Source: a virus
IMG/VR virus record: IMGVR_UViG_3300044712_001570
Span: 1 to 64,000 of that record
Length of the DNA: 64,000 nt
Direction: 5' to 3' (one strand)
The position numbers and the translations under genes were made by a program. Shown here one piece after another: positions 1-64,000 of this stretch. A model generated the notes under the pieces. The model worked only from the letters and a program-made list of their open reading frames with translations. It did not search any database and was not told where the DNA came from. Position 1 is the first letter of the stretch; the number at the start of each line of letters is the position of its first letter.

Positions 1-1
1 A

Positions 2-583
2 TAAACGTAATACTGTTAGCCCTGTAGGCTCTTTAGGCTTTCTATTCTTATTTATTATCTCTGCAAGCTCTTGTTGCTTTTCCTCTGTATCAAAGCCTAA
101 CTGTAATGTTGGAAGAGCAAAGCTCTCTATAGACACCTCCTGCTGTGTAGGCGCCTCAATAGCTGTAAACTTTAATATGTTATCAATCTCATTTTTAGAG
201 AACCCACTTGGCACTATATCTATATCACTTCCTATATCAGTTAGTAGTTGAGATAGTTTAACATCATCGAACACACCGCTTATCTTATTAAGACCTATAT
301 TAAGTATCTTCGCTTCATCATCTGTAATATCAAGAACAGATGCATATACATGTGTTGGGACCTTAACATTGTCTTCTTTGCATATCTCATTAATTGCTGT
401 TATTCGTTGGTGTCCACCAATAACAATCATACCTTTCTTTTGCACAACAAGGCTAAGAACACACCCATACTTACGCATAGATGCTTTAAGTGCTTCCATC
501 TCATTATCTGGCATAATGCGAGGATTATAAGATGCAAAATTTAGCTCTGATAGTTTCACCTTTTCAATAGAGGGTATTAACAT
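2..583 (-). CDS. ParB/Srx-like N-terminal domain protein (3' truncated by window edge; not in ORF track)
   Basis: Manual translation MLIPSIEKVKLSELNFASYNPRIM...VIGGHQRITA...LNIGLNKISG; YNPR and GGHQR motifs of ParB-like domains; AGGAGA RBS before ATG at 583. Confidence 0.85.
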   Translation of the reverse strand, partial: MLIPSIEKVKLSELNFASYNPRIMPDNEMEALKASMRKYGCVLSLVVQKKGMIVIGGHQRITAINEICKEDNVKVPTHVYASVLDITDDEAKILNIGLNKISGVFDDVKLSQLLTDIGSDIDIVPSGFSKNEIDNILKFTAIEAPTQQEVSIESFALPTLQLGFDTEEKQQELAEIINKNRKPKEPTGLTVLRL

Positions 584-1605
584 TTGTTCAATCTCCTGTC
601 GTAGTCAACTATAGCTTGCGCTATCTTCTTTGCATATAATGGTGGTACTGCATTACCAATAACGTATTTAGCGTTATCATGCCCTATACCATCTAGTTCA
701 CAAAACTTATACCAATCTGGGAATGATTGTGCACGAGCAGATTCACGTATATTCATACGACGCGTGGTACCGTCTGGCTTTCTAATAAAAGGTGCACTAC
801 CCCCTGAGGTGATGGTAGCAGGAATAACTTTTATGTTAAATACCCGTTCAGATGACACATAGGTTGTTCTAGATCTATCTGGTGAATGTAATGAAGATGT
901 AGTTGGTTTTACACCCTTTTGCTGTTGTATTGAGTTTGGGTCATATATATCTTCCATAGTATAAGCATTAGCAAACCATGCCTTTTTATTTTTATCATTA
1001 GCATTATGTGTCTGTAGTGGGTATAAAAATCTAATGTTGTTACTTACTAAATCATTCCGAATACCAACAATAATAACTCGTTCACGCCTAGACGCTACCC
1101 CATGTTCAGCCATATTAATAAGTCTATATTGAACTTGGTATCCTAAGTTCGCAAAGGTACTCATAATAACCTTGATAGCATCACCATGATTAGCGCTTAA
1201 TAAGCCTTTTACATTCTCTGCTATAAAATATCTAGGTTGTATTTGTTTAATAACCCTGCATAGCTCTAAATATAGTTTACCAGCTATATCATCAATGATA
1301 CCAAGTCTTGAACCCTGTGTACTAAATGTCACACATGGAAACCCACCAGTAACTATATCTATACCTTTAGGAAAGGTTTTCTGTTCTCTTATATCACCAA
1401 GAACAGGTGTATGACCAAGGTTTGCCTCATATACTTTAGCAGGTATAGGGTTTATTTCATTTGCATATAATAGTTCTATACCTGCACTTCTAAACCCTAA
1501 ATCAAAGCCACCACCACCACAAAAGAATGAGGCTAAGGATAATCCGATACGTGGGGGCGATATAGGAGGCAACTCCTGTGTGAGTATATCAACATAACTA
1601 GACAT
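577..1605 (-). CDS. dcm: C5 DNA cytosine methyltransferase
   Basis: Motifs FCGGGG (I), GGFPC (IV), ENV (VI), RERVIIVG (VIII), RESARAQSFPD (IX), GNAVPP (X). Confidence 0.95.
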   Translation of the reverse strand: MSSYVDILTQELPPISPPRIGLSLASFFCGGGGFDLGFRSAGIELLYANEINPIPAKVYEANLGHTPVLGDIREQKTFPKGIDIVTGGFPCVTFSTQGSRLGIIDDIAGKLYLELCRVIKQIQPRYFIAENVKGLLSANHGDAIKVIMSTFANLGYQVQYRLINMAEHGVASRRERVIIVGIRNDLVSNNIRFLYPLQTHNANDKNKKAWFANAYTMEDIYDPNSIQQQKGVKPTTSSLHSPDRSRTTYVSSERVFNIKVIPATITSGGSAPFIRKPDGTTRRMNIRESARAQSFPDWYKFCELDGIGHDNAKYVIGNAVPPLYAKKIAQAIVDYDRRLNKC

Positions 1606-1637
1606 AGTATACCTGTGGGTGTTAGGTAGTAGTTGTA

Positions 1638-2141
1638 TTAAATACTTGATGGAGCACGAGTGATATTAGGTTGCACGGTTATGATACCTATTGCAACTGT
1701 CGTCACCCTACCAGTGCTATGCTCTTCCACTCGCACGTCATAGTTGAGTTCCTCTGGACCGTCGGCAAGGTAAGCCGTATCCACGGGGTCCAGGGCCACC
1801 GTAAAAGCCCCGTCTAGGGGGGTATCGATCACAACCCCACTACCCACCGTCTTTTGAGCCAAAGCGCGGTTATCGGCCAAACTAACGGCCCTCTTGACGG
1901 TAAACCAAATGCGTGCGGAAGTTATATCTACTGGAAGTGGGATACTTGAACCAGGTGGTGGGCGAAGGAACCGAAAGCTTTGGACGAACGAATCCCCACG
2001 AAGCATCTCAAAGTTTAGCTTCTGGGGTGCACTTCCGGAGGAACTAGCGCATGGGCATTCTGTAGCCCATGGCCTAGAAGTTTCTGGCGCGTACTGTTGC
2101 CAGGTTGGCATGTTCTGGTTTTGACTACATCCGCAAGTCAT
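1638..2141 (-). CDS. Putative virion beta-sandwich protein (BppU-like)
   Basis: RGDSF...VDITSARIWFTVK...YDVRV...GIITVQPNITR pattern typical of phage BppU/Ig-like adaptor domains. Confidence 0.55.
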   Translation of the reverse strand: MTCGCSQNQNMPTWQQYAPETSRPWATECPCASSSGSAPQKLNFEMLRGDSFVQSFRFLRPPPGSSIPLPVDITSARIWFTVKRAVSLADNRALAQKTVGSGVVIDTPLDGAFTVALDPVDTAYLADGPEELNYDVRVEEHSTGRVTTVAIGIITVQPNITRAPSSI

Positions 2142-2404
2142 ACCGAGAATCCTTTCGTCGAAGCGAGGGAGGCTTGCCGTAGCATATGCATCCCATACTC
2201 GGAAGCATATGCTAGCAAAAGTGGTTTGTCTATGACCTTTCCGCGAGCGGCTATACCAATACCTCGAAGGCTATACATATCACCTATGCTTAGTACTAAC
2301 GCGAAGGTGATATCATCAAGGGTCGAAGCCTTGATGCTTATACTATCATCACCTTTGGCGGTGAGGGTTATATGTATAGGGGTATGCGAGGATGGTATAT
2401 GCAT
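2138..2404 (-). CDS. Hypothetical protein
   Basis: Fills gap in minus-strand operon, ATGA overlap with next gene. Confidence 0.6.
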   Translation of the reverse strand: MHIPSSHTPIHITLTAKGDDSISIKASTLDDITFALVLSIGDMYSLRGIGIAARGKVIDKPLLLAYASEYGMHMLRQASLASTKGFSV

Positions 2405-2410
2405 TAGGGG

Positions 2411-3040
2411 TCACAAGATAGGTTGCATCCAACCGAGGACACTCTTCTGATCAAAAACCAACTGTCGAGCATCGACCTTTCTCTTTGATAAAAGAGAAAC
2501 AAGATCTCTTAAGATCTCTTTAAGAATTAAGATCTTAAAACACGGGGGTGTTTTGATTATTTTGGAAGGCCTTAGGGAAGAGCTTTCGAAGGCTCCTAAA
2601 CCGGCCATTTTGAGTCGCCATGTAACCAACTCCGGTGCACCCCCACACCTCCCTGTGGAGTACATCCCCATTCCAGCTCGTATAAGATTTTTGTGATCTC
2701 TGCATAGTACTATGGCCTCCTTCATGACCACTAACCCTATCTCCAATCCCAACTTGCGTGAGTTTTTAACTTCGCTTGATATATAACCATGTGCCTTAAG
2801 GTGGTTAACATTAACCTGCATCACACCTATAGACCTACCGCTATCACCAACAGTAGCTGGGTCCCACTTGCTCTCGTACCAAGACCATAGCAGTAACAAC
2901 TTTTCAGTCTGTTCTTCCGATAGATTAATCAAAGCACCCCCACTTGAAACAACCTCGTGCACCTCTTGTGCAACCTGTTTACCTAGGTCTATGTGGGAGG
3001 GAGGGGTGAAGGTGAGTAAAAATGCTAATAGCTGTTCCAT
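2411..3040 (-). CDS. Lytic transglycosylase (SLT/lysozyme-like), endolysin candidate; C-terminus encoded by ori-like repeat
   Basis: Catalytic ES motif (YESKWDP) followed by GDSGRSIGVMQVN. Confidence 0.75.
   Translation of the reverse strand: MEQLLAFLLTFTPPSHIDLGKQVAQEVHEVVSSGGALINLSEEQTEKLLLLWSWYESKWDPATVGDSGRSIGVMQVNVNHLKAHGYISSEVKNSRKLGLEIGLVVMKEAIVLCRDHKNLIRAGMGMYSTGRCGGAPELVTWRLKMAGLGAFESSSLRPSKIIKTPPCFKILILKEILRDLVSLLSKRKVDARQLVFDQKSVLGWMQPIL
2476..2585 (-). repeat. Ori-like element copy 1 (inverted relative to 32582-32702)
   Basis: 34-nt exact match ATAATCAAAACACCCCCGTGTTTTAAGATCTTAA (2527-2560 vs 32619-32652), plus shared AAGCTCTTCCCTA, three AGATCT, TTTCTCTTT/AAAGAGAAA inverted repeat. 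Confidence 0.9.
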
Positions 3041-3088
3041 AACTTGAAGTCATAGCGCACAAATAATCTGATGGGTAACTAAAAGGTC

Positions 3089-3117
3089 TTGCTATTAAGG
3101 ATGTGAACTTCTATGCT
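3089..3117 (+). promoter_or_regulatory. Sigma70-type promoter for intergenic sRNA candidate
   Basis: TTGCTA-N17-TATGCT, with an A 7 nt downstream at 3124. Confidence 0.55.
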
Positions 3118-3123
3118 CTCTTT

Positions 3124-3203
3124 ATCTACTGTTCTCATCCAGCAGTATGGTCATCACTGAGAGTGGGTACGCAGGGAAATAGGGCCTTGCGTACCTTTTT
3201 ATT
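3124..3203 (+). ncRNA. Candidate ~80-nt structured sRNA
   Basis: Promoter upstream, hairpin TACTGTT-CTCATCC-AGCAGTA, small CACT/AGTG hairpin, terminator GGTACGCAGG/CCTTGCGTACC+TTTTT on the strand opposite both flanking genes. Confidence 0.5.
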
Positions 3204-6109
3204 TATCTTGATGATATCGACATTCCTAACTGTGCATGAGGGTTTTCGTCCTCGTTAGCTACAAGTGCACCTGCAGCTCGTGCCATCTCCCTTGCTAACC
3301 ATGCCGACATGAGCACGTCGGGTGTATGCTTAGAAGGGCTATAAAACAAGCATGCATCTATAAACTTCTGCACCACTGGTTCCACTCGCCCGTACTTATC
3401 GTTAGGTATTAGCCATATACCATGTGATAACTCGACGAACATACTCTCGACACCATGAGTTGGGTGCACCTTGTTTCTACCAGTCGTATGAGGTTTGACT
3501 GGTAACCCAGGTGCTAACTTTCGCGTAAACTGTATTATGTATTGTTGCGCAGCATTGTTTTCAACTCGAATAATAGAGTTAAACCTTCTGTGCTTTTCTA
3601 TAATCTTGTTTATGATTGTTGGTCCATCGCACTGCAATACATCAATATCAAGAATACGTCGAAGACCAGATGGTAGAACCTCAAAGGTGAAGAACGATGT
3701 ATCATCATGTTCTTCACCTGGTTCTATCGCTAAGTCCACCCCAGTGTAGATTTGACCATCACCAAGGTACCTTTCCTGCAGTAGATGGTAATGACCTAAA
3801 TCCCTAGCTTTCTGCTTACATAACTCAATCCATTCATCCTTGCATCTAGCAGTCGCATCATCACGACAGTTATTGCAAAAGAGCTGGTTGAACCTATGGG
3901 GTAAATGGTTTCTTTTTAGCTTTTCAACTAACGGTGGAGTAAACACCTCCGGCCATAGAGGAGTTGTATTATCTGGGTCTGGTTGTTCTGATACTAATCG
4001 CAATACCTGCTCGTCAGGTTTATCTGTAGCGGGTCTAATATAGTCTGCTATCTCATCATCAATACCCCATGTATCGGGTACATCGACTCCATCCAACCCT
4101 ATCTGTGGAGGCGTTGAGACCATAATGTTTCCATCGATGGACATGCGCATAGTAGGCCAACCTGCTTTTTCCAATCGGTGAAGCATGTCGTCTGTATGCC
4201 ATGCAGTATTAGTTATAATAATCTTGGCACCCCTCAAGTCCATTCGACTAAGAACTGAGGAGTCAAAGAACTCGTACACCTTATCCCTTGATTCCTTAGT
4301 ACCTGTATTCTCCATATTGAGTATATCGTCTACAAGCACCCAGGAGAGACGAGAACCTGGTAATGCCCCACCAATACCCACTGCTACCAGCGATGGGTCT
4401 CTAATACCCTCCGGTCGGTCTACAGTTATTGATGTTTGGGTCCAAGGGTCAGAAGTACGTTGGCTAGGCCTTAGGTTTGGGAATACAGCTCGAAGCTTTA
4501 CCGATGTCTCTATATAGTCTCGAACCATCGATAATGGTTTCTTGGCTTGTTCCTGCGTTGCAGAGACTATAGCCCCTCGCATGGTAGGGTCCTTACCCAT
4601 AAGGAAAAGAGCTAATGCTGCGGTCGAGAATGTATTATGGGCAATAACCCCGCTTGCAATGAAGTTATGACCATCTGGAACAGTAAGGTCGAATACTTCC
4701 CTTTCCCCTATATCTTCAATCTTCACTACTTCATCCCATGCAACTGCTTCGTCAAAGGCAATCTTTAGCAGCTCACTTTTATCTATAAACTGTTGGGTGG
4801 ATTGCCTAATGCTGACTAGACCATTGCATGGAGTAGTAAATAGTACCTCTCGAAGGGATGCATGTGCTTTCCACTTTATGCTTCTCTTTAGTGCATTGAT
4901 ATTAGGTGTAGCATCCCTTATCTGCTGCTCTATTATGTTTGCAGCTTCTACTGATATACGAGCAAGACCAGTATTTGGATTCCTTTTCTTTGCTACATAT
5001 CTTTTTAATGCCTGGGCTTTATGCCCCCATAAGGGGAAGTACTCCGAGAATGCTTGTATCGAGGTAGACCTAATCTCTAATATCCAGCTATCAAAGTATT
5101 TATCCTTACACTTTGCCTTTCGATAGGTATAGCCAGATTGAATAGAGAAACGAAGTAGCAATAGCTGAAGTTGTTGAATCAGCTCTTTACTTGCCAATGT
5201 TATGCAAGCGCCATTGGTCTTCGATATGGTGCCATCACATCCCCATAGGGTATTAATAAATACCTGTACAAGCTTATTAGGTAACCTAAACACCTGTTCC
5301 GGAATGTGCTTATGCTTGCTCAACTTTCCCCATAAACCACATTCCTTTATGAACTCACGAAGATTAGGAGCATTTACAATCGAGTAGGTTCCCTTAGCAG
5401 ATGGAACTTCTCTAAGCTCACCCTCTATCATGTTTTCAACTGCATGCCTGACCTTTTCGACAAGTATAGGGTCTGGTTTAGTAAAGCTTAGTTTACCACC
5501 AGTTAGGCTCCCATCGGCTGTTAGCACCGCTAGAATGGTTACCCAAGCTTCGCTACCTATAGGGATTTTATACTCCTTAGGTTCTGGTACATAACGTGGT
5601 GTTCCTATAGTCTCACCTATGCGAATACTTTCCGCATTGCTCCACCCTAGTGGGGTTAGGTATGGATGCTCGGGTGTTGTCTCTACCTGCAGACCACTTC
5701 GCAATGTAATGCGAAGGCATCGCTTTACACCAGTTGCAATAGCAGTTGCTCGTCGTACTTGGATACCATCCTCAGGCTTCCATCCTGCTATGCTTACGGT
5801 GCCTTTGAACGATTCAATAGGCTTCCAACAGCCAGTCTTCCCATCCAGTACCAATGAACCTTTAGCTAGGCACTTAGCGTGTCCAACGGGCCAGAAGTTA
5901 ACAGAGCGTTCATGATTGAGCATAAAGTTCAATCCAACACGCTGGTGTCTAGCAACTTTTATAGGTGTTCTATGTAACTCATGCACCATAACGAATTCCA
6001 TGAAGTCATTGATATTCGTTCTAGCTGCTTGAGTTTTTCGAAGTACCCAGTTCCTTAACCCTATGACCTTTGCAGGGTCACTTAAACAATCTGGTGGAGT
6101 CACTAGCAT
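3203..6109 (-). CDS. terL: Terminase large subunit containing an intein
   Basis: Walker A PVGHAK|T split by intein, Walker B VLVDD, C-terminal RNase H-like nuclease motifs GVDLA, VENNAAQ, PDVLMS. Confidence 0.92.
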   Translation of the reverse strand: MLVTPPDCLSDPAKVIGLRNWVLRKTQAARTNINDFMEFVMVHELHRTPIKVARHQRVGLNFMLNHERSVNFWPVGHAKCLAKGSLVLDGKTGCWKPIESFKGTVSIAGWKPEDGIQVRRATAIATGVKRCLRITLRSGLQVETTPEHPYLTPLGWSNAESIRIGETIGTPRYVPEPKEYKIPIGSEAWVTILAVLTADGSLTGGKLSFTKPDPILVEKVRHAVENMIEGELREVPSAKGTYSIVNAPNLREFIKECGLWGKLSKHKHIPEQVFRLPNKLVQVFINTLWGCDGTISKTNGACITLASKELIQQLQLLLLRFSIQSGYTYRKAKCKDKYFDSWILEIRSTSIQAFSEYFPLWGHKAQALKRYVAKKRNPNTGLARISVEAANIIEQQIRDATPNINALKRSIKWKAHASLREVLFTTPCNGLVSIRQSTQQFIDKSELLKIAFDEAVAWDEVVKIEDIGEREVFDLTVPDGHNFIASGVIAHNTFSTAALALFLMGKDPTMRGAIVSATQEQAKKPLSMVRDYIETSVKLRAVFPNLRPSQRTSDPWTQTSITVDRPEGIRDPSLVAVGIGGALPGSRLSWVLVDDILNMENTGTKESRDKVYEFFDSSVLSRMDLRGAKIIITNTAWHTDDMLHRLEKAGWPTMRMSIDGNIMVSTPPQIGLDGVDVPDTWGIDDEIADYIRPATDKPDEQVLRLVSEQPDPDNTTPLWPEVFTPPLVEKLKRNHLPHRFNQLFCNNCRDDATARCKDEWIELCKQKARDLGHYHLLQERYLGDGQIYTGVDLAIEPGEEHDDTSFFTFEVLPSGLRRILDIDVLQCDGPTIINKIIEKHRRFNSIIRVENNAAQQYIIQFTRKLAPGLPVKPHTTGRNKVHPTHGVESMFVELSHGIWLIPNDKYGRVEPVVQKFIDACLFYSPSKHTPDVLMSAWLAREMARAAGALVANEDENPHAQLGMSISSR
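4634..5872 (-). mobile_element. Intein (413 aa) with LAGLIDADG homing endonuclease
   Basis: Starts CLAKGS, block B TPEHPY, LAGLIDADG-like LAVLTADGS and INTLWGCDG, ends VFDLTVPDGHNFIASGVIAHN followed by Thr. Confidence 0.93.
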
Positions 6110-6633
6110 GTTCCACCTTGTGTATTCACCAAGGTTGTAGCCTTAGCTACACTAGCAAGTGCCTCAAGCTCCTGCTGCTCTGCAAGTGCTTGTGCTATCT
6201 CCTCGTTCGACATAGCCCCTATAACTTGCATAACCGTTTGGGATATCGATACGGTATTTAGTTCGATCGATTGTCGAATAGGTTCTTGGGTACCTTCAAT
6301 CTTAGATAACAACTCCTCGAACCTAGTAAGAGCACTAAAGTTTGGCTTCACATAGCTTTCTTCACCTGGGTTACCCTTACCGCTTGCCCTTCTTAGGTGC
6401 GCATAGATACGCCTTATAGCAGCACTACGTCGTCTATCCCTCGAGGAGACATCTTCCATTGCCCATGTAGTGAATACCCTTTCCTTGAGCCTTATAACCC
6501 TCTGTATGCTTATGCTCATTCCGGTCGCAGCGCGGACTGAGTTCTGTAGTTGTCGATGCGAACTTACGCCTTGTTGTAATAGTGCTTCCACAACATCTAG
6601 CTGTTGCTGCACTTGTTGTTTAGTCCATACCAT
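6103..6633 (-). CDS. Putative terminase small subunit
   Basis: Immediately upstream of and overlapping terL; helical, basic, 176 aa. Confidence 0.55.
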   Translation of the reverse strand: MVWTKQQVQQQLDVVEALLQQGVSSHRQLQNSVRAATGMSISIQRVIRLKERVFTTWAMEDVSSRDRRRSAAIRRIYAHLRRASGKGNPGEESYVKPNFSALTRFEELLSKIEGTQEPIRQSIELNTVSISQTVMQVIGAMSNEEIAQALAEQQELEALASVAKATTLVNTQGGTC

Positions 6634-6662
6634 TTATCTATCCTGCAACTATAGGGGCACTT

Positions 6663-6672
6663 GGTGCAACCT
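6663..6672 (+). promoter_or_regulatory. GGYGCAAYCT phage promoter motif (leaderless ATG at 6680)
   Basis: GGTGCAACCT-N7-ATG; motif recurs at 8087, 11221, 15821, 18109, 19478, 31985, 51597. Confidence 0.65.
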
Positions 6673-6679
6673 TTTAGGT

Positions 6680-7096
6680 ATGCAGGATGAGGAAGACATG
6701 CAGTACACCAAGAGAGCCTTTAACAATATCCCTGGGGTATGCCTCAAGTACTGTAAGAAGGTGGAAGGTACTGCTACCATCTTTATGGTGCCTGCTTGGG
6801 TCGATAGCCTGTGGGCTATAAGCAATACCCCAGACCTGCAAAAGGAATGGAGGAATACTGTAAAGCTATCGTGGGGTGATGCAAGACAACATTATAATAA
6901 AGAAGTAAACCCCACATCCTTGTTTACTGTCTTTGCTGATAGGTTCACTTCAGGTCTTAATGGCGCACATATGAGGGAGGTCATAGCAGCAACCTATACA
7001 GTTATAGCAGTTACTGAAAAGCCTACTGCACAACTAGTACAAGATACAATAACGCAGTTCATTAACTACGTGCTCGATAGGAAGGATGACGAATGA
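6680..7096 (+). CDS. Hypothetical protein
   Basis: Start moved to ATG 6680 (track start 6470 overlaps terS antisense). Confidence 0.7.
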   Translation: MQDEEDMQYTKRAFNNIPGVCLKYCKKVEGTATIFMVPAWVDSLWAISNTPDLQKEWRNTVKLSWGDARQHYNKEVNPTSLFTVFADRFTSGLNGAHMREVIAATYTVIAVTEKPTAQLVQDTITQFINYVLDRKDDE

Positions 7097-7689
7097 GCTA
7101 TATGATGACACCAGACTCTGATCTAAATACTCATAATCTCTTCCCTTGCTATCATATTATTGAGGGTAATAATAAGACTACTCCAAGACCATCGTATGCA
7201 ACCGTAAGCCGCCAACATAAGTATAATGATCTAAACGATGCAATAACATGCAGTATATGCATACGTACATACCGTAAACCTATAATAGACCTATGGAAGC
7301 TATTAAAGAGGGTGAGGTGTGTACGAAGTGTTACTTCTGATTTACTATTGCATTCAGTAAATGAACCTGCACCTATTAGCATGCTAGCTTCCACAAGTAG
7401 TCATGCGCATATAGAATCAATAAAGCTTGTTAATATAAGACAGTTTTGGTACATTATGGGCCTTATTAAGTCACCCACCTATACTTATAGAGCTATAAAG
7501 ATTAGTATGGGGTGGAACAATAGGGAGCTGGTAGAGGTTATAGAACGCGTAAAGGCTTTGAATGCTATGGTTATGTTTATGGAGTCTACAATAGACATGG
7601 ATAAAAATATAAGCTTTTCTACTATCAATATAGACTACGATGACTTTATTAAACAAGTAAAGGATATGATGCATATGGGAGAGGGCTAG
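7093..7689 (+). CDS. Hypothetical protein
   Basis: ATGA overlap, 198 aa. Confidence 0.7.
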   Translation: MSYMMTPDSDLNTHNLFPCYHIIEGNNKTTPRPSYATVSRQHKYNDLNDAITCSICIRTYRKPIIDLWKLLKRVRCVRSVTSDLLLHSVNEPAPISMLASTSSHAHIESIKLVNIRQFWYIMGLIKSPTYTYRAIKISMGWNNRELVEVIERVKALNAMVMFMESTIDMDKNISFSTINIDYDDFIKQVKDMMHMGEG

Positions 7690-7692
7690 TAT

Positions 7693-8100
7693 ATGTCTAA
7701 CCCCTCTGAGAACCTATACCTAAACGAGGATGTATTCCTTTGCTATCACCTCTTAAAGTGCTACCTGGACTATAACTTTTCCGATGCACTCAATAGTATG
7801 TGCATAACAGATATGTGCGCATCCTGTAATGTATGCAAGCTAGCCTTTCCTCTTGAGGTAGTTAGGCTTCAAGAGACTATAGCAGGCATGCGAACACTAC
7901 CTATCAGTACTCAATACCACTTTACGATAGCAGAGTTTTGGAATGTTATGGCTTATTTAGGGTACCCATCATCTAAAGATTATCAAAGTGCATGTGCTGC
8001 GCTGAACTCAAAGCTAGTGCTTAGTGGTGCTAAACAAATGAGGATTGGAGATCTTTTGAATGACGCTATGTTCATAAGGGATTCAATGCGCAATCTATAG
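7693..8100 (+). CDS. Hypothetical Cys-containing protein
   Basis: GAGAGG RBS; CYH motif and CxxC shared with upstream gene. Confidence 0.65.
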   Translation: MSNPSENLYLNEDVFLCYHLLKCYLDYNFSDALNSMCITDMCASCNVCKLAFPLEVVRLQETIAGMRTLPISTQYHFTIAEFWNVMAYLGYPSSKDYQSACAALNSKLVLSGAKQMRIGDLLNDAMFIRDSMRNL

Positions 8101-8116
8101 GAAGAAGGATAAAGCC

Positions 8117-8326
8117 ATGAGTAATGATGATGTTATAACCAAGAAGTGTAGCAATGGGTGCATAGCTAGTGTTGTAGAAGCAACCAAAGGTTGGACCGAT
8201 CAACAGAAGATAGACCTCGTAGGGTCCTGGGGTTGGGAGATACTAACAGATGGTTGCGAAACAGACGAGGGGGAACAAATCGTTTGTTATACCAACATCT
8301 TTACAGAGAGTGTTATTGTCCCATAG
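8117..8326 (+). CDS. Hypothetical protein
   Basis: AAGGA RBS after promoter motif at 8087. Confidence 0.65.
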   Translation: MSNDDVITKKCSNGCIASVVEATKGWTDQQKIDLVGSWGWEILTDGCETDEGEQIVCYTNIFTESVIVP

Positions 8327-8332
8327 CTAACG

Positions 8333-8551
8333 TTGAGTTTACTACCACAGCCACTAGGAATGAATAAAATGACCATTAATAGTGATATCATACAGTTCAA
8401 AGAGTTAGATATTATCTGCCAATCATTCGAGAAGGGTAGCGCTAAAGGTACAGGTGCTAAGCACATGCCTATTGAATGGATGGATGCTATTGCTCAACGC
8501 TCCAAGCTGGCCCTAGTCATAGCTAGAAAGCACTGTGAGGAAAAGTTATGA
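8333..8551 (+). CDS. Hypothetical protein (start uncertain)
   Basis: In operon, ATGA overlap with next gene. Confidence 0.5.
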   Translation: MSLLPQPLGMNKMTINSDIIQFKELDIICQSFEKGSAKGTGAKHMPIEWMDAIAQRSKLALVIARKHCEEKL

Positions 8552-8940
8552 CTCCTCCAGGAGGGGGCGACGTGTCTCCTCTCGAGCAGTTGGGACAATA
8601 CTGTTTATGGTGCAAGAACCCAATCGTCAGCTCGAGTCCTAAGAGACGGTGGTGTTCGAAAAGATGTAGGCAAACTGCCTGGAGGTCAAGGTGTCTAGCT
8701 CGAGTCACCAGAGACAATCTTGTGTCTTCGGTAGCTCGAGGTGGCGATTCCAATCTAATAGGTAGAAAGTCTATTAAGTTCGTTAACTGGCTCTTTGGGC
8801 TATTGGGTGCAGCTCAAAACGACACTCTTGATGATATGTTTCCAGGTAGTGGAATAGTCACCAGATGTTGGAATGAGTTCTGTCGCCTTGGTACCGAAGC
8901 GTCCCTTCCATCACCAGGAGACATCCATGACGAGGCATGA
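8548..8940 (+). CDS. C4 zinc finger fused to C-terminal fragment of an N6/N4-type DNA methyltransferase (catalytic DPPY region absent)
   Basis: CLWC...WCSKRCRQTAWR zinc finger; LIGRK...LDDMFPGSG SAM-binding motif I; no DPPY. Confidence 0.65.
   Translation: MTPPGGGDVSPLEQLGQYCLWCKNPIVSSSPKRRWCSKRCRQTAWRSRCLARVTRDNLVSSVARGGDSNLIGRKSIKFVNWLFGLLGAAQNDTLDDMFPGSGIVTRCWNEFCRLGTEASLPSPGDIHDEA
8549..8923. repeat. Cluster of YGTC-N16/17-GACR sites, mostly containing CTCGAG
   Basis: Sites at 8573-8597, 8625-8648, 8692-8716, 8900-8923; degenerate at 8549 and 8723. Confidence 0.65.
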
Positions 8941-9622
8941 GGAAAAGACCAATATTATTAAGTCGTTATATTACAATGGTAAGATTCATGAAGTGGCTAC
9001 TATGTTAGGTGGTGCACAAGCTATAGGAAGGCTAAAGTCCAGTGGTAAGGTGGACTATCAGAAAAAGGAGGGGAAGATAGATTGGTCCACCTTCGTTTGG
9101 ATTGAACCAGAAGTTACAATATCCCGCATCCGTCGGAAAGAATGCCCAGAAGCAGTTCCAGCACCTGTTATTCCTGTTAAAGAAACTAGTCCACTACAGG
9201 ATATAAAGGAGGCATATGATAAAGAGATACAGGATGCATATGAGAAAGGTCTTGTTGATGGAAAGCTTCTAGCTACTAAGCCTGTATCTATTGCGTCTGA
9301 TAAGATGAAAAAGGTCGATATACTATCTGGTTTATATAGGCAATGCTTAGAGCTGGAGATAGCACTGTGCGAGCTTTCCGAGGAAGAAGTAGCTCAAGTC
9401 ACCGCACCTATTAATAAGTTCTTCTTTACCTCTGCTAAGAAGGAAGAGGTACAAGAGGAGGAAGCTAAAGACACTATCGAAAAAAGGGGTAGATCGCATG
9501 ATGAGGAAGAAGAAGAAGATATCGACGAAGAGGAGGAAGAAGCCTACAAGGTTAAGGTTAGTAAGAAGCCTATAGTTGATAGAATAGCTATGCTAAAGGC
9601 CAGACGGGATAAGAATGTATAA
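8927..9622 (+). CDS. Hypothetical protein with acidic C-terminal tract
   Basis: AGGAGA RBS before ATG 8927. Confidence 0.7.
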   Translation: MTRHEEKTNIIKSLYYNGKIHEVATMLGGAQAIGRLKSSGKVDYQKKEGKIDWSTFVWIEPEVTISRIRRKECPEAVPAPVIPVKETSPLQDIKEAYDKEIQDAYEKGLVDGKLLATKPVSIASDKMKKVDILSGLYRQCLELEIALCELSEEEVAQVTAPINKFFFTSAKKEEVQEEEAKDTIEKRGRSHDEEEEEDIDEEEEEAYKVKVSKKPIVDRIAMLKARRDKNV

Positions 9623-9995
9623 GTATCATAGTAAGACACTTTCACCTAGAAGCCTTAAAAAGCTTAATCGAGGTGAAAGTGTCGAAGATAACTATGATAG
9701 GCCAAAGACACGTTCTGAGTGTGGGGATGAGAGACCATGCCCATTCGTTGGATGTAGGTATCATCTCTATTTAGATGTTCATATAAAGGGTTCTATTAAG
9801 TTCAACTTTCCAGATACGGAACCTGAAGATATGCTAGTTAGTTGTGCATTGGATGTAGCGGATGAATGTCAAGAAGGCTTAACGTGCGATGATATCGCAG
9901 CCCTTCTAAATATAACCCGACAGGGTGTAGCAATGATAGAGCAATCTATTATGCCTAGGGTCAGGCGTGCCCTAAAGGATTATAAGAATGAGTAA
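9615..9995 (+). CDS. Cys-rich protein with sigma70 region-4-like HTH (myxobacterial-type family)
   Basis: RPKTRSEC..RPCPFVGCRYHLYLDV..GSIKFNFP..CALDVA..GLTCDDIAALLNITRQ pattern. Confidence 0.75.
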   Translation: MYKYHSKTLSPRSLKKLNRGESVEDNYDRPKTRSECGDERPCPFVGCRYHLYLDVHIKGSIKFNFPDTEPEDMLVSCALDVADECQEGLTCDDIAALLNITRQGVAMIEQSIMPRVRRALKDYKNE

Positions 9996-10143
9996 CACCT
10001 GCTATAGATTGATTAGGCTACAAAGAAACATACAATCATTTAGCTATAATTACATGTGGTGCTATGTGCCATTATCTATCGAGGTGCAATCCTATTGGGC
10101 TGTTTGCATGGATGCACCACTACTCGAATGTAGAAAGGGTTAA
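9988..10143 (+). CDS. Small hypothetical protein (51 aa; not in track)
   Basis: Open frame [16 protein letters not shown]... bridging 9995 and 10149. Confidence 0.45.
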
Positions 10144-10148
10144 TAAAA

Positions 10149-10376
10149 ATGTCGCCTAGTACTGAAGTCGAGGATACTCACTGGACATTTCCTAACGATG
10201 ATACTCAATATGAACGCATTAGGGTAGCCGATAAGGTATGTCACGATTGTGCTCGAAGACCAGGTCAACTGCATATGGTTGGGTGCGATTGGGAAAGGTG
10301 CCCTAAGTGTGGTGGTCAAGCTATTAGCTGCTTTTGTTGCTTGAATGAAGGAAGGAGAGGAAGAGGAGGAGTGTGA
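10149..10376 (+). CDS. Small Zn-binding phage protein
   Basis: [24 protein letters not shown]. Confidence 0.7.
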
Positions 10377-10463
10377 AGAAGAAGAGAAAGAAGAAGATTT
10401 AGGTTTTGGTAGAACACTTGTTCTATCATCCGATGGTCTAAGGCTAGTAGGAGATTACTAATA

Positions 10464-11198
10464 ATGATTGAATATATAATAGGGTTAGACCTATCTATTA
10501 GTGGTACCGGTATATGCGTTATGCAAAGGCCACACTTTCAAAGAATAAGGTCCCCTGAAACAGTAGAAGAACAAGTAAAGATTATACATACAGAAAGGCT
10601 ACATTGCCCATTGAATGCAGATGCATCCCACTGGGAGCATACGCATAGGCTATTGCGTATTACCGATGCTATTATCGATATATGTGCTACCCACTGCATA
10701 GTAGGTCCTCCACATTATGATAAGGAATGGATAAAAGAACATAAGGATTGGTATATGCAAAGGGTAAGAACAGCTATTGACCAAACGGCCTTCTATGCTG
10801 AGGGGTATGCCTTCGGAGCAGCTTACCAAGCTCACCAGCTAGGGGAAGTAGGAGGAGCTGTTATGATAAGGTTAGCAGAGTATACTAAACCCCTTATTAG
10901 GGTTCCTGCCTCCTCCATTCGAAAGCTCCTAGTAGGGTTCTCACCCTCTAAGGCTAACAAGTGTGACCCTAAGAAGATAGTGCATGCATGTGTATCCAAG
11001 GTACTATTCAATACTGGTAGTACTAAGCCTATTACATACGATGAATCCGATGCAGTAGCAGTAGCTAACTATGGTTGCTCCGAGGAGTTCGGAAGTTGCC
11101 TAAGCCTTGGTTACACTTCCGCTCAAGCTAATGCCATAAAGGCTCCTGTACCTGTACTTACCATAAAGAAGCCTTCAAAGAAGAAAAAGAAGTCTTAG
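10464..11198 (+). CDS. RuvC-like Holliday junction resolvase
   Basis: IIGLDLSISGTG, EGYAFG, LGEVGG, DESDAVAVA. Confidence 0.85.
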   Translation: MIEYIIGLDLSISGTGICVMQRPHFQRIRSPETVEEQVKIIHTERLHCPLNADASHWEHTHRLLRITDAIIDICATHCIVGPPHYDKEWIKEHKDWYMQRVRTAIDQTAFYAEGYAFGAAYQAHQLGEVGGAVMIRLAEYTKPLIRVPASSIRKLLVGFSPSKANKCDPKKIVHACVSKVLFNTGSTKPITYDESDAVAVANYGCSEEFGSCLSLGYTSAQANAIKAPVPVLTIKKPSKKKKKS

Positions 11199-11210
11199 GT
11201 ACGCATAGGA

Positions 11211-11230
11211 TGGCACGCCTTGTGCAATCT
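11211..11230 (+). promoter_or_regulatory. Sigma54-like -24/-12 promoter overlapping the GYGCAATCT motif
   Basis: TGGCACGCCTTGTGCA vs consensus TGGCACGNNNNTTGCW. Confidence 0.55.
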
Positions 11231-11240
11231 TATTAGTACC

Positions 11241-11774
11241 ATGCAAACACTAATCATTCTACTCCTCACCCTACTGCTAGGGTGTGGGACTGCTAACATT
11301 GAAGACATAGCACCTATAGAGGATACCTATGATGCATCAACTATCGATGCACTGGCCTATGATAGTATCAGCACTGCAACTGATACTGCTAGGGATAGTG
11401 CTACCAGTAATCATGATGTTACATCATCAAAGGAAGATATCACAGCTAGGTATGATAGTACTCCTATGGATGGTGATACTAGCATACTGGATACTATCAT
11501 CCTCGATACTGTACCCTTGGACATCATAGGGGACATTCCTCAAGACATTTTGCAGGATGTAGATACTAAGCCTAGCTACGTCTGTCCCATAAAAAACCCT
11601 GCAACCTGTATGCTACAGACGTGCCCAGACGGTGAGACATTTTGGCTATGTCCTAAGCCTTGTGCGAAGGATGTAGCCTCTTCCCCTGGCTGCTATGGAG
11701 TCCACTGGAGCAACTGCCAATACGCTCCTAATAGTCAATGTAAGCCAGACGCTATAGGCGGATGGTGCTGCTAG
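11241..11774 (+). CDS. Putative lipoprotein with D/T-rich linker and Cys-rich C-terminal domain
   Basis: MQTLIILLLTLLLGC lipobox-like; about 10 Cys at the C-terminus. Confidence 0.65.
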   Translation: MQTLIILLLTLLLGCGTANIEDIAPIEDTYDASTIDALAYDSISTATDTARDSATSNHDVTSSKEDITARYDSTPMDGDTSILDTIILDTVPLDIIGDIPQDILQDVDTKPSYVCPIKNPATCMLQTCPDGETFWLCPKPCAKDVASSPGCYGVHWSNCQYAPNSQCKPDAIGGWCC

Positions 11775-11788
11775 AAAGGATAACTTCA

Positions 11789-12046
11789 ATGCAAGGAATA
11801 ACATCCAGATGGGCGTTTATGCTCAAATCAGGAACCCAAGAAGATAGGCTAAAAGCTATCGAGGAACTAAAGATTGCTTGCCAAAAGGGGCAAGGCTTTA
11901 TTCCTAAGGTAGCAATCATACTACAGTTGGGTGAACGTAGTGTAACCCGACTACTAATGTCTGCAGGCCTGACCAGGTATGCAGCCGCTATTCGTGCTGG
12001 TGTAAGACCTCAAGCTGCAGGTATCGAGAAGGTGGTACAACAATGA
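11789..12046 (+). CDS. Small Fis-like HTH protein
   Basis: AAGGA RBS; GFIPKVAIILQLGERSVTRLLMSAGL HTH-like; resembles 45574-45864. Confidence 0.5.
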   Translation: MQGITSRWAFMLKSGTQEDRLKAIEELKIACQKGQGFIPKVAIILQLGERSVTRLLMSAGLTRYAAAIRAGVRPQAAGIEKVVQQ

Positions 12047-12372
12047 GTAATCAATTAATGGTTCTACATGATATGACAGTATTCAAGGTGGATGTAGGTT
12101 TAGCATTAGGTCCTATCGAATACTATGCATCTTATTCTGATGCTATGGCTGCATCTGTAAAAAGAGGCGAGTGGGGTTGTGATGCTAAGGTAGTAGAGGA
12201 AAAGCATACTATTCTAAAGTTGGAGCATAAGACATCCCTCATTATAACCAATGCACCTAAACTTCAATACTTCTATCTATCCGATGAACAGATAGAAGAA
12301 AGACGCAAGAAAGCAATGGAGAAGCTAACACCACAAGAGTTAGTTCTTTTAGGCCTAGTAAAGAAGGAATAA
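12043..12372 (+). CDS. Hypothetical protein
   Basis: C-terminal RKKAMEKLTPQELVLLGL motif common in phage proteins. Confidence 0.75.
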   Translation: MSNQLMVLHDMTVFKVDVGLALGPIEYYASYSDAMAASVKRGEWGCDAKVVEEKHTILKLEHKTSLIITNAPKLQYFYLSDEQIEERRKKAMEKLTPQELVLLGLVKKE

Positions 12373-12375
12373 CAA

Positions 12376-12912
12376 ATGAGTACAGCTATAGAGGAGAATA
12401 AACGCCTAGGGGAGCCTATGTGGCTTAGGTCTAATCCTATAGGTAGTCCTACCTCCTATGAGGTATATAACATACTATACAAGCTGCATTGTTCCTGCAC
12501 CTATATGGTTAGGCGACCTTGTTGGGATGCGGGTAGGGGTATCATAGTATCCAATAGGGATGAGTGGGGTATTACTATTCACAATATGCAGGCTACCAAT
12601 ACAGGGGTAACACTGCTGGATGAATATGTACCTACACTCAAGGATTGGTATGCTAACGACTACCAACTGTGGAGGTACTGTATACCCTTCTATTCTGCCC
12701 TAGGAAAGATATTTGATGCACAGGATGCTAACCTATGCATGATAGGCGTAGCTTTAGATATAAAGCTAAATGAGAGTGATACTTCAACTGTACCACCCGG
12801 TGTTAATATGGGTGTAGGTACATGCGATATGGAACCCCTATATTACCATAAGGATATTAGAATTGAAGACCTAAGAAAGAAGCTATGGTGGTTAAGGACA
12901 ATCTATAAGTGA
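12376..12912 (+). CDS. DUF2829/Tad2-like protein
   Basis: VRRPCW...YVPTLKDWYANDYQ resembles the DUF2829 R..W and P...D..A.DW motifs. Confidence 0.5.
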   Translation: MSTAIEENKRLGEPMWLRSNPIGSPTSYEVYNILYKLHCSCTYMVRRPCWDAGRGIIVSNRDEWGITIHNMQATNTGVTLLDEYVPTLKDWYANDYQLWRYCIPFYSALGKIFDAQDANLCMIGVALDIKLNESDTSTVPPGVNMGVGTCDMEPLYYHKDIRIEDLRKKLWWLRTIYK

Positions 12913-12926
12913 CCAACATGTGAAAG

Positions 12927-13379
12927 GTGGAGACAATGGCTATGACTGTGAAGGATAAAGTTCATACATCCATTATTGTTGGTGAAGCATTATCTATGAA
13001 GGAATTAGTCAGTAAGACTATTAAACTCTATCCTGAGTTGATAGGTAAAGACCATAGCATTAGATGCCGTATTCTAACATTACATAAGAGGGGTATACTA
13101 CGCAGGTCCTCCTACGGTACATACGTATGTGAAGTACAATATATACCACCAATCAAGCCTAAACCTAAAGAAGTCAGGGTTCACCGATACGTTAATCGTG
13201 CTGTGTATGATTATATTCGATTATTTGGTGCTAGTACTGCGAAAGACATACATAACCACATCCAGCAGGATTACCCTACCCTAAGAGTGATTGATGTAAG
13301 TTACACTTTACATAACCTACTTTGCAGGGAAAAGAAGGTTGTGCGTCTTCGTAAAGGGGTATACCAAGCGATTAAGTAG
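12927..13379 (+). CDS. Putative tandem winged-helix DNA-binding protein
   Basis: Two repeats ending L.K.G.L.R...G.Y and L..EKKV.RL.KG.Y. Confidence 0.6.
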   Translation: METMAMTVKDKVHTSIIVGEALSMKELVSKTIKLYPELIGKDHSIRCRILTLHKRGILRRSSYGTYVCEVQYIPPIKPKPKEVRVHRYVNRAVYDYIRLFGASTAKDIHNHIQQDYPTLRVIDVSYTLHNLLCREKKVVRLRKGVYQAIK

Positions 13380-13386
13380 GTGACCT

Positions 13387-13842
13387 ATGCTGGATGAAAA
13401 CAAGTATCAAGAGCTAAAGGAGGGGGAGGAGTTCTGCCCCTCTGGTTGTGTCTTTAAGTGGTTAAGGGAAGAGGATAATACTGAGTACTGTAGGGATTAT
13501 GGTACTCATGATAAGTATCCTACAATAACTCTGCTATCTAATCTGCTATCTACTAAACTGCAGCAACGACTATTAGACGTAAATGTAAGACCTGCAGGAG
13601 CACCAGCTCTAAGACCTATTCGAACTTCAAGGTGTATGAAGCGAAGGTGCCCATCTAAGTCTAAGTGCAAGGCTTTACTTATAGTGGGTGGGCAACCTGT
13701 ATGCTTTCTAGCGCAATCTTTATCTATAGCAAGGTGGAGAGTAGATGAACGTTCACCACAACTCAGGGTCTTTGAGTGCAATACTAAAGCAAAGGCATTT
13801 AGCGTTTTTATGGACATCTTGAATGGAGATCTAAATGATTAG
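13387..13842 (+). CDS. Hypothetical Cys-rich protein
   Basis: AGGTG RBS, in operon. Confidence 0.65.
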   Translation: MLDENKYQELKEGEEFCPSGCVFKWLREEDNTEYCRDYGTHDKYPTITLLSNLLSTKLQQRLLDVNVRPAGAPALRPIRTSRCMKRRCPSKSKCKALLIVGGQPVCFLAQSLSIARWRVDERSPQLRVFECNTKAKAFSVFMDILNGDLND

Positions 13843-14143
13843 GCTACAAAGAAACATACAGCTATTGATGCATGAAACTGACTTCATCAAAGTATTAGAG
13901 CAGCACCTGTCGGATGTACAGGTAGAAGGTATTAAAGAAAAGCTTGAAGATGAGTTCGATGGTTGGAAAACACAACACGATGACACAGAGCTTGCTGCCA
14001 TTATTGAAGATATACCAGCCATAAAAGAAGAGTGGTTTTATGGTGAGTATGAACTAACCAAAGGGGGCAAGGTTTATATTGGTTCAGAAGAGATGGATAC
14101 CGATTCGGAAACCTATGCGAACATAAACATATGGTGGTCATAA
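13835..14143 (+). CDS. Hypothetical acidic protein
   Basis: GGAG RBS; first 25 nt duplicated at 10010. Confidence 0.7.
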   Translation: MIRLQRNIQLLMHETDFIKVLEQHLSDVQVEGIKEKLEDEFDGWKTQHDDTELAAIIEDIPAIKEEWFYGEYELTKGGKVYIGSEEMDTDSETYANINIWWS

Positions 14144-14144
14144 T

Positions 14145-14792
14145 ATGACCGAGCCTTCCCTTATGGTGGCAGTACCTGTAGGCTTTATGGAATCCCTCGG
14201 GTATGAGTTCAAAATAAAGAATGGGAGGGTTAGATGGGAATGCCTATCCTGTCATGAGCTATGGACTAATCAAAAGCTTAATATCAAGTGTAGCAGTTCC
14301 TATGATAAAGCATATAAGGGTAGTAGTGATATATGGCAATGCAACAAAAGCATTGAGTGCAAGGTTAAGGTCCTACATAGAAGTACAGTGCTTGAGGGTT
14401 ATATCATAGTCGCTAAACCTCACTACAATATAGCTAAGTCTATGGGGTTAGATGTTACCGTAAAGGATACCAAGGTAATGTATACCCGCTCCTATAACGA
14501 GCAGACTAAGAAGTATGATACTAAGACCTTTACAGAGCCTTATACCTATATGAAGGAGGAGGACTATGCTAGGTTGGAACTTCTTATTGGGTTACCCTTT
14601 AAGAAGGATTCAAGGCTAAGGTGCTTTGAAGCAATCTTAAAGAACCCGGAGACCTTTGCTGCATGTAAGTCCATCATAGCTACTGCTACTAAAAGATGGG
14701 GTAACCAGCATAAGTACATGAACCATGGGATGCTGGTAAAGGCCATAGAGACTTGCTGCAAAGTGGATAGTTCAAAGTACTCATGGCCATAG
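14145..14792 (+). CDS. Hypothetical protein
   Basis: 215-aa ORF in operon. Confidence 0.7.
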   Translation: MTEPSLMVAVPVGFMESLGYEFKIKNGRVRWECLSCHELWTNQKLNIKCSSSYDKAYKGSSDIWQCNKSIECKVKVLHRSTVLEGYIIVAKPHYNIAKSMGLDVTVKDTKVMYTRSYNEQTKKYDTKTFTEPYTYMKEEDYARLELLIGLPFKKDSRLRCFEAILKNPETFAACKSIIATATKRWGNQHKYMNHGMLVKAIETCCKVDSSKYSWP

Positions 14793-14802
14793 GGGTAGGT
14801 AA

Positions 14803-15387
14803 ATGGATATAGTGGATATAACCAAAGAAGCAGAACCCTTTGGTGTACATAACTATAGGAAGTACTTCGCTGTATATAACTCCATGTACAATGATTCTGG
14901 TAAATATAAAGATATACTATCATTAGGGTTCAAAAGGATAGTATATGAGGATGATGGTGTAGGGTTGATTAAATTCAGCGAGTATATACCTATATGGTGG
15001 TTCAACCTATGTGGTGTATTAGAGCCTTATCTATGGTCTAAAGTAGTAGTTCAAAATAATACTACATCCCATGTAGGAGCAATACAGGACTTTGATGATG
15101 CTATATTGATACCTATGTGCAGGTTACTATTCAAATCGCCTAGGCTACCTAGCCCGTGGGTAGGCTCATATGCAAGTAACCGTGTAGTAGATAGGGTTGT
15201 TAAAGGACCTAACTTGAATACAACAGTAGTACCTCATTGGAGGCATACTATCGAGATGACTACCTTTCTAGGGGAAGATCTAGAAGATAAGGTGCAAGCT
15301 CTGGTTAGTCTATTCAAGCTATTCGATATACGAGCACCCGCAAACCAAACAATGGCCAGCATAGACGCTATCTGCAAGGGGAAGTAG
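14803..15387 (+). CDS. Hypothetical protein
   Basis: 194-aa ORF in operon. Confidence 0.7.
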   Translation: MDIVDITKEAEPFGVHNYRKYFAVYNSMYNDSGKYKDILSLGFKRIVYEDDGVGLIKFSEYIPIWWFNLCGVLEPYLWSKVVVQNNTTSHVGAIQDFDDAILIPMCRLLFKSPRLPSPWVGSYASNRVVDRVVKGPNLNTTVVPHWRHTIEMTTFLGEDLEDKVQALVSLFKLFDIRAPANQTMASIDAICKGK

Positions 15388-15388
15388 T

Positions 15389-15835
15389 ATGAGTAACATT
15401 GATGCTGTTAAGTTAGGTGCCTTATTGGAGAAGGCCTTCCAAGACCCCCTATTCCCTACCCTACAACCCTTTCCACCTAGGGATAATGATAATAACGAGC
15501 TAGCTATCATTCAAGCAGCATATCAACAAGCTAAGGATATGGAACGCTTGAATGCTAAGATTGATGCCTTAGAAGTGAAGGCTAGAACTGTTATACCATC
15601 CCCTATTATTATACCTGCAAAGCCCGCTATCATATGGCCACAGCGTGAAGCCTATGAAGCAGAAGAACTCCTAGGGTGGCTTAGGGAGCTAAGACTACTA
15701 AAAACTGATAAAGAATACGAAAGATTATTAAGGTTAGCAGGAGCAGAGGATTTTAACCTATACCGGCAAACTCCATTACCTCCAGAAGAAAGTGCAGAGC
15801 AAAGGATACGCAGGAAGTATGGCGCAATCTTTTAG
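15389..15835 (+). CDS. Hypothetical protein
   Basis: 148-aa ORF in operon. Confidence 0.7.
   Translation: MSNIDAVKLGALLEKAFQDPLFPTLQPFPPRDNDNNELAIIQAAYQQAKDMERLNAKIDALEVKARTVIPSPIIIPAKPAIIWPQREAYEAEELLGWLRELRLLKTDKEYERLLRLAGAEDFNLYRQTPLPPEESAEQRIRRKYGAIF
15821..15830 (+). promoter_or_regulatory. GGYGCAAYCT phage promoter motif
   Basis: GGCGCAATCT-N7-AGGAGG-N5-ATG. Confidence 0.65.
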
Positions 15836-15848
15836 ATAGGAGGTAAAT

Positions 15849-16034
15849 ATGTGCGAATACTGCAGAAGCAATAAGAACAAGCCTATTGAATACATCAAAA
15901 GATGCTCTTGGTGTGACCGCACTCAATCCGAGTCGGGTACTCCTTTCATGGAGATAGATTCCCAAGAGGGGCTACTACTCGCCTGTAGTGCATGCCAAGG
16001 TAAACGAGTTCGAAGAACAATGTCTGGATGGTAG
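15849..16034 (+). CDS. Small zinc-ribbon protein
   Basis: Three CxxC motifs; AGGAGG RBS. Confidence 0.65.
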   Translation: MCEYCRSNKNKPIEYIKRCSWCDRTQSESGTPFMEIDSQEGLLLACSACQGKRVRRTMSGW

Positions 16035-16252
16035 GAGTAACGGTTATGGCAAACAGTACTGAGGTTGGTACAGTAAAGTTGATTAGAAAGACTGATAAGG
16101 CAATCCTTGTACAGTTCGATGAGGATGACACAGAGATGTGGATTCCAAACAGTGTAGTACACGAAGATAGTGAAGTCTTTGCAGGTATGGATGGTGATAC
16201 TGGTGAACTAGTTGTTATGGAGTGGTGGGCTAAGAAGGAAGGTTTAGTATAA
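16028..16252 (+). CDS. Small acidic beta protein, paralog of the 20221 N-terminal domain
   Basis: TDKAILV...WIPNSVVHEDS...GDTGELVVMEWWAK; likely start 16046. Confidence 0.75.
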   Translation: MVGVTVMANSTEVGTVKLIRKTDKAILVQFDEDDTEMWIPNSVVHEDSEVFAGMDGDTGELVVMEWWAKKEGLV

Positions 16253-16794
16253 TGCCAATACTAAACAATAAGTGGGCTCACCACTACCTAGGGCTTGCCT
16301 ATAAGACTGCATCCCTATCCAAGGACCCTTCCACTAAGGTAGGTGCGGTAATCGTAGGCAAGCGCAAAGAAGTGCGTTCTACTGGTTATAATGGCTTCCC
16401 TAGGGGTATCGAAGATAGAGCCATTAGGTTTGCTAGTAGGGAGGAAAAGCTACTCTACACCATACATGCAGAGGCCAATAGCCTTTATAATGCCTTACTA
16501 ACCGGAGTTAGCGTCGAAGGTTCCATTATTGTTACAACCCACTTCCCTTGTACCGAATGTGCAAAGGCTATCATTCAATGTGGTATCACTGAGGTTATAA
16601 GTGATATGCCCTCAAGTGATTACCTCGATCGGTGGGAGCAATCTATTAGGCATGCAAACAGCCTATTCATGGAAGCTGGTGTCTCCTGTGCATTCTTTAG
16701 CTACTTTAGAGGGTTAGAGTCTGGAAGCTTCGTTGATGTATCCACAGTACTCACAGATAGGCAATCAAGTCGGGGATGGCGAGAACATGGATAA
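16252..16794 (+). CDS. dCMP deaminase
   Basis: SKDPSTKVGAVI, GYNGFPRG, HAE, PCxxC. Confidence 0.93.
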   Translation: MPILNNKWAHHYLGLAYKTASLSKDPSTKVGAVIVGKRKEVRSTGYNGFPRGIEDRAIRFASREEKLLYTIHAEANSLYNALLTGVSVEGSIIVTTHFPCTECAKAIIQCGITEVISDMPSSDYLDRWEQSIRHANSLFMEAGVSCAFFSYFRGLESGSFVDVSTVLTDRQSSRGWREHG

Positions 16795-17284
16795 CATGCG
16801 GGGTTGTGTACCATTTGAGTTATATAGCTATAAAGGTGATGCATATAAGACTGCTCTGCGAAGGTGCACATTCACCACTATAGAGTTATCCTACCCACTT
16901 GTACCTGTATGTTTATCTAAAGTAGTCACTACTATCTTAGAGAAAGGAGTGGATGACCCATACGTCATATGGGAGTATGCATTTCAAACTATTGTGGATA
17001 CTACAATGTTTTCAGTTGTATCTGATATAGGTACAGGTAATAAGAAAATACCAGTTATAGGGTACTTAGAATTTGATATGTGCAATAAGTCTGTTGCTTA
17101 TGAACGAGCACAAGCCATACTATCCGTCCTTGAGCTAGCTAGTGAAGGTTCTGGGACTACTAGGTTCAAGGCTGTTATAGATGCCTGTATAACTATGAAT
17201 CCTTTTATCAAAAGCTATATAGATTGGTTTCATATCCTAGACCTGCATTATGCTTGGTCTGCTGCATATAGGTGGAATAGATAG
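16787..17284 (+). CDS. Hypothetical protein
   Basis: Likely start at 16787 overlapping deaminase stop. Confidence 0.65.
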   Translation: MDNMRGCVPFELYSYKGDAYKTALRRCTFTTIELSYPLVPVCLSKVVTTILEKGVDDPYVIWEYAFQTIVDTTMFSVVSDIGTGNKKIPVIGYLEFDMCNKSVAYERAQAILSVLELASEGSGTTRFKAVIDACITMNPFIKSYIDWFHILDLHYAWSAAYRWNR

Positions 17285-17293
17285 GATGATGAT

Positions 17294-17464
17294 ATGAAAG
17301 ACTTTAATATTCATATAGAGTTCAAACTCGAAGATATGTGGGTTGGTGTCTACTGGAAGTCTAAGTATAAAGCTTCCAATCTTACTAGGCACATCGATAT
17401 ATGGGTATGCTTACTTCCCTGCCTACCTATTCATATTAGCTATTATAAGGACTTATTAGAATGA
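17294..17464 (+). CDS. Small hypothetical protein (56 aa; not in track)
   Basis: MKDFNIHIEFKLEDMWVGVYW...IWVCLLPCLPIHI, a recurrent small phage protein pattern. Confidence 0.65.
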   Translation: MKDFNIHIEFKLEDMWVGVYWKSKYKASNLTRHIDIWVCLLPCLPIHISYYKDLLE

Positions 17465-18108
17465 TGACCTATAGTAGGAATAATGATATGGTCTATGAGA
17501 TACATGGGATGGTAGGGGCTATTGACCCTGCTACTAACAATATGATAAATAACCATCGAGAAGAGCTAAGGAGAATACATAGGGCTTGCTGTAAGATGGT
17601 ATCTGGTAAGGATACTAAAACCAATCATCGTATTGGTACCCTATGGCGAAGGCTTATGTATACCTCCTCATGGTTTGCTGAGGATACTTTAGAGAGTTCT
17701 ACCTATGATAGGTATAAGTACACCTATGATAGGTCTACTAAGATGGAGCGAAGTATAGGTAACAGCTTATGCTTACTGATAAGCATACTGCATGTTCCCG
17801 TGGATGATATAAAACCTTTAATAGCTCCAGAGCTAGCACCTGAGATGCATAACTCACCTAGGTTTCTTCAACTCGAAGACCACGCTGGATGGTTCGAACC
17901 TATAGTATATCAAAAGCTATTGACCCATAAAAGACTTATATCCCTGCTAGTTCGAGATGGTGAGCTAAAGTATGCTAATAAGCTTATGGAGGGTATGAGC
18001 TTCAATACAGTAGGTCTCAAAGAGACCGCTATAGATAACCTTAAAGCTATGCAGGCTTTATTGCATATCTATAGGGAGGAGATGATTGAGTTCGAGATAC
18101 CATTCTAA
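17461..18108 (+). CDS. Hypothetical protein
   Basis: 215-aa ORF, ATGA overlap. Confidence 0.7.
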   Translation: MMTYSRNNDMVYEIHGMVGAIDPATNNMINNHREELRRIHRACCKMVSGKDTKTNHRIGTLWRRLMYTSSWFAEDTLESSTYDRYKYTYDRSTKMERSIGNSLCLLISILHVPVDDIKPLIAPELAPEMHNSPRFLQLEDHAGWFEPIVYQKLLTHKRLISLLVRDGELKYANKLMEGMSFNTVGLKETAIDNLKAMQALLHIYREEMIEFEIPF

Positions 18109-18118
18109 GGTGCAACCT
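18109..18118 (+). promoter_or_regulatory. GGYGCAAYCT phage promoter motif
   Basis: GGTGCAACCT-N7-AGGAGG-N6-ATG. Confidence 0.65.
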
Positions 18119-18137
18119 ATTAGGTAGGAGGTTAGAG

Positions 18138-18563
18138 ATGATTCAAGTTATCATGCATCTGGTTTACCATATTAGTATCCTGGCAGTAAAGCTAGCACGT
18201 GCGGAAGATACCATAGCTGCACTCCAGAAGCAGCTCCAAGCCATGGCAAAGGATAGTGAACCTAAGCCAAGTGTAAGTGATATGGTCGATACGTTTTATA
18301 AGGATAAAGAGCCCTTAGTTTACTGTGTCACTAAACCAGATTGGAAGTGTATTTATAACCTTAAGGAATCTGCAGAGGGATTCCATCTATGTAAAAGCAA
18401 TGCAGACTGCTCACATAAAGCCATAGCACGGCATGATGATAAGTGGGAGTGTGCTAGCTGTACTCATATAGAGCATTGTGACCCTAGCATTGCACTTCGC
18501 TTTCATACAAGCAATACTGCTGCATGTACTCTCTACACAGAGAAGAAAGAAGAAAGCCAATGA
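18138..18563 (+). CDS. Hypothetical protein, coiled coil plus Cys-rich C-terminus
   Basis: AGGAGG RBS. Confidence 0.7.
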   Translation: MIQVIMHLVYHISILAVKLARAEDTIAALQKQLQAMAKDSEPKPSVSDMVDTFYKDKEPLVYCVTKPDWKCIYNLKESAEGFHLCKSNADCSHKAIARHDDKWECASCTHIEHCDPSIALRFHTSNTAACTLYTEKKEESQ

Positions 18564-18718
18564 AGACCATCCTTGTTATTGCAATCTTATTTATAGCCGC
18601 ATGTTCCCCATGGTGGACCAAACCAGTATGCGATTGCGTACAACCCGATGGCACATGCTGCAACACTCCCTCTCCAGTACCCATGACCAGTAGGAGCACC
18701 AATGCGACAACCAAGTAA
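18560..18718 (+). CDS. Small Cys-rich lipoprotein
   Basis: MKTILVIAILFIAAC lipobox; ATGA overlap at 18560. Confidence 0.6.
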   Translation: MKTILVIAILFIAACSPWWTKPVCDCVQPDGTCCNTPSPVPMTSRSTNATTK

Positions 18719-19379
18719 GGAAGAAGTAGAGCTTTATACGAATGCCCTACGAGTTAAGAAGCTAACACCTGCTCAAGTAGATACTATGGTAGCAGTATGC
18801 AGTAGACATGCTTTAGTCTCTATAGCGTATAGTGATGATGCATCCACTAGTACTATCATAAAGTATATGTATGATACATATCTAGGGTTCAACCTTAATG
18901 ACTTCAGTACACTAGCATTACTATGCAGAGCCCTAGGCAATAGTGAGCATCATATAGTATCCCCATTGGAGCTGCTTATGACAGTTACTGCATTCCTATC
19001 CGAGATACCGATCGAGGTTAAGGAGGGGCAAGCACCAGAGGAGTCAAAGGGGAGTAACCCTGTTACAATCTATTGGCTCATTAGAAGAATCAATCCAGCC
19101 TTCGAGGATAAAGGGGACTGGATGTATTACGCTTGTCACCTTAAAGATGTAAAGGAATCACCATGGATGCGATGGAGTTCATTCCATATCTTTAATGATG
19201 ATAGAGTTCCTATGTATGGTTCTAGGGATTCCGCTAGAGCTAAGGCTCGCAGCCTTATGGATAGAGAGCCACAGTATGCATATGATATAGTTGAAGTATC
19301 CTTCGATGGTAGTACTTGGACACTGCTACCTAATGCAGAACGGGTGCAACCTTGGGAGGCTAACGTTAAAGACCGTTAG
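18702..19379 (+). CDS. Hypothetical protein
   Basis: AGGAG RBS, 225 aa. Confidence 0.7.
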   Translation: MRQPSKEEVELYTNALRVKKLTPAQVDTMVAVCSRHALVSIAYSDDASTSTIIKYMYDTYLGFNLNDFSTLALLCRALGNSEHHIVSPLELLMTVTAFLSEIPIEVKEGQAPEESKGSNPVTIYWLIRRINPAFEDKGDWMYYACHLKDVKESPWMRWSSFHIFNDDRVPMYGSRDSARAKARSLMDREPQYAYDIVEVSFDGSTWTLLPNAERVQPWEANVKDR

Positions 19380-19395
19380 CATACACATAAGACTT

Positions 19396-19477
19396 CCTGC
19401 CTATTGCCAAGATAGGTAGGACCGCGACTCAACACCATTACCTCCTACCCCCTCGGTGTTGAGTCGCTTTTATTTTT
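19396..19477 (+). ncRNA. Two-hairpin element / intrinsic terminator with an 18-nt anti-SD loop (sRNA candidate)
   Basis: CCTGCCTAT/ATAGGTAGG hairpin, then 13-bp GCGACTCAACACC/GGTGTTGAGTCGC stem, loop ATTACCTCCTACCCCCTC, T-rich tail. Confidence 0.55.
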
Positions 19478-19487
19478 GGCGCAATCT
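19478..19487 (+). promoter_or_regulatory. GGYGCAAYCT phage promoter motif
   Basis: GGCGCAATCT-N7-AAGAGG, directly after the terminator. Confidence 0.65.
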
Positions 19488-19509
19488 CTAAGGTAAGAGG
19501 TAAAAGCAA

Positions 19510-19986
19510 ATGATTCCTATCAAGTACAAGGAAGTTCTGGTTCCTATAGACATTAAGACCTTGCGAGTAGGGGATACACTAAGGTGTACCAAACGCTACT
19601 TTGATAAAGCTAAAGGTTGTAATGTAATAGTACAATCAATAGATACCAACGACGTACGCTCGGTATGTATTGATTATGATAGCCATGGTGGTCGATGGGT
19701 ATGGAATCACCAGTTAGTAAAGCGCTTCATGAGAGTCACCAGGGTTATTGACTTCAAGTGGGTATGGCAAATAGGTAGCAAGTATACTTGTGCAGTTGGC
19801 AACTTCTGGCTTCATGCCTTTATCAACCCGCTTACCCATAGATGGTCCTGGAGAATATCCGAGTATGAGAACGGGCGAGTAGGTGATATTAGCAAGATAA
19901 TGCTTCTTGGTAATGCCAATAGTCAGGAGGAAGCTATGCATGCTGCAGAGTGCTTTTGCTCCATGCTATGTGAGGTAAGGTTATGA
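19510..19986 (+). CDS. Hypothetical protein
   Basis: GAGG RBS. Confidence 0.7.
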   Translation: MIPIKYKEVLVPIDIKTLRVGDTLRCTKRYFDKAKGCNVIVQSIDTNDVRSVCIDYDSHGGRWVWNHQLVKRFMRVTRVIDFKWVWQIGSKYTCAVGNFWLHAFINPLTHRWSWRISEYENGRVGDISKIMLLGNANSQEEAMHAAECFCSMLCEVRL

Positions 19987-20243
19987 CAGCAGAGGATATA
20001 CTCATTAGTGTATATCTTGCTAGGTTAGAGGTTCGAAAGGCTAGGCGTGCTGTTAAGGAAAGCTTGGACTTAGAGGACCCAGAGTTCGACCCTGAGAATC
20101 CCAAGCATACGGAGCATACCCTAAGGCTAAAGGAAGCCCAACGGGTTCTAAAGAACTTAGCTATAAGGGCAAGACATCTATGCATAAAGAGGCTAAAGGA
20201 AGGATATCAGGTGAAAGCCTATGAGAGACTTTATATTCGATGA
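19983..20243 (+). CDS. Hypothetical protein
   Basis: ATGA overlap. Confidence 0.65.
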   Translation: MTAEDILISVYLARLEVRKARRAVKESLDLEDPEFDPENPKHTEHTLRLKEAQRVLKNLAIRARHLCIKRLKEGYQVKAYERLYIR

Positions 20244-20724
20244 TATGGAGGATGTGTATCTAAGGTGTAGTCGAAACCCTAATACACATGACTTCTCGGA
20301 AGTACCAGGAGTATGCATAGGGGTAGTAAAGGTAATGCAAGTTACCTCTAAGGCTATGATGGCTGTAGTCGATGGGGTAGAGCATTGGTTCCCCTTTAGC
20401 CAGATACACGAGACATCCCCTATTAGACCTTTCATGTCGGAGGTAGGGGATACAGGTCTACTTGTTATAAGCAAGTGGCTTGCAAAGCAGAAGGAACTTA
20501 AAGAGGTTAAGGAAGAGGATAAGCTTCAAGCCTTAGTAGATGGCGCTCATATGCTAGCAAGAACCTTCTATGAGATGCAGGGCTTTATAGCTAATGAAGG
20601 CTTTAGGTTAGATAAAGCCTTGCATACTAGGGAGAAGATGTGTTGGCATATGGCGTGTAAAGCCTATGAGCTACTGCTAAAGACTGATATTGATGAAGTC
20701 ATCAAAGAGCTAGAGGAGGAGTAG
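20221..20724 (+). CDS. Two-domain hypothetical protein (N-terminal domain paralogous to 16028)
   Basis: TSKAMM..WFPFSQIHETS..GDTGLLVISKWLAK, then a helical LARTFY..CWHMACKAY domain. Confidence 0.7.
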   Translation: MRDFIFDDMEDVYLRCSRNPNTHDFSEVPGVCIGVVKVMQVTSKAMMAVVDGVEHWFPFSQIHETSPIRPFMSEVGDTGLLVISKWLAKQKELKEVKEEDKLQALVDGAHMLARTFYEMQGFIANEGFRLDKALHTREKMCWHMACKAYELLLKTDIDEVIKELEEE

Positions 20725-20725
20725 A

Positions 20726-20947
20726 ATGCCAACGTATGAATACAAGTGCCCTTTATGTGGAGTAGTCAAAGAGGTGGAACACTCAGTAGCAGAGCTGGAT
20801 AATATCGTTCTCCCCTGTAAACTATGCCTTGATGTAAGAAACAAGGCAGTTGAGATGAAACGACAGATTAGCACAAGTACCTCCTTTCGACTTGTAGGAG
20901 GTGGGTGGGCTGCGCATGGGTATGTAACACCAGGAGTTAATAAATGA
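20726..20947 (+). CDS. FmdB-family zinc-ribbon protein
   Basis: MPTYEYKCPLCG...CKLC...F.L.GGGW. Confidence 0.85.
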   Translation: MPTYEYKCPLCGVVKEVEHSVAELDNIVLPCKLCLDVRNKAVEMKRQISTSTSFRLVGGGWAAHGYVTPGVNK

Positions 20948-21198
20948 GCAACGAGTATATGAATGGGTCTATTGCCTTGGAAAGGGCTAACCAAGCTTCC
21001 GTTGATTCCTTGAATAGATCAATAGCAGAGGTTAAACGGCAGGGAGTTAAGCTAGGTGCAGCTTCCTTGCTCTTAGAGATTATCCGAAGGAAAAGCATCC
21101 TTTGCCTTAGCTCTACGCTATATCCGCTAGGGCGAGCGATGGAGACTTTATGCTATGAAACAAGGGGTATCGGAAAAGGTAGGGAGTGTTGCACGTGA
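20944..21198 (+). CDS. Hypothetical protein
   Basis: ATGA-type overlap. Confidence 0.5.
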   Translation: MSNEYMNGSIALERANQASVDSLNRSIAEVKRQGVKLGAASLLLEIIRRKSILCLSSTLYPLGRAMETLCYETRGIGKGRECCT

Positions 21199-21704
21199 AA
21201 CATTATAGGGTTGTATCTGCTAGCGCTCCTAGCCTTGGAGGGGTAAACTTCCCCTTGTTTGGCAAGAGAGGTAAGGTGACTATGGGAGCATTTACCGATA
21301 AAACATATGGCTGGGTACTCAACGATAAGACCTGGTACAAGGTTTATATATGTATCTCAGAGAAACGAAAGGTTGCTGTAGTAGCTTTATTCCATGGTGA
21401 AGTGTTCTTTGACCTTGAATCTGGCTGGGAGATTAGCAGGGATAATATATGGGATATTCAAATACCCTGCAATATTAGGCTTAGACTATATACTGACCAG
21501 GGGAAAGTAGATAGAGAGCTACTCGATAGCTTGCAAGTACTGATGACTAAGTTCATAGTTCATCCGTCAAGTATGAGTCGTATGCACCAGCTTGAGTTGA
21601 AGGAACTGTTGAGTGCATGGGAGAGGGAGGAAAGGTCTACTTTAGTGACTAAAGAGATGCCAGTCTATATCACGGGGGATTGTAAAGAGGTTGGTGGAGG
21701 GTGA
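21186..21704 (+). CDS. Hypothetical protein (start uncertain)
   Basis: Last gene of the plus-strand accessory block. Confidence 0.6.
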   Translation: MLHVKHYRVVSASAPSLGGVNFPLFGKRGKVTMGAFTDKTYGWVLNDKTWYKVYICISEKRKVAVVALFHGEVFFDLESGWEISRDNIWDIQIPCNIRLRLYTDQGKVDRELLDSLQVLMTKFIVHPSSMSRMHQLELKELLSAWEREERSTLVTKEMPVYITGDCKEVGGG

Positions 21705-21747
21705 CCGATTCGTCCGCTTAAATGCTAGTAGAGCTATTATTAAAGCA

Positions 21748-21777
21748 TAAAAGCCCTCTGTTTGGTAACAGGGGGCT
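21748..21777 (-). terminator. Intrinsic terminator between convergent units
   Basis: AGCCCTCTGTT-TGGT-AACAGGGGGCT stem with T-run on the minus strand. Confidence 0.7.
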
Positions 21778-21802
21778 ATATACATTTTGGGTATTGGCTT
21801 AG

Positions 21803-21988
21803 CTATGGTGCTACATCTATCTGAAGTACTAGCTGCCTTGTATCATAATCATAGCTAGCTTGTATAAGGTGATAGGTAGTAGTACCATCTATAGAAACTA
21901 TCCTGAGGGTGTCTTCTTTTGTACCATCAAAACTTTCCTCAAGTACTGCTTTCACTAGTACTAGTAGGCCTTCTCGAACGTTACTCAT
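21803..21988 (-). CDS. Hypothetical protein
   Basis: AAGGA RBS. Confidence 0.6.
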   Translation of the reverse strand: MSNVREGLLVLVKAVLEESFDGTKEDTLRIVSIDGTTTYHLIQASYDYDTRQLVLQIDVAP

Positions 21989-22154
21989 TAGCTTTTCCTT
22001 TCACAGCAACTGGTCCATCTACTAGCTCGTAGTCGCCCTCATTAGTATCATGCCACTTCATTAGGGCATGTTCACTGTCGTATGCTTTGCAGTACCAATA
22101 GGCTTGGTGTGTTTCCTTGGTGTCGGCTGTATAGGTAATCCTAAACAGTTTCAT
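21981..22154 (-). CDS. Small hypothetical protein (57 aa; not in track)
   Basis: MKLFRITYTAD...; AGGAGG RBS. Confidence 0.6.
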   Translation of the reverse strand: MKLFRITYTADTKETHQAYWYCKAYDSEHALMKWHDTNEGDYELVDGPVAVKGKANE

Positions 22155-22159
22155 ACCTA

Positions 22160-22432
22160 CTACCTCCTAGCCCTTGCGAGGGCAGAACGAACGTTATTAA
22201 TAAAGCCAATCATGTCAGTATGATTAGCTTTCGATGTTATAATCCTTGGCTCGTGCTGGTCTACAAGTAGACCAATAGCATTAAGGCAAGTACGAAGCAC
22301 TCGCACTTCCGCCTTGAGCTTTGCGTTTTCAAGCCTAGTGTTAGCGCATATAGCGTTTAGGCATAACTCATTCATTGTTTTGGTTACCCTTTGCCCTATA
22401 GGCATATTAGGTACAGACGATGGTGTAGTCAT
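22160..22432 (-). CDS. Hypothetical protein
   Basis: AGGGG RBS; coiled-coil segment. Confidence 0.6.
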   Translation of the reverse strand: MTTPSSVPNMPIGQRVTKTMNELCLNAICANTRLENAKLKAEVRVLRTCLNAIGLLVDQHEPRIITSKANHTDMIGFINNVRSALARARR

Positions 22433-22455
22433 GGTTCCCCCTTGGTTGATTATTT

Positions 22456-22496
22456 AAAGAGCTGCTAGGGGGATTCGAACCCCCTAGAACCCCTTC
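22456..22496 (-). other. Long hairpin capped by a tRNA T-loop
   Basis: CTAGGGGG-TTCGAAT-CCCCCTAG; no D-arm or anticodon arm. Confidence 0.6.
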
Positions 22497-22620
22497 GTTT
22501 ACACCAATGAATGCATGAAAAGGACCTTCATATGAAGGAATGAAAAGTATTGGCAACACTATATCATTCATTAGTATAAATTCTGTTCTCACAGCCATAG
22601 GGGAGGAAGCTCCCCTTGTG

Positions 22621-23238
22621 TTATTTATTACTCATATGTTCGTCATCATACTGGGCTTGCGCCCATACTTTTTCAGCGAACTCATTTATCCTATTTATAA
22701 TAAGTAGGTCACCATTATCATCGTCGGTGCCATTATCGGCATCAAGGTACTCTATTAGGGATTCTATATTTTTATGATTCCCACCGTGTCTACACTCGCG
22801 TACAAGCTGCCCGACTATACCGTTATAATAGTCGGCAGCTTCCCATATCCTAACGTCTCCTGACATGCCTTGTATCATTGAAGCTATCAAACCCATAAGC
22901 TCCTGCCCATCCTCGGTAAGGGTACCTATAAGATTAGTTTGATGATTATACTCTGAGGAATATTCCTCTAATGCTTTTTCAAATCTGGGCTTTACCTCCT
23001 CCTCAATCCAGGATGTAACGCTTTCCTTTTGCATATTAGGTAATGTAAACGCATGGCTACGGCCATGGTATAAGTCAAAAGAGGATCCCTGACCCTTTAG
23101 TTCTGTATCGACTAATATAGTTTTTTTCTCGAAGTCGAGAGTCATAGTGGGGCGCCAGCAAGCGCCATGAGGGGAGTTATCTACACCTATGGTATCCTTG
23201 ATTGTGACTTCGATTGTAGTCATTAGTATCTCCTCCAT
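22621..23238 (-). CDS. Hypothetical acidic protein
   Basis: GGAGG RBS suggests start at 23223. Confidence 0.75.
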   Translation of the reverse strand: MEEILMTTIEVTIKDTIGVDNSPHGACWRPTMTLDFEKKTILVDTELKGQGSSFDLYHGRSHAFTLPNMQKESVTSWIEEEVKPRFEKALEEYSSEYNHQTNLIGTLTEDGQELMGLIASMIQGMSGDVRIWEAADYYNGIVGQLVRECRHGGNHKNIESLIEYLDADNGTDDDNGDLLIINRINEFAEKVWAQAQYDDEHMSNK

Positions 23239-23411
23239 GTAGTACTGGGTTTGGGTTTAGGCCAAGCGCTTGTATCTTTAGGGATATTGTCCTTATCCCC
23301 GTAATAGTTAATAAAGTGGCATCCGCAGTTCCCGCAGAAAGCGTAGTAGTCGACCTCAGTATCTTTACCGAGATCGTCGTCACAATCGGGGCAGGTGCAT
23401 GAGCAGGCCAC
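23223..23411 (-). CDS. Small zinc-ribbon protein
   Basis: CPDC...CGNCG. Confidence 0.55.
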   Translation of the reverse strand: MACSCTCPDCDDDLGKDTEVDYYAFCGNCGCHFINYYGDKDNIPKDTSAWPKPKPSTTWRRY

Positions 23412-23606
23412 TTAACCCTCCAACTTAGTTGAATAGTAGTTGCCCTTTTTCCAGGCGAGCTCAAGGGAGGAGCGTGGGAACTCCTCCGTGATTAGAGGAG
23501 CAAGCTTTACTTGTTCCTCTACAGGAATCTCAAGGTAAGTAGAGATATGGGGATACTCCATCCCCATCTCAAAGGCTTGTTCGATTGCGTTTGCGCTTGT
23601 GGTCAT
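23412..23606 (-). CDS. Hypothetical protein, first gene of leftward unit
   Basis: ATG 23606 directly after promoter (track start 23717 runs through the promoter). Confidence 0.6.
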   Translation of the reverse strand: MTTSANAIEQAFEMGMEYPHISTYLEIPVEEQVKLAPLITEEFPRSSLELAWKKGNYYSTKLEG

Positions 23607-23618
23607 GCTTATAGTATA

Positions 23619-23635
23619 TGCACTAGGTATGCCAA
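23619..23635 (-). promoter_or_regulatory. Sigma54-like promoter (leftward)
   Basis: TTGGCATACCTAGTGCA, 13 nt from TGC to ATG. Confidence 0.6.
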
Positions 23636-23873
23636 GGTTTGCGCACCTACCCCTATTATAGGGATCGCGCAATACCCCTAGTATTATGGGCATTATAAGG
23701 ATAGCCATCCTTTGCACTACTTGGCTAATCTTTGCATACCTTGCACATCTTTACATGCCTAGCTTTCCCCTTCAAAACTAAGGTTTTGCCCTATAGCTAC
23801 GACTTATTTGCATGGTATCTATAAAACCCTTATAAAACCTACAGGTTTTGCATAGGCTATAGGTTAGCCAAGG

Positions 23874-23890
23874 TTGGCACACCTAGTGCA
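23874..23890 (+). promoter_or_regulatory. Sigma54-like promoter (rightward)
   Basis: TTGGCACACCTAGTGCA, 13 nt from TGC to ATG; 16/17 identical to the leftward copy. Confidence 0.6.
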
Positions 23891-23902
23891 TTATGGGTAT
23901 GC

Positions 23903-24097
23903 ATGAACGCAACCCCTGACCAGATAAGCAATATAACCCTCACTAACTGTAAACTTATTGCTACTTTTAAATATGTAGAGCAAAACCTTATTAGACTAGA
24001 TTATAATAATATAACCCTTCACCTTACTAAAGAAGAAGCTATAGGCCAAAAAGCCTACATGATCGCCATGGGCTGGAAGGTTTCTAATCGCGCATAA
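23903..24097 (+). CDS. Hypothetical protein, first gene of rightward unit
   Basis: Near-leaderless ATG after promoter. Confidence 0.6.
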   Translation: MNATPDQISNITLTNCKLIATFKYVEQNLIRLDYNNITLHLTKEEAIGQKAYMIAMGWKVSNRA

Positions 24098-24135
24098 TGG
24101 TTGTTATCTGGTGGGTTCGATTCCCACCATGCGCC
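24090..24135 (+). other. tRNA minihelix-like structure
   Basis: GCGCAT/ATGCGC stem stacked on GGTGGG-TTCGATT-CCCACC T-arm, 14-nt linker in place of D and anticodon arms. Confidence 0.6.
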
Positions 24136-24175
24136 CTGTCGCAGTTTTTAGCGACTATTAAAGGAGAATCATATC

Positions 24176-24922
24176 ATGGCACGAAAGTCAAAAGCACCTA
24201 CACAAGAACAAATTAATGCAGTCCTTGCAGAAGAAGGTCTAATGCTTGCTCGTAAGGACGAGCAGGGGGCTTTCCAAACAGAAGTCCTAGGCACCGTGTA
24301 TTGGGTCAAAAGTGATATATCAAAGGAAGATGAGGATGGTATTGAGGATGAAGATGTAGATGGGGAAGAAGAAGATGAAGTGGAAGTGGAAGCTCCCCCA
24401 CCAGTTGTCCCTATTGCAGCACCCGCTCCTACTTCTACTTCCAATAAGAATGCATACACTAAGGACTTTCTAAAGCGTAAAGCGAAAGTTCTTAAGGACC
24501 TAGGGTACTTCCATGGCTGGTGTCCGGGAGTATATGTCTCATATGCTAAGCGTCTTAGAGACGATATGAATCTAGTATCAGGTTCCCACCAGACAGACGT
24601 AGGGAAAAAACTGGCTGGAGATCTGTTAGCAGCTGTAAAGGCTATTGATACCGCTATTGAAACAATGCGATCGTTACCAGCAGGTTGGAAGCCAGAAAAG
24701 ACTGAGCAAGCTAAAAAGTCCAGTGGCCCCTCTGCTTTACAAGTAGGGGATAGGGTAGCCCTCACAGATAAGGCTCGCAAGAGTGGGGGATATGATGGCT
24801 TGCTGACAGATTGTAATGAGACATTCAGAGTTCTCCTTGCAACGTCATCTATTACCCGCGTTCAAAGCGAGCACGATGGGGTGTTGACACTACCACGAAA
24901 GGACCTTGAACTAGCTAAGTAG
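24176..24922 (+). CDS. Hypothetical protein with acidic linker and C-terminal SH3/KOW-like domain
   Basis: AAGGAG RBS; LQVGDRVAL...LPRKDLE. Confidence 0.75.
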   Translation: MARKSKAPTQEQINAVLAEEGLMLARKDEQGAFQTEVLGTVYWVKSDISKEDEDGIEDEDVDGEEEDEVEVEAPPPVVPIAAPAPTSTSNKNAYTKDFLKRKAKVLKDLGYFHGWCPGVYVSYAKRLRDDMNLVSGSHQTDVGKKLAGDLLAAVKAIDTAIETMRSLPAGWKPEKTEQAKKSSGPSALQVGDRVALTDKARKSGGYDGLLTDCNETFRVLLATSSITRVQSEHDGVLTLPRKDLELAK

Positions 24923-24980
24923 ACCTATTGTTCTTAGCTTATGGATTTGCTTAATACTCCCACCCTATTAGGAGTTAGGT

Positions 24981-26159
24981 ATGAGACAAGATCGGTTAAT
25001 GCACGCAGCATTCTTCACCCCACTTAGTGGGGGGAGATGGGGATTACCCATAGTGTTTGAGGGTATCCCGGGTATTGCAAAGTCTTCACTAGTTAGGGAC
25101 TTCGCAGCTAAATGCGAGGTACCACTGCACATATTAGATGCATCATCAGGTGAGGGTGCATACGGGGTTATCCCTATGCCTATGGACCATAAGGGGGTTC
25201 TATCCACCCGGTATCCTATCCCTGAGTGGGCAGTAGATATGCTAACGAATGACGTTGGTGTAGTTTTCGTGGATGAACTAACATCCACACCACCACTCAT
25301 TCAAGCTGCTCAGATGGCGCTTATTCTTGATCGTCGAATAGGTGGTCACACGCTACCTCAACGCGTTAGAATATTAGGAGCTTGTAACCCCACTGACCAA
25401 GCGACTTATGGACACGAGATAGCTGCTCCTTTAGCTAATAGATGTGTATGGGTGCATGTTGACCCTCCTTCAGTGGAGGAGCATGCATCCTATATGATGG
25501 GGCTAACTTCTGACAAGTCCCAAGAAAAGGTTAGCGCTTCCCAAGAGGAAGCACGCGTACTAGCAGAATGGCCCAAAGCATGGGCTACTGCTGTAGGTTT
25601 AGAGATAGGGTTCCTTTCAAGGAACCAGGGCTATAAAAACGGTGTACCTACAGACACATCAGGACAGCAGAAGAAAGGGAGTGATATAGGTATAGGTATT
25701 AAGTCATTCCCCTCGGATAGATCATGGGAGGCGGCCACAAGAGCCATTGCCACAGGTATAGTACATAACCTCTCAACAGAAGAAACCAACGACCTTATTG
25801 CTGGGTGTATAGGGTCCACTGCAATGAACTTAGTACGAACATATCAGGCAGAGTGCGATCTACCTGATACATCCAACCTATTAGATGGTAAGGTATCATT
25901 CACGCATTCACAGATAAGACCAGATAGAAGTGCAGCGGTCATATCATCATGTACTGCATTAGTTATCCCAAAGAGTTGCCCTAATCGAGAGAAGAGGGCA
26001 AGCGCTCTATGGAAGCTCCTGGAGTCACTTCAACTCATAATGAAAGACCTAGCTATACCAGCTACTAAGGCTTTGGTAGATAATGGTCTAGTAAGGCCTG
26101 AAGGAGTAAAGGTACTCGCCTCAGTAGAACCTATCCTGTCAGCAAGTAAGGTAAGATAG
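24981..26159 (+). CDS. MoxR-like AAA+ ATPase
   Basis: Walker A GIPGIAKS, Walker B VFVDE, GACNP, PLANR arginine finger, PSDRSW. Confidence 0.88.
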   Translation: MRQDRLMHAAFFTPLSGGRWGLPIVFEGIPGIAKSSLVRDFAAKCEVPLHILDASSGEGAYGVIPMPMDHKGVLSTRYPIPEWAVDMLTNDVGVVFVDELTSTPPLIQAAQMALILDRRIGGHTLPQRVRILGACNPTDQATYGHEIAAPLANRCVWVHVDPPSVEEHASYMMGLTSDKSQEKVSASQEEARVLAEWPKAWATAVGLEIGFLSRNQGYKNGVPTDTSGQQKKGSDIGIGIKSFPSDRSWEAATRAIATGIVHNLSTEETNDLIAGCIGSTAMNLVRTYQAECDLPDTSNLLDGKVSFTHSQIRPDRSAAVISSCTALVIPKSCPNREKRASALWKLLESLQLIMKDLAIPATKALVDNGLVRPEGVKVLASVEPILSASKVR

Positions 26160-26180
26160 TTTATCCTAAGGGGTATATCC

Positions 26181-26456
26181 ATGATCAAAACTGGAACAGG
26201 TTGGTTAGTGATAGAGGAACCAGCAACCGGCGTAGTTGACATATGTAAGGTCGACTACAACAATGGGTGGTCAAATAATAATCCTGGTGGGTGGACGTAC
26301 CAGGATTATTGTCACTCACATGGTCGTGTTTCACTTGAAACCATAGATCGCCTTGAGGCAGAAGAGTTCGCCAATAAAGCGGTGCAGTATTACAGATCCT
26401 GTGGGTTTGAGGATAGTCGAGTTTTCCATAACTATGACTGTAAGGAAAATATCTAA
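26181..26456 (+). CDS. Hypothetical protein
   Basis: Between AAA and vWA genes, AGGGG RBS. Confidence 0.65.
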   Translation: MIKTGTGWLVIEEPATGVVDICKVDYNNGWSNNNPGGWTYQDYCHSHGRVSLETIDRLEAEEFANKAVQYYRSCGFEDSRVFHNYDCKENI

Positions 26457-27685
26457 TGGCAAGCAGCCCTGACATTAACTTCGCATCCGCAATGCGCATA
26501 GCTAAAACAGCTATGCCATATATGACTGGAATGCTTATTAGATTCCAACTAATAATGCGCCCAGGTATGGGGACTATGGGAGTCGATTCTAAGTTCCGAC
26601 TCTACATGGACCCTGCGGTATTAACTCAGTGGTCGGTACATGAGATAGCAGGTGTACTCATTCATGAGTGTATGCACCTGTTCCTAGACCATCCTGGGAG
26701 GTGCGGAAGTAGAGACACAGGGCTATTCAATATTGCAGGTGACTTAGCTATTAATCCAGGTCTCAAAGCTGCAAGGCTACAGTTACCAGAGAAAGGGGTA
26801 ATGCCCTCGGATTATGGGTTACCAGATAATCTAACAGCTGACGAATATTACGTTAAGTTATTAGAGATTGGAGGTGGGGGTATCACTAATCCCAACCCTA
26901 ATGGTAAACCAGGTACTGGTAACTGCGGAGGGTGCGCTCATTCTAAAGATGATAATGACCAGACACAACAAGCCCAAAGCCTTGGAGCGGAGGGGGTAGA
27001 TTCCTCTACTAAGCATCGAGTAGCTAAGGCTATGGCGGAAGAGATGCTCGCACATGCTAATGGTAAAGGGCGGGGTAGTGTGCCCGCCGGATGGTTAAGA
27101 GAAGCAGAACTACTATGCAAACCTGCTACCATTCCGTGGGAGCGGGAACTTCAACGAATACTATTGACAGCCTGTGATTATAAGGCAGGTGCAGTAGTTC
27201 ATACATTCAATAATCCTAGCCGTAGACAAGCAGGGTTAGGATATGGGGTTGGTAGCCCACGACTACCATATACCAGATGCCCTATTCCCGAAGTATGTAT
27301 CTTCTTCGATACATCCGGCTCTATGAGCAAAGAGAACGTAGAGACAGGGTTGATTGAAGTGCAGTCAATCCTGAAAAGAGTTGGTGCTAATATAACGTTC
27401 ATGTGCTGCGACCATGCAGTGCATGCTATTGTGAAAACTAATGATATTAATGTTATACTAAAGAACCTAAAGGGTGGTGGAGGTTCAAGCTTCACACCTG
27501 CTTTTGATGCCATAAAAACCCTAAAGAATGCCCCGAATATTGTGGTAGCATTCACCGACGGTGACATAGGAGTTCCGGAAGAGTGTCCTCCTGGGCTCAC
27601 AGTTATATGGTGCCTAGTTGAGAGACACCATACCCCACCTACCGAGGCATGGGGCAGAGCCGTATGGTGCGTTAATAAGGATTGA
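26456..27685 (+). CDS. DUF2201-type metallopeptidase-like + vWA domain protein
   Basis: HECMH (HExxH), NIAGDLAIN, MIDAS DTSGSM, GGGGS, FTDG. Confidence 0.88.
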   Translation: MASSPDINFASAMRIAKTAMPYMTGMLIRFQLIMRPGMGTMGVDSKFRLYMDPAVLTQWSVHEIAGVLIHECMHLFLDHPGRCGSRDTGLFNIAGDLAINPGLKAARLQLPEKGVMPSDYGLPDNLTADEYYVKLLEIGGGGITNPNPNGKPGTGNCGGCAHSKDDNDQTQQAQSLGAEGVDSSTKHRVAKAMAEEMLAHANGKGRGSVPAGWLREAELLCKPATIPWERELQRILLTACDYKAGAVVHTFNNPSRRQAGLGYGVGSPRLPYTRCPIPEVCIFFDTSGSMSKENVETGLIEVQSILKRVGANITFMCCDHAVHAIVKTNDINVILKNLKGGGGSSFTPAFDAIKTLKNAPNIVVAFTDGDIGVPEECPPGLTVIWCLVERHHTPPTEAWGRAVWCVNKD

Positions 27686-27757
27686 TAACCGTGCCGACCT
27701 ATGGCACCCTAGCCAAGCTATTACCCACAATAGCTATTTACTAGCGGAGATTCGAAC

Positions 27758-28618
27758 ATGACTAACCCAGGTCTTGTAAGCGTCATGGACGCTCAAAATG
27801 CAGGTGCAATCGTTTGGTGGACCCTTGAAGGGCAATGCTCCTTAGCAGAGCTAACGACCAAGTTCGATGAGCTTGGACTGCCAAGCGATTGGCTTCCTAG
27901 TGCCCCTTCACCAGCGCAATCACTCAAGAGGGCGATCGATAGTGTAAGACAGCCTAAACAACTACTAGCTGCACATCCTAGTGGTGGTTACGCCGTCTAT
28001 CAACAAGCGGAGATAGATATAGATGGAGACCCAGAACTTAGGGTTGTCCTTCATGCATACCTAAACGAGGAGGGTGCTTTCTGTATCCGAAAGACTACCA
28101 ACGAGGAGCTAAAGGATAAGCTCCTTGATGCATACAATAGAGAGTGCACTATTCTAGCTGCTCAAGATATTAGCCATTGGCTAATCAATGTGTTAGCCAA
28201 GAAGCTGTTTGCCTTATCATTACGAGATAGGGGTGGAGTGTACTTTATTACATCATCAGCTGTAGAACGATACAGCTCACTTGTTAGTGTATTATCAAGC
28301 CTTCAAGCAAGCTATAAGCTGTATCAGATACCAGCTATGAAGAGCAAAGATGCCATAGCTGCTATTATTGATGCTATAACATCCGAGACTAATAAGTATT
28401 CCGAAACTGTATTCTCCCATCTATGCGAAGAAAAGATGGGGAAACGAGCATTAGAAACACAACTAAAGGAGTCTACCAACTACCTCAATAAGATTAAGAT
28501 CTATGAGGAAGTTGTAGGAGAGAACCTGGATAAGCTAAGGGCTCAACTAACAAACCTTCAAGCTTGTGTTAGTGCATCTATCCTTTCCCTTGAGCCATCG
28601 GAAGAAGAAGCACAATGA
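27758..28618 (+). CDS. DUF6744/DUF3150-like protein associated with phage AAA-vWA modules
   Basis: GAIVWW...LP..PS....L.RA...LRDRGGVYF. Confidence 0.65.
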   Translation: MTNPGLVSVMDAQNAGAIVWWTLEGQCSLAELTTKFDELGLPSDWLPSAPSPAQSLKRAIDSVRQPKQLLAAHPSGGYAVYQQAEIDIDGDPELRVVLHAYLNEEGAFCIRKTTNEELKDKLLDAYNRECTILAAQDISHWLINVLAKKLFALSLRDRGGVYFITSSAVERYSSLVSVLSSLQASYKLYQIPAMKSKDAIAAIIDAITSETNKYSETVFSHLCEEKMGKRALETQLKESTNYLNKIKIYEEVVGENLDKLRAQLTNLQACVSASILSLEPSEEEAQ

Positions 28619-29247
28619 CACAGCTAAAGACTACAATCGCACTAAAGCATGCGGATAATGTAGCAACTGCGGTTGCTGCTAGATATTATAAATCAAACCC
28701 AAGTGTGGTCTCCTTTGAAGACCTAAAACAAGAAGCTTGGTTGACTATAGTTGATATAGACCATAGAGGCGGTTTCAATGCTACCAAAGGCGTAGAGTTT
28801 AGATACTACGCCTTTCAAGGTTGCGTTCGAATGCTGCAACGCATGATGTGGTCCAATAGCTCCCCAGTATCAGGGGTACATGCATCTAAATCCGATGCTA
28901 GGGATTATGCATGTAAAGGTCTAGCGTTTGATGATATAGCGGACCCAAGTAAAGTAAGGATGGCTAGTACTAGCAAACGTTTTTATGTATCGTTTAGCGA
29001 AGAAACATCAACCCTACCAAGCCAAGAAGAGGACTATCACTCCAATCAAATAAGAGCTGCACTAATAGATGCAGCTATGAGAGCTAGCATACCAATAGTA
29101 GCTGTTAGTGTTTTATTAGGTGAGGCTTCTATTGAGGAAGCTTCTAATGCATTAGGATGTACACCTAAACAGATGGAGGGTCACGCTAAGTACCTACAAT
29201 CGATTCTCAAGTTTGATCCAACCCTTTGGAGACTATGGAAAGAATGA
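28615..29247 (+). CDS. Phage sigma70-like factor
   Basis: Region 2-like FEDLKQEAW...FNATKGVEFRYYA; region 4-like SIEEASNALGCT. Confidence 0.65.
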   Translation: MTQLKTTIALKHADNVATAVAARYYKSNPSVVSFEDLKQEAWLTIVDIDHRGGFNATKGVEFRYYAFQGCVRMLQRMMWSNSSPVSGVHASKSDARDYACKGLAFDDIADPSKVRMASTSKRFYVSFSEETSTLPSQEEDYHSNQIRAALIDAAMRASIPIVAVSVLLGEASIEEASNALGCTPKQMEGHAKYLQSILKFDPTLWRLWKE

Positions 29248-30101
29248 AAGCTAATAAAAAAACCGCATCTGTATCCGCATTAGCAACGCAGTCCATCGTT
29301 ATGGATTCTATTGTTGAATCAGGCCTTAACCCTAACTCAATGGGTAAAGATGCCTATCGACAACTGGTTGCTAATATACGCTTGAAAGGATTCCTTCAAG
29401 CAATTCTTGTTAGACTTGTAAAGCCAGAAACAGGTGGTAGCTATTACCAACTCATAGATGGCGCACATCGTATCAAAGCGATGAAGGAGATAGGTGAAAC
29501 CAACATTCCTGCAATGATATTGGAATGCTCCGAGCCGGAAGCTATTGCACTTCGCATAGCTATGAATAGGCTTCGTGGTCAGGTTGATTTGGGTATTGCT
29601 AAGCAGCAACTCGAAGACCTATTGAAAACACATCTATGGACCGCAGACCAAGTAGAGATAACAGGCTTTAGTGCTCAAGAGATTGCAGACCTTATACAAC
29701 CTGTATTACCAGACCCGGAGCCTAATAACTCCATCCTAACATCACCAGATGATACAGGGGATGCACCTGCTACAGAACTCTCTGATGTATCGTTTACATT
29801 AGAGGTTGGAGGATTCGAATCCAAGTCTGCACTCAATACCATTCGAAAGAAACTGGTATCACTATCTACGGTTTCCCCTAAGCCCACCCTTGCAAGTGCA
29901 TTGCGTTATCTTATTGATAATGCTAACCCATCAATCTTCCCCATCAAGAAGAAGTCATCGAAGCCGAAGTTCCTCTACCAGGTATGGGGGAGGGACAATG
30001 CAAACCAGCCAGAGCTAATCCAAACCTATAAGAATAAAAAGCAAGCAGACGAGGAAGCTGCACTGGTTGGTGGTACGGTTACCGAAGTGCTAGATGACTG
30101 A
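29226..30101 (+). CDS. ParB-like N-terminal domain protein
   Basis: NPNSM, GFLQAILVR, IDGAHR, MNRLRG. Confidence 0.85.
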   Translation: METMERMKANKKTASVSALATQSIVMDSIVESGLNPNSMGKDAYRQLVANIRLKGFLQAILVRLVKPETGGSYYQLIDGAHRIKAMKEIGETNIPAMILECSEPEAIALRIAMNRLRGQVDLGIAKQQLEDLLKTHLWTADQVEITGFSAQEIADLIQPVLPDPEPNNSILTSPDDTGDAPATELSDVSFTLEVGGFESKSALNTIRKKLVSLSTVSPKPTLASALRYLIDNANPSIFPIKKKSSKPKFLYQVWGRDNANQPELIQTYKNKKQADEEAALVGGTVTEVLDD

Positions 30102-30109
30102 AAGGAATA

Positions 30110-30313
30110 ATGAACTACACGTTAGAGACTAAGAGGCTACATAGCTCCAACTACGCAATGAAGTTAGTTATTAGTATTAATGGTACCATAGTTAAAACAT
30201 TAGATGCTGTGGTACCATCGTTTGATGCAGCACTTCGTACAACGGAGGCAATAGTACATGGCCAGCGTGAATACCCTATATGTATCGAGTCATGTAAACA
30301 TTGCAATGCTTAG
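30110..30313 (+). CDS. Hypothetical protein
   Basis: AAGGA RBS. Confidence 0.55.
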   Translation: MNYTLETKRLHSSNYAMKLVISINGTIVKTLDAVVPSFDAALRTTEAIVHGQREYPICIESCKHCNA

Positions 30314-30557
30314 ACGTGGCCTTATAACTACAACCATACTTGCACAAGCTATTGCCAGACCAACTCGCTATATCCGAAGATTAATAACAAGGCGCAATGT
30401 AATAGCCATAAGGGATGGGTACTCTTACTATATAGACCTTCTATCAGTAGAGGTCTATTATAGGACCTGTCGCAATACCATTGTACTACAACAGCTATCG
30501 GAGCTACGTAGGCAAATTCAACAGTACCTATTAAGCAGGGATACCAAATGCTATTGA
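30306..30557 (+). CDS. Excisionase-like HTH protein
   Basis: LITTTILAQAI..PTRYIRRLI....V.A...G..YYI; start moved to 30306. Confidence 0.55.
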   Translation: MLRRGLITTTILAQAIARPTRYIRRLITRRNVIAIRDGYSYYIDLLSVEVYYRTCRNTIVLQQLSELRRQIQQYLLSRDTKCY

Positions 30558-31969
30558 ACATGCATAATACGACATGCGCTATTGTTAGTGCAACAGAAGC
30601 CGAGATGAAGTGGATAAGTGGGTACTTATCCTTTAGCAACTCGAAGGCATACTTTAGTGGGGGACCATCTAAGATAGGTCTTGTTAATGAGTTCAATAGG
30701 TCATTCCCCACAGGGTTCCTCCCTATGATTCGAAAGGCTGCTGCTACCGAGAATATTGAGATTCTTGCCCACGATAAAAGGATTGCACCAGCGACCTTTG
30801 ATGCTGACGCGGAGATCACTTATTTAAGAGACTATCAGCTAGATGCATTAGATGCAGTAGACTATCATAAGCGGGGTATACTCAATCACGCCACTGGAGC
30901 TGGAAAAACTCTGCTCACTGTAGCACTAACACAAGCCTATCAATGTCCTTGGGTTCTACTAACTCATAGAGGAAACCTAGCAGAGCAGACAGAGGATGAA
31001 TACAATAGTCGAACCGGACTAACATGTTCCACCCTTCGTAAGGGGGATAACTGGGTTAATGGTACCGGTAACCTAACCATATTCACATTCCAGTCTATTG
31101 CTCATAGAGTGCATGAACCTGTTATTAAAAACATACTTCTACAAGCTGGTGGGCTTATGATTGAGGAAGCCCATGTTCTACCCGCTGCAACGTTCTATAA
31201 AACGGCCCAAGCGTGCCCGGCCTACTTCCGGGTAGGTCTTTCTGCAACCCCGCTTGTACGGGGCGATAGACGGTCCATAATGGCCATTGCATCCCTTGGG
31301 CCGGTGATTCATAAAGTCTCTGCAGAAGAACTCATAAATAGAAACATATTAGCTAGGGCTAATATAACTATGTATGAGTACATGCATACTAAGCAAAGGT
31401 CTACAGACTATGCAGAAGTAAGGGAGGAGGAGATTGTAGATAGCGATGAACGTAACGAGTTGCTAATAGATATAATCCGAAAGGCAGAGAAACCATGCCT
31501 AGCCTTTATAACTATCAAAGACCACGGCTTTAAGCTTAATAGGTTATTAGAACGTGCTGGGTTCAAGTCCTTGTTTGTGTATGGTACCAGCTCCCTATCA
31601 TATAGAAAGAGGGTATGTAAGGACCTTAATAATGGGAAGCTAGATGTATTAGTAGCATCTAAGATACTTGATACGGGGCAAAACATACCTGAACTTCGTA
31701 GTGTTGTTAACTGCTCTGGAGGTAAGAGTGTTATAGAAGTAGTGCAGAAGTTAGGTCGTGGTATGCGACGCACTACTACTAAGACTGAGTTCGATATGTA
31801 TGATGTATATGATAAGGGCTGTGGATGTGACCTAGCAGCTAAAGAGATGTTAGGTGAAAGGAGGTATGCACATAAGGCATGCGAATGGTTGGAACGTCAC
31901 ACCAAGATGAGGTGGAAGGCGTATACAGTAGAGAAACATTCTGTCAAGGTTGAGCCATTTACCCGTTGA
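30548..31969 (+). CDS. SF2 DNA helicase (UvsW/XPB-like)
   Basis: LRDYQ, ATGAGKT, IEEAH, GLSATP, QKLGRGMR. Confidence 0.92.
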   Translation: MLLNMHNTTCAIVSATEAEMKWISGYLSFSNSKAYFSGGPSKIGLVNEFNRSFPTGFLPMIRKAAATENIEILAHDKRIAPATFDADAEITYLRDYQLDALDAVDYHKRGILNHATGAGKTLLTVALTQAYQCPWVLLTHRGNLAEQTEDEYNSRTGLTCSTLRKGDNWVNGTGNLTIFTFQSIAHRVHEPVIKNILLQAGGLMIEEAHVLPAATFYKTAQACPAYFRVGLSATPLVRGDRRSIMAIASLGPVIHKVSAEELINRNILARANITMYEYMHTKQRSTDYAEVREEEIVDSDERNELLIDIIRKAEKPCLAFITIKDHGFKLNRLLERAGFKSLFVYGTSSLSYRKRVCKDLNNGKLDVLVASKILDTGQNIPELRSVVNCSGGKSVIEVVQKLGRGMRRTTTKTEFDMYDVYDKGCGCDLAAKEMLGERRYAHKACEWLERHTKMRWKAYTVEKHSVKVEPFTR

Positions 31970-31994
31970 CTTGCGCCAAAGAGCGGCGCAATCT
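31966..31994 (+). promoter_or_regulatory. Promoter/operator upstream of replication genes
   Basis: TTGACT-N17-CAATCT containing the inverted repeat TTGCGCC-N7-GGCGCAA and the GGCGCAATCT motif. Confidence 0.55.
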
Positions 31995-32021
31995 TTTCTT
32001 CTCCCCTATGGAAGGTGACCC

Positions 32022-32159
32022 ATGACTATACTGGATGAGATGCATAGTAGAAGGCTGAATGGACCCATACAGCAACTAGTGAATGCGCTAGGCTGTGGGT
32101 GGTCTAGCGAACAACCATTTGCTAGCATCTCCGCTGTTGTGTGGGTCCCTTCAGCCTAG
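32022..32159 (+). CDS. Small ORF (45 aa; not in track)
   Basis: GAAGG RBS after promoter. Confidence 0.35.
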   Translation: MTILDEMHSRRLNGPIQQLVNALGCGWSSEQPFASISAVVWVPSA

Positions 32160-32168
32160 CTTAATAAC

Positions 32169-33407
32169 ATGTATACTACTCAACTATCACGTAGTAAGGC
32201 GAAGCCACATTCGCTTAGTGCTAAAGAGCTGGAGAGACGTATAGGCTCTACTACCTATATGGTATGGCAGGGTATATATGATGCTCGCAACGTATGGACT
32301 GGCACTACTCTTATATCTCGTGATGAACTAGCTACCGAGTTAGGTATATCCCCTCATACTGTTAAAGACTGTTTATCCCGTTTACATAAGCTGCAACTCG
32401 TTAGGACTGTAGGTCGCATGCAGGGCGGGAGAGTATGGCGACATATAGTTGGTTCCATATGGCATGGTCAGCTATGCCTACCTGTCAAGGTCTATGATGC
32501 ACTCATGCTCAACAAGGGTCGTGGAGGGTTCCGTGCGAACGCCGGACGACCAAGAAAAGATGGAAATCCACCTATGCGAAGAAGCTCTTCCCTACCCCCT
32601 CAAGATAGCTCTGCATTGATAATCAAAACACCCCCGTGTTTTAAGATCTTAAATATTAAAGATCTTAAGATCTCTGTTTCTCTTTCTGAAGAAAGAGAAA
32701 GGCAAGCTGGTGCTTGCGTCGATTCTAAAACTTTAGTCGGGAGGGATATAGCTCAACGCTTACCGGGTGTACCGAAGTTCATAAGCGTTAGTACTCTCTC
32801 GAATGTATATACACCCGATCCGCCAAGGCTAGACCCTAAAGCACACCCGCATGTTCATACCCGACTGATAGTGAAGTGGATTGAGGGTTGCTATAAAGCA
32901 TACCTAGGTAAGCGCTGTTGGATGTTTATATCCGAGAAGAAACCACTCGAACAGTCTAAGCGGTTTCCGCTATTGTTAGATGCAGCTAAAGCTTTTATTG
33001 AGAATGATATATCACCCGCGCTTTGGTTTGCATGGTCATTCAACTTCTGGAATCAGAATAAGACTAAGAAGGCTATGCCACCACTTGCATGGTTATTATC
33101 TCCTAAGCGTATGGCAGAACGTAGTGGATGGTTTCATTCAGAAGCTGCATTCACTATGGGATGCCGTATGCAGTACAATGATACTGAGCGCAAGTTCATG
33201 CTATTGCAGCATCGTATGATTACTGAACTTTCTTTATTAACCGTTGAGGAGTGTACTGATTACAAGGTGCAATCTATTGTTCATAAATACTTTCCGAAAG
33301 GGTTATATGACAACATTGTTCAAGAGATAAAGTCGGATGCTATTATGAGACAGATGGAACTCAGTGATGCAGTTGCAAGAGGAGAATGGTTATGGGGAGC
33401 CCTATAG
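32169..33407 (+). CDS. Putative replication initiator (N-terminal wHTH, AT-hook-like GRGG..AGRPRK, internal ori-like element)
   Basis: HTH SRDELATELGISPHTVKDCLSRL; directly upstream of DnaB and primase; palindromic repeats mid-gene as in lambda O-type initiators. Confidence 0.65.
   Translation: MYTTQLSRSKAKPHSLSAKELERRIGSTTYMVWQGIYDARNVWTGTTLISRDELATELGISPHTVKDCLSRLHKLQLVRTVGRMQGGRVWRHIVGSIWHGQLCLPVKVYDALMLNKGRGGFRANAGRPRKDGNPPMRRSSSLPPQDSSALIIKTPPCFKILNIKDLKISVSLSEERERQAGACVDSKTLVGRDIAQRLPGVPKFISVSTLSNVYTPDPPRLDPKAHPHVHTRLIVKWIEGCYKAYLGKRCWMFISEKKPLEQSKRFPLLLDAAKAFIENDISPALWFAWSFNFWNQNKTKKAMPPLAWLLSPKRMAERSGWFHSEAAFTMGCRMQYNDTERKFMLLQHRMITELSLLTVEECTDYKVQSIVHKYFPKGLYDNIVQEIKSDAIMRQMELSDAVARGEWLWGAL
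32582..32702 (+). repeat. Ori-like element copy 2
   Basis: AAAACAC-CCCC-GTGTTTT palindrome, three AGATCT, TTTCTCTTTC/GAAAGAGAAA inverted repeat. Confidence 0.9.
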
Positions 33408-34765
33408 TTCATGCAAACGTTCCCATGGGTGTTACACCCTACGGGTTTGATAGTAACTACGAAAGAGCAGTTGTTTATTATCTAGCATCTAATCCTAAGT
33501 TCTTCGGTCGTATAGGTAGTGCTATTGAACCTGATTGTTTAGCAGATGAAACAGCTCGCAGTATTACTAGGGCTGCACAATCGATAGCACATGACTGTGG
33601 TACCGGTCCTGATAGTACAACCCTTATTCTTCAGCGTATGCGTGGATGGTTCAAAGAGGGTAAGATATTAGAAGAAACTGTTTATAACGCAGTTGAATAC
33701 TTTGATGCTGTAGAAGCAGATATGTCAAAGCTTCCATCATGGGAGAAGTGCTTACCCGATCTTATAGCTATCATTAAACGCCGTATGGAGTGGACAGCAC
33801 TTCAAACAGGTCTAAAAGAATACTCACATCGTGGTGATACTAGTCGTGTAGTTGATATATTCAATAAGGCTAAAAGACTAGGTACAACCGATGATGGAGT
33901 AGGCTCCCGCATAGGCAGAGCGTCCCTACAAGGTATTAAGGTCTTAGCAGAAGCTGATAAGGTGCAAACAGGTATCTTAGAGCTTGACGACTATCTTCGA
34001 GGTGGAAGAATGCGGGGTACCCTTTGGATGTGGATGGGTAGACCTGGAAGCGGTAAGTCTATGGGTTTAGTAGGGGATGCATGTGCAGCAGCCTATCAAG
34101 GCCACCTAGTATGCGCTGCGACATGTGAGTTAGCTCAAAGTCTATGGGAAGCTCGAATCAATGCTCACCTAACGGGTATCTCGATCGATGAGATATTAGC
34201 TAACCCAATGTGCATTGAGGAGCAGATAGATACTATAACAACCGCACCAGGCTTTGGTGGTATCATAGTTAAAGCTTTTCAGTCTGGGGTATCAACAGTA
34301 GAAGATGTATTTGATTGGACTAAGCATTGTGAAGATATGTATGGGTGTAAATGCTCTACCCTTGTTGTTGATTATCTTGATAAGCTAAAATCAAGGGAGA
34401 GGATTAAAGATAGATACGAGGAGCTAGGGGTTATATCAGATAAGCTTTTCTATTATGCAAGGGATGGTGAACGTTGGTCCACTACAGCTACACAAGCTAG
34501 GAGAGGTGATAAGAATAAAAAAGGTAAGTCCTCCAGATTAGAGCAGGAGGATATGGGCGACAGCGATCTTAAGTCTCGTAATACCGATTACCTATGTACT
34601 ATCAATCCAGAGGATGATGGGTATAATAGTCTATTCATTGCAAAGAACAGGGTTGGTCCTGCTGGTAAATCCGTAGGACCCTTCCCGACAGACTTCTCCA
34701 TAGCCAGGCTTGCACCTACTGTATTCCTTCCCCCTTGGAGTGGTAACACACCATGCCCACAATAA
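33386..34765 (+). CDS. dnaB: DnaB-like replicative helicase
   Basis: TGILELD, GRPGSGKS, VVDYLD, ATQARR, IAKNRVG. Confidence 0.9.
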   Translation: MVMGSPIVHANVPMGVTPYGFDSNYERAVVYYLASNPKFFGRIGSAIEPDCLADETARSITRAAQSIAHDCGTGPDSTTLILQRMRGWFKEGKILEETVYNAVEYFDAVEADMSKLPSWEKCLPDLIAIIKRRMEWTALQTGLKEYSHRGDTSRVVDIFNKAKRLGTTDDGVGSRIGRASLQGIKVLAEADKVQTGILELDDYLRGGRMRGTLWMWMGRPGSGKSMGLVGDACAAAYQGHLVCAATCELAQSLWEARINAHLTGISIDEILANPMCIEEQIDTITTAPGFGGIIVKAFQSGVSTVEDVFDWTKHCEDMYGCKCSTLVVDYLDKLKSRERIKDRYEELGVISDKLFYYARDGERWSTTATQARRGDKNKKGKSSRLEQEDMGDSDLKSRNTDYLCTINPEDDGYNSLFIAKNRVGPAGKSVGPFPTDFSIARLAPTVFLPPWSGNTPCPQ

Positions 34766-34986
34766 TAATAAGATGGGCTATTAGATGCCATATATTAGGT
34801 TCGAAGGTTATACTATGGGTTAAGCGTACCAACCATGATTGGTGGCCTGGATGGACTCCTAATAAATCCGAACGGTGGTTACTACGAAGTAAAAAGGAAG
34901 CTAAGAAGATTGTAAAGTATCGTAGGTATTATTCCGCTCCTCAAAGGCTAAAGGTAACCTTAGTAAAGGTTCGGGTACATGCGTGA
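34753..34986 (+). CDS. Small basic hypothetical protein
   Basis: Overlaps both neighbours. Confidence 0.55.
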   Translation: MPTIIIRWAIRCHILGSKVILWVKRTNHDWWPGWTPNKSERWLLRSKKEAKKIVKYRRYYSAPQRLKVTLVKVRVHA

Positions 34987-35857
34987 TAGCCACGTTATTA
35001 TACAGACCCAGCTATTATCTAAACGTCCTAACTCAAAAGGTTGGGTACGTGTTAATTGTCCACTATGTGTAGAGCGTGGTGAACCTACGCCAGATAAAAA
35101 GCTATCGCTAGGTGTACAGGTTAATAGTGGTTGGTTTCATTGCTGGAGATGCGATGCGAAAGGGTTCCTAGATGGTACCGATCGAACAGACTTTGAAAAG
35201 CGAGCACCTAAAGATGGATTCAAATCCATTGACCTACCAGAAGGTTTCTTCCTTCTTGATGAAAATAAATGCGAATCTTTGCAACCAGCATGGGACTATC
35301 TGACCAATCATCGCAATCTATCAGAGGACGAGATAAGGCTGCATTGTATTGGTGCATGCCTAACAGGTAGGTTTGCAGGTAGAGTAGTTATACCAGTGTA
35401 CTCTAACGATGACCGTATAGTCTATTGGGTCACCAGAAAGTGGGTAAGAAAATGTAGTAAACCCTATTTAAATCCTTCTCATGAAAGGGAAGGGCTATTC
35501 TTTGGTGAGGAGTTATTAGTAGAAGAGAGTAGTATTCCCCTCTTATGTGTTGAGGGGGTGTTTGATGCAATAGCACACTATCCCCATGCAGTTGCAACCT
35601 TAGGTAAGGTAACAGAACCCCATCTCGAACGATTAATGAAGGTTAGGAGACCAGTGGTATTCGTTCGAGATGGGGATGCAAGAGATGAGGGAATATGCTG
35701 TGCACTACGTATGCAGATGAATGGATTTGCATATGGAACAGGGTCAGTAGACCTAGGCGCAAAGGTAGACCCGGATGAAATAACACATGAAGTATTAATG
35801 TACGAAGCAGAGTTATCTCTAACAACATGGAAAGCCATCATGGAGCAAAGACAATGA
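34979..35857 (+). CDS. DNA primase (Zn finger + TOPRIM)
   Basis: CPLC...HCWRC, GRVVIP, VEGVFDA, DGD, DPDE. Confidence 0.9.
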   Translation: MRDSHVIIQTQLLSKRPNSKGWVRVNCPLCVERGEPTPDKKLSLGVQVNSGWFHCWRCDAKGFLDGTDRTDFEKRAPKDGFKSIDLPEGFFLLDENKCESLQPAWDYLTNHRNLSEDEIRLHCIGACLTGRFAGRVVIPVYSNDDRIVYWVTRKWVRKCSKPYLNPSHEREGLFFGEELLVEESSIPLLCVEGVFDAIAHYPHAVATLGKVTEPHLERLMKVRRPVVFVRDGDARDEGICCALRMQMNGFAYGTGSVDLGAKVDPDEITHEVLMYEAELSLTTWKAIMEQRQ

Positions 35858-36609
35858 ACGAACGTATCAGTATCGTAGGTCATACAACAAATCTGGTTGA
35901 TCTAATCAATGGTGAAAAAACAGGGGAACCTTATTATGAGGTATCCATTCGTATGAGGGTAAAAGACCATGGGATAGTGCTAGGGGTTCTATCCTCCATA
36001 GCTGTTATGGTTAGTCATACCAATGCACTCAACCCATGCCCATCACCTGCAGTACCAGTAGAGGTTCCACCTCGTATAGGTAAAGAAGCCCTTGAGGACC
36101 TAAAGGCTGTAAATAGCCCCACTACTTCCGAGCCTATTGCAGAACCAACCCCAGAAAGAAAAACCCGTACGAGGGCCGCTAAAGTAGTTTCCGAGGCATC
36201 CCCAGAGATGGAGGCACAAGCTAAAAAGAACTTTGAAGCTGCATCCGCTAAGGTTGAAACAGTAGCATCCAAAACAGTGACAGAGGATGATGCCTTATTG
36301 AAAGATGAGGAACCACCACAGGAACAACAACCATACCCTATGGAGAATGCAACAACTCCATTAGTTGAAGCCAAGGTGGAGCCTAAAGACTTAGGTCCTA
36401 AGTCCTCTTCTAATCTCAATATGGATGTTATCCGTAAAGCCACCAAGCTCGTTGAGATATTCAAGCATGCTATCGAGTGTGGGAACAAGACTATTGACAC
36501 ATGCTTTGAAGCTGTCAATGCAGTCAAAGATGAGAACGCGATACTTACCAGAACACCTTCTCTCAAGCAGAGGGTAAAGCAGCACTTCGAAGTATTCGGG
36601 GTTGACTGA
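35854..36609 (+). CDS. Hypothetical protein with low-complexity P/E/A linker
   Basis: GGAG RBS and ATGA overlap at 35854. Confidence 0.75.
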   Translation: MNERISIVGHTTNLVDLINGEKTGEPYYEVSIRMRVKDHGIVLGVLSSIAVMVSHTNALNPCPSPAVPVEVPPRIGKEALEDLKAVNSPTTSEPIAEPTPERKTRTRAAKVVSEASPEMEAQAKKNFEAASAKVETVASKTVTEDDALLKDEEPPQEQQPYPMENATTPLVEAKVEPKDLGPKSSSNLNMDVIRKATKLVEIFKHAIECGNKTIDTCFEAVNAVKDENAILTRTPSLKQRVKQHFEVFGVD

Positions 36610-36611
36610 TT

Positions 36612-39179
36612 ATGCGAACTATTCCTCTCTACCCTAGCAAACCCAAGCTTGCAGTCTGCGATAACTATCCAGCCTTTAGGTGCAACAAAGATTGTGCTAA
36701 CTGCGATTTATCTACAGGTACAACGAATGTATGTTCTCCTCCGGAAGGGGATGCAGGTGGTTTGCTAGTGGTGGGAGGATTCCCATCGATTGAGGATTCA
36801 AGAGCAGGTCGACCGTTTACGAATGCTAATGGTCGACTTGTTAGGACTGCAATAACCAAACACTGGAAAGGTAGGGTGGCATTAGATAATGCTATCAAGT
36901 GTCCTCCACCTAGGAAGGATGGAAAGGTAAAGATCAAGCCCACTTATATAACCTGTTGCAGGCCTTATCTATATTCTACCTTTCAAGATGTTAAACCTAC
37001 GAGGGTTATCGTGTTAGGTAATGATGCAGCAAAGAGTGTAGTTGGTAGGGGAGTACCATCCATAACAGTTCGAAAAGGTTATACATGGTCATTCGAATAT
37101 GGATGCCCTGTATTCTTTGTTATGGACCCAGCATTCGCTATGCATAATGACAGCTACAGGGAGTGGTTCGAGGAGGATATGCAACATGCCTTGACCTGGG
37201 CACCACCACCACCTGTATGGGATGCACGTGCTGGCTTAGTGGAATCGGAGCAGGATGCCAAAGAAGCACTCGAGGTTCTAGCGACAGCAGATTGGGTATC
37301 GTTCGACGTAGAAGCTGCTGGACTAATGTTCAACGCTAGCTATCGGCTATTGAGTGCAAGCTTTACTGCAAAGGTTGATAATAACCTTGAGACATTCGTC
37401 TGGACTAGCAGAGGACTTAATACCGCATTCAATGCGTATAAAAAGATTCTAGAAAGTAGTATACCTAAAGTAGGAGCTAACATTAGGTACGATGGGTTAG
37501 CAAACCAAGTACTATATGGTATACATCTTAATAACATTATTAGTGATGTTAGGTTGGAAGCTAAGCTACTTGATGCAGAGTGTAGTGGTAAGCTCGAAGC
37601 TTTAGCAGAACGAGTAGGAATGGGAGGCTGTAAAGAAGAACAAGAAGCTGCAATGCTAGCAGGTGTAAATAAAGTAAACGCTATACTTCGTTCTGTTAGA
37701 ACTAAAGGCGCTAATGAGTTTAACTTAGGTTTACTTAGAGCCCAAGGTATAGATGATAAGCTTTATCCAGTAGTAAATGGACCTTATGATTATGAAGCCG
37801 AAAGATGGTCATATGCAGTAGTAGAAAAGAATCAACTGTATTCCTATAATGCGAGGGATACCTTAGCTACTGCTTTGGTAAAGGATTCAATCCAACCTCA
37901 GATGGAAGCTAATGAAGCTCTTAGTACTGTATGGAATGATATAGTACTACCAGCTAATGAAGCTTTCCAATGGGTTGAGTACTGGGGCTTTGGTGTATCT
38001 ATACCTGATATCATGGCCTTTAGCGCTTCACTGGACAATGATATAGCACAGGCGGAAGAAAAGCTTAATGAGATTGCTAATCGTATAGGCTGCCGTAATG
38101 TGAACTGGAGGAGTGCAGCACAGGTAGGGCCTATACTATTCGATAAGCTTAAGTTACCTGTTATTGAATATACCAATGATAATGAAGATACGTATGCTAC
38201 AGGTGGTGATGTATTAGAAGCGTTAGTAGGTAAGCACGCTATTATAGAGCATCTATTAGCCTTTCGTAAGGCAGATAAGCTTCAATACTTTGGTTCTGGT
38301 ATGCTACCTCATGTCAGAGAGGATAGTAGGATACATACAAGCATCTTATTGGATGGTGCCCGTAGTGGCCGTTCCTCTTCTATTAAGCCAAACCTTCAAA
38401 ATATTCCTAAGATTGCAAGGAAGTACTTCGTAGCCTCCCCAGGTAATCTATTAGTACAGCTTGACTATAAGCAACTCGAACTAGTCATAGCCGCTATGGT
38501 TTCTGGTGACCCTGAGATGTGTCGAATCTTTAGGGAGGGGATAGACTTCCATAGGTTTACTGCAAACGTTGTTAGTCAGCTTATGTGGGGTATTCCACCA
38601 GAAGCCGTAACAGGAGACCATCGAAGTAAGGTCAAGCCAGTAGTATTCGGTAAGTTATACGGCAAGACAGATGAAACCCTAGCTAAAGACCTTGGGTGTT
38701 CTGTTGCAACGGCTAGAAAGGTTATAGGTAGTATATTCGATAAGTTCAGTATCCTTAACCGATGGTGCAAGGACATTCAAAGGGAGGCTACACGAACAGG
38801 GGTTACTCATACCTATTGGAATAAAAAGAAAGCTCGTATGAGGTGCTTGCCACATATAACAAGCAATATGAAGGGGTTAAGGATAACAGCGGAGAACGGT
38901 AGCTATAATACTCCTATTCAAGGTACTGCTAACGACTTCCTATTAGTAAGCCTTGTACAGATAATAAGACGCATATTGCAGGATAAACTACCTGCTAGGG
39001 TATGCATAACGGTGCATGACTCTATAGTGATGGAGGTGGAGCAGTCGCAAGCTTATGATGTAGCTCGCATGGCTAAGAAGATTATGGAATCACAACCAAG
39101 TGCAGGAGCAGATGTCCCTTTGACAGCAGAAGTTGAGATAGGTCAAAGCTGGGGTCAACTAGTAAAGGTAAACCTATAA
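36612..39179 (+). CDS. polA: Family A DNA polymerase with N-terminal family-4 uracil-DNA-glycosylase-like domain and 3'-5' exonuclease
   Basis: CANC/NAIKC/TCC Fe-S Cys pattern and GRPF; exonuclease FDVE and YNARD; PNLQNIP, DYKQLE, K.VVFGKLYG, NTPIQG, VHDS. Confidence 0.93.
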   Translation: MRTIPLYPSKPKLAVCDNYPAFRCNKDCANCDLSTGTTNVCSPPEGDAGGLLVVGGFPSIEDSRAGRPFTNANGRLVRTAITKHWKGRVALDNAIKCPPPRKDGKVKIKPTYITCCRPYLYSTFQDVKPTRVIVLGNDAAKSVVGRGVPSITVRKGYTWSFEYGCPVFFVMDPAFAMHNDSYREWFEEDMQHALTWAPPPPVWDARAGLVESEQDAKEALEVLATADWVSFDVEAAGLMFNASYRLLSASFTAKVDNNLETFVWTSRGLNTAFNAYKKILESSIPKVGANIRYDGLANQVLYGIHLNNIISDVRLEAKLLDAECSGKLEALAERVGMGGCKEEQEAAMLAGVNKVNAILRSVRTKGANEFNLGLLRAQGIDDKLYPVVNGPYDYEAERWSYAVVEKNQLYSYNARDTLATALVKDSIQPQMEANEALSTVWNDIVLPANEAFQWVEYWGFGVSIPDIMAFSASLDNDIAQAEEKLNEIANRIGCRNVNWRSAAQVGPILFDKLKLPVIEYTNDNEDTYATGGDVLEALVGKHAIIEHLLAFRKADKLQYFGSGMLPHVREDSRIHTSILLDGARSGRSSSIKPNLQNIPKIARKYFVASPGNLLVQLDYKQLELVIAAMVSGDPEMCRIFREGIDFHRFTANVVSQLMWGIPPEAVTGDHRSKVKPVVFGKLYGKTDETLAKDLGCSVATARKVIGSIFDKFSILNRWCKDIQREATRTGVTHTYWNKKKARMRCLPHITSNMKGLRITAENGSYNTPIQGTANDFLLVSLVQIIRRILQDKLPARVCITVHDSIVMEVEQSQAYDVARMAKKIMESQPSAGADVPLTAEVEIGQSWGQLVKVNL

Positions 39180-39448
39180 TGTATAAGATATGCATCCTAT
39201 TATTAGTATTACAAGCATGTGGAGGTAATGTATCCCATGAATGCTTGCAGTTAGGTAACCCTCATGGCTTAGCAGAAGGTTGTCAAGCTAGGGCTTGGGT
39301 TATTGATGAAAACCTTCCTGCCCCATCATGTATCGAAGTAAAGGGGCAATCTCTACTTGTAGAGCGAATGGATAATGCTCCTTTATATACTGGTACTTGT
39401 TCCCTTTGGTCCTATCCACAATCAATAGTAGTTGAGGTTAAACCATGA
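39179..39448 (+). CDS. Small putative lipoprotein
   Basis: MYKICILLLVLQAC lipobox. Confidence 0.55.
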   Translation: MYKICILLLVLQACGGNVSHECLQLGNPHGLAEGCQARAWVIDENLPAPSCIEVKGQSLLVERMDNAPLYTGTCSLWSYPQSIVVEVKP

Positions 39449-39891
39449 ATCATATCGAAGAAGTAGTCACAGTAAAGGAAGCAACCTCTATTGATAATAA
39501 CCAACTAAACGAAGAGTTTATACGTTTACCATCCGATCTATCCTACTTCTCTAACCTATATGCAGAAGCATGTGATGCATCTGCAAGGGCTAAGCTTTTG
39601 AAGGAGATGGCAGAAGCAGCTGTAGTACAAGAGCTACGTAGTACTAATGATAAGATAAATGTGGATATGGTTAAAGCTCTTGTTACTTTAGATGAAACAG
39701 TAGAAGCAAGTCGGCGCAATCTTATAACAGCAGAAACAAATGAAGTTCGATTGAAAGGAGTATGTGACGCTATACGAGCTAAGAAGGATATGTTAGTCTC
39801 TATTGGTGCAAACATTAGAGCGGAGTCTGAAGGTAGTCCACTAATAAGACAACAATCCCGTGCAATGCGGGAGAGTGAATCGGATAGGTAG
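39445..39891 (+). CDS. UvsY-like helical recombination mediator candidate
   Basis: IDNNQLNEEF..LP..Y...KKDML.S.GA..R; located next to gp32-like SSB. Confidence 0.5.
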   Translation: MNHIEEVVTVKEATSIDNNQLNEEFIRLPSDLSYFSNLYAEACDASARAKLLKEMAEAAVVQELRSTNDKINVDMVKALVTLDETVEASRRNLITAETNEVRLKGVCDAIRAKKDMLVSIGANIRAESEGSPLIRQQSRAMRESESDR

Positions 39892-39958
39892 CCCAATAGG
39901 TTAGGGTCCTCGGCTCATAACCGAGTTAGTGCGGGTTCGAGTCCCGCCCTATCCACCA
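39882..39958 (+). tRNA. tRNA with CAU anticodon (elongator Met or Ile2)
   Basis: Full cloverleaf: GGATAGG/CCTATCC, D stem GCCC/GGGT, CTCGG-CTCATAA-CCGAG, GCGGG-TTCGAGT-CCCGC, encoded ACCA. Confidence 0.92.
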
Positions 39959-39998
39959 CCCATTGAAGGGTGCATGAAAGTAGAAAGTAGGTCGTATA

Positions 39999-40787
39999 AT
40001 GGCAAGTAATCTAGTTAAATGGGGTTCGTTTGATATTGGTGTTGCAGAGGAAGAACGCAAAGCTGTTGATGCAGAAACAGCCTCAACCAGTGTATACATT
40101 ACCCTAAAGGAGGGGGATACTACTGTTAGGTTTCTTCCACCTCCTGTTGGGGTACAGAATCCCTTTATGCGAACGCATAGACACTTTATCCGTCTAGCTA
40201 ACCTTGAGCATCCAGTGGTCTTTAACTGCCCCCGTATGCTAGCCAAACAACCCTGCCCCGTATGTGAGCAGGTAGATAAGCTAAAAGCTTCTGGTAATCG
40301 TGCGGATTACAAGAAGGCAGGTAGTTTCCTCCCTCGGTTATATATCTTTGCCAATGTCATTGATAGAGCCCAGGAAGAACGGGGGCCTCTTATTCTTCGG
40401 TTTGGAAAGACTATATTCGATCAACTCATGGAGATTCGTACTGACCTCAAGAAGGGTGGTGACTATACTAATCCAGAAGAGGAAGGGTTTGATATTATCA
40501 TTACTCGCAAGGGTAGTGGGATGCAGGATACCGAATACTCGGTATATCCATGCAAACGCAACTCCGAGCTAGGTGATCTATCTTGGATTGATAAGCAACA
40601 CAATCTAGTCAAGGAACGTGAAGTCCTTACCTATGACGAGATTGTGGATATGCTTAAGGGTGAAAATAATGACAATGAACGTTCATCTAATAGGCGTGAA
40701 GCTGCGGGTGGACGAGGAAGAGGAGGTGGTAGAGGACGAAGTGTTCAGGATGATGCACAAGATGCTGAAGTTTGGGATGCAGATTAA
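39999..40787 (+). CDS. Single-stranded DNA-binding protein (T4 gp32-like)
   Basis: VRFLPP, CPVCE, ANVID, GFDIIITRKG..TEY, acidic tail. Confidence 0.85.
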   Translation: MASNLVKWGSFDIGVAEEERKAVDAETASTSVYITLKEGDTTVRFLPPPVGVQNPFMRTHRHFIRLANLEHPVVFNCPRMLAKQPCPVCEQVDKLKASGNRADYKKAGSFLPRLYIFANVIDRAQEERGPLILRFGKTIFDQLMEIRTDLKKGGDYTNPEEEGFDIIITRKGSGMQDTEYSVYPCKRNSELGDLSWIDKQHNLVKEREVLTYDEIVDMLKGENNDNERSSNRREAAGGRGRGGGRGRSVQDDAQDAEVWDAD

Positions 40788-40841
40788 CTAGTTTTTTAGC
40801 CGTCTCCTCTGCTCGAGAGGAGACAATGGAAGGAATATAAC

Positions 40842-40955
40842 ATGTACAGAATGTTGAAAGCATTGCACGCTATAATGTATAAACCAACAATAAGTTGGTA
40901 TACCGTTATAGTGGTATGCGTAGTTCATGAGTTCATATCATTATATAAAACATAG
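40842..40955 (+). CDS. Small hydrophobic ORF (37 aa; not in track)
   Basis: GGAAGGA RBS; MYRMLKALHAIM... Confidence 0.35.
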   Translation: MYRMLKALHAIMYKPTISWYTVIVVCVVHEFISLYKT

Positions 40956-40981
40956 GTAGTTGGCCGGTGAGAGCCGGCTTA

Positions 40982-41104
40982 GGAGTGGCTTGGTGCACAG
41001 ATAGTTTGGCTAGCATGAACATGACATGGATTCCCCACACGCCCTTCCCCACCCGTGTGGCCTAGCTAAACATCTGATAGAGGGTTCGATTCCTTCTCAC
41101 TCCA
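40982..41104 (+). ncRNA. tRNA-capped structured ncRNA (acceptor stem and T-arm, no D-stem or anticodon arm)
   Basis: GGAGTGG/TCACTCC-A acceptor, GAGGG-TTCGATT-CCTTC T-arm, 15-bp helix CAGAT(A)GTTTGGCTAG/CTAGCTAAACATCTG, inner CCACACG/CGTGTGG hairpin with C-rich loop. Confidence 0.7.
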
Positions 41105-41116
41105 CGAGGTAAATAC

Positions 41117-41383
41117 ATGGGTAATCCACTCAAAAGATACGTAAAGGTTGAAGTCCTTGTTAGCGCATCTGGTAAGGGTAAGAAGTGCCACGAATCTTGC
41201 CCTTACCTAAACCGAATGATAGATGAGTTAGAAGGTACTCGTTCAAAGAGTTGTTTATTATTTGATTCACCTTTATCTATATCCGGTAATAATAGTGACA
41301 TTATGCGTTGTCCAGAATGTGTACAAGAAGCAGTAATAATAGATGTTAATAGATTAAAAACAGAATCAAAGGAAAAGCCATGA
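41117..41383 (+). CDS. Small Cys-rich protein
   Basis: C..SCPYL..CLLF..RCPEC; GAGG RBS. Confidence 0.7.
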   Translation: MGNPLKRYVKVEVLVSASGKGKKCHESCPYLNRMIDELEGTRSKSCLLFDSPLSISGNNSDIMRCPECVQEAVIIDVNRLKTESKEKP

Positions 41384-42513
41384 AGATTGCATTCTTTGGT
41401 GACGTTCACCTAGGCAACCATAAAAGGGCAGGAGGAGAGATACTTGCGGGGCTCAATGCAAGGTGCCTGCAAAGCCTTCGAGCCTTTAGGAAAGCTATAA
41501 CCCTATGTATTGACCAGGGTTGTAAGATAGCGGTTATTACAGGTGACCTATTCGATTATGATAGGCCAGAGGCTCAACTTATAACCAAGGTGCAAGAGAT
41601 ACTTGCTAGCATTCCACCTGACTTCGTTATCTATTGTATGGTAGGTAACCACGACCAAAGAAGCGAGCTTATAGGGGACCATGCACTTGGTCCTATAAGT
41701 GGGTTAGTACAGGTTATAGATCAACCCTATTCAACCTTGATCACAGTTGATACTGTTAATGGTAAACCATTTAATGCAGTATTAGATATTATACCTTTTA
41801 CATCTAAGCCTGCTATAGATGCTTTGCAGGAGTACCAAGTAGCAAGGAGTAAGTCTCCTTACCCTGCTAACCTCCCTAGGGTACTTGCAATGCACTTTGG
41901 TTTACAAACGAAAGATATAACACCACCTTGGCTATTAGATGCAAAGGATGGTGTTAATGTAGAACGAGTACTTCTACCAATGTGTCAGAAGTATAACATA
42001 GCAGCAGTCTTTGCTGGTCATTACCATTCAGGGGGTCAGCATACTATTCCTGATAGTTTACCTATAGCTACTCAATGTGGTGCTTTGGTACCAACCGGAT
42101 GGGACAACCCAGGTGCAGGCTATGGTAATGTATGGATACTGGATATACAAGGGGAAGGTATAGATGCAACTCTCCATAGAGTACCAGGTCCTAGGTTTCT
42201 ATCTGATATGGATGATGTTAGGTTATGTAATGAGGATGATAATATCTATCTATCAGTTATAGGTGAGAACCAAGATAGTATTCGAGATATGGTTAGTACT
42301 GGTAAACTAGCTTATGGTGAAGTTCTACCAGCGGTATCTAAGACTAAGCTACAGGATGGTCTTAATAAGACTAAAGGTCTTGTTACTATTGATATAGCCA
42401 TAAAAGACTTTATCGAACGATGGTATGGCGATACCACCACTCTTCCACCAGGAATAACCAAGGAAGCTATAACCAGTAGGGTACGTAAATACCTAGCAGG
42501 AGCACAGTCATGA
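41380..42513 (+). CDS. sbcD: SbcD/Mre11-like metallophosphoesterase nuclease
   Basis: GDVH, GDLFD, GNHD, GHYH. Confidence 0.9.
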   Translation: MKIAFFGDVHLGNHKRAGGEILAGLNARCLQSLRAFRKAITLCIDQGCKIAVITGDLFDYDRPEAQLITKVQEILASIPPDFVIYCMVGNHDQRSELIGDHALGPISGLVQVIDQPYSTLITVDTVNGKPFNAVLDIIPFTSKPAIDALQEYQVARSKSPYPANLPRVLAMHFGLQTKDITPPWLLDAKDGVNVERVLLPMCQKYNIAAVFAGHYHSGGQHTIPDSLPIATQCGALVPTGWDNPGAGYGNVWILDIQGEGIDATLHRVPGPRFLSDMDDVRLCNEDDNIYLSVIGENQDSIRDMVSTGKLAYGEVLPAVSKTKLQDGLNKTKGLVTIDIAIKDFIERWYGDTTTLPPGITKEAITSRVRKYLAGAQS

Positions 42514-44171
42514 TAACTGTATCGAAGGTGGTCATTGAGAAGTTTATGAATCATAAGAAGACCACTCTTACCTTTCCATCAACAGGTCTAATAGTAATAA
42601 CAGGGCCTAATGGAGCAGGAAAGAGTTCCTGCCTGGAAGCTATATCCTTTTGCTTATGGGGAAAGACCCTACGGGGTACAGACCCATGGCCTAGTGATGA
42701 TGGTGGAAGAATATTGGTACAGTTAGCTAATGGTATGTGGGTAGAGAGAAACCAGACTAAAAGCATTAAGGGTAGGGTGCTCTTTGCAGGAGGAAGAAAC
42801 GAAGACCCTATATCCTTTGCTACTATGACTAAGGCTCAAGAAACCCTTGATTCAAAGCTATGTAGTTTTGATTGCTGGAGTAAGTCCAGTATCTTTTCCT
42901 CTGCAGATGCAGCTACCTATTCCGATGCTACTGACATGGAGCGAAAGCTTCTCCTGGAGGGTATCATAGGTTTGGATGGTTGCTCCAATGCCCATGAGTT
43001 ATGTAAGGCAGACCTTAAGAGTACCAGGCCTCAACTCATGTCTGCCGATAGTAGGGTTGCATTGGTGCAATCTAAGATTGACCTAGCTAATCAACAAGTT
43101 AGGGCAGCAAGTACTAGATTAGAGGAATGTTCGAGAAGTGCACCACAATCTGCAACATTGGAAGCTACTAAGGCCAAACTTGCAAAGCAACAGGAATCTA
43201 TGCGCAAGTTAGAGCGACAGATTGAACATGACACTAACGTTCATTCAGAGATGCAAGCTAGGGTATACAAGGCTCAGTTTCTAGTTAAGAACACTAAAGC
43301 TTCTTTAGATGCAGCAACCAAACAACAGTGTGAAGCTTGTGGGCAAACCATAGTAACCGATAGTACTAAGATAAAGAACTTACAGGATGCACTTGCTGCT
43401 AGTACTTCAGAGCTTGAATCTCTTCTAGTATTAGAGCAGGAGATTAAAGGTGAGATACCCTATAACAAGGAGCTTCGTGCAGAACTAAAGGTATCGATCG
43501 ATAAGCTATTGGTTGATTACTATAAGCTTTCAGAGTTGGAAGCTGTTAGTTCAAGTGCGAAGGCAGAACACCAAGCTGCACTCGATAGGGCTAATATTCT
43601 TCTCTTAGAGAGTCAAGAGGCCTTAAAGATTGCTCAAGAGGATGTAGAGCGGGTAAAGGCAGAGATAGCCTTGATTGAGTGTGCGGAAAAGGTATTAGGG
43701 ATAAAGGGGGTACGAGCTACAATACTAAGCAATGCCCTGCCTGGTTTGGAGGAGGTAACCAATACATGGCTATCTCAGTTGAACCCAGGTGTAAGTGTTA
43801 GGCTAACTCCTACTGAGAAGAATGGAGTTATAGAGGCGGTACCATTAGATATTAATGGTGTTAATGGTAAAGGCTATAAGAGCACATCCGGCGGTGAAAG
43901 GAGAAGGTTAGATGTAGCCTTAGTGCTAGGGCTAGCAGAGATGGCTAGTGGTGTAACTATTAGGGATACCAATAGCACTCTATTCTTCGATGAGGTTGCA
44001 GACTCCCTAGACAAGGACGGTCTCATAGCAACTGCTCGAATATTCCATGCATTAGCTACTACAAGGTGCGTTGTATTGATAACCCACAGGGAAGAGTTAT
44101 TGGACCAGTTGCAACCTAAAGAGCACTGGAAAGTTATGAACGGCTCTGTAACAGTTGAAAGGAAGTGGTAA
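42510..44171 (+). CDS. sbcC: SbcC/Rad50-like ATPase
   Basis: GPNGAGKS, coiled coil, zinc hook CEACGQ, SGGE, FFDE, ITH. Confidence 0.92.
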   Translation: MITVSKVVIEKFMNHKKTTLTFPSTGLIVITGPNGAGKSSCLEAISFCLWGKTLRGTDPWPSDDGGRILVQLANGMWVERNQTKSIKGRVLFAGGRNEDPISFATMTKAQETLDSKLCSFDCWSKSSIFSSADAATYSDATDMERKLLLEGIIGLDGCSNAHELCKADLKSTRPQLMSADSRVALVQSKIDLANQQVRAASTRLEECSRSAPQSATLEATKAKLAKQQESMRKLERQIEHDTNVHSEMQARVYKAQFLVKNTKASLDAATKQQCEACGQTIVTDSTKIKNLQDALAASTSELESLLVLEQEIKGEIPYNKELRAELKVSIDKLLVDYYKLSELEAVSSSAKAEHQAALDRANILLLESQEALKIAQEDVERVKAEIALIECAEKVLGIKGVRATILSNALPGLEEVTNTWLSQLNPGVSVRLTPTEKNGVIEAVPLDINGVNGKGYKSTSGGERRRLDVALVLGLAEMASGVTIRDTNSTLFFDEVADSLDKDGLIATARIFHALATTRCVVLITHREELLDQLQPKEHWKVMNGSVTVERKW

Positions 44172-44743
44172 CCATGTTATCCGATATTTTATTGTATGTA
44201 GTTGTATTTGGATTAATTATTGTTGCGTATATATCAGGGAGGAGCTGTGTACGCCCTATAAAGGATGGTTTTGATAAAAGCCATCTATATCAACACGCCA
44301 AAGCTGAACTAAAAGACTATAGTATTGAGTCTAATAACGAGGTGCTTGAGCTTTTGAGGGTATTTTATAACCAAGGCCATTCTGGTTGTTCTGCGTCATT
44401 TGTAACGGAACAGTTTTATAAACTCGCAAAATTCCAGCCGTTGCGCCCATTAACTGGTGAAGATAGTGAATGGATTGATGTAACTCCTGACCATTTTCAA
44501 AATAATCGATGCAGTGGTGTGTTTAAAAATAAAAAGACAGGCATTGCGTACTTTTTAGATGGTAGGGTGTTCAAAGATAAAACAGGAGCATCCTATACTT
44601 GCTCTGCATCGAAAACCCCAATTACATTCCCATGTTATCCAAAAACTGAGTATATGGATCGCGAGGCAACAGAAGAGGAAAGAATCGAAGGTTGTAAGCT
44701 ATAAACACCCTAGTTAGTCATAGCTATTGAAAGGAAGTGGTAA
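44155..44743 (+). repeat. 17-nt direct repeat flanking gene 44174-44704
   Basis: TTGAAAGGAAGTGGTAA at 44155-44171 and 44727-44743. Confidence 0.85.
44174..44704 (+). CDS. Conserved phage hypothetical protein with N-terminal TM helix
   Basis: QGHSGCSA...PLTGEDSEW...QNNRCSGVFK pattern. Confidence 0.75.
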   Translation: MLSDILLYVVVFGLIIVAYISGRSCVRPIKDGFDKSHLYQHAKAELKDYSIESNNEVLELLRVFYNQGHSGCSASFVTEQFYKLAKFQPLRPLTGEDSEWIDVTPDHFQNNRCSGVFKNKKTGIAYFLDGRVFKDKTGASYTCSASKTPITFPCYPKTEYMDREATEEERIEGCKL

Positions 44744-44744
44744 G

Positions 44745-45620
44745 ATGATACCCATTTATATACAAGTGATTGCTTTTATTATCTATGGTATTCTATGGTA
44801 CTCAATAGGGTTTACTAATGGTAACCGGGTTCTTCGTATGCTTGAGAGAAAAGCTAATTCAAGCGGGTATACTTCGTTTACCGAATACATTACTGATAAC
44901 CTAGTTAAAGCTAAGTATCCAGGCCTACATTATGTAGCTAAGACATTGCTAGGTATTGATGTAGATATGGAGGGCTTTAGGAAAGAAATAGCTAAAGAGA
45001 GGGAAAGAGTAAGAGAGTTTTCTAAACTAAATAAAGAGTACCTTGAAAAGATATCTAAGCTTGAAGAGGAGGTATGTAATCTTCAGCAGAAGCCACCACA
45101 ACCAAAGAAGGACACATTAGATATTCAGCACCTATACGGGTTCTACTTAATAGGTGTAAACCATTTAGAACTTAAAGGTGATAGCAATAGAGGGGATAGT
45201 TCTAGTACATGTGAAAGGCCTAGCATAACCCTCAATGAGTTGATTGCATATACATGGGGCAATAAGTTATCAAAACCTAATACAATGATGTCCTATACAG
45301 ACTTTGAAGAGGAGATGAAAAAGGAGCTGCATAGTGTCTATTATAAAGACGAGGACACACCACCTGTAATATTACCAACATATATCATACGTATCCACGA
45401 TAAAGATGGGTATACAAATGGTTATGTAGGTAGTAATACCAATATATGCTTTGATAGATTGAATGCAGCTACATTCCAAAGCATTCTATTAGCTGAGAAT
45501 CATCTTAATAAATTTAAAACTACCTACCCACAGTTCAATCCAGTTCTGTGTACAATAGATAAGGATGATAAGATTACTCCCATCGAGGCAAACGATAACG
45601 TATCGCAACCCGGTCTCTAA
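44745..45620 (+). CDS. Hypothetical membrane-anchored protein
   Basis: N-terminal hydrophobic helix and coiled coil; AGGAAG RBS. Confidence 0.7.
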   Translation: MIPIYIQVIAFIIYGILWYSIGFTNGNRVLRMLERKANSSGYTSFTEYITDNLVKAKYPGLHYVAKTLLGIDVDMEGFRKEIAKERERVREFSKLNKEYLEKISKLEEEVCNLQQKPPQPKKDTLDIQHLYGFYLIGVNHLELKGDSNRGDSSSTCERPSITLNELIAYTWGNKLSKPNTMMSYTDFEEEMKKELHSVYYKDEDTPPVILPTYIIRIHDKDGYTNGYVGSNTNICFDRLNAATFQSILLAENHLNKFKTTYPQFNPVLCTIDKDDKITPIEANDNVSQPGL

Positions 45621-45864
45621 CTCCCTTTGCAAATCCTAATAGCCCTAGCTTCCTAAGCTGACTAAAGAAGTTTCGCTTAGTACAAGCTAGGGCTTTTGCT
45701 ACTCCCTCATGGGTCACATACTTAGCATACCATTCCACTATATTAGCTTTAAGAACCTCTATCCCCCTAGCCTTAGCCACTTCGGCTAGCCACCCGGAGG
45801 CTTTCCTGCCCTTATAAACGCAGGGGCGAGGGGGGCTGGTGAATAGAGGGCGAAAGGTAATCAT
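45574..45864 (-). CDS. Small Fis-like HTH protein
   Basis: EGVAKALACTKRNFFSQLRKLGL; resembles 11789. Confidence 0.5.
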   Translation of the reverse strand: MITFRPLFTSPPRPCVYKGRKASGWLAEVAKARGIEVLKANIVEWYAKYVTHEGVAKALACTKRNFFSQLRKLGLLGFAKGVRDRVAIRYRLPRWE

Positions 45865-46130
45865 TGTGTTTTATTCGGGTCCTGGGGTTCCTCCTTGGGT
45901 AAATAAACCGCCAAGGCGGGAACCTTCCGGAGGTGAATAAAGACCGCTCGCATAAGCCTTATAAATAGGGCAAGCCTTGGCTTTTCCTTCTGCAGCTTGG
46001 ACCATTCTGCTGGAGTCCTTTGCCACATGACCCAGTTGAATAAAGCCCCTACTAATGGGATGACTATAAAGATAACCGTTAGGGGGTTATTAGCAGCCCA
46101 TAGTTGCATAGCAATAATCCATTTATCCAT
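45861..46130 (-). CDS. Small membrane protein (holin candidate)
   Basis: TM helix TVIFIVIPLVGALFNWVMW; AGGAG RBS before ATG 46130. Confidence 0.45.
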   Translation of the reverse strand: MDKWIIAMQLWAANNPLTVIFIVIPLVGALFNWVMWQRTPAEWSKLQKEKPRLALFIRLMRAVFIHLRKVPALAVYLPKEEPQDPNKTQ

Positions 46131-46173
46131 AGGTAGTATCTCCTGGTCTATCGTAAAGCTTAAAACAATCCAG

Positions 46174-46368
46174 TTATCCATTTGCTACACACCTAGCATG
46201 AGACTTTGCATAGTTCTGCACATGCCTTCGCCATAAGCCAGACTCGCAGAACGCAAAGTGTGTTTGACCACAATGGGTGCACTTTAGAAGAATCTTTATG
46301 GGATGACTACCCTCTGGTGTACCTACAACATGCTTAGCCCATGGAGGGCTATAGTCATTTGGTCCCAT
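46174..46368 (-). CDS. Small Zn-finger-like protein
   Basis: CTHCG...H..C. Confidence 0.55.
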   Translation of the reverse strand: MGPNDYSPPWAKHVVGTPEGSHPIKILLKCTHCGQTHFAFCESGLWRRHVQNYAKSHARCVANG

Positions 46369-46546
46369 TGGCTTTCATCTCCATAAGTTCCTTTTCAAGC
46401 CTTTGCACTTGTTGGGATAGTGCAGCCTTCTCTTGCACTAAGACTTCCATCTCAGATAGAAGAGATGCTACTTGGGAGGACATTAGTTCATGTACTGCAC
46501 CAATAGCATTGGTTGCAGATGCAACTAGATTCTTTACGTTTTTCAT
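46355..46546 (-). CDS. Small coiled-coil protein
   Basis: Heptad pattern, overlaps neighbours. Confidence 0.6.
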   Translation of the reverse strand: MKNVKNLVASATNAIGAVHELMSSQVASLLSEMEVLVQEKAALSQQVQRLEKELMEMKANGTK

Positions 46547-46986
46547 CGGATAACCTGTGGGTGGTGCTTTCCGTTATGTAATGCAACCAAGAGATAATCC
46601 TTGGTTTCTCTTGTTGATCTAATATCCCTAGGGTCTACACCTCGTATTCGAGTAGGTGGAGCAGGAGGCTCTGGAGTAATAACATTCACATCATCCATAT
46701 GGGTATCCCTCCACCCATCCATTACCCTATCGGCATAAACATCAGGTGCTATTGAAGGAGCTTCAAAACATCTTTCGGATGCTTCATAGCCTCTTGTATA
46801 TCCACTTCGATAGCATTCGTTTGCAAATGAAATAGCCATAGCCTCCCATTCGTCTGCAGAGGCATTCGGATGGGAGGCTCTAAACAACTGGATTATCTTG
46901 GCTAATCTAGGGGGTGGTTGTGGTCCTTCATACCAAACACCAAACAACCACTCTATCCACTTCCGCAAGTGTTTTATGAGTGCCAT
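46543..46986 (-). CDS. Hypothetical protein
   Basis: 147 aa, follows structural genes. Confidence 0.7.
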   Translation of the reverse strand: MALIKHLRKWIEWLFGVWYEGPQPPPRLAKIIQLFRASHPNASADEWEAMAISFANECYRSGYTRGYEASERCFEAPSIAPDVYADRVMDGWRDTHMDDVNVITPEPPAPPTRIRGVDPRDIRSTRETKDYLLVALHNGKHHPQVIR

Positions 46987-46993
46987 TCACCAA

Positions 46994-48751
46994 CTATACA
47001 CCATAGCCAACGATGTATCCATAGTTTCGGTAGGCTACTCCTGTGTAGTTAGCAGTCGATACCATCTTGCTCATAAAGATCTTGATTCGAGTAGAGCTAG
47101 TTCCGTAACCAGCTGCATCAGGAGACGGTTGCAGATAAACTCTAATGCGCTTCTCATAAATAGATGCAGGTGGGTCACCTAGGTATGGTGTTTGGCTTAC
47201 GATGTAGGCTCTATCAATAATAGAGTTTTCTGCCTGCACATCAACTTCGTTAGCTCCACCTAGCGTATCACTAACAGCTGCTACGTTTACTAATATATCA
47301 ACATATTTAGCATTAGCAGGTATTGCTGATGCCCCCGCAGTTGTAATATTAGTTCCGGAAGGTGTTAGGGTTGTTTCCCACTGGTACCAGGACGACGAAT
47401 CAGTTGTCTCGGTAAATACGAGGGAATGCGCTATAGTTCCTCGCCATGGGAAGGATAGACCAGGTGAAACCCAACCTGCAGAAGCAGGTTCGATATGAGT
47501 ACCTAATATATTGATAGGGCAATAAGCTGCAGTACCTGAACTCGAATAGGTAAACTCTGCAACTTGAACACCTAACCATGGGGCATTACCAAACCCCATA
47601 GAAGCTTTGAGACTTGTAGTAGGAGTAATATAACCACTTCTCACAACACCTATTGCGGATTTAGCAGCCGTTGCAAAGACTCCATTAGGACCCTTTGGAA
47701 ACCTGCCCGTTATAGCTGCTGTTGCATAGGTATCCGCAGCAACTACAGATTCCAGTGCCCTTGCATATCGAACGAATCTAGTAGGGAACTGGTATGGTAT
47801 AAAGCAGCAAAGTACATTTAGATGTCCTGCTGTTAGGTCTAATGCCCTACAGTTATTATTAGCACTTGCTATATCAACGTAGTCAATATCGGTACCAAAG
47901 CTTCCCTCAGATAAAGTTGGGAACATTAGCCCACCAAGCTCTACCCCGGAAACCTTAGCTTTCCAAACTCCATACTCCCTAGTCTCTGCTGCTCCCGATC
48001 GAACACCCCATACGTTGTTTTCGTTAGAATATTCGATATGTACCGAGCTAGCCGCTCCACCTTCATACGTTGGATTAGGTGCATCCGCAAAGTATCTAAC
48101 ATCGTAGAAGTCGCAGCTAGCGAAGTTAGTACTTGATGGGTATACAAGAATAACCGCTAGGGGAATCCAGTCAGGGTCGATGGTAGGAGCTACACCAACG
48201 GTACCAACTCGAATGCGCCAATCAAATATAGCTTCACTTACCTTGGTAACCGGGTTGGGTACGAACTTTCGTGTGGTCTGGTTATAGATATCCCTACTGA
48301 CACCTGTCTCGGTTGCAGTGTCTACCGGACGGCATTCAACTATATCCACCCGGGTATTACCACCACTATTAGGTGTAAATACCAACGTAGTTATATCTGT
48401 TAGCCCTGGAGTACTTGCAGATATAATATCAGAATCATCTGTACTGCCAGTGGGTCCAGTCCAATAAAGAACTGTACCAGGGTCTACTAATAAGTAGCTT
48501 GGTGCATCTGGACGAACCATAAGACCACCAATAATGCGATGGTGACTAGGTGCAGACGCATGAACAGGGTCTGCACTCCATTCTGCATCGACACCAGGAT
48601 AGGCACCATTAGAACCAATCTTTCTTCTTTGCCCTTGATGCTTCTGCGCAGTAGTTCTTGCCTTCGCAATAAAGGCTTGCATCCGCATAAAGTCATCGGA
48701 GACTAGCCGTTCGCGTGTATTGAATACTTCTCTCTTTTCGCCGTTTGCCAT
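46994..48751 (-). CDS. Virion tail/baseplate-associated protein (tail fibre-like)
   Basis: After baseplate wedge genes; N-terminal NTRER..S.D..R.Q and RVDIVE...PLAVI motifs of fibre-attachment domains. Confidence 0.6.
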   Translation of the reverse strand: MANGEKREVFNTRERLVSDDFMRMQAFIAKARTTAQKHQGQRRKIGSNGAYPGVDAEWSADPVHASAPSHHRIIGGLMVRPDAPSYLLVDPGTVLYWTGPTGSTDDSDIISASTPGLTDITTLVFTPNSGGNTRVDIVECRPVDTATETGVSRDIYNQTTRKFVPNPVTKVSEAIFDWRIRVGTVGVAPTIDPDWIPLAVILVYPSSTNFASCDFYDVRYFADAPNPTYEGGAASSVHIEYSNENNVWGVRSGAAETREYGVWKAKVSGVELGGLMFPTLSEGSFGTDIDYVDIASANNNCRALDLTAGHLNVLCCFIPYQFPTRFVRYARALESVVAADTYATAAITGRFPKGPNGVFATAAKSAIGVVRSGYITPTTSLKASMGFGNAPWLGVQVAEFTYSSSGTAAYCPINILGTHIEPASAGWVSPGLSFPWRGTIAHSLVFTETTDSSSWYQWETTLTPSGTNITTAGASAIPANAKYVDILVNVAAVSDTLGGANEVDVQAENSIIDRAYIVSQTPYLGDPPASIYEKRIRVYLQPSPDAAGYGTSSTRIKIFMSKMVSTANYTGVAYRNYGYIVGYGV

Positions 48752-48763
48752 GTTCGTAGTCTC

Positions 48764-50419
48764 CTATACGCAGCCATTAGATTCTATGTAAATATCGAAC
48801 GATACACCACCTGCTTTGCACCTGTCGAGTGCAGCCCAGATGCTTGCATAGACTTCACTTTGGTTATTATTCTCACCATCAAAGCATGCAAACTGTTCGT
48901 CTACTGCCGTTGTATCAAGCGCATTTTCTATTGGAAAGATATCGCCAATAGCTCCATCAAAGGCTGCACCAAATATGTTTTGAGACATATCCGGTACACC
49001 CATAAGAAAGAAGCCCCTCATCTCCCTAACCGAAAAGAGTACCTTCCATTCATCAGTAGGGGTTAGGGTAGGGTCGATATCGAATGCAAAGTTGGTAGCA
49101 GGGTCTTGTACTGCATCTTGACTAGAACCTGCATCGAAGTATAGACCAGCCAACTTATTCATGTCCCCTGCTTCTCTAAAGCAGGCTCTTGAACCTAATG
49201 GGGCTAATATTCGATTAACAGCTCTAATCAAAGCATTAGGGGCAACTACATCAGCTATCTCAGCTACCCTAGTTCGATAGCTTGCATCTAGTTCACCGCC
49301 TGCCCTATCTATTCCTCTTCCTCTGCCTATCTCGTCCAGCCATGCATTATCACCACCAGTAGGTGATAATGTATTGGTAACAACTAGCCCATAACCAGTT
49401 GTAAAGCTAACTACTTCCCAGTCTGGTACAGCTTGGGTTGTTATGGTGGATGCGTATGCAATACGACCTACTATTGCGCTAGCACCTGATGTTAAACCCA
49501 TAACTGCATCTGTTAGTGCAGCAGGTGTACCAGATATTAGTTGGTACACCATAAGGCTTTCCCCATGAACACTAGTAGGACCTAATAGTAATATTCCTGT
49601 TCCTTGTATAGCTCCGCCAGTCCCACCTGTTCGAATCTCAATAGCTTCACCATCGGTAAAGGTTCCGGTAGGGGTTACAGCAGGTGAGAAAGGGGTATCG
49701 AGTAGAATCTCCCCACCATGAACACCTACACTAGGTGGTGCATACCCTATAATCCTAGATGCTTTATTATCATTAGCACCATTAGTGAACTGAATATAAT
49801 ACCCAAGCTGAGACGGTAATAATACGTCAGGCTCCATTCCAAGCGTTAGCAAGGATTGAATACCTGATGTAACGGATATAGCAGTATTATTAAAGTCTGC
49901 TCCGAACTCTACTACCCCTGTCAGACTATCCGGTAGGGGGTTATTATACCCATACCCATCCTTCTCTGCTATGGCCCATACAGTCTTTGGTCCCATCTCA
50001 CCAGGTGCAAAGACTAGGGGTTGCTCAAGCAAGAATATTCTTCCTGTTTCCGCAACTACTCCACCATTCTCACCCCAGTCTATTTGCTCCTCTTGGACTT
50101 GGAATCCTGTCTCTAATACGAGTGGTTCTTGTAGCCGAAGGGTTCTTGAGAAGGTTAGTTCCACCCTAGCCCTAGCTCCACCACTTGCTGGCAGGTCACT
50201 TTGGCCACTCCAGGGGGATATAAACATGGACTGAAAGGTTCGATTGATAGCACCACTTACACGAGCAGCTTGCTCACATGCTTGGGTAATAACCTCCAAG
50301 CCATTACCAGAGCCAGCCTTCTCAAGTGCTTGTGCATACCGTTCATCTACTGACGAACGCCATATGGCATACATATCCGCAAGAGTGTATGCCCCTATTT
50401 TGGATGAACCTTTTTTCAT
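48764..50419 (-). CDS. Baseplate wedge protein
   Basis: Follows baseplate J; LDEIG..RGI.R..GE.D..YR.R motif. Confidence 0.65.
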   Translation of the reverse strand: MKKGSSKIGAYTLADMYAIWRSSVDERYAQALEKAGSGNGLEVITQACEQAARVSGAINRTFQSMFISPWSGQSDLPASGGARARVELTFSRTLRLQEPLVLETGFQVQEEQIDWGENGGVVAETGRIFLLEQPLVFAPGEMGPKTVWAIAEKDGYGYNNPLPDSLTGVVEFGADFNNTAISVTSGIQSLLTLGMEPDVLLPSQLGYYIQFTNGANDNKASRIIGYAPPSVGVHGGEILLDTPFSPAVTPTGTFTDGEAIEIRTGGTGGAIQGTGILLLGPTSVHGESLMVYQLISGTPAALTDAVMGLTSGASAIVGRIAYASTITTQAVPDWEVVSFTTGYGLVVTNTLSPTGGDNAWLDEIGRGRGIDRAGGELDASYRTRVAEIADVVAPNALIRAVNRILAPLGSRACFREAGDMNKLAGLYFDAGSSQDAVQDPATNFAFDIDPTLTPTDEWKVLFSVREMRGFFLMGVPDMSQNIFGAAFDGAIGDIFPIENALDTTAVDEQFACFDGENNNQSEVYASIWAALDRCKAGGVSFDIYIESNGCV

Positions 50420-51549
50420 TACTGGATAACCACTAGGTCAGTTGTTGTTCTAATGGTTTGCCCTGGTGTTGGTATAATATCCCCTACAGGTGCTACTACA
50501 CTATTCTGGTCTATTATTAGACCATCCTCTTTATATCTACTCAATACAACTAATATATCTGCAACTGTTAGTTTTGCATTAACAGGTAGACTATTAATGT
50601 ATTCAACTACAGAGGATTGAACATTACCCGCCAAGGCAACTGTATCTACATTAGCTCTAAAGGCTAACTTCAATAGTATACTCACTAGCTGTGGTTTACT
50701 TGTCATTACTATAACAGCTATACCACCTGCCCTATATTCTAGTAGTTGAGTCTCGACTTTCTTAGCCAATGCAGCAGACGCAACTCCTGAGGAGTCCGAG
50801 ATGTATAGGATAACAACCCTCGCCGGTAGCGTAAGAATGACACCATTGAGGTTGAGAGTTTCAGTAACTTCGACGGCTTGTGCAGATACAACACCCGGCA
50901 CCTCCCTAGCACCGAACTCGATAGCACCCAAAGTTCCACGCCTAGCAGAAGGCCAAAAATCACGACCACGTTCTCTAAAGTCATCGTTACCCTCCGCATC
51001 CTCTCCACCAGCCGCAGCCTCGTCGTTATTGACTTGAATCGTAGGATCAAAGAGTGCCCCAGGAGTCACAATCGATCGGATAGTGTTTGCACCTGCTTGT
51101 GTAGCTTTGCCTGCTTCTGCAGCTCGTACATCTGCAATAGATGTTAGGTCTGTTGTTCCAAAGCTTGCAGCACTGGTTGTTATGTACACCGCACCAGACA
51201 AGGTTCTTATCTGGGTATCTTTAGGGATAACGCCAGACGTCCCACTTGTTGCTCGATAGAACCTAACCGTTCCAACTGCACTAGATGCCCCCTTTCGAAG
51301 CATCTTGTATTCATCATATAACCATCGGTCTAGGTCTTGGTCTTCGCAACCATCAAGTGTTTTCTTGGCTACTTCATACCCTAGTTGGTCGACAACGCGC
51401 TTTAGCATTACCGATACAGACCCAACAAAGATATTAGCATCGGAGCCAAGTACATCGACTTGCGTAGGGTCAATGCGCTTTGCACGTTGCACTAGATGGT
51501 CTCTACCAAGTGCATACAAATCGAGTCTAGTGGGCATATCGAGAGGCAT
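50419..51549 (-). CDS. Baseplate J-like protein
   Basis: LDRW...RKGA..A.GTV.F, GGEDAE.ND.FRER, RRGT..AIE, RAGGI.V. Confidence 0.88.
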   Translation of the reverse strand: MPLDMPTRLDLYALGRDHLVQRAKRIDPTQVDVLGSDANIFVGSVSVMLKRVVDQLGYEVAKKTLDGCEDQDLDRWLYDEYKMLRKGASSAVGTVRFYRATSGTSGVIPKDTQIRTLSGAVYITTSAASFGTTDLTSIADVRAAEAGKATQAGANTIRSIVTPGALFDPTIQVNNDEAAAGGEDAEGNDDFRERGRDFWPSARRGTLGAIEFGAREVPGVVSAQAVEVTETLNLNGVILTLPARVVILYISDSSGVASAALAKKVETQLLEYRAGGIAVIVMTSKPQLVSILLKLAFRANVDTVALAGNVQSSVVEYINSLPVNAKLTVADILVVLSRYKEDGLIIDQNSVVAPVGDIIPTPGQTIRTTTDLVVIQ

Positions 51550-51565
51550 GCGGATAATAGTAACA
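51550..51565 (-). promoter_or_regulatory. Extended -10 leaderless promoter candidate
   Basis: TGTTACTAT-N7-ATG; same layout at 57476-57491. Confidence 0.5.
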
Positions 51566-51596
51566 CTACAAGAGTCTCGGAGCCATTACGGCTTTT

Positions 51597-51606
51597 GGTG
51601 CAATCT
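51597..51606 (+). promoter_or_regulatory. GGYGCAAYCT phage promoter motif
   Basis: GGTGCAATCT-N7-AAGAATG upstream of the inverted gene. Confidence 0.6.
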
Positions 51607-51608
51607 CT

Positions 51609-52361
51609 ATGATAAGAATGGAATCACTAAAAACCACGCAGGATACGTTTATCGAGATAGTGAATACCTACACTGCTTGCCCTCATTGTGTAGCCACTAC
51701 TACCAACCCTAATAAATTAACTAGGGTGCTTGAGATTCGTAGTTGCCATGAAAGGTATGCAGTAGAGAACATCACTAGAAACCCTTTATTCGTAGGTAGT
51801 AGTGATGGGAGTCGTGACTATAGTATTCATTCCTTATCCGAAGTTAATAGACGAAGAGCACGTTCTAAAAGTGCAATAGAACCACAATCCAACTGGGTTC
51901 TAGGTATGTGTGCTGTTTCATCGTTTAAGATATGTGGTGTAGAATACATACCTAAATGGGTTCAAAACCTATTTGATCTACATCCAACTGCAGATGATAC
52001 TCGACGTATTAAGTCCATGCTTGCAAAGCGAAACATAGAGCTATTCAAGAGCCTTCTTGATAAAGATGAAACGATTCTTAAGAAGGAAGTTACTAATCCC
52101 ACAACCATAACAGCTCTTACACATAGGCCGGTTTCGATTCTTGCGGATACCTTATGGTCTACAGCTAGTATCGAACAGCTTACTGCATTCAATAGTGTTT
52201 TCTCATTATCTATGGGGGATACAACGAACGTATGGCCAAAGAGAAACATAAAACCAGTCCTAGACTTTATCAATAATGTACTTCTTGAAAACCCTACTGT
52301 TCCGGAAGTGCTAGCTCATATTTTGACGGTGACCCTTCGAAAGGTTCAACCAGTACGATAA
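51609..52361 (+). CDS. Hypothetical protein in opposite orientation within the baseplate module
   Basis: 250-aa ORF with CPHC; own promoter motif; start may be 51618. Confidence 0.75.
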   Translation: MIRMESLKTTQDTFIEIVNTYTACPHCVATTTNPNKLTRVLEIRSCHERYAVENITRNPLFVGSSDGSRDYSIHSLSEVNRRRARSKSAIEPQSNWVLGMCAVSSFKICGVEYIPKWVQNLFDLHPTADDTRRIKSMLAKRNIELFKSLLDKDETILKKEVTNPTTITALTHRPVSILADTLWSTASIEQLTAFNSVFSLSMGDTTNVWPKRNIKPVLDFINNVLLENPTVPEVLAHILTVTLRKVQPVR

Positions 52362-53160
52362 TGGTTGCAAGACCATTCGTAGTAGTTCGCATCTGCACTT
52401 TACCCTTCTTAACACCCGGGTCTTGCGTTATCTGCTTTTCATAGTCTGCTATCTTGGTCTGTCGCTCCGAAGCAGTTAGCAACCTTTTACCAAGGTCATA
52501 GATACCAACACCCCATCCAGGTAGATGAGCAAAGCCATCTTTCTTGGTTATACCTATGCGAAGTACTCTCTTCTGCAATCCTATAGCACCGTCATCATAT
52601 GCATAATCACCTGTATCATCTGCTCTGTAGGTACCTAGGTATTCATCGACATTAGGTAACCCAAGTAAAGACTTTGCTGTTTGCGGATTAGCAAAGTCTC
52701 TTCCACTAGCTTCTAATGCACTGTTAGCAGGTTCTACCTTCTGGTGCATTGATGGGATGCTAGCAGTTGTTACAGTGAATACATATGCAAGGTTATTGGT
52801 CCATAGCCAATCTGCTTGAAGGGAATATTGGGCAGGCCATGGAGTCATAGGACGGTCTAGGTATAAGTCAATAATACTTTGACCTAAGGCATCGGTACCA
52901 ACTTCAACAACGCTAACAACCGTCACAGGCCATACCGTGGACCCCTCTAGCCCTGTTGTATTAGCTACGGGTGAAACAACCCACTTAGCAGGGTAGGAAG
53001 CGTCCTCTGCATCTAAAAGGCCTGTAAAGTAGGCCGCAAAGGGCAATGTCACCCGGATCACATTCTCCCGTAATGCAATAGCATCTGCGGTACCTGTCAT
53101 AGGGGTGATAGAACTTCCATCACCCCATGGAGTGCTTCCCCATAGTGTTCCATAAGGCAT
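52294..53160 (-). CDS. Baseplate wedge protein with C-terminal gp25-like domain
   Basis: TGDYA..G..GLQKR..T..DGFAHLPGWGVG..QI.QDP.V. Confidence 0.7.
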   Translation of the reverse strand: MPYGTLWGSTPWGDGSSITPMTGTADAIALRENVIRVTLPFAAYFTGLLDAEDASYPAKWVVSPVANTTGLEGSTVWPVTVVSVVEVGTDALGQSIIDLYLDRPMTPWPAQYSLQADWLWTNNLAYVFTVTTASIPSMHQKVEPANSALEASGRDFANPQTAKSLLGLPNVDEYLGTYRADDTGDYAYDDGAIGLQKRVLRIGITKKDGFAHLPGWGVGIYDLGKRLLTASERQTKIADYEKQITQDPGVKKGKVQMRTTTNGLATIIVLVEPFEGSPSKYELALPEQ

Positions 53161-53684
53161 TAGGGGTTCCTCGCTGTATGGCTAGACTGTTGATGCTCCG
53201 TCTTTAAAGCGTTCACCATATTGGTATACATGTTCCACTGAGCCCATGCGACACCAGCTATTCCAACTAGTATTCCAACTAGCATAGGAACAATCCACGC
53301 TTCCCTGCTTAGCTTGGTTTTTATTCGTACAGATGCATCCTTCTCTGCAACCTTTTCTCTTTCAGCTCGTTGTGTTTCAAACTGTATGAGCTGCTTGAGA
53401 TCAGTCGATTGCTCTTTGAGCATACCTTCATGACCTTGGAGCTTGGTATCGACTGCGGATGTATGGCGTTCCCATGCCCGGAAGGTTGTTTGCATCTCGT
53501 GTTCACTCCTATCACTGACTGTCTTGGCTTCTAGCGCTTGGTCCTGTGCCCGCTTTACCTCACTACGCACATGATTCACTTCATTCGTAAGAGTATTAAT
53601 GGAACTATGAAGCAGACGCACATCCTCCGATAAGGATTGGATTGCGTGCTGCATCTGGCATGGTTGGTCGTGATTAGGCGGCAT
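53160..53684 (-). CDS. Coiled-coil protein with C-terminal TM helix (possible lysis/membrane protein)
   Basis: Long coiled coil then WIVPMLVGILVGIAGVAW. Confidence 0.55.
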   Translation of the reverse strand: MPPNHDQPCQMQHAIQSLSEDVRLLHSSINTLTNEVNHVRSEVKRAQDQALEAKTVSDRSEHEMQTTFRAWERHTSAVDTKLQGHEGMLKEQSTDLKQLIQFETQRAEREKVAEKDASVRIKTKLSREAWIVPMLVGILVGIAGVAWAQWNMYTNMVNALKTEHQQSSHTARNP

Positions 53685-53695
53685 ATGTCACCTCA

Positions 53696-56600
53696 TTATC
53701 CAAGGTCTGTTGGAGTTCCACCACGTTTTAACCGATAGTGAATACCGCAGTTACCTATAGCGAAGTTCGCTTGTGATGTATTTAACGTCTTGGATGTTTT
53801 GAAGGTATCGCTCAGGTTAGTACCCAAGCGAGCTAACAAAACCTTCAACCATAAACCTGCACCTGGTGTAGCTGGTGGGGCTATTGTGGCTAATGCCTTG
53901 TACTTATACTTAAATAAGTCCGCACCTGAGAATGGAATAGTTACGGATATATTCGTACTAGTCCAACCAGTGTCAGCAGGTATCTCATCACCATTCTTTG
54001 TGTAGCAATACTTTAGTAAAAAGTAGGCTACTAAATCAGTACTAGGTGGGGGTGTAGCACAAGGTGCATAATGCATATGCAACATGAGGTTCGATAGCTG
54101 GTCCCATGCATGTGGAAGTTCAAAGTTATAGGATAGATAAACATCCCTATCATGCCTTAAGTATGCAGATATTGACCCTGCTACATCTCTCCATGGTTCA
54201 TAAGTTATCACGCTACTTCCAGTAGCTGCGACGAATGGGCTGACGTTATAATCTTCCCATACAGATTGAGTATTGTTTAGTATTATCCACTTAGCTAATG
54301 TTACATCATAATACAACCTAGCGGATGCATATGGGCCTAATACAATATCAGAACCTGCTGGATTAACGATTCGATTTGCGGCAGCAGAACTGGAACTAGA
54401 ATGGCTTAATGTGATTGAGTACGTAGAGTCTACATTGATGATATCTTTATAATGAAGTTTGAATCCGGTCTTTGGGTTGTAATCTTGTGGGGTAACCGCT
54501 AATAGACCTGTAATTGTTCTATCAGCACCGTTAGTAGATACCCTAACAAGAGCAGCTGTATTCCAATCGGTGGGAGCATAATCGTTCTGATTAGCAGCAA
54601 GTGCAGTTGGAGTAATAACAGGATGCTCAGATGCAGGGTCGACCCGAGCCCTAGGGCAGCTTGCACTCCAGTTAGATGCGTTTGGTTGGCTTGGTTCTAT
54701 ATAAGACGAATCATCACAATAAACGGATATAACACCAGCACCGGATAGACAATCCGCACCTATTCTTGACCCATCAAGAAGATAGATACGAAGGTCTGCT
54801 GTACCTGCAGACGAAAACATATTGGGTCCATAAAACTCGCTGCGTCTACATATGATAACAGTTCGAGCACCTGATGTAGTACTACAGTCAAAGGTTATGC
54901 GCTTATTATCTAGCTGCAAGAAGTAGCAGTTTTCAATCTCACATTCTTGTGCCATTAGATTGAAGTTGAATAACCCGCGACCATCTGGTGTAACTAGGTT
55001 ATCCCTGTTAATATATAGGTTTTTAATTCCTTTAGGATTTACAAATTGTGTTGAGGAAGTACTACTAGATACTTGCTGAAACCCTAAGGTTCTATTGTTT
55101 ATAGAGTTCCCACCTACAGCACCACTAGTGGCAGACCGAACATCACCAACTAAAACACCACGTGCTTGTAGGTCCCATGTTCCAAAAGGTATCTTATATT
55201 CATCTGGTGATGGGTACATAGCACCACCATCACTTATTAGTATTTGTTGAATACCTGTAGTGGAGTTACTAAATACTGACATCAGGTTAGACCAGCTCTT
55301 ATAGCTAGCACCTAGGTCGGAGTTACCAAATGTTAAATGGCTTGTAGACCAATCGTAGATAGCACCGGGTTGAAAGTACTGTTCACTATCGAACTTACTA
55401 TGGCACGTCTTTTCAAGGGTATAATACCCCATCATATCTGAGTTGATAATAGCATTAGAGTTAATAGTAGAGAATGGTTCCATTCGTATGGTGGAGCCAC
55501 TACCACTACCGAGAACATCTATACTAGATGCACTAGCAGCAGAACTTGTAGTTGGGGAACCTTGAATGGTTGTTCCTTCACCTACTACTAATGTACCTGA
55601 TGTTCTTAGTCTAACTACAGGAACAATCTTAGCATCTGCTGGATTAGTTAAAAGAACACATTGTTCGAGTTTAGTAACCCCATATACATCTATAATAGGT
55701 GTGGGGGATAAGTCATCCCTATATAGGAATAGACGTTTTACTACTATAGGGTCTCTGAATGTAGTTCTACCTTGAAGAATAGAAAGGCTAGATTCTGCAC
55801 CTACTAAGGAACCCCTACTTGCAAGATTTACCGTCTCTATGGGTAAAGGAACAGTATTGGTGGATGCAGCTCCCGCACTAAATGCAATAGTTACAGGTCC
55901 ATTGCTATATGTGAAAGCTCTTTTAACCTGGTTCCAATCGGAGTACTCCCCTATAGCTTGTGTAGGACAAACATTCTCCCCTACAGTGCTACTAGGTTTA
56001 TATGTAACTACGGATTCAGGTATACCCCTCATAATAGTGAGGTATCCATCTATTACACTATTCTCTGTATATATCTCACACCCACCGGGAACTGGTGAAT
56101 ATATACCTGTTTGCTCTATAGTTGATTTGTCACAGTATACTACTAGGGAAGGACCTTGTGGTAACCATGAGTTATTGTAATCGACCTGAACTGAATGGTC
56201 TGTAATAAGAGACCCATCTAATACATACATCTCCATATCGTTACGGGTACCAGGATAGCCCGGGTTTTCTACCCATATCATTGGAGTATTGCCATCACTA
56301 TCGATGGTAGCATTTACCATAAAGAACTTAGAGAATGGGTCAAAGACCATACGTCTTTGAGGTGTGCTTCCCCAGTCATATGCACTAGTGTTCTTAAGTA
56401 CCATATTCTCAAGAACAGCTAGATTCTTAATAACAGTTAGTACGCTTACATCTAGTGTTAGTGTTGGAGAGCCTAGCTTTACCTTATCAGATATGAGCCT
56501 TACCCTCGATTCAAAATCTAATACAATAGGCCCTGCTGTTAGGTCACCTACTGGTAGTGCTTCTGTTGCAATGGAAAAGTCTACATAGATATCGACTTGG

Positions 56601-57166
56601 CCATTGGTTTGGGTAAATGCATCCCATACCTTCGCAAAGGTGGAGAACTGATTAAAGGTTTCAGGTTTACCAGGTGCCCATATAATAACATGTGCTCCAA
56701 ACCCAGCGTATAAGTCCCTTAGTATACTATCGATAGCGGGTTTCCATCCTTGGGTTTGCCCACCATAGTTGAAGGTACTAGTTGTGGATAGGTAGCTTGG
56801 AAGCTTCCATCCTGCCCCTGGACCCTCAATAATAAAGTCCCTATCATCATAGATAGTTGTTAGAGGATTAAATATGGGACTATCAGTATTATTTAGTATT
56901 AGTCGTATCTGAGTAGTACCATATACTGCTAAAGGCCAGGTGAATGATGCATACGGTGTAGACCCATTAGCATCAACCAATACCTGACCTGGTGTTAGCC
57001 CACTACCAACAGGAGCATCCATTACGATTATCTTGTAATGGGTAATATCTGTCGAAGTATCATTCTCAATCTCGACAAGGCCTCCAGCGACAGTCCCAAC
57101 TAAAGCCCGCCCAGCGACTCCAATGATTGCACCTTGTTTGAACTTGATCTTTGCTATGGCTGTCAT
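53696..57166 (-). CDS. Large tail fibre/spike protein with three internal repeats
   Basis: 1156 aa, beta-rich, in baseplate module. Confidence 0.65.
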   Translation of the reverse strand: MTAIAKIKFKQGAIIGVAGRALVGTVAGGLVEIENDTSTDITHYKIIVMDAPVGSGLTPGQVLVDANGSTPYASFTWPLAVYGTTQIRLILNNTDSPIFNPLTTIYDDRDFIIEGPGAGWKLPSYLSTTSTFNYGGQTQGWKPAIDSILRDLYAGFGAHVIIWAPGKPETFNQFSTFAKVWDAFTQTNGQVDIYVDFSIATEALPVGDLTAGPIVLDFESRVRLISDKVKLGSPTLTLDVSVLTVIKNLAVLENMVLKNTSAYDWGSTPQRRMVFDPFSKFFMVNATIDSDGNTPMIWVENPGYPGTRNDMEMYVLDGSLITDHSVQVDYNNSWLPQGPSLVVYCDKSTIEQTGIYSPVPGGCEIYTENSVIDGYLTIMRGIPESVVTYKPSSTVGENVCPTQAIGEYSDWNQVKRAFTYSNGPVTIAFSAGAASTNTVPLPIETVNLASRGSLVGAESSLSILQGRTTFRDPIVVKRLFLYRDDLSPTPIIDVYGVTKLEQCVLLTNPADAKIVPVVRLRTSGTLVVGEGTTIQGSPTTSSAASASSIDVLGSGSGSTIRMEPFSTINSNAIINSDMMGYYTLEKTCHSKFDSEQYFQPGAIYDWSTSHLTFGNSDLGASYKSWSNLMSVFSNSTTGIQQILISDGGAMYPSPDEYKIPFGTWDLQARGVLVGDVRSATSGAVGGNSINNRTLGFQQVSSSTSSTQFVNPKGIKNLYINRDNLVTPDGRGLFNFNLMAQECEIENCYFLQLDNKRITFDCSTTSGARTVIICRRSEFYGPNMFSSAGTADLRIYLLDGSRIGADCLSGAGVISVYCDDSSYIEPSQPNASNWSASCPRARVDPASEHPVITPTALAANQNDYAPTDWNTAALVRVSTNGADRTITGLLAVTPQDYNPKTGFKLHYKDIINVDSTYSITLSHSSSSSAAANRIVNPAGSDIVLGPYASARLYYDVTLAKWIILNNTQSVWEDYNVSPFVAATGSSVITYEPWRDVAGSISAYLRHDRDVYLSYNFELPHAWDQLSNLMLHMHYAPCATPPPSTDLVAYFLLKYCYTKNGDEIPADTGWTSTNISVTIPFSGADLFKYKYKALATIAPPATPGAGLWLKVLLARLGTNLSDTFKTSKTLNTSQANFAIGNCGIHYRLKRGGTPTDLG

Positions 57167-57175
57167 CGCTACTCC

Positions 57176-57475
57176 TTAACCAAAGTTTTGGTAGTCATCA
57201 TCAGGGTCCGGGTCTTGTTTAGATACTCTGCCACCACCGGGTGGAACATCTTTAGCTATATCTGTGGGGCTACTCTTTGAGCAATCCAAACCCAAGGGCA
57301 TGGAAGGCATAGAAGGAAGCACTGGTATTGGTGGAACGCTTGTAGGGGGTATTGGAAGACCAACAGGCAGCATTCCAAGACCTGGTGGAAAAGCAATACC
57401 GCAAAGCAATGACGTAGGTGTCAAGCTACTGGTTGCAGTAGAGGGGGCAGGAGCGTCCGCTATTGGTGCACTCAT
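57176..57475 (-). CDS. Small Pro-rich protein of the baseplate module
   Basis: Follows spike gene; leaderless promoter candidate. Confidence 0.55.
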   Translation of the reverse strand: MSAPIADAPAPSTATSSLTPTSLLCGIAFPPGLGMLPVGLPIPPTSVPPIPVLPSMPSMPLGLDCSKSSPTDIAKDVPPGGGRVSKQDPDPDDDYQNFG

Positions 57476-57492
57476 GCAAAAGAGTGTAACAG

Positions 57493-58482
57493 CTAGCCAC
57501 CTAAGAGGCTAGGGCATCCAACCCCATAGAGTCTGTTCTGTGCATTGATAGGTACTGTCAATGCAGTAGATAGGGCGGGTATTGCAAGTGTAGCTAAAGG
57601 TGATAGCCCCGTTGTGGATGCTGTCATAAACCCCGTAGCTACATCTTGGTCTATAAGGTTTGGGAGAAGAAGTGCAGCAAGCGAGGAACCAGTCAATGGT
57701 GCTGTAAGAGTGCTTATGCGGTATGCAAAAGCAAATAGTGCACCCTGCACAATATTATAGAGTTGTTCTGTCGTTAGAACATGTTGAACAGGCGCTGCGC
57801 CCTTAGCACTGAATTGAATCTCCCCATCTGTATAAAGGGTTGTTGCATTACCGTTCTTCCCTATTTGAAGCTGGCTTTTACCTGCTTGGAGAAGAACGTT
57901 TCCGCTATCGGTGGGTATCTGTATAACGGATTCACCATCTGCAGATTGAAGACCTATAACATCTGCATTCAATATAAGCAGAGCGTTATCACTATTAGAT
58001 ACAGTTACATTACCAGTACTATCGAATGATATGTAAGACTTAACCTTAGAGTTTCTAATCATATAGGATTGATCGAACTCGACTACGAACGGGGCTATGT
58101 GCTTTCTAAATCCAATACGATTCTCCTTAACCTGGATACCCGCTACCTCTTTAGGAAAAGCATCAATCTCGTTATTCAATCGACCTATAATGCAACAGTT
58201 CTTTTCATCCCCTTGTGGAATGACGACAAGAACCTCATCACCAGAAACGAATGGGTACCATTCCCCTTCACCAAGACCAGCTAGGGAACTGCTAACCCTA
58301 CATAACACTTCTAAACCAGATGGTTGCAGTGTTACCGCAACCAGCGGTTGACCATATTGTTCATCAAAGTTTAGAGGCTCTTGACCTTCAGTAGTACGGG
58401 ATACAGTCCCATAGCTAACCCACTGCCTAGGGTCTACTCCTGGACCACCTGCCATATCGAAGATATCGTTTGCATCAATCAT
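57493..58482 (-). CDS. Baseplate spike (gpV/gp5 OB-fold)
   Basis: G.GEWYP..GDEVLV..P.GD....IIGRL, followed by beta-strand repeats. Confidence 0.8.
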   Translation of the reverse strand: MIDANDIFDMAGGPGVDPRQWVSYGTVSRTTEGQEPLNFDEQYGQPLVAVTLQPSGLEVLCRVSSSLAGLGEGEWYPFVSGDEVLVVIPQGDEKNCCIIGRLNNEIDAFPKEVAGIQVKENRIGFRKHIAPFVVEFDQSYMIRNSKVKSYISFDSTGNVTVSNSDNALLILNADVIGLQSADGESVIQIPTDSGNVLLQAGKSQLQIGKNGNATTLYTDGEIQFSAKGAAPVQHVLTTEQLYNIVQGALFAFAYRISTLTAPLTGSSLAALLLPNLIDQDVATGFMTASTTGLSPLATLAIPALSTALTVPINAQNRLYGVGCPSLLGG

Positions 58483-60326
58483 TGGCGTTCGTCCTCTGCG
58501 AGTATTCCTGCTTTTATTGGGTCTGCTCTTACCTCGATATAGTTGATACCTTCTAGGTCAATAGAGACTTCCCCCTCTTCCCAACCAATAGAGATAGCCC
58601 TACTTTTATAGATATTTTGAAAGCCTAGGTCAGTAAATGTTTTCGTATAGGCTTGAGCTAAATCCCCATGAAACCCAAGGCTTTTCATGAAGGCTTCTCC
58701 TTGGGATTGAGATTGTAAGAAGGTATCAATCTTTGATGGTTCTGTTCCACCTTCCTTATCGTCATAGTAGGTAGAACGTACTTCGAATGTATCCCCTGCC
58801 TTCATATCAAGAATATCTGGGTCACCATTCCCACCACCTAATGAGCATAAGGAATGAGTCTTAATCTTGACGGATAGTTCTGCCCTACCAAGCATCTCAT
58901 AAATAGTTTGGGCTATCACTCGTAGTGTTTTCTCGTTCTCTATTCCAGATACTCTCCATACAAGCCACTTCTCTTCCGCTCCACCATCACCGGGTACGGA
59001 TGACTGGATACCTTTACCAGTGATGCGAGTGGGGAACCTTCCAACGATGGTATTCTTTCTTCGAGGTGAGTAGCACCTAACCTCAATATTAGTAGGTGCA
59101 CTTCGAACGAAACTTCTTTCAATCTTTAGGTCTTCTATGTTTCTTCCATAAAGGAAGCGCCTAAACTTCTGCCCATCGAATCTAGGCTCGAATGGGTCAT
59201 CGGCACGCTTAACAGGTCTACTTTCATCACTATAGATAGAGCGACCTCTTTGGATGATAACTGTAGTGTCGTCTACTCTACATAGTAGACCTAATGCACC
59301 ACATACATCTGTCATATAATCCCAAACACTAAGCCCAGTATTAGCCCCTAATGCAAGGCTCGGAGGTGGTCCTAAGTTAGGTCTAAATGCTGTTTTAGAT
59401 AGTGCATCTACAAGGCCAGGCGGTGTTTCACCATAGGGTCTATATTCAACTTTCAATCCTTGGAACTGCGGAAAGTGGCTTAGGTATTGTGCTATCGCGT
59501 AGTCGATAGGAACTCCATTCCCACCACCTATGCTTCCTGTTACTTGACCATTCTCACCATAGATTTGTATAGGTGTAGTGAGTCTTGAACCTGCTATGAC
59601 CAGCTTTGCGGGAGCCTCCTGGTCAATAAGAAGCTGTGTATTATCCCTACAATCCAATCTAATAAGTGGTTCGTCTTCATTAGCCATATCGACAGCCCAC
59701 TTATCCACCCAACCTATAAACCTTCGATTCGATCGAACTACTCCGTTACCATCGGTATATGCATCAGGAACTACATTCAAAGGTTCGGATGCTCTTGTTT
59801 GACCATCCTTATTTAGCTGTCTCATCTCACCCCGAAGACCTTTTGCAAAGTCATCTGGTGAGACAGTCCCTAGGTAGTATTCAACCGCACAACTTCGAAC
59901 TGTACGAGGGTCGATAGGGCAATCAAGATAGCGAAGGGTGAGGGATAATGTATCTGCAGTCCTAATACCATTCTGTGACCAGGATGCAGAGCGAGGAATG
60001 ATTCCTTCAATCTCATGGGTTAATCCGTCTTTACTTTTAACTTGTTTTTCTGGTCCTACACCTGGAAGGGGACGATTAGCATCTTGAAGAATATACCTAC
60101 TCACACCTGTGGGAGCATTGGCATCTTGAACCACTTTAAGCGGTGCTCTTTTATCTTTTATACCACTTAGAACTTTAGTTGGTCGTGGTGGTACGGGGTT
60201 ATCTGGGGTTGAAAAAACCCTACGTGCTAGTTCGTCAAAACGAACAATAAGGCGCACCTTCGCACTTGGATAAAAAGATTCATCATACTCGGCGTCTGCG
60301 AGTAGTGGCGCCACCCTTTGAGACAT
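58479..60326 (-). CDS. Baseplate hub (gpD/gp27-like)
   Basis: ADT..L, F.GWVD, L.CRD.T.LL.D; lies between LysM and spike genes. Confidence 0.7.
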   Translation of the reverse strand: MSQRVAPLLADAEYDESFYPSAKVRLIVRFDELARRVFSTPDNPVPPRPTKVLSGIKDKRAPLKVVQDANAPTGVSRYILQDANRPLPGVGPEKQVKSKDGLTHEIEGIIPRSASWSQNGIRTADTLSLTLRYLDCPIDPRTVRSCAVEYYLGTVSPDDFAKGLRGEMRQLNKDGQTRASEPLNVVPDAYTDGNGVVRSNRRFIGWVDKWAVDMANEDEPLIRLDCRDNTQLLIDQEAPAKLVIAGSRLTTPIQIYGENGQVTGSIGGGNGVPIDYAIAQYLSHFPQFQGLKVEYRPYGETPPGLVDALSKTAFRPNLGPPPSLALGANTGLSVWDYMTDVCGALGLLCRVDDTTVIIQRGRSIYSDESRPVKRADDPFEPRFDGQKFRRFLYGRNIEDLKIERSFVRSAPTNIEVRCYSPRRKNTIVGRFPTRITGKGIQSSVPGDGGAEEKWLVWRVSGIENEKTLRVIAQTIYEMLGRAELSVKIKTHSLCSLGGGNGDPDILDMKAGDTFEVRSTYYDDKEGGTEPSKIDTFLQSQSQGEAFMKSLGFHGDLAQAYTKTFTDLGFQNIYKSRAISIGWEEGEVSIDLEGINYIEVRADPIKAGILAEDERQ

Positions 60327-60328
60327 GT

Positions 60329-61570
60329 TTAGGACCTCCCGCCAACCAATGCAGTATCGGCAAGCTTTGGAATAATAAGGTGCGTTCCCTCGGTCAAATC
60401 AGTCTGTGTCCATGGAAGTCGATTGGTCTTTAGAATATCAACTACATGGTCTGGAGTCTTATAGTAGTAGACAGATAAAGAGATTGGAGTGTCCCCTTTG
60501 CGAACAGTATGGACCGCCAGGAAGGTCCCATCTGCACTATTAGAGTAGGAATCTGCATTCTCCTGTCGGAGCCCACCAACGCGGCCACGGGGGGCTTTAA
60601 AGCGGCTTTTCATCTCGGTTGCGCGCTTTGCTATCTCCACGTTTGCAGAATGTACATCAGCAAAATAGTTTGCAGCTCTAAGAAGAGAGCTAATGTTGGT
60701 CTTAGTAGAAAGCATCTCTGGAGGTACTTGGCTCACTTGGTCCCTCCAAGTGTTTGCACTATTCACAATATTAGTAGCTGTAGATATTAGCGTATTAGCA
60801 ACACTTACAGGTGTTGTTGCACCCTTGCGAGCTATATCCAGAAACCTAGTTATGCTTTGGGTTTGCCCTGTTATCTTTCGGCTAACAGCTTGTGCATACT
60901 TATCGGGTATGGAAACCATAGCCTCAAGTTGACCAAGACTCGAAAAGCTAGTTGATAGGGGAATACTAGGATTCTTAGTCTTAAGGGTTCGAAGAATACT
61001 GGTTGTATTGATTAGCTTTTGCTGCGCTACATCTAAGGCAGCAGCTGATGCATCTGCACTATCGCTACTACTAATAACAGGTGTCTTGCGAGGTTGACCC
61101 CTACTTACCCACTCAAATTCAACATTCCAGCGTATATCGGTTATCTTTTCTGGAATGTATCCAAAGGACTTCATTCGTCCCTCACGAACAGTCCTAACAA
61201 TCTCATCTGCGTTGTAGGGTAAGGCTGCACTCCATACTACTCGAAGTAATGAACCACTTATTCGTAGTGATTCCATAGCTTCAACTAGCAGGTGAGGTTC
61301 TACAATATCGGCTGTTCTTTTACTTTCTTTCCACTTTGCAGGAGTGGATGGAAGCATGGTTCTTCGCCATACCCCTTCCCAAGTTTGGGTATGCTCCATA
61401 GGTCCCAACACTTGTTGAGTACCTACTCCATAACCTGGGTACCATTTAGTAACTAAGCGTGTCTCACCCTTCCATTCTACTGTAGGAAAAGGCAACCCCG
61501 CACCAGTCAAAACCAGTGTGCGGGGGGAGGTAACTCCAATCTCCTCGATAGTGATAACGCTTAGGGACAT
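60329..61570 (-). CDS. Tail tube initiator / LysM-domain protein
   Basis: C-terminal LysM HTVRKGDT..S.S..YY...I...N..L.IP; after tape measure. Confidence 0.75.
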   Translation of the reverse strand: MSLSVITIEEIGVTSPRTLVLTGAGLPFPTVEWKGETRLVTKWYPGYGVGTQQVLGPMEHTQTWEGVWRRTMLPSTPAKWKESKRTADIVEPHLLVEAMESLRISGSLLRVVWSAALPYNADEIVRTVREGRMKSFGYIPEKITDIRWNVEFEWVSRGQPRKTPVISSSDSADASAAALDVAQQKLINTTSILRTLKTKNPSIPLSTSFSSLGQLEAMVSIPDKYAQAVSRKITGQTQSITRFLDIARKGATTPVSVANTLISTATNIVNSANTWRDQVSQVPPEMLSTKTNISSLLRAANYFADVHSANVEIAKRATEMKSRFKAPRGRVGGLRQENADSYSNSADGTFLAVHTVRKGDTPISLSVYYYKTPDHVVDILKTNRLPWTQTDLTEGTHLIIPKLADTALVGGRS

Positions 61571-62278
61571 TTATTTATAACTAGCAACAAAATCCGCTAA
61601 CGACTTGGAGATAGCTTCTTTTTCTTTAGTTTTCTTTTCAGCTTCTTCCTTAGCCTTTTTCTTTTCCTTAGCATCCATCTCTGCATCAATAACAGGCTCT
61701 TCTTCGGTATCTAATGTGGATGCATCGGTATCTAAAGACTCAAGAAACTTATCAATACCATCCCCAACCTTTTCAAGTACTTCATCAACCACTTCACTAC
61801 CTAAAGAATTAATATCTTGGAGTAGCGAGGATGCTTCTTGAATAGCGGATATGACTTCATCCGCTGCTGCTGGAGTCTCAAGTGTAGGTGGAGCTTCTTC
61901 ATCATCGTGTAGCTCAGTACCTAGCTCCTCCTCTGCATCTTGTACTTCAGGGGATTCATTTTGCATATCTTCGGGGGACTCTATGAGTTCTTCCTCTTTA
62001 GCAGTATCTACGAGATCGGATTCCTCCCTCGTAAGTTCACCACCACCCGCTAGTTTTTCTACAAGGTCAGGAAGTGCTTCATGTCCGGGTGAACCTTCAT
62101 CTGTCAAAGGAAGTCCGTCCTCTTCCTCTGCATCCTCTTCATCCTTCTTTTTCTTTTTATCTTCTTCTTCGTCAGCCTCTTCCTCTTCGTCCTCTTCGAG
62201 GTCCTTCTTATCTTCTTCGTCTTCGTCGAGTTCACCTTTGGCTTTTTTGCTGACGTATTGTGCGAGTGCTTTGGGCAT
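61571..62278 (-). CDS. Highly acidic protein
   Basis: GGAGG RBS before ATG 62278; very E/D-rich. Confidence 0.75.
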   Translation of the reverse strand: MPKALAQYVSKKAKGELDEDEEDKKDLEEDEEEEADEEEDKKKKKDEEDAEEEDGLPLTDEGSPGHEALPDLVEKLAGGGELTREESDLVDTAKEEELIESPEDMQNESPEVQDAEEELGTELHDDEEAPPTLETPAAADEVISAIQEASSLLQDINSLGSEVVDEVLEKVGDGIDKFLESLDTDASTLDTEEEPVIDAEMDAKEKKKAKEEAEKKTKEKEAISKSLADFVASYK

Positions 62279-62334
62279 ATTAACCTCCAAGAGAGTTTGT
62301 CTATATTAGTAGCAAATCTTAGTCTGCGCCATAT

Positions 62335-63996
62335 CTACGATCTACCTACACTACCCATACCATAAGGGGATTGAACTCTATTAGTAGATGATCGTCTTAT
62401 ATCTCTCTCGAATACCATCATAACCCTATCAGGGTCTTGGTCTCTAAAGTCCTGCTTAATGTTAAAGGTGTTTCCATTAAAGTTTATCTGTGGAGCTAAC
62501 GCTTTATTAGCTCCGTCACCTCGAATGGACTTACGAACGTTATCAAGGAAGTTCGAGTCACCTACATCTTTAGCGAAGGTTTCAAGCGCTGTCTTAACCT
62601 CACCACCCTTATCAATAAAGGATTGAGCTAATGTTGCATTACCCTTAACCAAGCTTTGCATATAGTTCATCATCCCCTCGTTATGAGCAGCCTTAGCCTC
62701 TTCATATAGGCTCATAAACTGGGATACGCTTTGAGCACCACCTTCACCACCAATAGAACCAGTGAGCTTATTTACCTGCTCACTCATCTCATGAAACTTC
62801 TTAACTGCTGTATCGAACTGGTCAACCATACCTTGACTAGCCCAGGTGTCGGCACCCGCTATGGTTTCCCTTGCACCAGTCTTTCCATGGATACCACCAC
62901 GCTTAAATGCAGCTTCATAAGCACCGCCTTGTGCTTCTTTAATAATCCTTGCCATCTCTGCATCGGCATCTTCTTGTTTATTACCGCCGACACGTTTACC
63001 AGATGCAGCAGCAGCCTTTGCGAGTAGAGCCGCTGCACCCTCAATAGCGCTGATTATAACATCGAATACATCTTTGAATGTCTTTGCTAAGGGCTCTGCA
63101 TTCTCAACAATCCAACTAAATGCTTTTTCTGCATACGAGAATGCATCCTTTATCCACCCGGCAACTTTACCACCATCTTGTGCAAACACATTATAGAAGG
63201 TACCTACAATCTTAGACACACCTTGTATAAAGCCACCTATGTATTTACCAACTCTATTAGCTGTAATCTCAATAGCTGTAGCATTATGACTAAACCAGTT
63301 TTTTACATCGGTAAGAACTGGAAGTAGTTCATTGACTATGGGTTGTCCTATGCTTGTAGATGCAAGGTCATAAACTTCTGCAAGCGAGTTCTTTAGGCCA
63401 TCGAATCCCATAGGAATATCTTTGGCTTGCTTAGCCATTCGACGCATGCCTTCCTCGGCAACTGTCATACGTTGAACATCTGTCATACGAGCCATCTGTC
63501 TTGCTACTTCGGTAGATTCACCCTTTAGAACCTTAGTAGCTGTAACCATTCCAACTATGGCCCCTGTGCTGGAGAAGGTACCAGTTTTCATACCTTCGTA
63601 TTCAGCTGTTAGCTTTGACAGTCCTCCTGGAACTACCTTCGCAGCTTGAGCCATAGACTCGGTAATAGCTTCCGATTGTGCTCGTGTAAGCCTAGCCCTA
63701 TATGTTCCTCTTATACCTTCAGCTACAGCATTAAATGCAGCTTGTACATCATCCCTTGTAGCTCCTGCACTTATAGCAATTCTTCTAAACTGCGCGTCAT
63801 ATGCATTAGCTAATGTGCGAGCATCACCTAAAGGCATATTGGCTTTTCCACTAAGCGCAATCATCTCGAAGGTTGTAGCCTTCATCTTTTCAAGTCGACT
63901 ATTGGCTGCAAACATAGATGCAGTAATGGCCGCTATACCAGCACCAGCGGCTACTCCAGCAGCTACTCCGATAGCGCTCATAGCTGCACTACCCAT
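62335..63996 (-). CDS. Tape measure protein (5' truncated by window edge)
   Basis: Ala/Gly-rich helical repeats, upstream of LysM and hub genes. Confidence 0.8.
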   Translation of the reverse strand: MGSAAMSAIGVAAGVAAGAGIAAITASMFAANSRLEKMKATTFEMIALSGKANMPLGDARTLANAYDAQFRRIAISAGATRDDVQAAFNAVAEGIRGTYRARLTRAQSEAITESMAQAAKVVPGGLSKLTAEYEGMKTGTFSSTGAIVGMVTATKVLKGESTEVARQMARMTDVQRMTVAEEGMRRMAKQAKDIPMGFDGLKNSLAEVYDLASTSIGQPIVNELLPVLTDVKNWFSHNATAIEITANRVGKYIGGFIQGVSKIVGTFYNVFAQDGGKVAGWIKDAFSYAEKAFSWIVENAEPLAKTFKDVFDVIISAIEGAAALLAKAAAASGKRVGGNKQEDADAEMARIIKEAQGGAYEAAFKRGGIHGKTGARETIAGADTWASQGMVDQFDTAVKKFHEMSEQVNKLTGSIGGEGGAQSVSQFMSLYEEAKAAHNEGMMNYMQSLVKGNATLAQSFIDKGGEVKTALETFAKDVGDSNFLDNVRKSIRGDGANKALAPQINFNGNTFNIKQDFRDQDPDRVMMVFERDIRRSSTNRVQSPYGMGSVGRS

Positions 63997-64000
63997 AGCC

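Follow-up and report, generated by a model that had tools for sequence, protein, structure and literature searches.

What does a tRNA-shaped RNA do between two protein genes of a phage, if it has no decoding arm? An element of this kind, 123 nt long (40982-41104, + strand), was found in an uncultured soil phage with a GC content of 43%, where it sits in the replication/recombination module between the SSB gene and the recombination-nuclease genes. The window, i.e. the whole stretch of DNA analysed here, covers the initial 64 kb of a virus record in IMG/VR, which is 88 kb long and estimated to be 77% complete. An initial annotation had described the element as a non-coding RNA with the layout of the tRNA-like domain of tmRNA, carrying a C-rich hairpin.

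Genomic context of the element

The element lies between the stop codon of the SSB gene (40787) and the next ATG (41117). The features of this region are:

36612-39179, PolA fused to a UDG-like domain
between PolA and tRNA-Met, two small ORFs
39445-39891, ORF whose last codons and stop overlap the 5' end of the tRNA-Met gene
39882-39958, + strand, genuine tRNA-Met(CAU) whose CCA is encoded, on the far side of the SSB gene from the element
39999-40787, gp32-like SSB
40962-40979, + strand, GNRA (GAGA) tetraloop hairpin, 18 nt
40982-41104, + strand, complete tRNA-shaped element of 123 nt, bounded by the presumed RNase P site G40982 and the discriminator A41104
41106-41119, + strand, Shine-Dalgarno sequence GAGG (41106-41109) and ATG (41117) of a Cys-rich ORF
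41117-41383, 88-aa Cys-rich ORF
41380-42513, SbcD-like gene
42510-44171, SbcC-like gene
44165-44704, Tad3 homolog

The GAGA-tetraloop hairpin, which the initial annotation had already noticed just upstream, was found at 40962-40979. It has 7 bp including two G-U pairs (-12.3 kcal/mol, z = -2.6), and its 3' end is 2 nt ahead of G40982. On the other side, the Shine-Dalgarno sequence of the next ORF starts 2 nt past the discriminator A41104 and its ATG 13 nt past it. The tRNA-Met gene is the only tRNA in the record and lies about 1 kb upstream of the element, with the SSB gene in between. In the stretch from the SSB stop to the element, neither a sigma-70-like promoter nor an intrinsic terminator is predicted, which is consistent with co-transcription with the SSB gene. 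The runs listed as holding the element sequence are two rhizosphere metagenome runs, both possibly the source sample, with no RNA run among them, and no sequence variants of the element were found in the contigs of these two runs.

A tRNA-like frame without D arm and anticodon

The predicted parts of the element are:

40982-40988, + strand, acceptor 5' strand GGAGTGG, in which position 3 is A with partner U70
40989-40997, + strand, 9-nt linker replacing the D arm, CTTGGTGCA (RNA letters CUUGGUGCA)
40998-41076, + strand, long helix (5 bp, bulged A41003, 10 bp) and 48-nt three-way-junction insert
41014-41028, + strand, hairpin A, 4-bp CAUG/CAUG stem and 7-nt loop AACAUGA, pair probability 0.91-0.92
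41035-41060, + strand, hairpin B, 7-bp stem and 12-nt C-rich loop CCCUUCCCCACC, pair probability 0.94-0.99
41080-41096, + strand, T-arm GAGGG / UUCGAUU / CCUUC
41097-41104, + strand, acceptor 3' strand UCACUCC and discriminator A, with CGA next and CCA not encoded

The acceptor strand GGAGTGG pairs with TCACTCC (41097-41103) through six Watson-Crick pairs and a terminal G7-U66. All helices of the element have a pair probability of at least 0.91, except for this seventh acceptor pair (0.01), so that of the canonical 7-bp acceptor stem described initially, six pairs are firm and the seventh is ambiguous. The thermodynamic model favours a 6-bp acceptor stem with a 6-bp T-stem, and the coaxial stack is 12 bp in both variants. 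The other parts were read correctly from the start: the discriminator A41104 is followed by CGA and not by an encoded CCA, and the T-arm is canonical, with a TTCGATT loop, the conserved G53-C61 and one G-U pair. Likewise, the 9-nt TTGG-containing loop, the 15-bp helix and the domain of about 48 nt with its 7-bp hairpin are all present as described, and the tRNA-like frame lacking both a D-arm hairpin and an anticodon is genuine.

The middle of the molecule departs from a tRNA. The strands of the long helix (40998-41013 and 41062-41076, with one G-U pair in the 10-bp part) close the 48-nt domain 41014-41061, and its outer 5 bp, CAGAU/AUCUG, occupy the place of the anticodon stem. An insert of 69 nt takes the place of the anticodon loop, and a three-way junction tops the 15-bp helix. 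No D-stem can form in the element; in its place stands the UUGG-containing 9-nt linker, whose GG could dock on the T-loop. Position -1 is A, and C stands at position 8, where U8 is near-universal in tRNAs.

The minimum free energy of the whole element is -44.9 kcal/mol (z = -3.4), and only 1 of 200 shuffles folds equally well; for the inner 91 nt, 994 of 1000 shuffles fold less well. The fold is unchanged when it is predicted in flanking contexts of 230-340 nt. The T-loop 11-mer GGTTCGAWTCC occurs in 3 copies in the window and in none of 100 shuffles. The tRNA-like frame is thus statistically and thermodynamically solid, and the structure is confirmed as real.

With the T-arm given, about 4% of shuffles contain a 7-nt acceptor partner at the right place by chance. 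Phage attP cores often copy the segment from the T-arm to the 3' end of host tRNA or tmRNA genes, and the element might be read as the remnant of such an attachment site, used for integration and paired in its acceptor by chance. We consider this reading very improbable, since the 88-kb record contains no tyrosine integrase, the element is located within a replication/recombination module, and its exact 23-nt 3' end has no match in 185,579 prokaryotic species genomes. Moreover, an att core would not be expected to contain a nested 15-bp helix or to have this overall fold.

The element is neither a tRNA nor a tmRNA

With default parameters, ARAGORN gives the tRNA-Met as its sole call, and Rfam at gathering thresholds agrees. 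In a permissive Rfam scan (E<=10) of 40700-41400, no tRNA, tmRNA, mt-tmRNA or Y-RNA match was obtained; the tmRNA-type models covered at this threshold were the bacterial, alpha, beta, cyano, permuted and mitochondrial ones. In the Rfam and ARAGORN checks proposed in the initial annotation, no standard detector recognised the element, and no intron-containing tRNA was called at default settings.

The element has the acceptor stem and the T-arm with T-loop of a canonical tRNA (RF00005). As the D-arm and the 5-bp anticodon stem with 7-nt loop are absent, and neither an RF00005 match at E<=10 nor a default ARAGORN call was obtained, this identity was rejected. An intron-bearing tRNA was rejected as well, ARAGORN with the -i option being negative at default thresholds. 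With relaxed thresholds, a tRNA-His(gtg) with a 41-nt intron was proposed at the element. This candidate has a D-stem of one Watson-Crick pair, a 14-nt unpaired variable region, no G-1 and, with A73, the wrong discriminator. We regard the call as noise, because at other places in the genome identical settings yield six calls, with introns of 549-2878 nt, that are obviously spurious. An insert of 41 nt is also far below the size of a group I intron.

In outline, the element does resemble tmRNA. The tRNA-like domain of tmRNA (RF00023 and relatives, including the tRNA-domain-only form of jakobid mt-tmRNA) has the same order of parts as the element, i.e. acceptor, unpaired GG-containing loop, long helix and T-arm, and both share the A discriminator and a 3' strand ending in CUCCA. 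However, position 3:70 of the element is A-U and not G-U, although A73 is present, and the absence of G3-U70 noted initially is thus borne out. The G3-U70 wobble is the identity element for alanine and is required for alanylation. ARAGORN in tmRNA mode (-m) gave no call even with a 70% threshold (-ps70). As a positive control, RF00023 scores 64.5 bits end-to-end on a tRNA-domain-only relic of 77-80 nt from a Phycisphaerales genome (L189); the same model picks up this relic but not the element. No pseudoknots fit, with no pseudoknot-forming sequence around the frame 41015-41062, and no smpB is found in the 88-kb record. Identity with tmRNA is rejected, and of the tmRNA-domain layout claimed before, the similarity in outline stands, while any closer tie is unsupported.

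A minimal tmRNA would still have to be weighed, in which the 16-codon frame 41015-41062 (MNMTWIPHTPFPTRVA, stop TAG at 41063-41065) is read as a tag on stalled ribosomes. The outline of the tRNA-like domain, the CUCCA 3' strand with A discriminator, which is like that of tmRNA and tRNA-Ala, and an insert filled by an open frame would suit it. In addition to the A3-U70 pair, the missing model matches, the missing pseudoknots and the missing smpB, the frame is mostly locked in helices with pair probability >0.9, and 16 open codons are expected by chance in about 46% of cases ((61/64)^16). The tag would end in RVA instead of the usual (L/V)AA, and the element lacks a credible tag in this respect. 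We therefore hold a minimal tmRNA to be highly unlikely.

Other tRNA shapes at gene junctions of the same phage

Two simpler structures with a T-loop were found in the window:

24090-24136, + strand, element B, in which a 5-bp acceptor-like stem and a 7-bp T-arm form a 12-bp stack, with a UGG-containing linker of 14 nt
22450-22496, - strand, element A, 16-bp hairpin with T-loop cap (GGUUCGAAUCC)

Element B is located between the ORFs 23903-24097 and 24176-24922, its 5' strand overlapping the stop codon of the former. Element A is located between the ORFs 22621-23238 and 22160-22432. Together with the tRNA-Met, which overlaps the stop of its upstream ORF, all three further tRNA shapes of this phage are intercistronic.

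Comparison with known tRNA-like RNAs

Stable tRNA-like RNAs of phages have been known since the 1970s (T4 species 1 and 2, T5 RNAs) and, to our knowledge, are still without an assigned function. They constitute a descriptive kind and not a sequence family, and the element has the properties of this kind: a length of 100-150 nt, an acceptor/T-arm frame and no decoding arm.

The closest parallel is species 1 RNA of T4 (rnaC, 139 nt, NC_000866 70908-71046), while rnaD is a looser one. Like the element, rnaC is phage-encoded and falls within 120-140 nt, its T-arm is canonical (CCGGG-UUCGAAU-CCCGG), and its ends are paired beside the T-arm. Its predicted fold also consists of long helices, with the D-arm hairpin absent and no anticodon. 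In contrast, rnaC ends a cluster of eight tRNAs, whereas the element is solitary among protein genes, with one tRNA at a distance of about 1 kb, and the sequence similarity between the two is restricted to the T-loop. The T4 RNA accumulates as a stable RNA. Rfam contains no model for rnaC or rnaD.

In T5, RNA1 (144 nt, AY543070 30501-30644) and RNA2 (125 nt, 32959-33083) are annotated as 'tRNA-like stable RNA with unknown functions'. They share with the element the acceptor stem, the T-arm and an enlarged middle that replaces the normal anticodon arm. Unlike the element, which has the 9-nt linker and lies outside a tRNA cluster, they retain a D-arm hairpin and are located in the tRNA region. 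With rnaC and the two T5 RNAs of the same general build, the earlier statement that the element belongs to no described class was too strong. It is a solitary, D-armless variant of the long-known phage tRNA-like RNAs; a literature search found no description of such an element.

A second comparison concerns its position. In tRNA punctuation, known from mitochondrial tRNAs, the t-elements of plant mitochondria and MALAT1/mascRNA, cuts by RNase P and RNase Z define the ends of mRNAs. In these systems, a non-decoding tRNA shape stands between or after messages, with a protective structure just 5' of the RNase P site. The element shares this arrangement, being a tRNA-like acceptor/T-arm structure at a message junction. 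However, these systems are eukaryotic or organellar and their cleavage was demonstrated experimentally, whereas we infer the cleavages of the element; and a punctuation signal has no need of an insert, whereas the element carries one of 69 nt.

YrlA-type Y RNAs of bacteria and phages were also considered, which are non-coding RNAs of about 120 nt that mimic the tRNA elbow and are present in some phages (Chen et al. 2014, PMC4201824). Their topology is inverted: the ends of a YrlA RNA form the Ro-binding stem and its acceptor-like stem is closed, whereas the ends of the element form the acceptor stem. A Y RNA was rejected, given that the 88-kb record contains no Ro60/TROVE gene and no Rfam match was found.

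Search for relatives

BLASTN search of 40700-41400 against 50,697 phage records found no homolog, and no close relative emerged from IMG/VR scans that used SSB, SbcD and PolA as protein queries. The best cultured-phage matches have 25-32% protein identity and are mainly Bacillus SPO1-like phages. Searches with an SSB profile retrieved 35 loci, of which 18 are from IMG/VR (25-31% identity) and 17 are JGI metagenome loci. None of the 18 IMG/VR loci has a tRNA or T-loop near the SSB gene. In the nine nearest JGI metagenome loci (SSB 35-53% identical, GC 56-69%), PolA, a small ORF, SSB and the next gene are tightly packed with gaps of 12-60 nt, and there is no tRNA, no T-loop and no room for such an RNA past the SSB gene. 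The closest SSB (P0002, 49% identical) is encoded on a 138-kb Logan contig, outside the 35 loci whose SSB flanks were inspected. Since both are absent from the nearest inspected relatives, the tRNA-Met and the element are lineage-specific additions bracketing the SSB gene.

Pattern scans of IMG/VR gave a similar picture. A pattern of D-linker and T-loop had at least 118 matches, mostly chance pairings of adjacent tRNAs in arrays, with no relative among them. The exact 22-nt 3' end had no match, and a 16-nt pattern of the C-rich loop had 3 chance matches in coding DNA, so conservation of the loop was not found. In the same 185,579 prokaryotic species genomes as above, a looser pattern (T-loop plus CACTCCA) had 41 matches, consisting of tRNA-Ala, tRNA-Tyr, tmRNA ends, odd tRNA-like genes and coding DNA, with no clear homolog. 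In the collections searched, the phage is effectively a singleton.

Among these 41 matches, the tRNA-Tyr(GUA) of two Sandaracinaceae genomes is identical to the last 20 nt of the element (T-loop to discriminator), with one base different in the 5' strand. This identity hints at a possible class II tRNA ancestry, although the matches had been picked by that same 3'-end pattern. Sandaracinaceae as the host are disfavoured by the phage GC of 43%. A 46.5-kb contig in the same rhizosphere samples also carries a tRNA in which 22 of 24 bases match.

These observations bring in the reading that the element is a decaying tRNA gene or relic, possibly class II and tRNA-Tyr-like, which lost its D arm, had its anticodon loop swapped for an insert and now serves no function under selection, even if it still happens to be cut by RNase P. 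The tRNA-Tyr identity, the 22/24 match on the contig from the same samples, the singleton status and the absence from the nearest relatives all fit such decay. Against it, the insert does not look like junk: a near-perfect 15-bp helix and two hairpins have pair probabilities >0.9, and together they beat 994 of 1000 shuffles. The GNRA hairpin and the abutting Shine-Dalgarno sequence also look organised, and the two T-loop minihelices at other junctions favour use over decay. On balance, we think a relic unlikely.

A proposed processing module at the SSB/nuclease junction

Our preferred reading, to which we give a probability of about one half, is that the element is a non-decoding processing module of the RNase P type where the SSB gene meets the nuclease operon, and that it is co-transcribed with the genes on either side. 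Bacterial RNase P recognises the stack of acceptor and T-stem together with the T-loop elbow. In the element, the 12-bp acceptor/T-arm stack and the T-loop elbow would make the transcript a substrate for the tRNA-end enzymes of the host. Cleavage by RNase P at 40981/40982 would leave an SSB message whose 3' end is capped by the GNRA hairpin. A 3' tRNA-end nuclease of the RNase Z or RNase E type may then cut past A41104, and the message of the nuclease operon would begin just 5' of its Shine-Dalgarno sequence. With the tRNA-Met on the other side of the SSB gene, the two tRNA shapes could excise a separate SSB mRNA by 'tRNA punctuation', and the freed 123-nt RNA may then last as a stable small RNA like T4 rnaC or T5 RNA1/RNA2.

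A processing signal is the simplest reading of what RNase P recognises and of the tRNA shapes at gene junctions, the GNRA hairpin and the abutting Shine-Dalgarno sequence. It is further supported by the lack of a D-arm, of a usable anticodon and of any tRNA or tmRNA call, by the bracketing of the SSB gene with two lineage-specific additions, and by the precedents T4 rnaC and T5 RNA1/RNA2. The missing encoded CCA, the A at position -1 and the C in place of U8 make the efficiency of processing uncertain. Several points count against a processing module. A bare minihelix, as in elements A and B, would suffice, and punctuation alone leaves the 69-nt insert unexplained. The element is outside a tRNA cluster, unlike the T4 and T5 RNAs. 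Finally, a homolog was not found, and an element of a single lineage could be a decaying tRNA remnant.

Possible roles of the insert

A cutting signal has no need of a 69-nt insert. From the stability of the insert, it seems that the RNA, once excised, may survive and have an action of its own. In its full form, this idea makes the element a trans-acting small RNA, in which the tRNA frame provides maturation (RNase P, CCA addition) and stability while the insert is the effector: the C-rich loop might meet G-rich RNA, or the insert might occupy a host protein that reads the tRNA elbow, such as a defence nuclease, SmpB or EF-Tu. The architecture shared with the stable RNAs of T4 and T5 and the display of a 12-nt loop on a stable 7-bp stem speak for such a role. 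Other long tRNA-framed elements in phage loci (L040, L059, L073, L105, L118 and L194) point the same way. A descriptor scan of 1.3 Mb of phage loci found several such elements, all with a D-arm. L194, a phage-like contig of a Halomonas bin, contains a 127-nt element with the same GGAGTGG acceptor, which barely passes the Rfam tRNA model (30.6 bits).

The initial annotation had proposed that the loop acts as an antisense to G-rich sequences, and this was not borne out for the phage's own genome: the best + strand duplex of the C-rich loop there has -25.2 kcal/mol, compared with -22.6 to -25.8 kcal/mol in shuffled genomes, i.e. its targets are no better than in shuffled genomes. The 88-kb record also contains no SmpB, Ro60/TROVE or CCA-adding enzyme, and the pattern scans did not find the loop sequence conserved. 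Thus, a trans-acting RNA appears rather improbable to us.

A broader and quite speculative version would combine the tRNA shapes of this phage. The D-armless tRNA frame would serve as a carrier, giving maturation and stability to an exchangeable effector, here the three-way junction with the C-rich loop, which would act in trans on a host RNA or on an elbow-reading host protein, while bare T-loop minihelices would punctuate the early and replication messages.

Significance

The element is a clean case outside a tRNA cluster, in which a non-decoding tRNA shape stands exactly at a gene junction, preceded by a protective hairpin and followed by a ribosome-binding site, with simpler minihelices at two more junctions of the same phage. 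If RNase P cuts there, this would be a bacteriophage form of tRNA punctuation, setting the stoichiometry of replication proteins such as SSB, and it would provide a testable role for at least some of the phage tRNA-like stable RNAs. If the frame does turn out to be a carrier of exchangeable effectors, the element would belong to a phage-wide 'tRNA-shape toolkit' and would not be a one-off relic.

TRNA-like genes in other genomes

Among the loci examined from other genomes, a contig of a Halomonas sp. MAG (PWIZ01000068.1) contains a tandem pair of tRNA-like elements (L194:1940-2213), neither of which is called by ARAGORN. One of them is 127 nt long, has a large insert in the middle of the sequence and scores 30.6 bits with the Rfam tRNA model. 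Its acceptor is GGAGTGG/CCACTCC followed by A, and GGAGTGG is shared with the 123-nt tRNA-shaped element of the phage (40982-41104). The contig is phage-like, encoding an ATP-dependent DNA ligase and a PHA02142 OB-fold domain protein.

A 77-80-nt gene in a Phycisphaerales MAG (JAJDDC010000086.1; L189:5899-5978) corresponds to the tRNA-like domain of tmRNA and nothing else. The GGUUUUGAC loop is present, as are a short helix and GGAC with a T-arm, and the gene matches Rfam tmRNA (RF00023) end to end at 64.5 bits, with the entire mRNA-like part absent.

A conserved tRNA-like gene of 81 nt is found in tRNA arrays of Nostocales and other cyanobacteria, represented here by nine loci (L162-L166, L171, L176, L180 and L186; for example, L163:6134-6214). 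This gene has an alanine-type acceptor (G3-U70 and A73), a D-stem of 3 bp and a loop of about 15 nt in the position of the anticodon loop. ARAGORN calls it in none of the nine loci, and in L163, the only locus scanned against Rfam, the gene has no match at the gathering score.

tRNA array in the rhizosphere samples

The two rhizosphere metagenome runs in which the phage DNA occurs also contain a 46,512-nt contig with a tRNA array of another organism or phage. One tRNA on this contig is identical to 41080-41103 of the phage at 22 of 24 bases, and a second has an exact 18-base match to the T-arm of the phage tRNA-Met.

T-loop minihelices and neighbouring genes of the phage

Two T-loop minihelices with the motif GGTTCGAWTCC lie between genes in divergent early operons:

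22450-22496, - strand, minihelix A
24090-24136, + strand, minihelix B

Minihelix A is a 16-bp hairpin capped by the T-loop, ahead of ORF 22160-22432. Minihelix B, in which the stack is 5+7 bp and the linker contains UGG, shares sequence with the stop codon of ORF 23903-24097.

Directly 3' of SbcCD-like genes, a 179-aa protein (44165-44704, +) matches the Pfam family Tad3, a type I Thoeris inhibitor (E = 3.7e-30). The DNA polymerase A (36612-39179, +) contains a UDG-superfamily domain at its N-terminus (residues 50-187) as well as a 3'-5' exonuclease domain.

The product of ORF 39445-39891 belongs to PHROG families of unknown function, and the final codons and TAG stop of this ORF (39882-39891) are overlapped by the 5' strand of tRNA-Met. 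RNase P cleavage at tRNA-Met is therefore predicted to deprive the ORF message of its stop codon.
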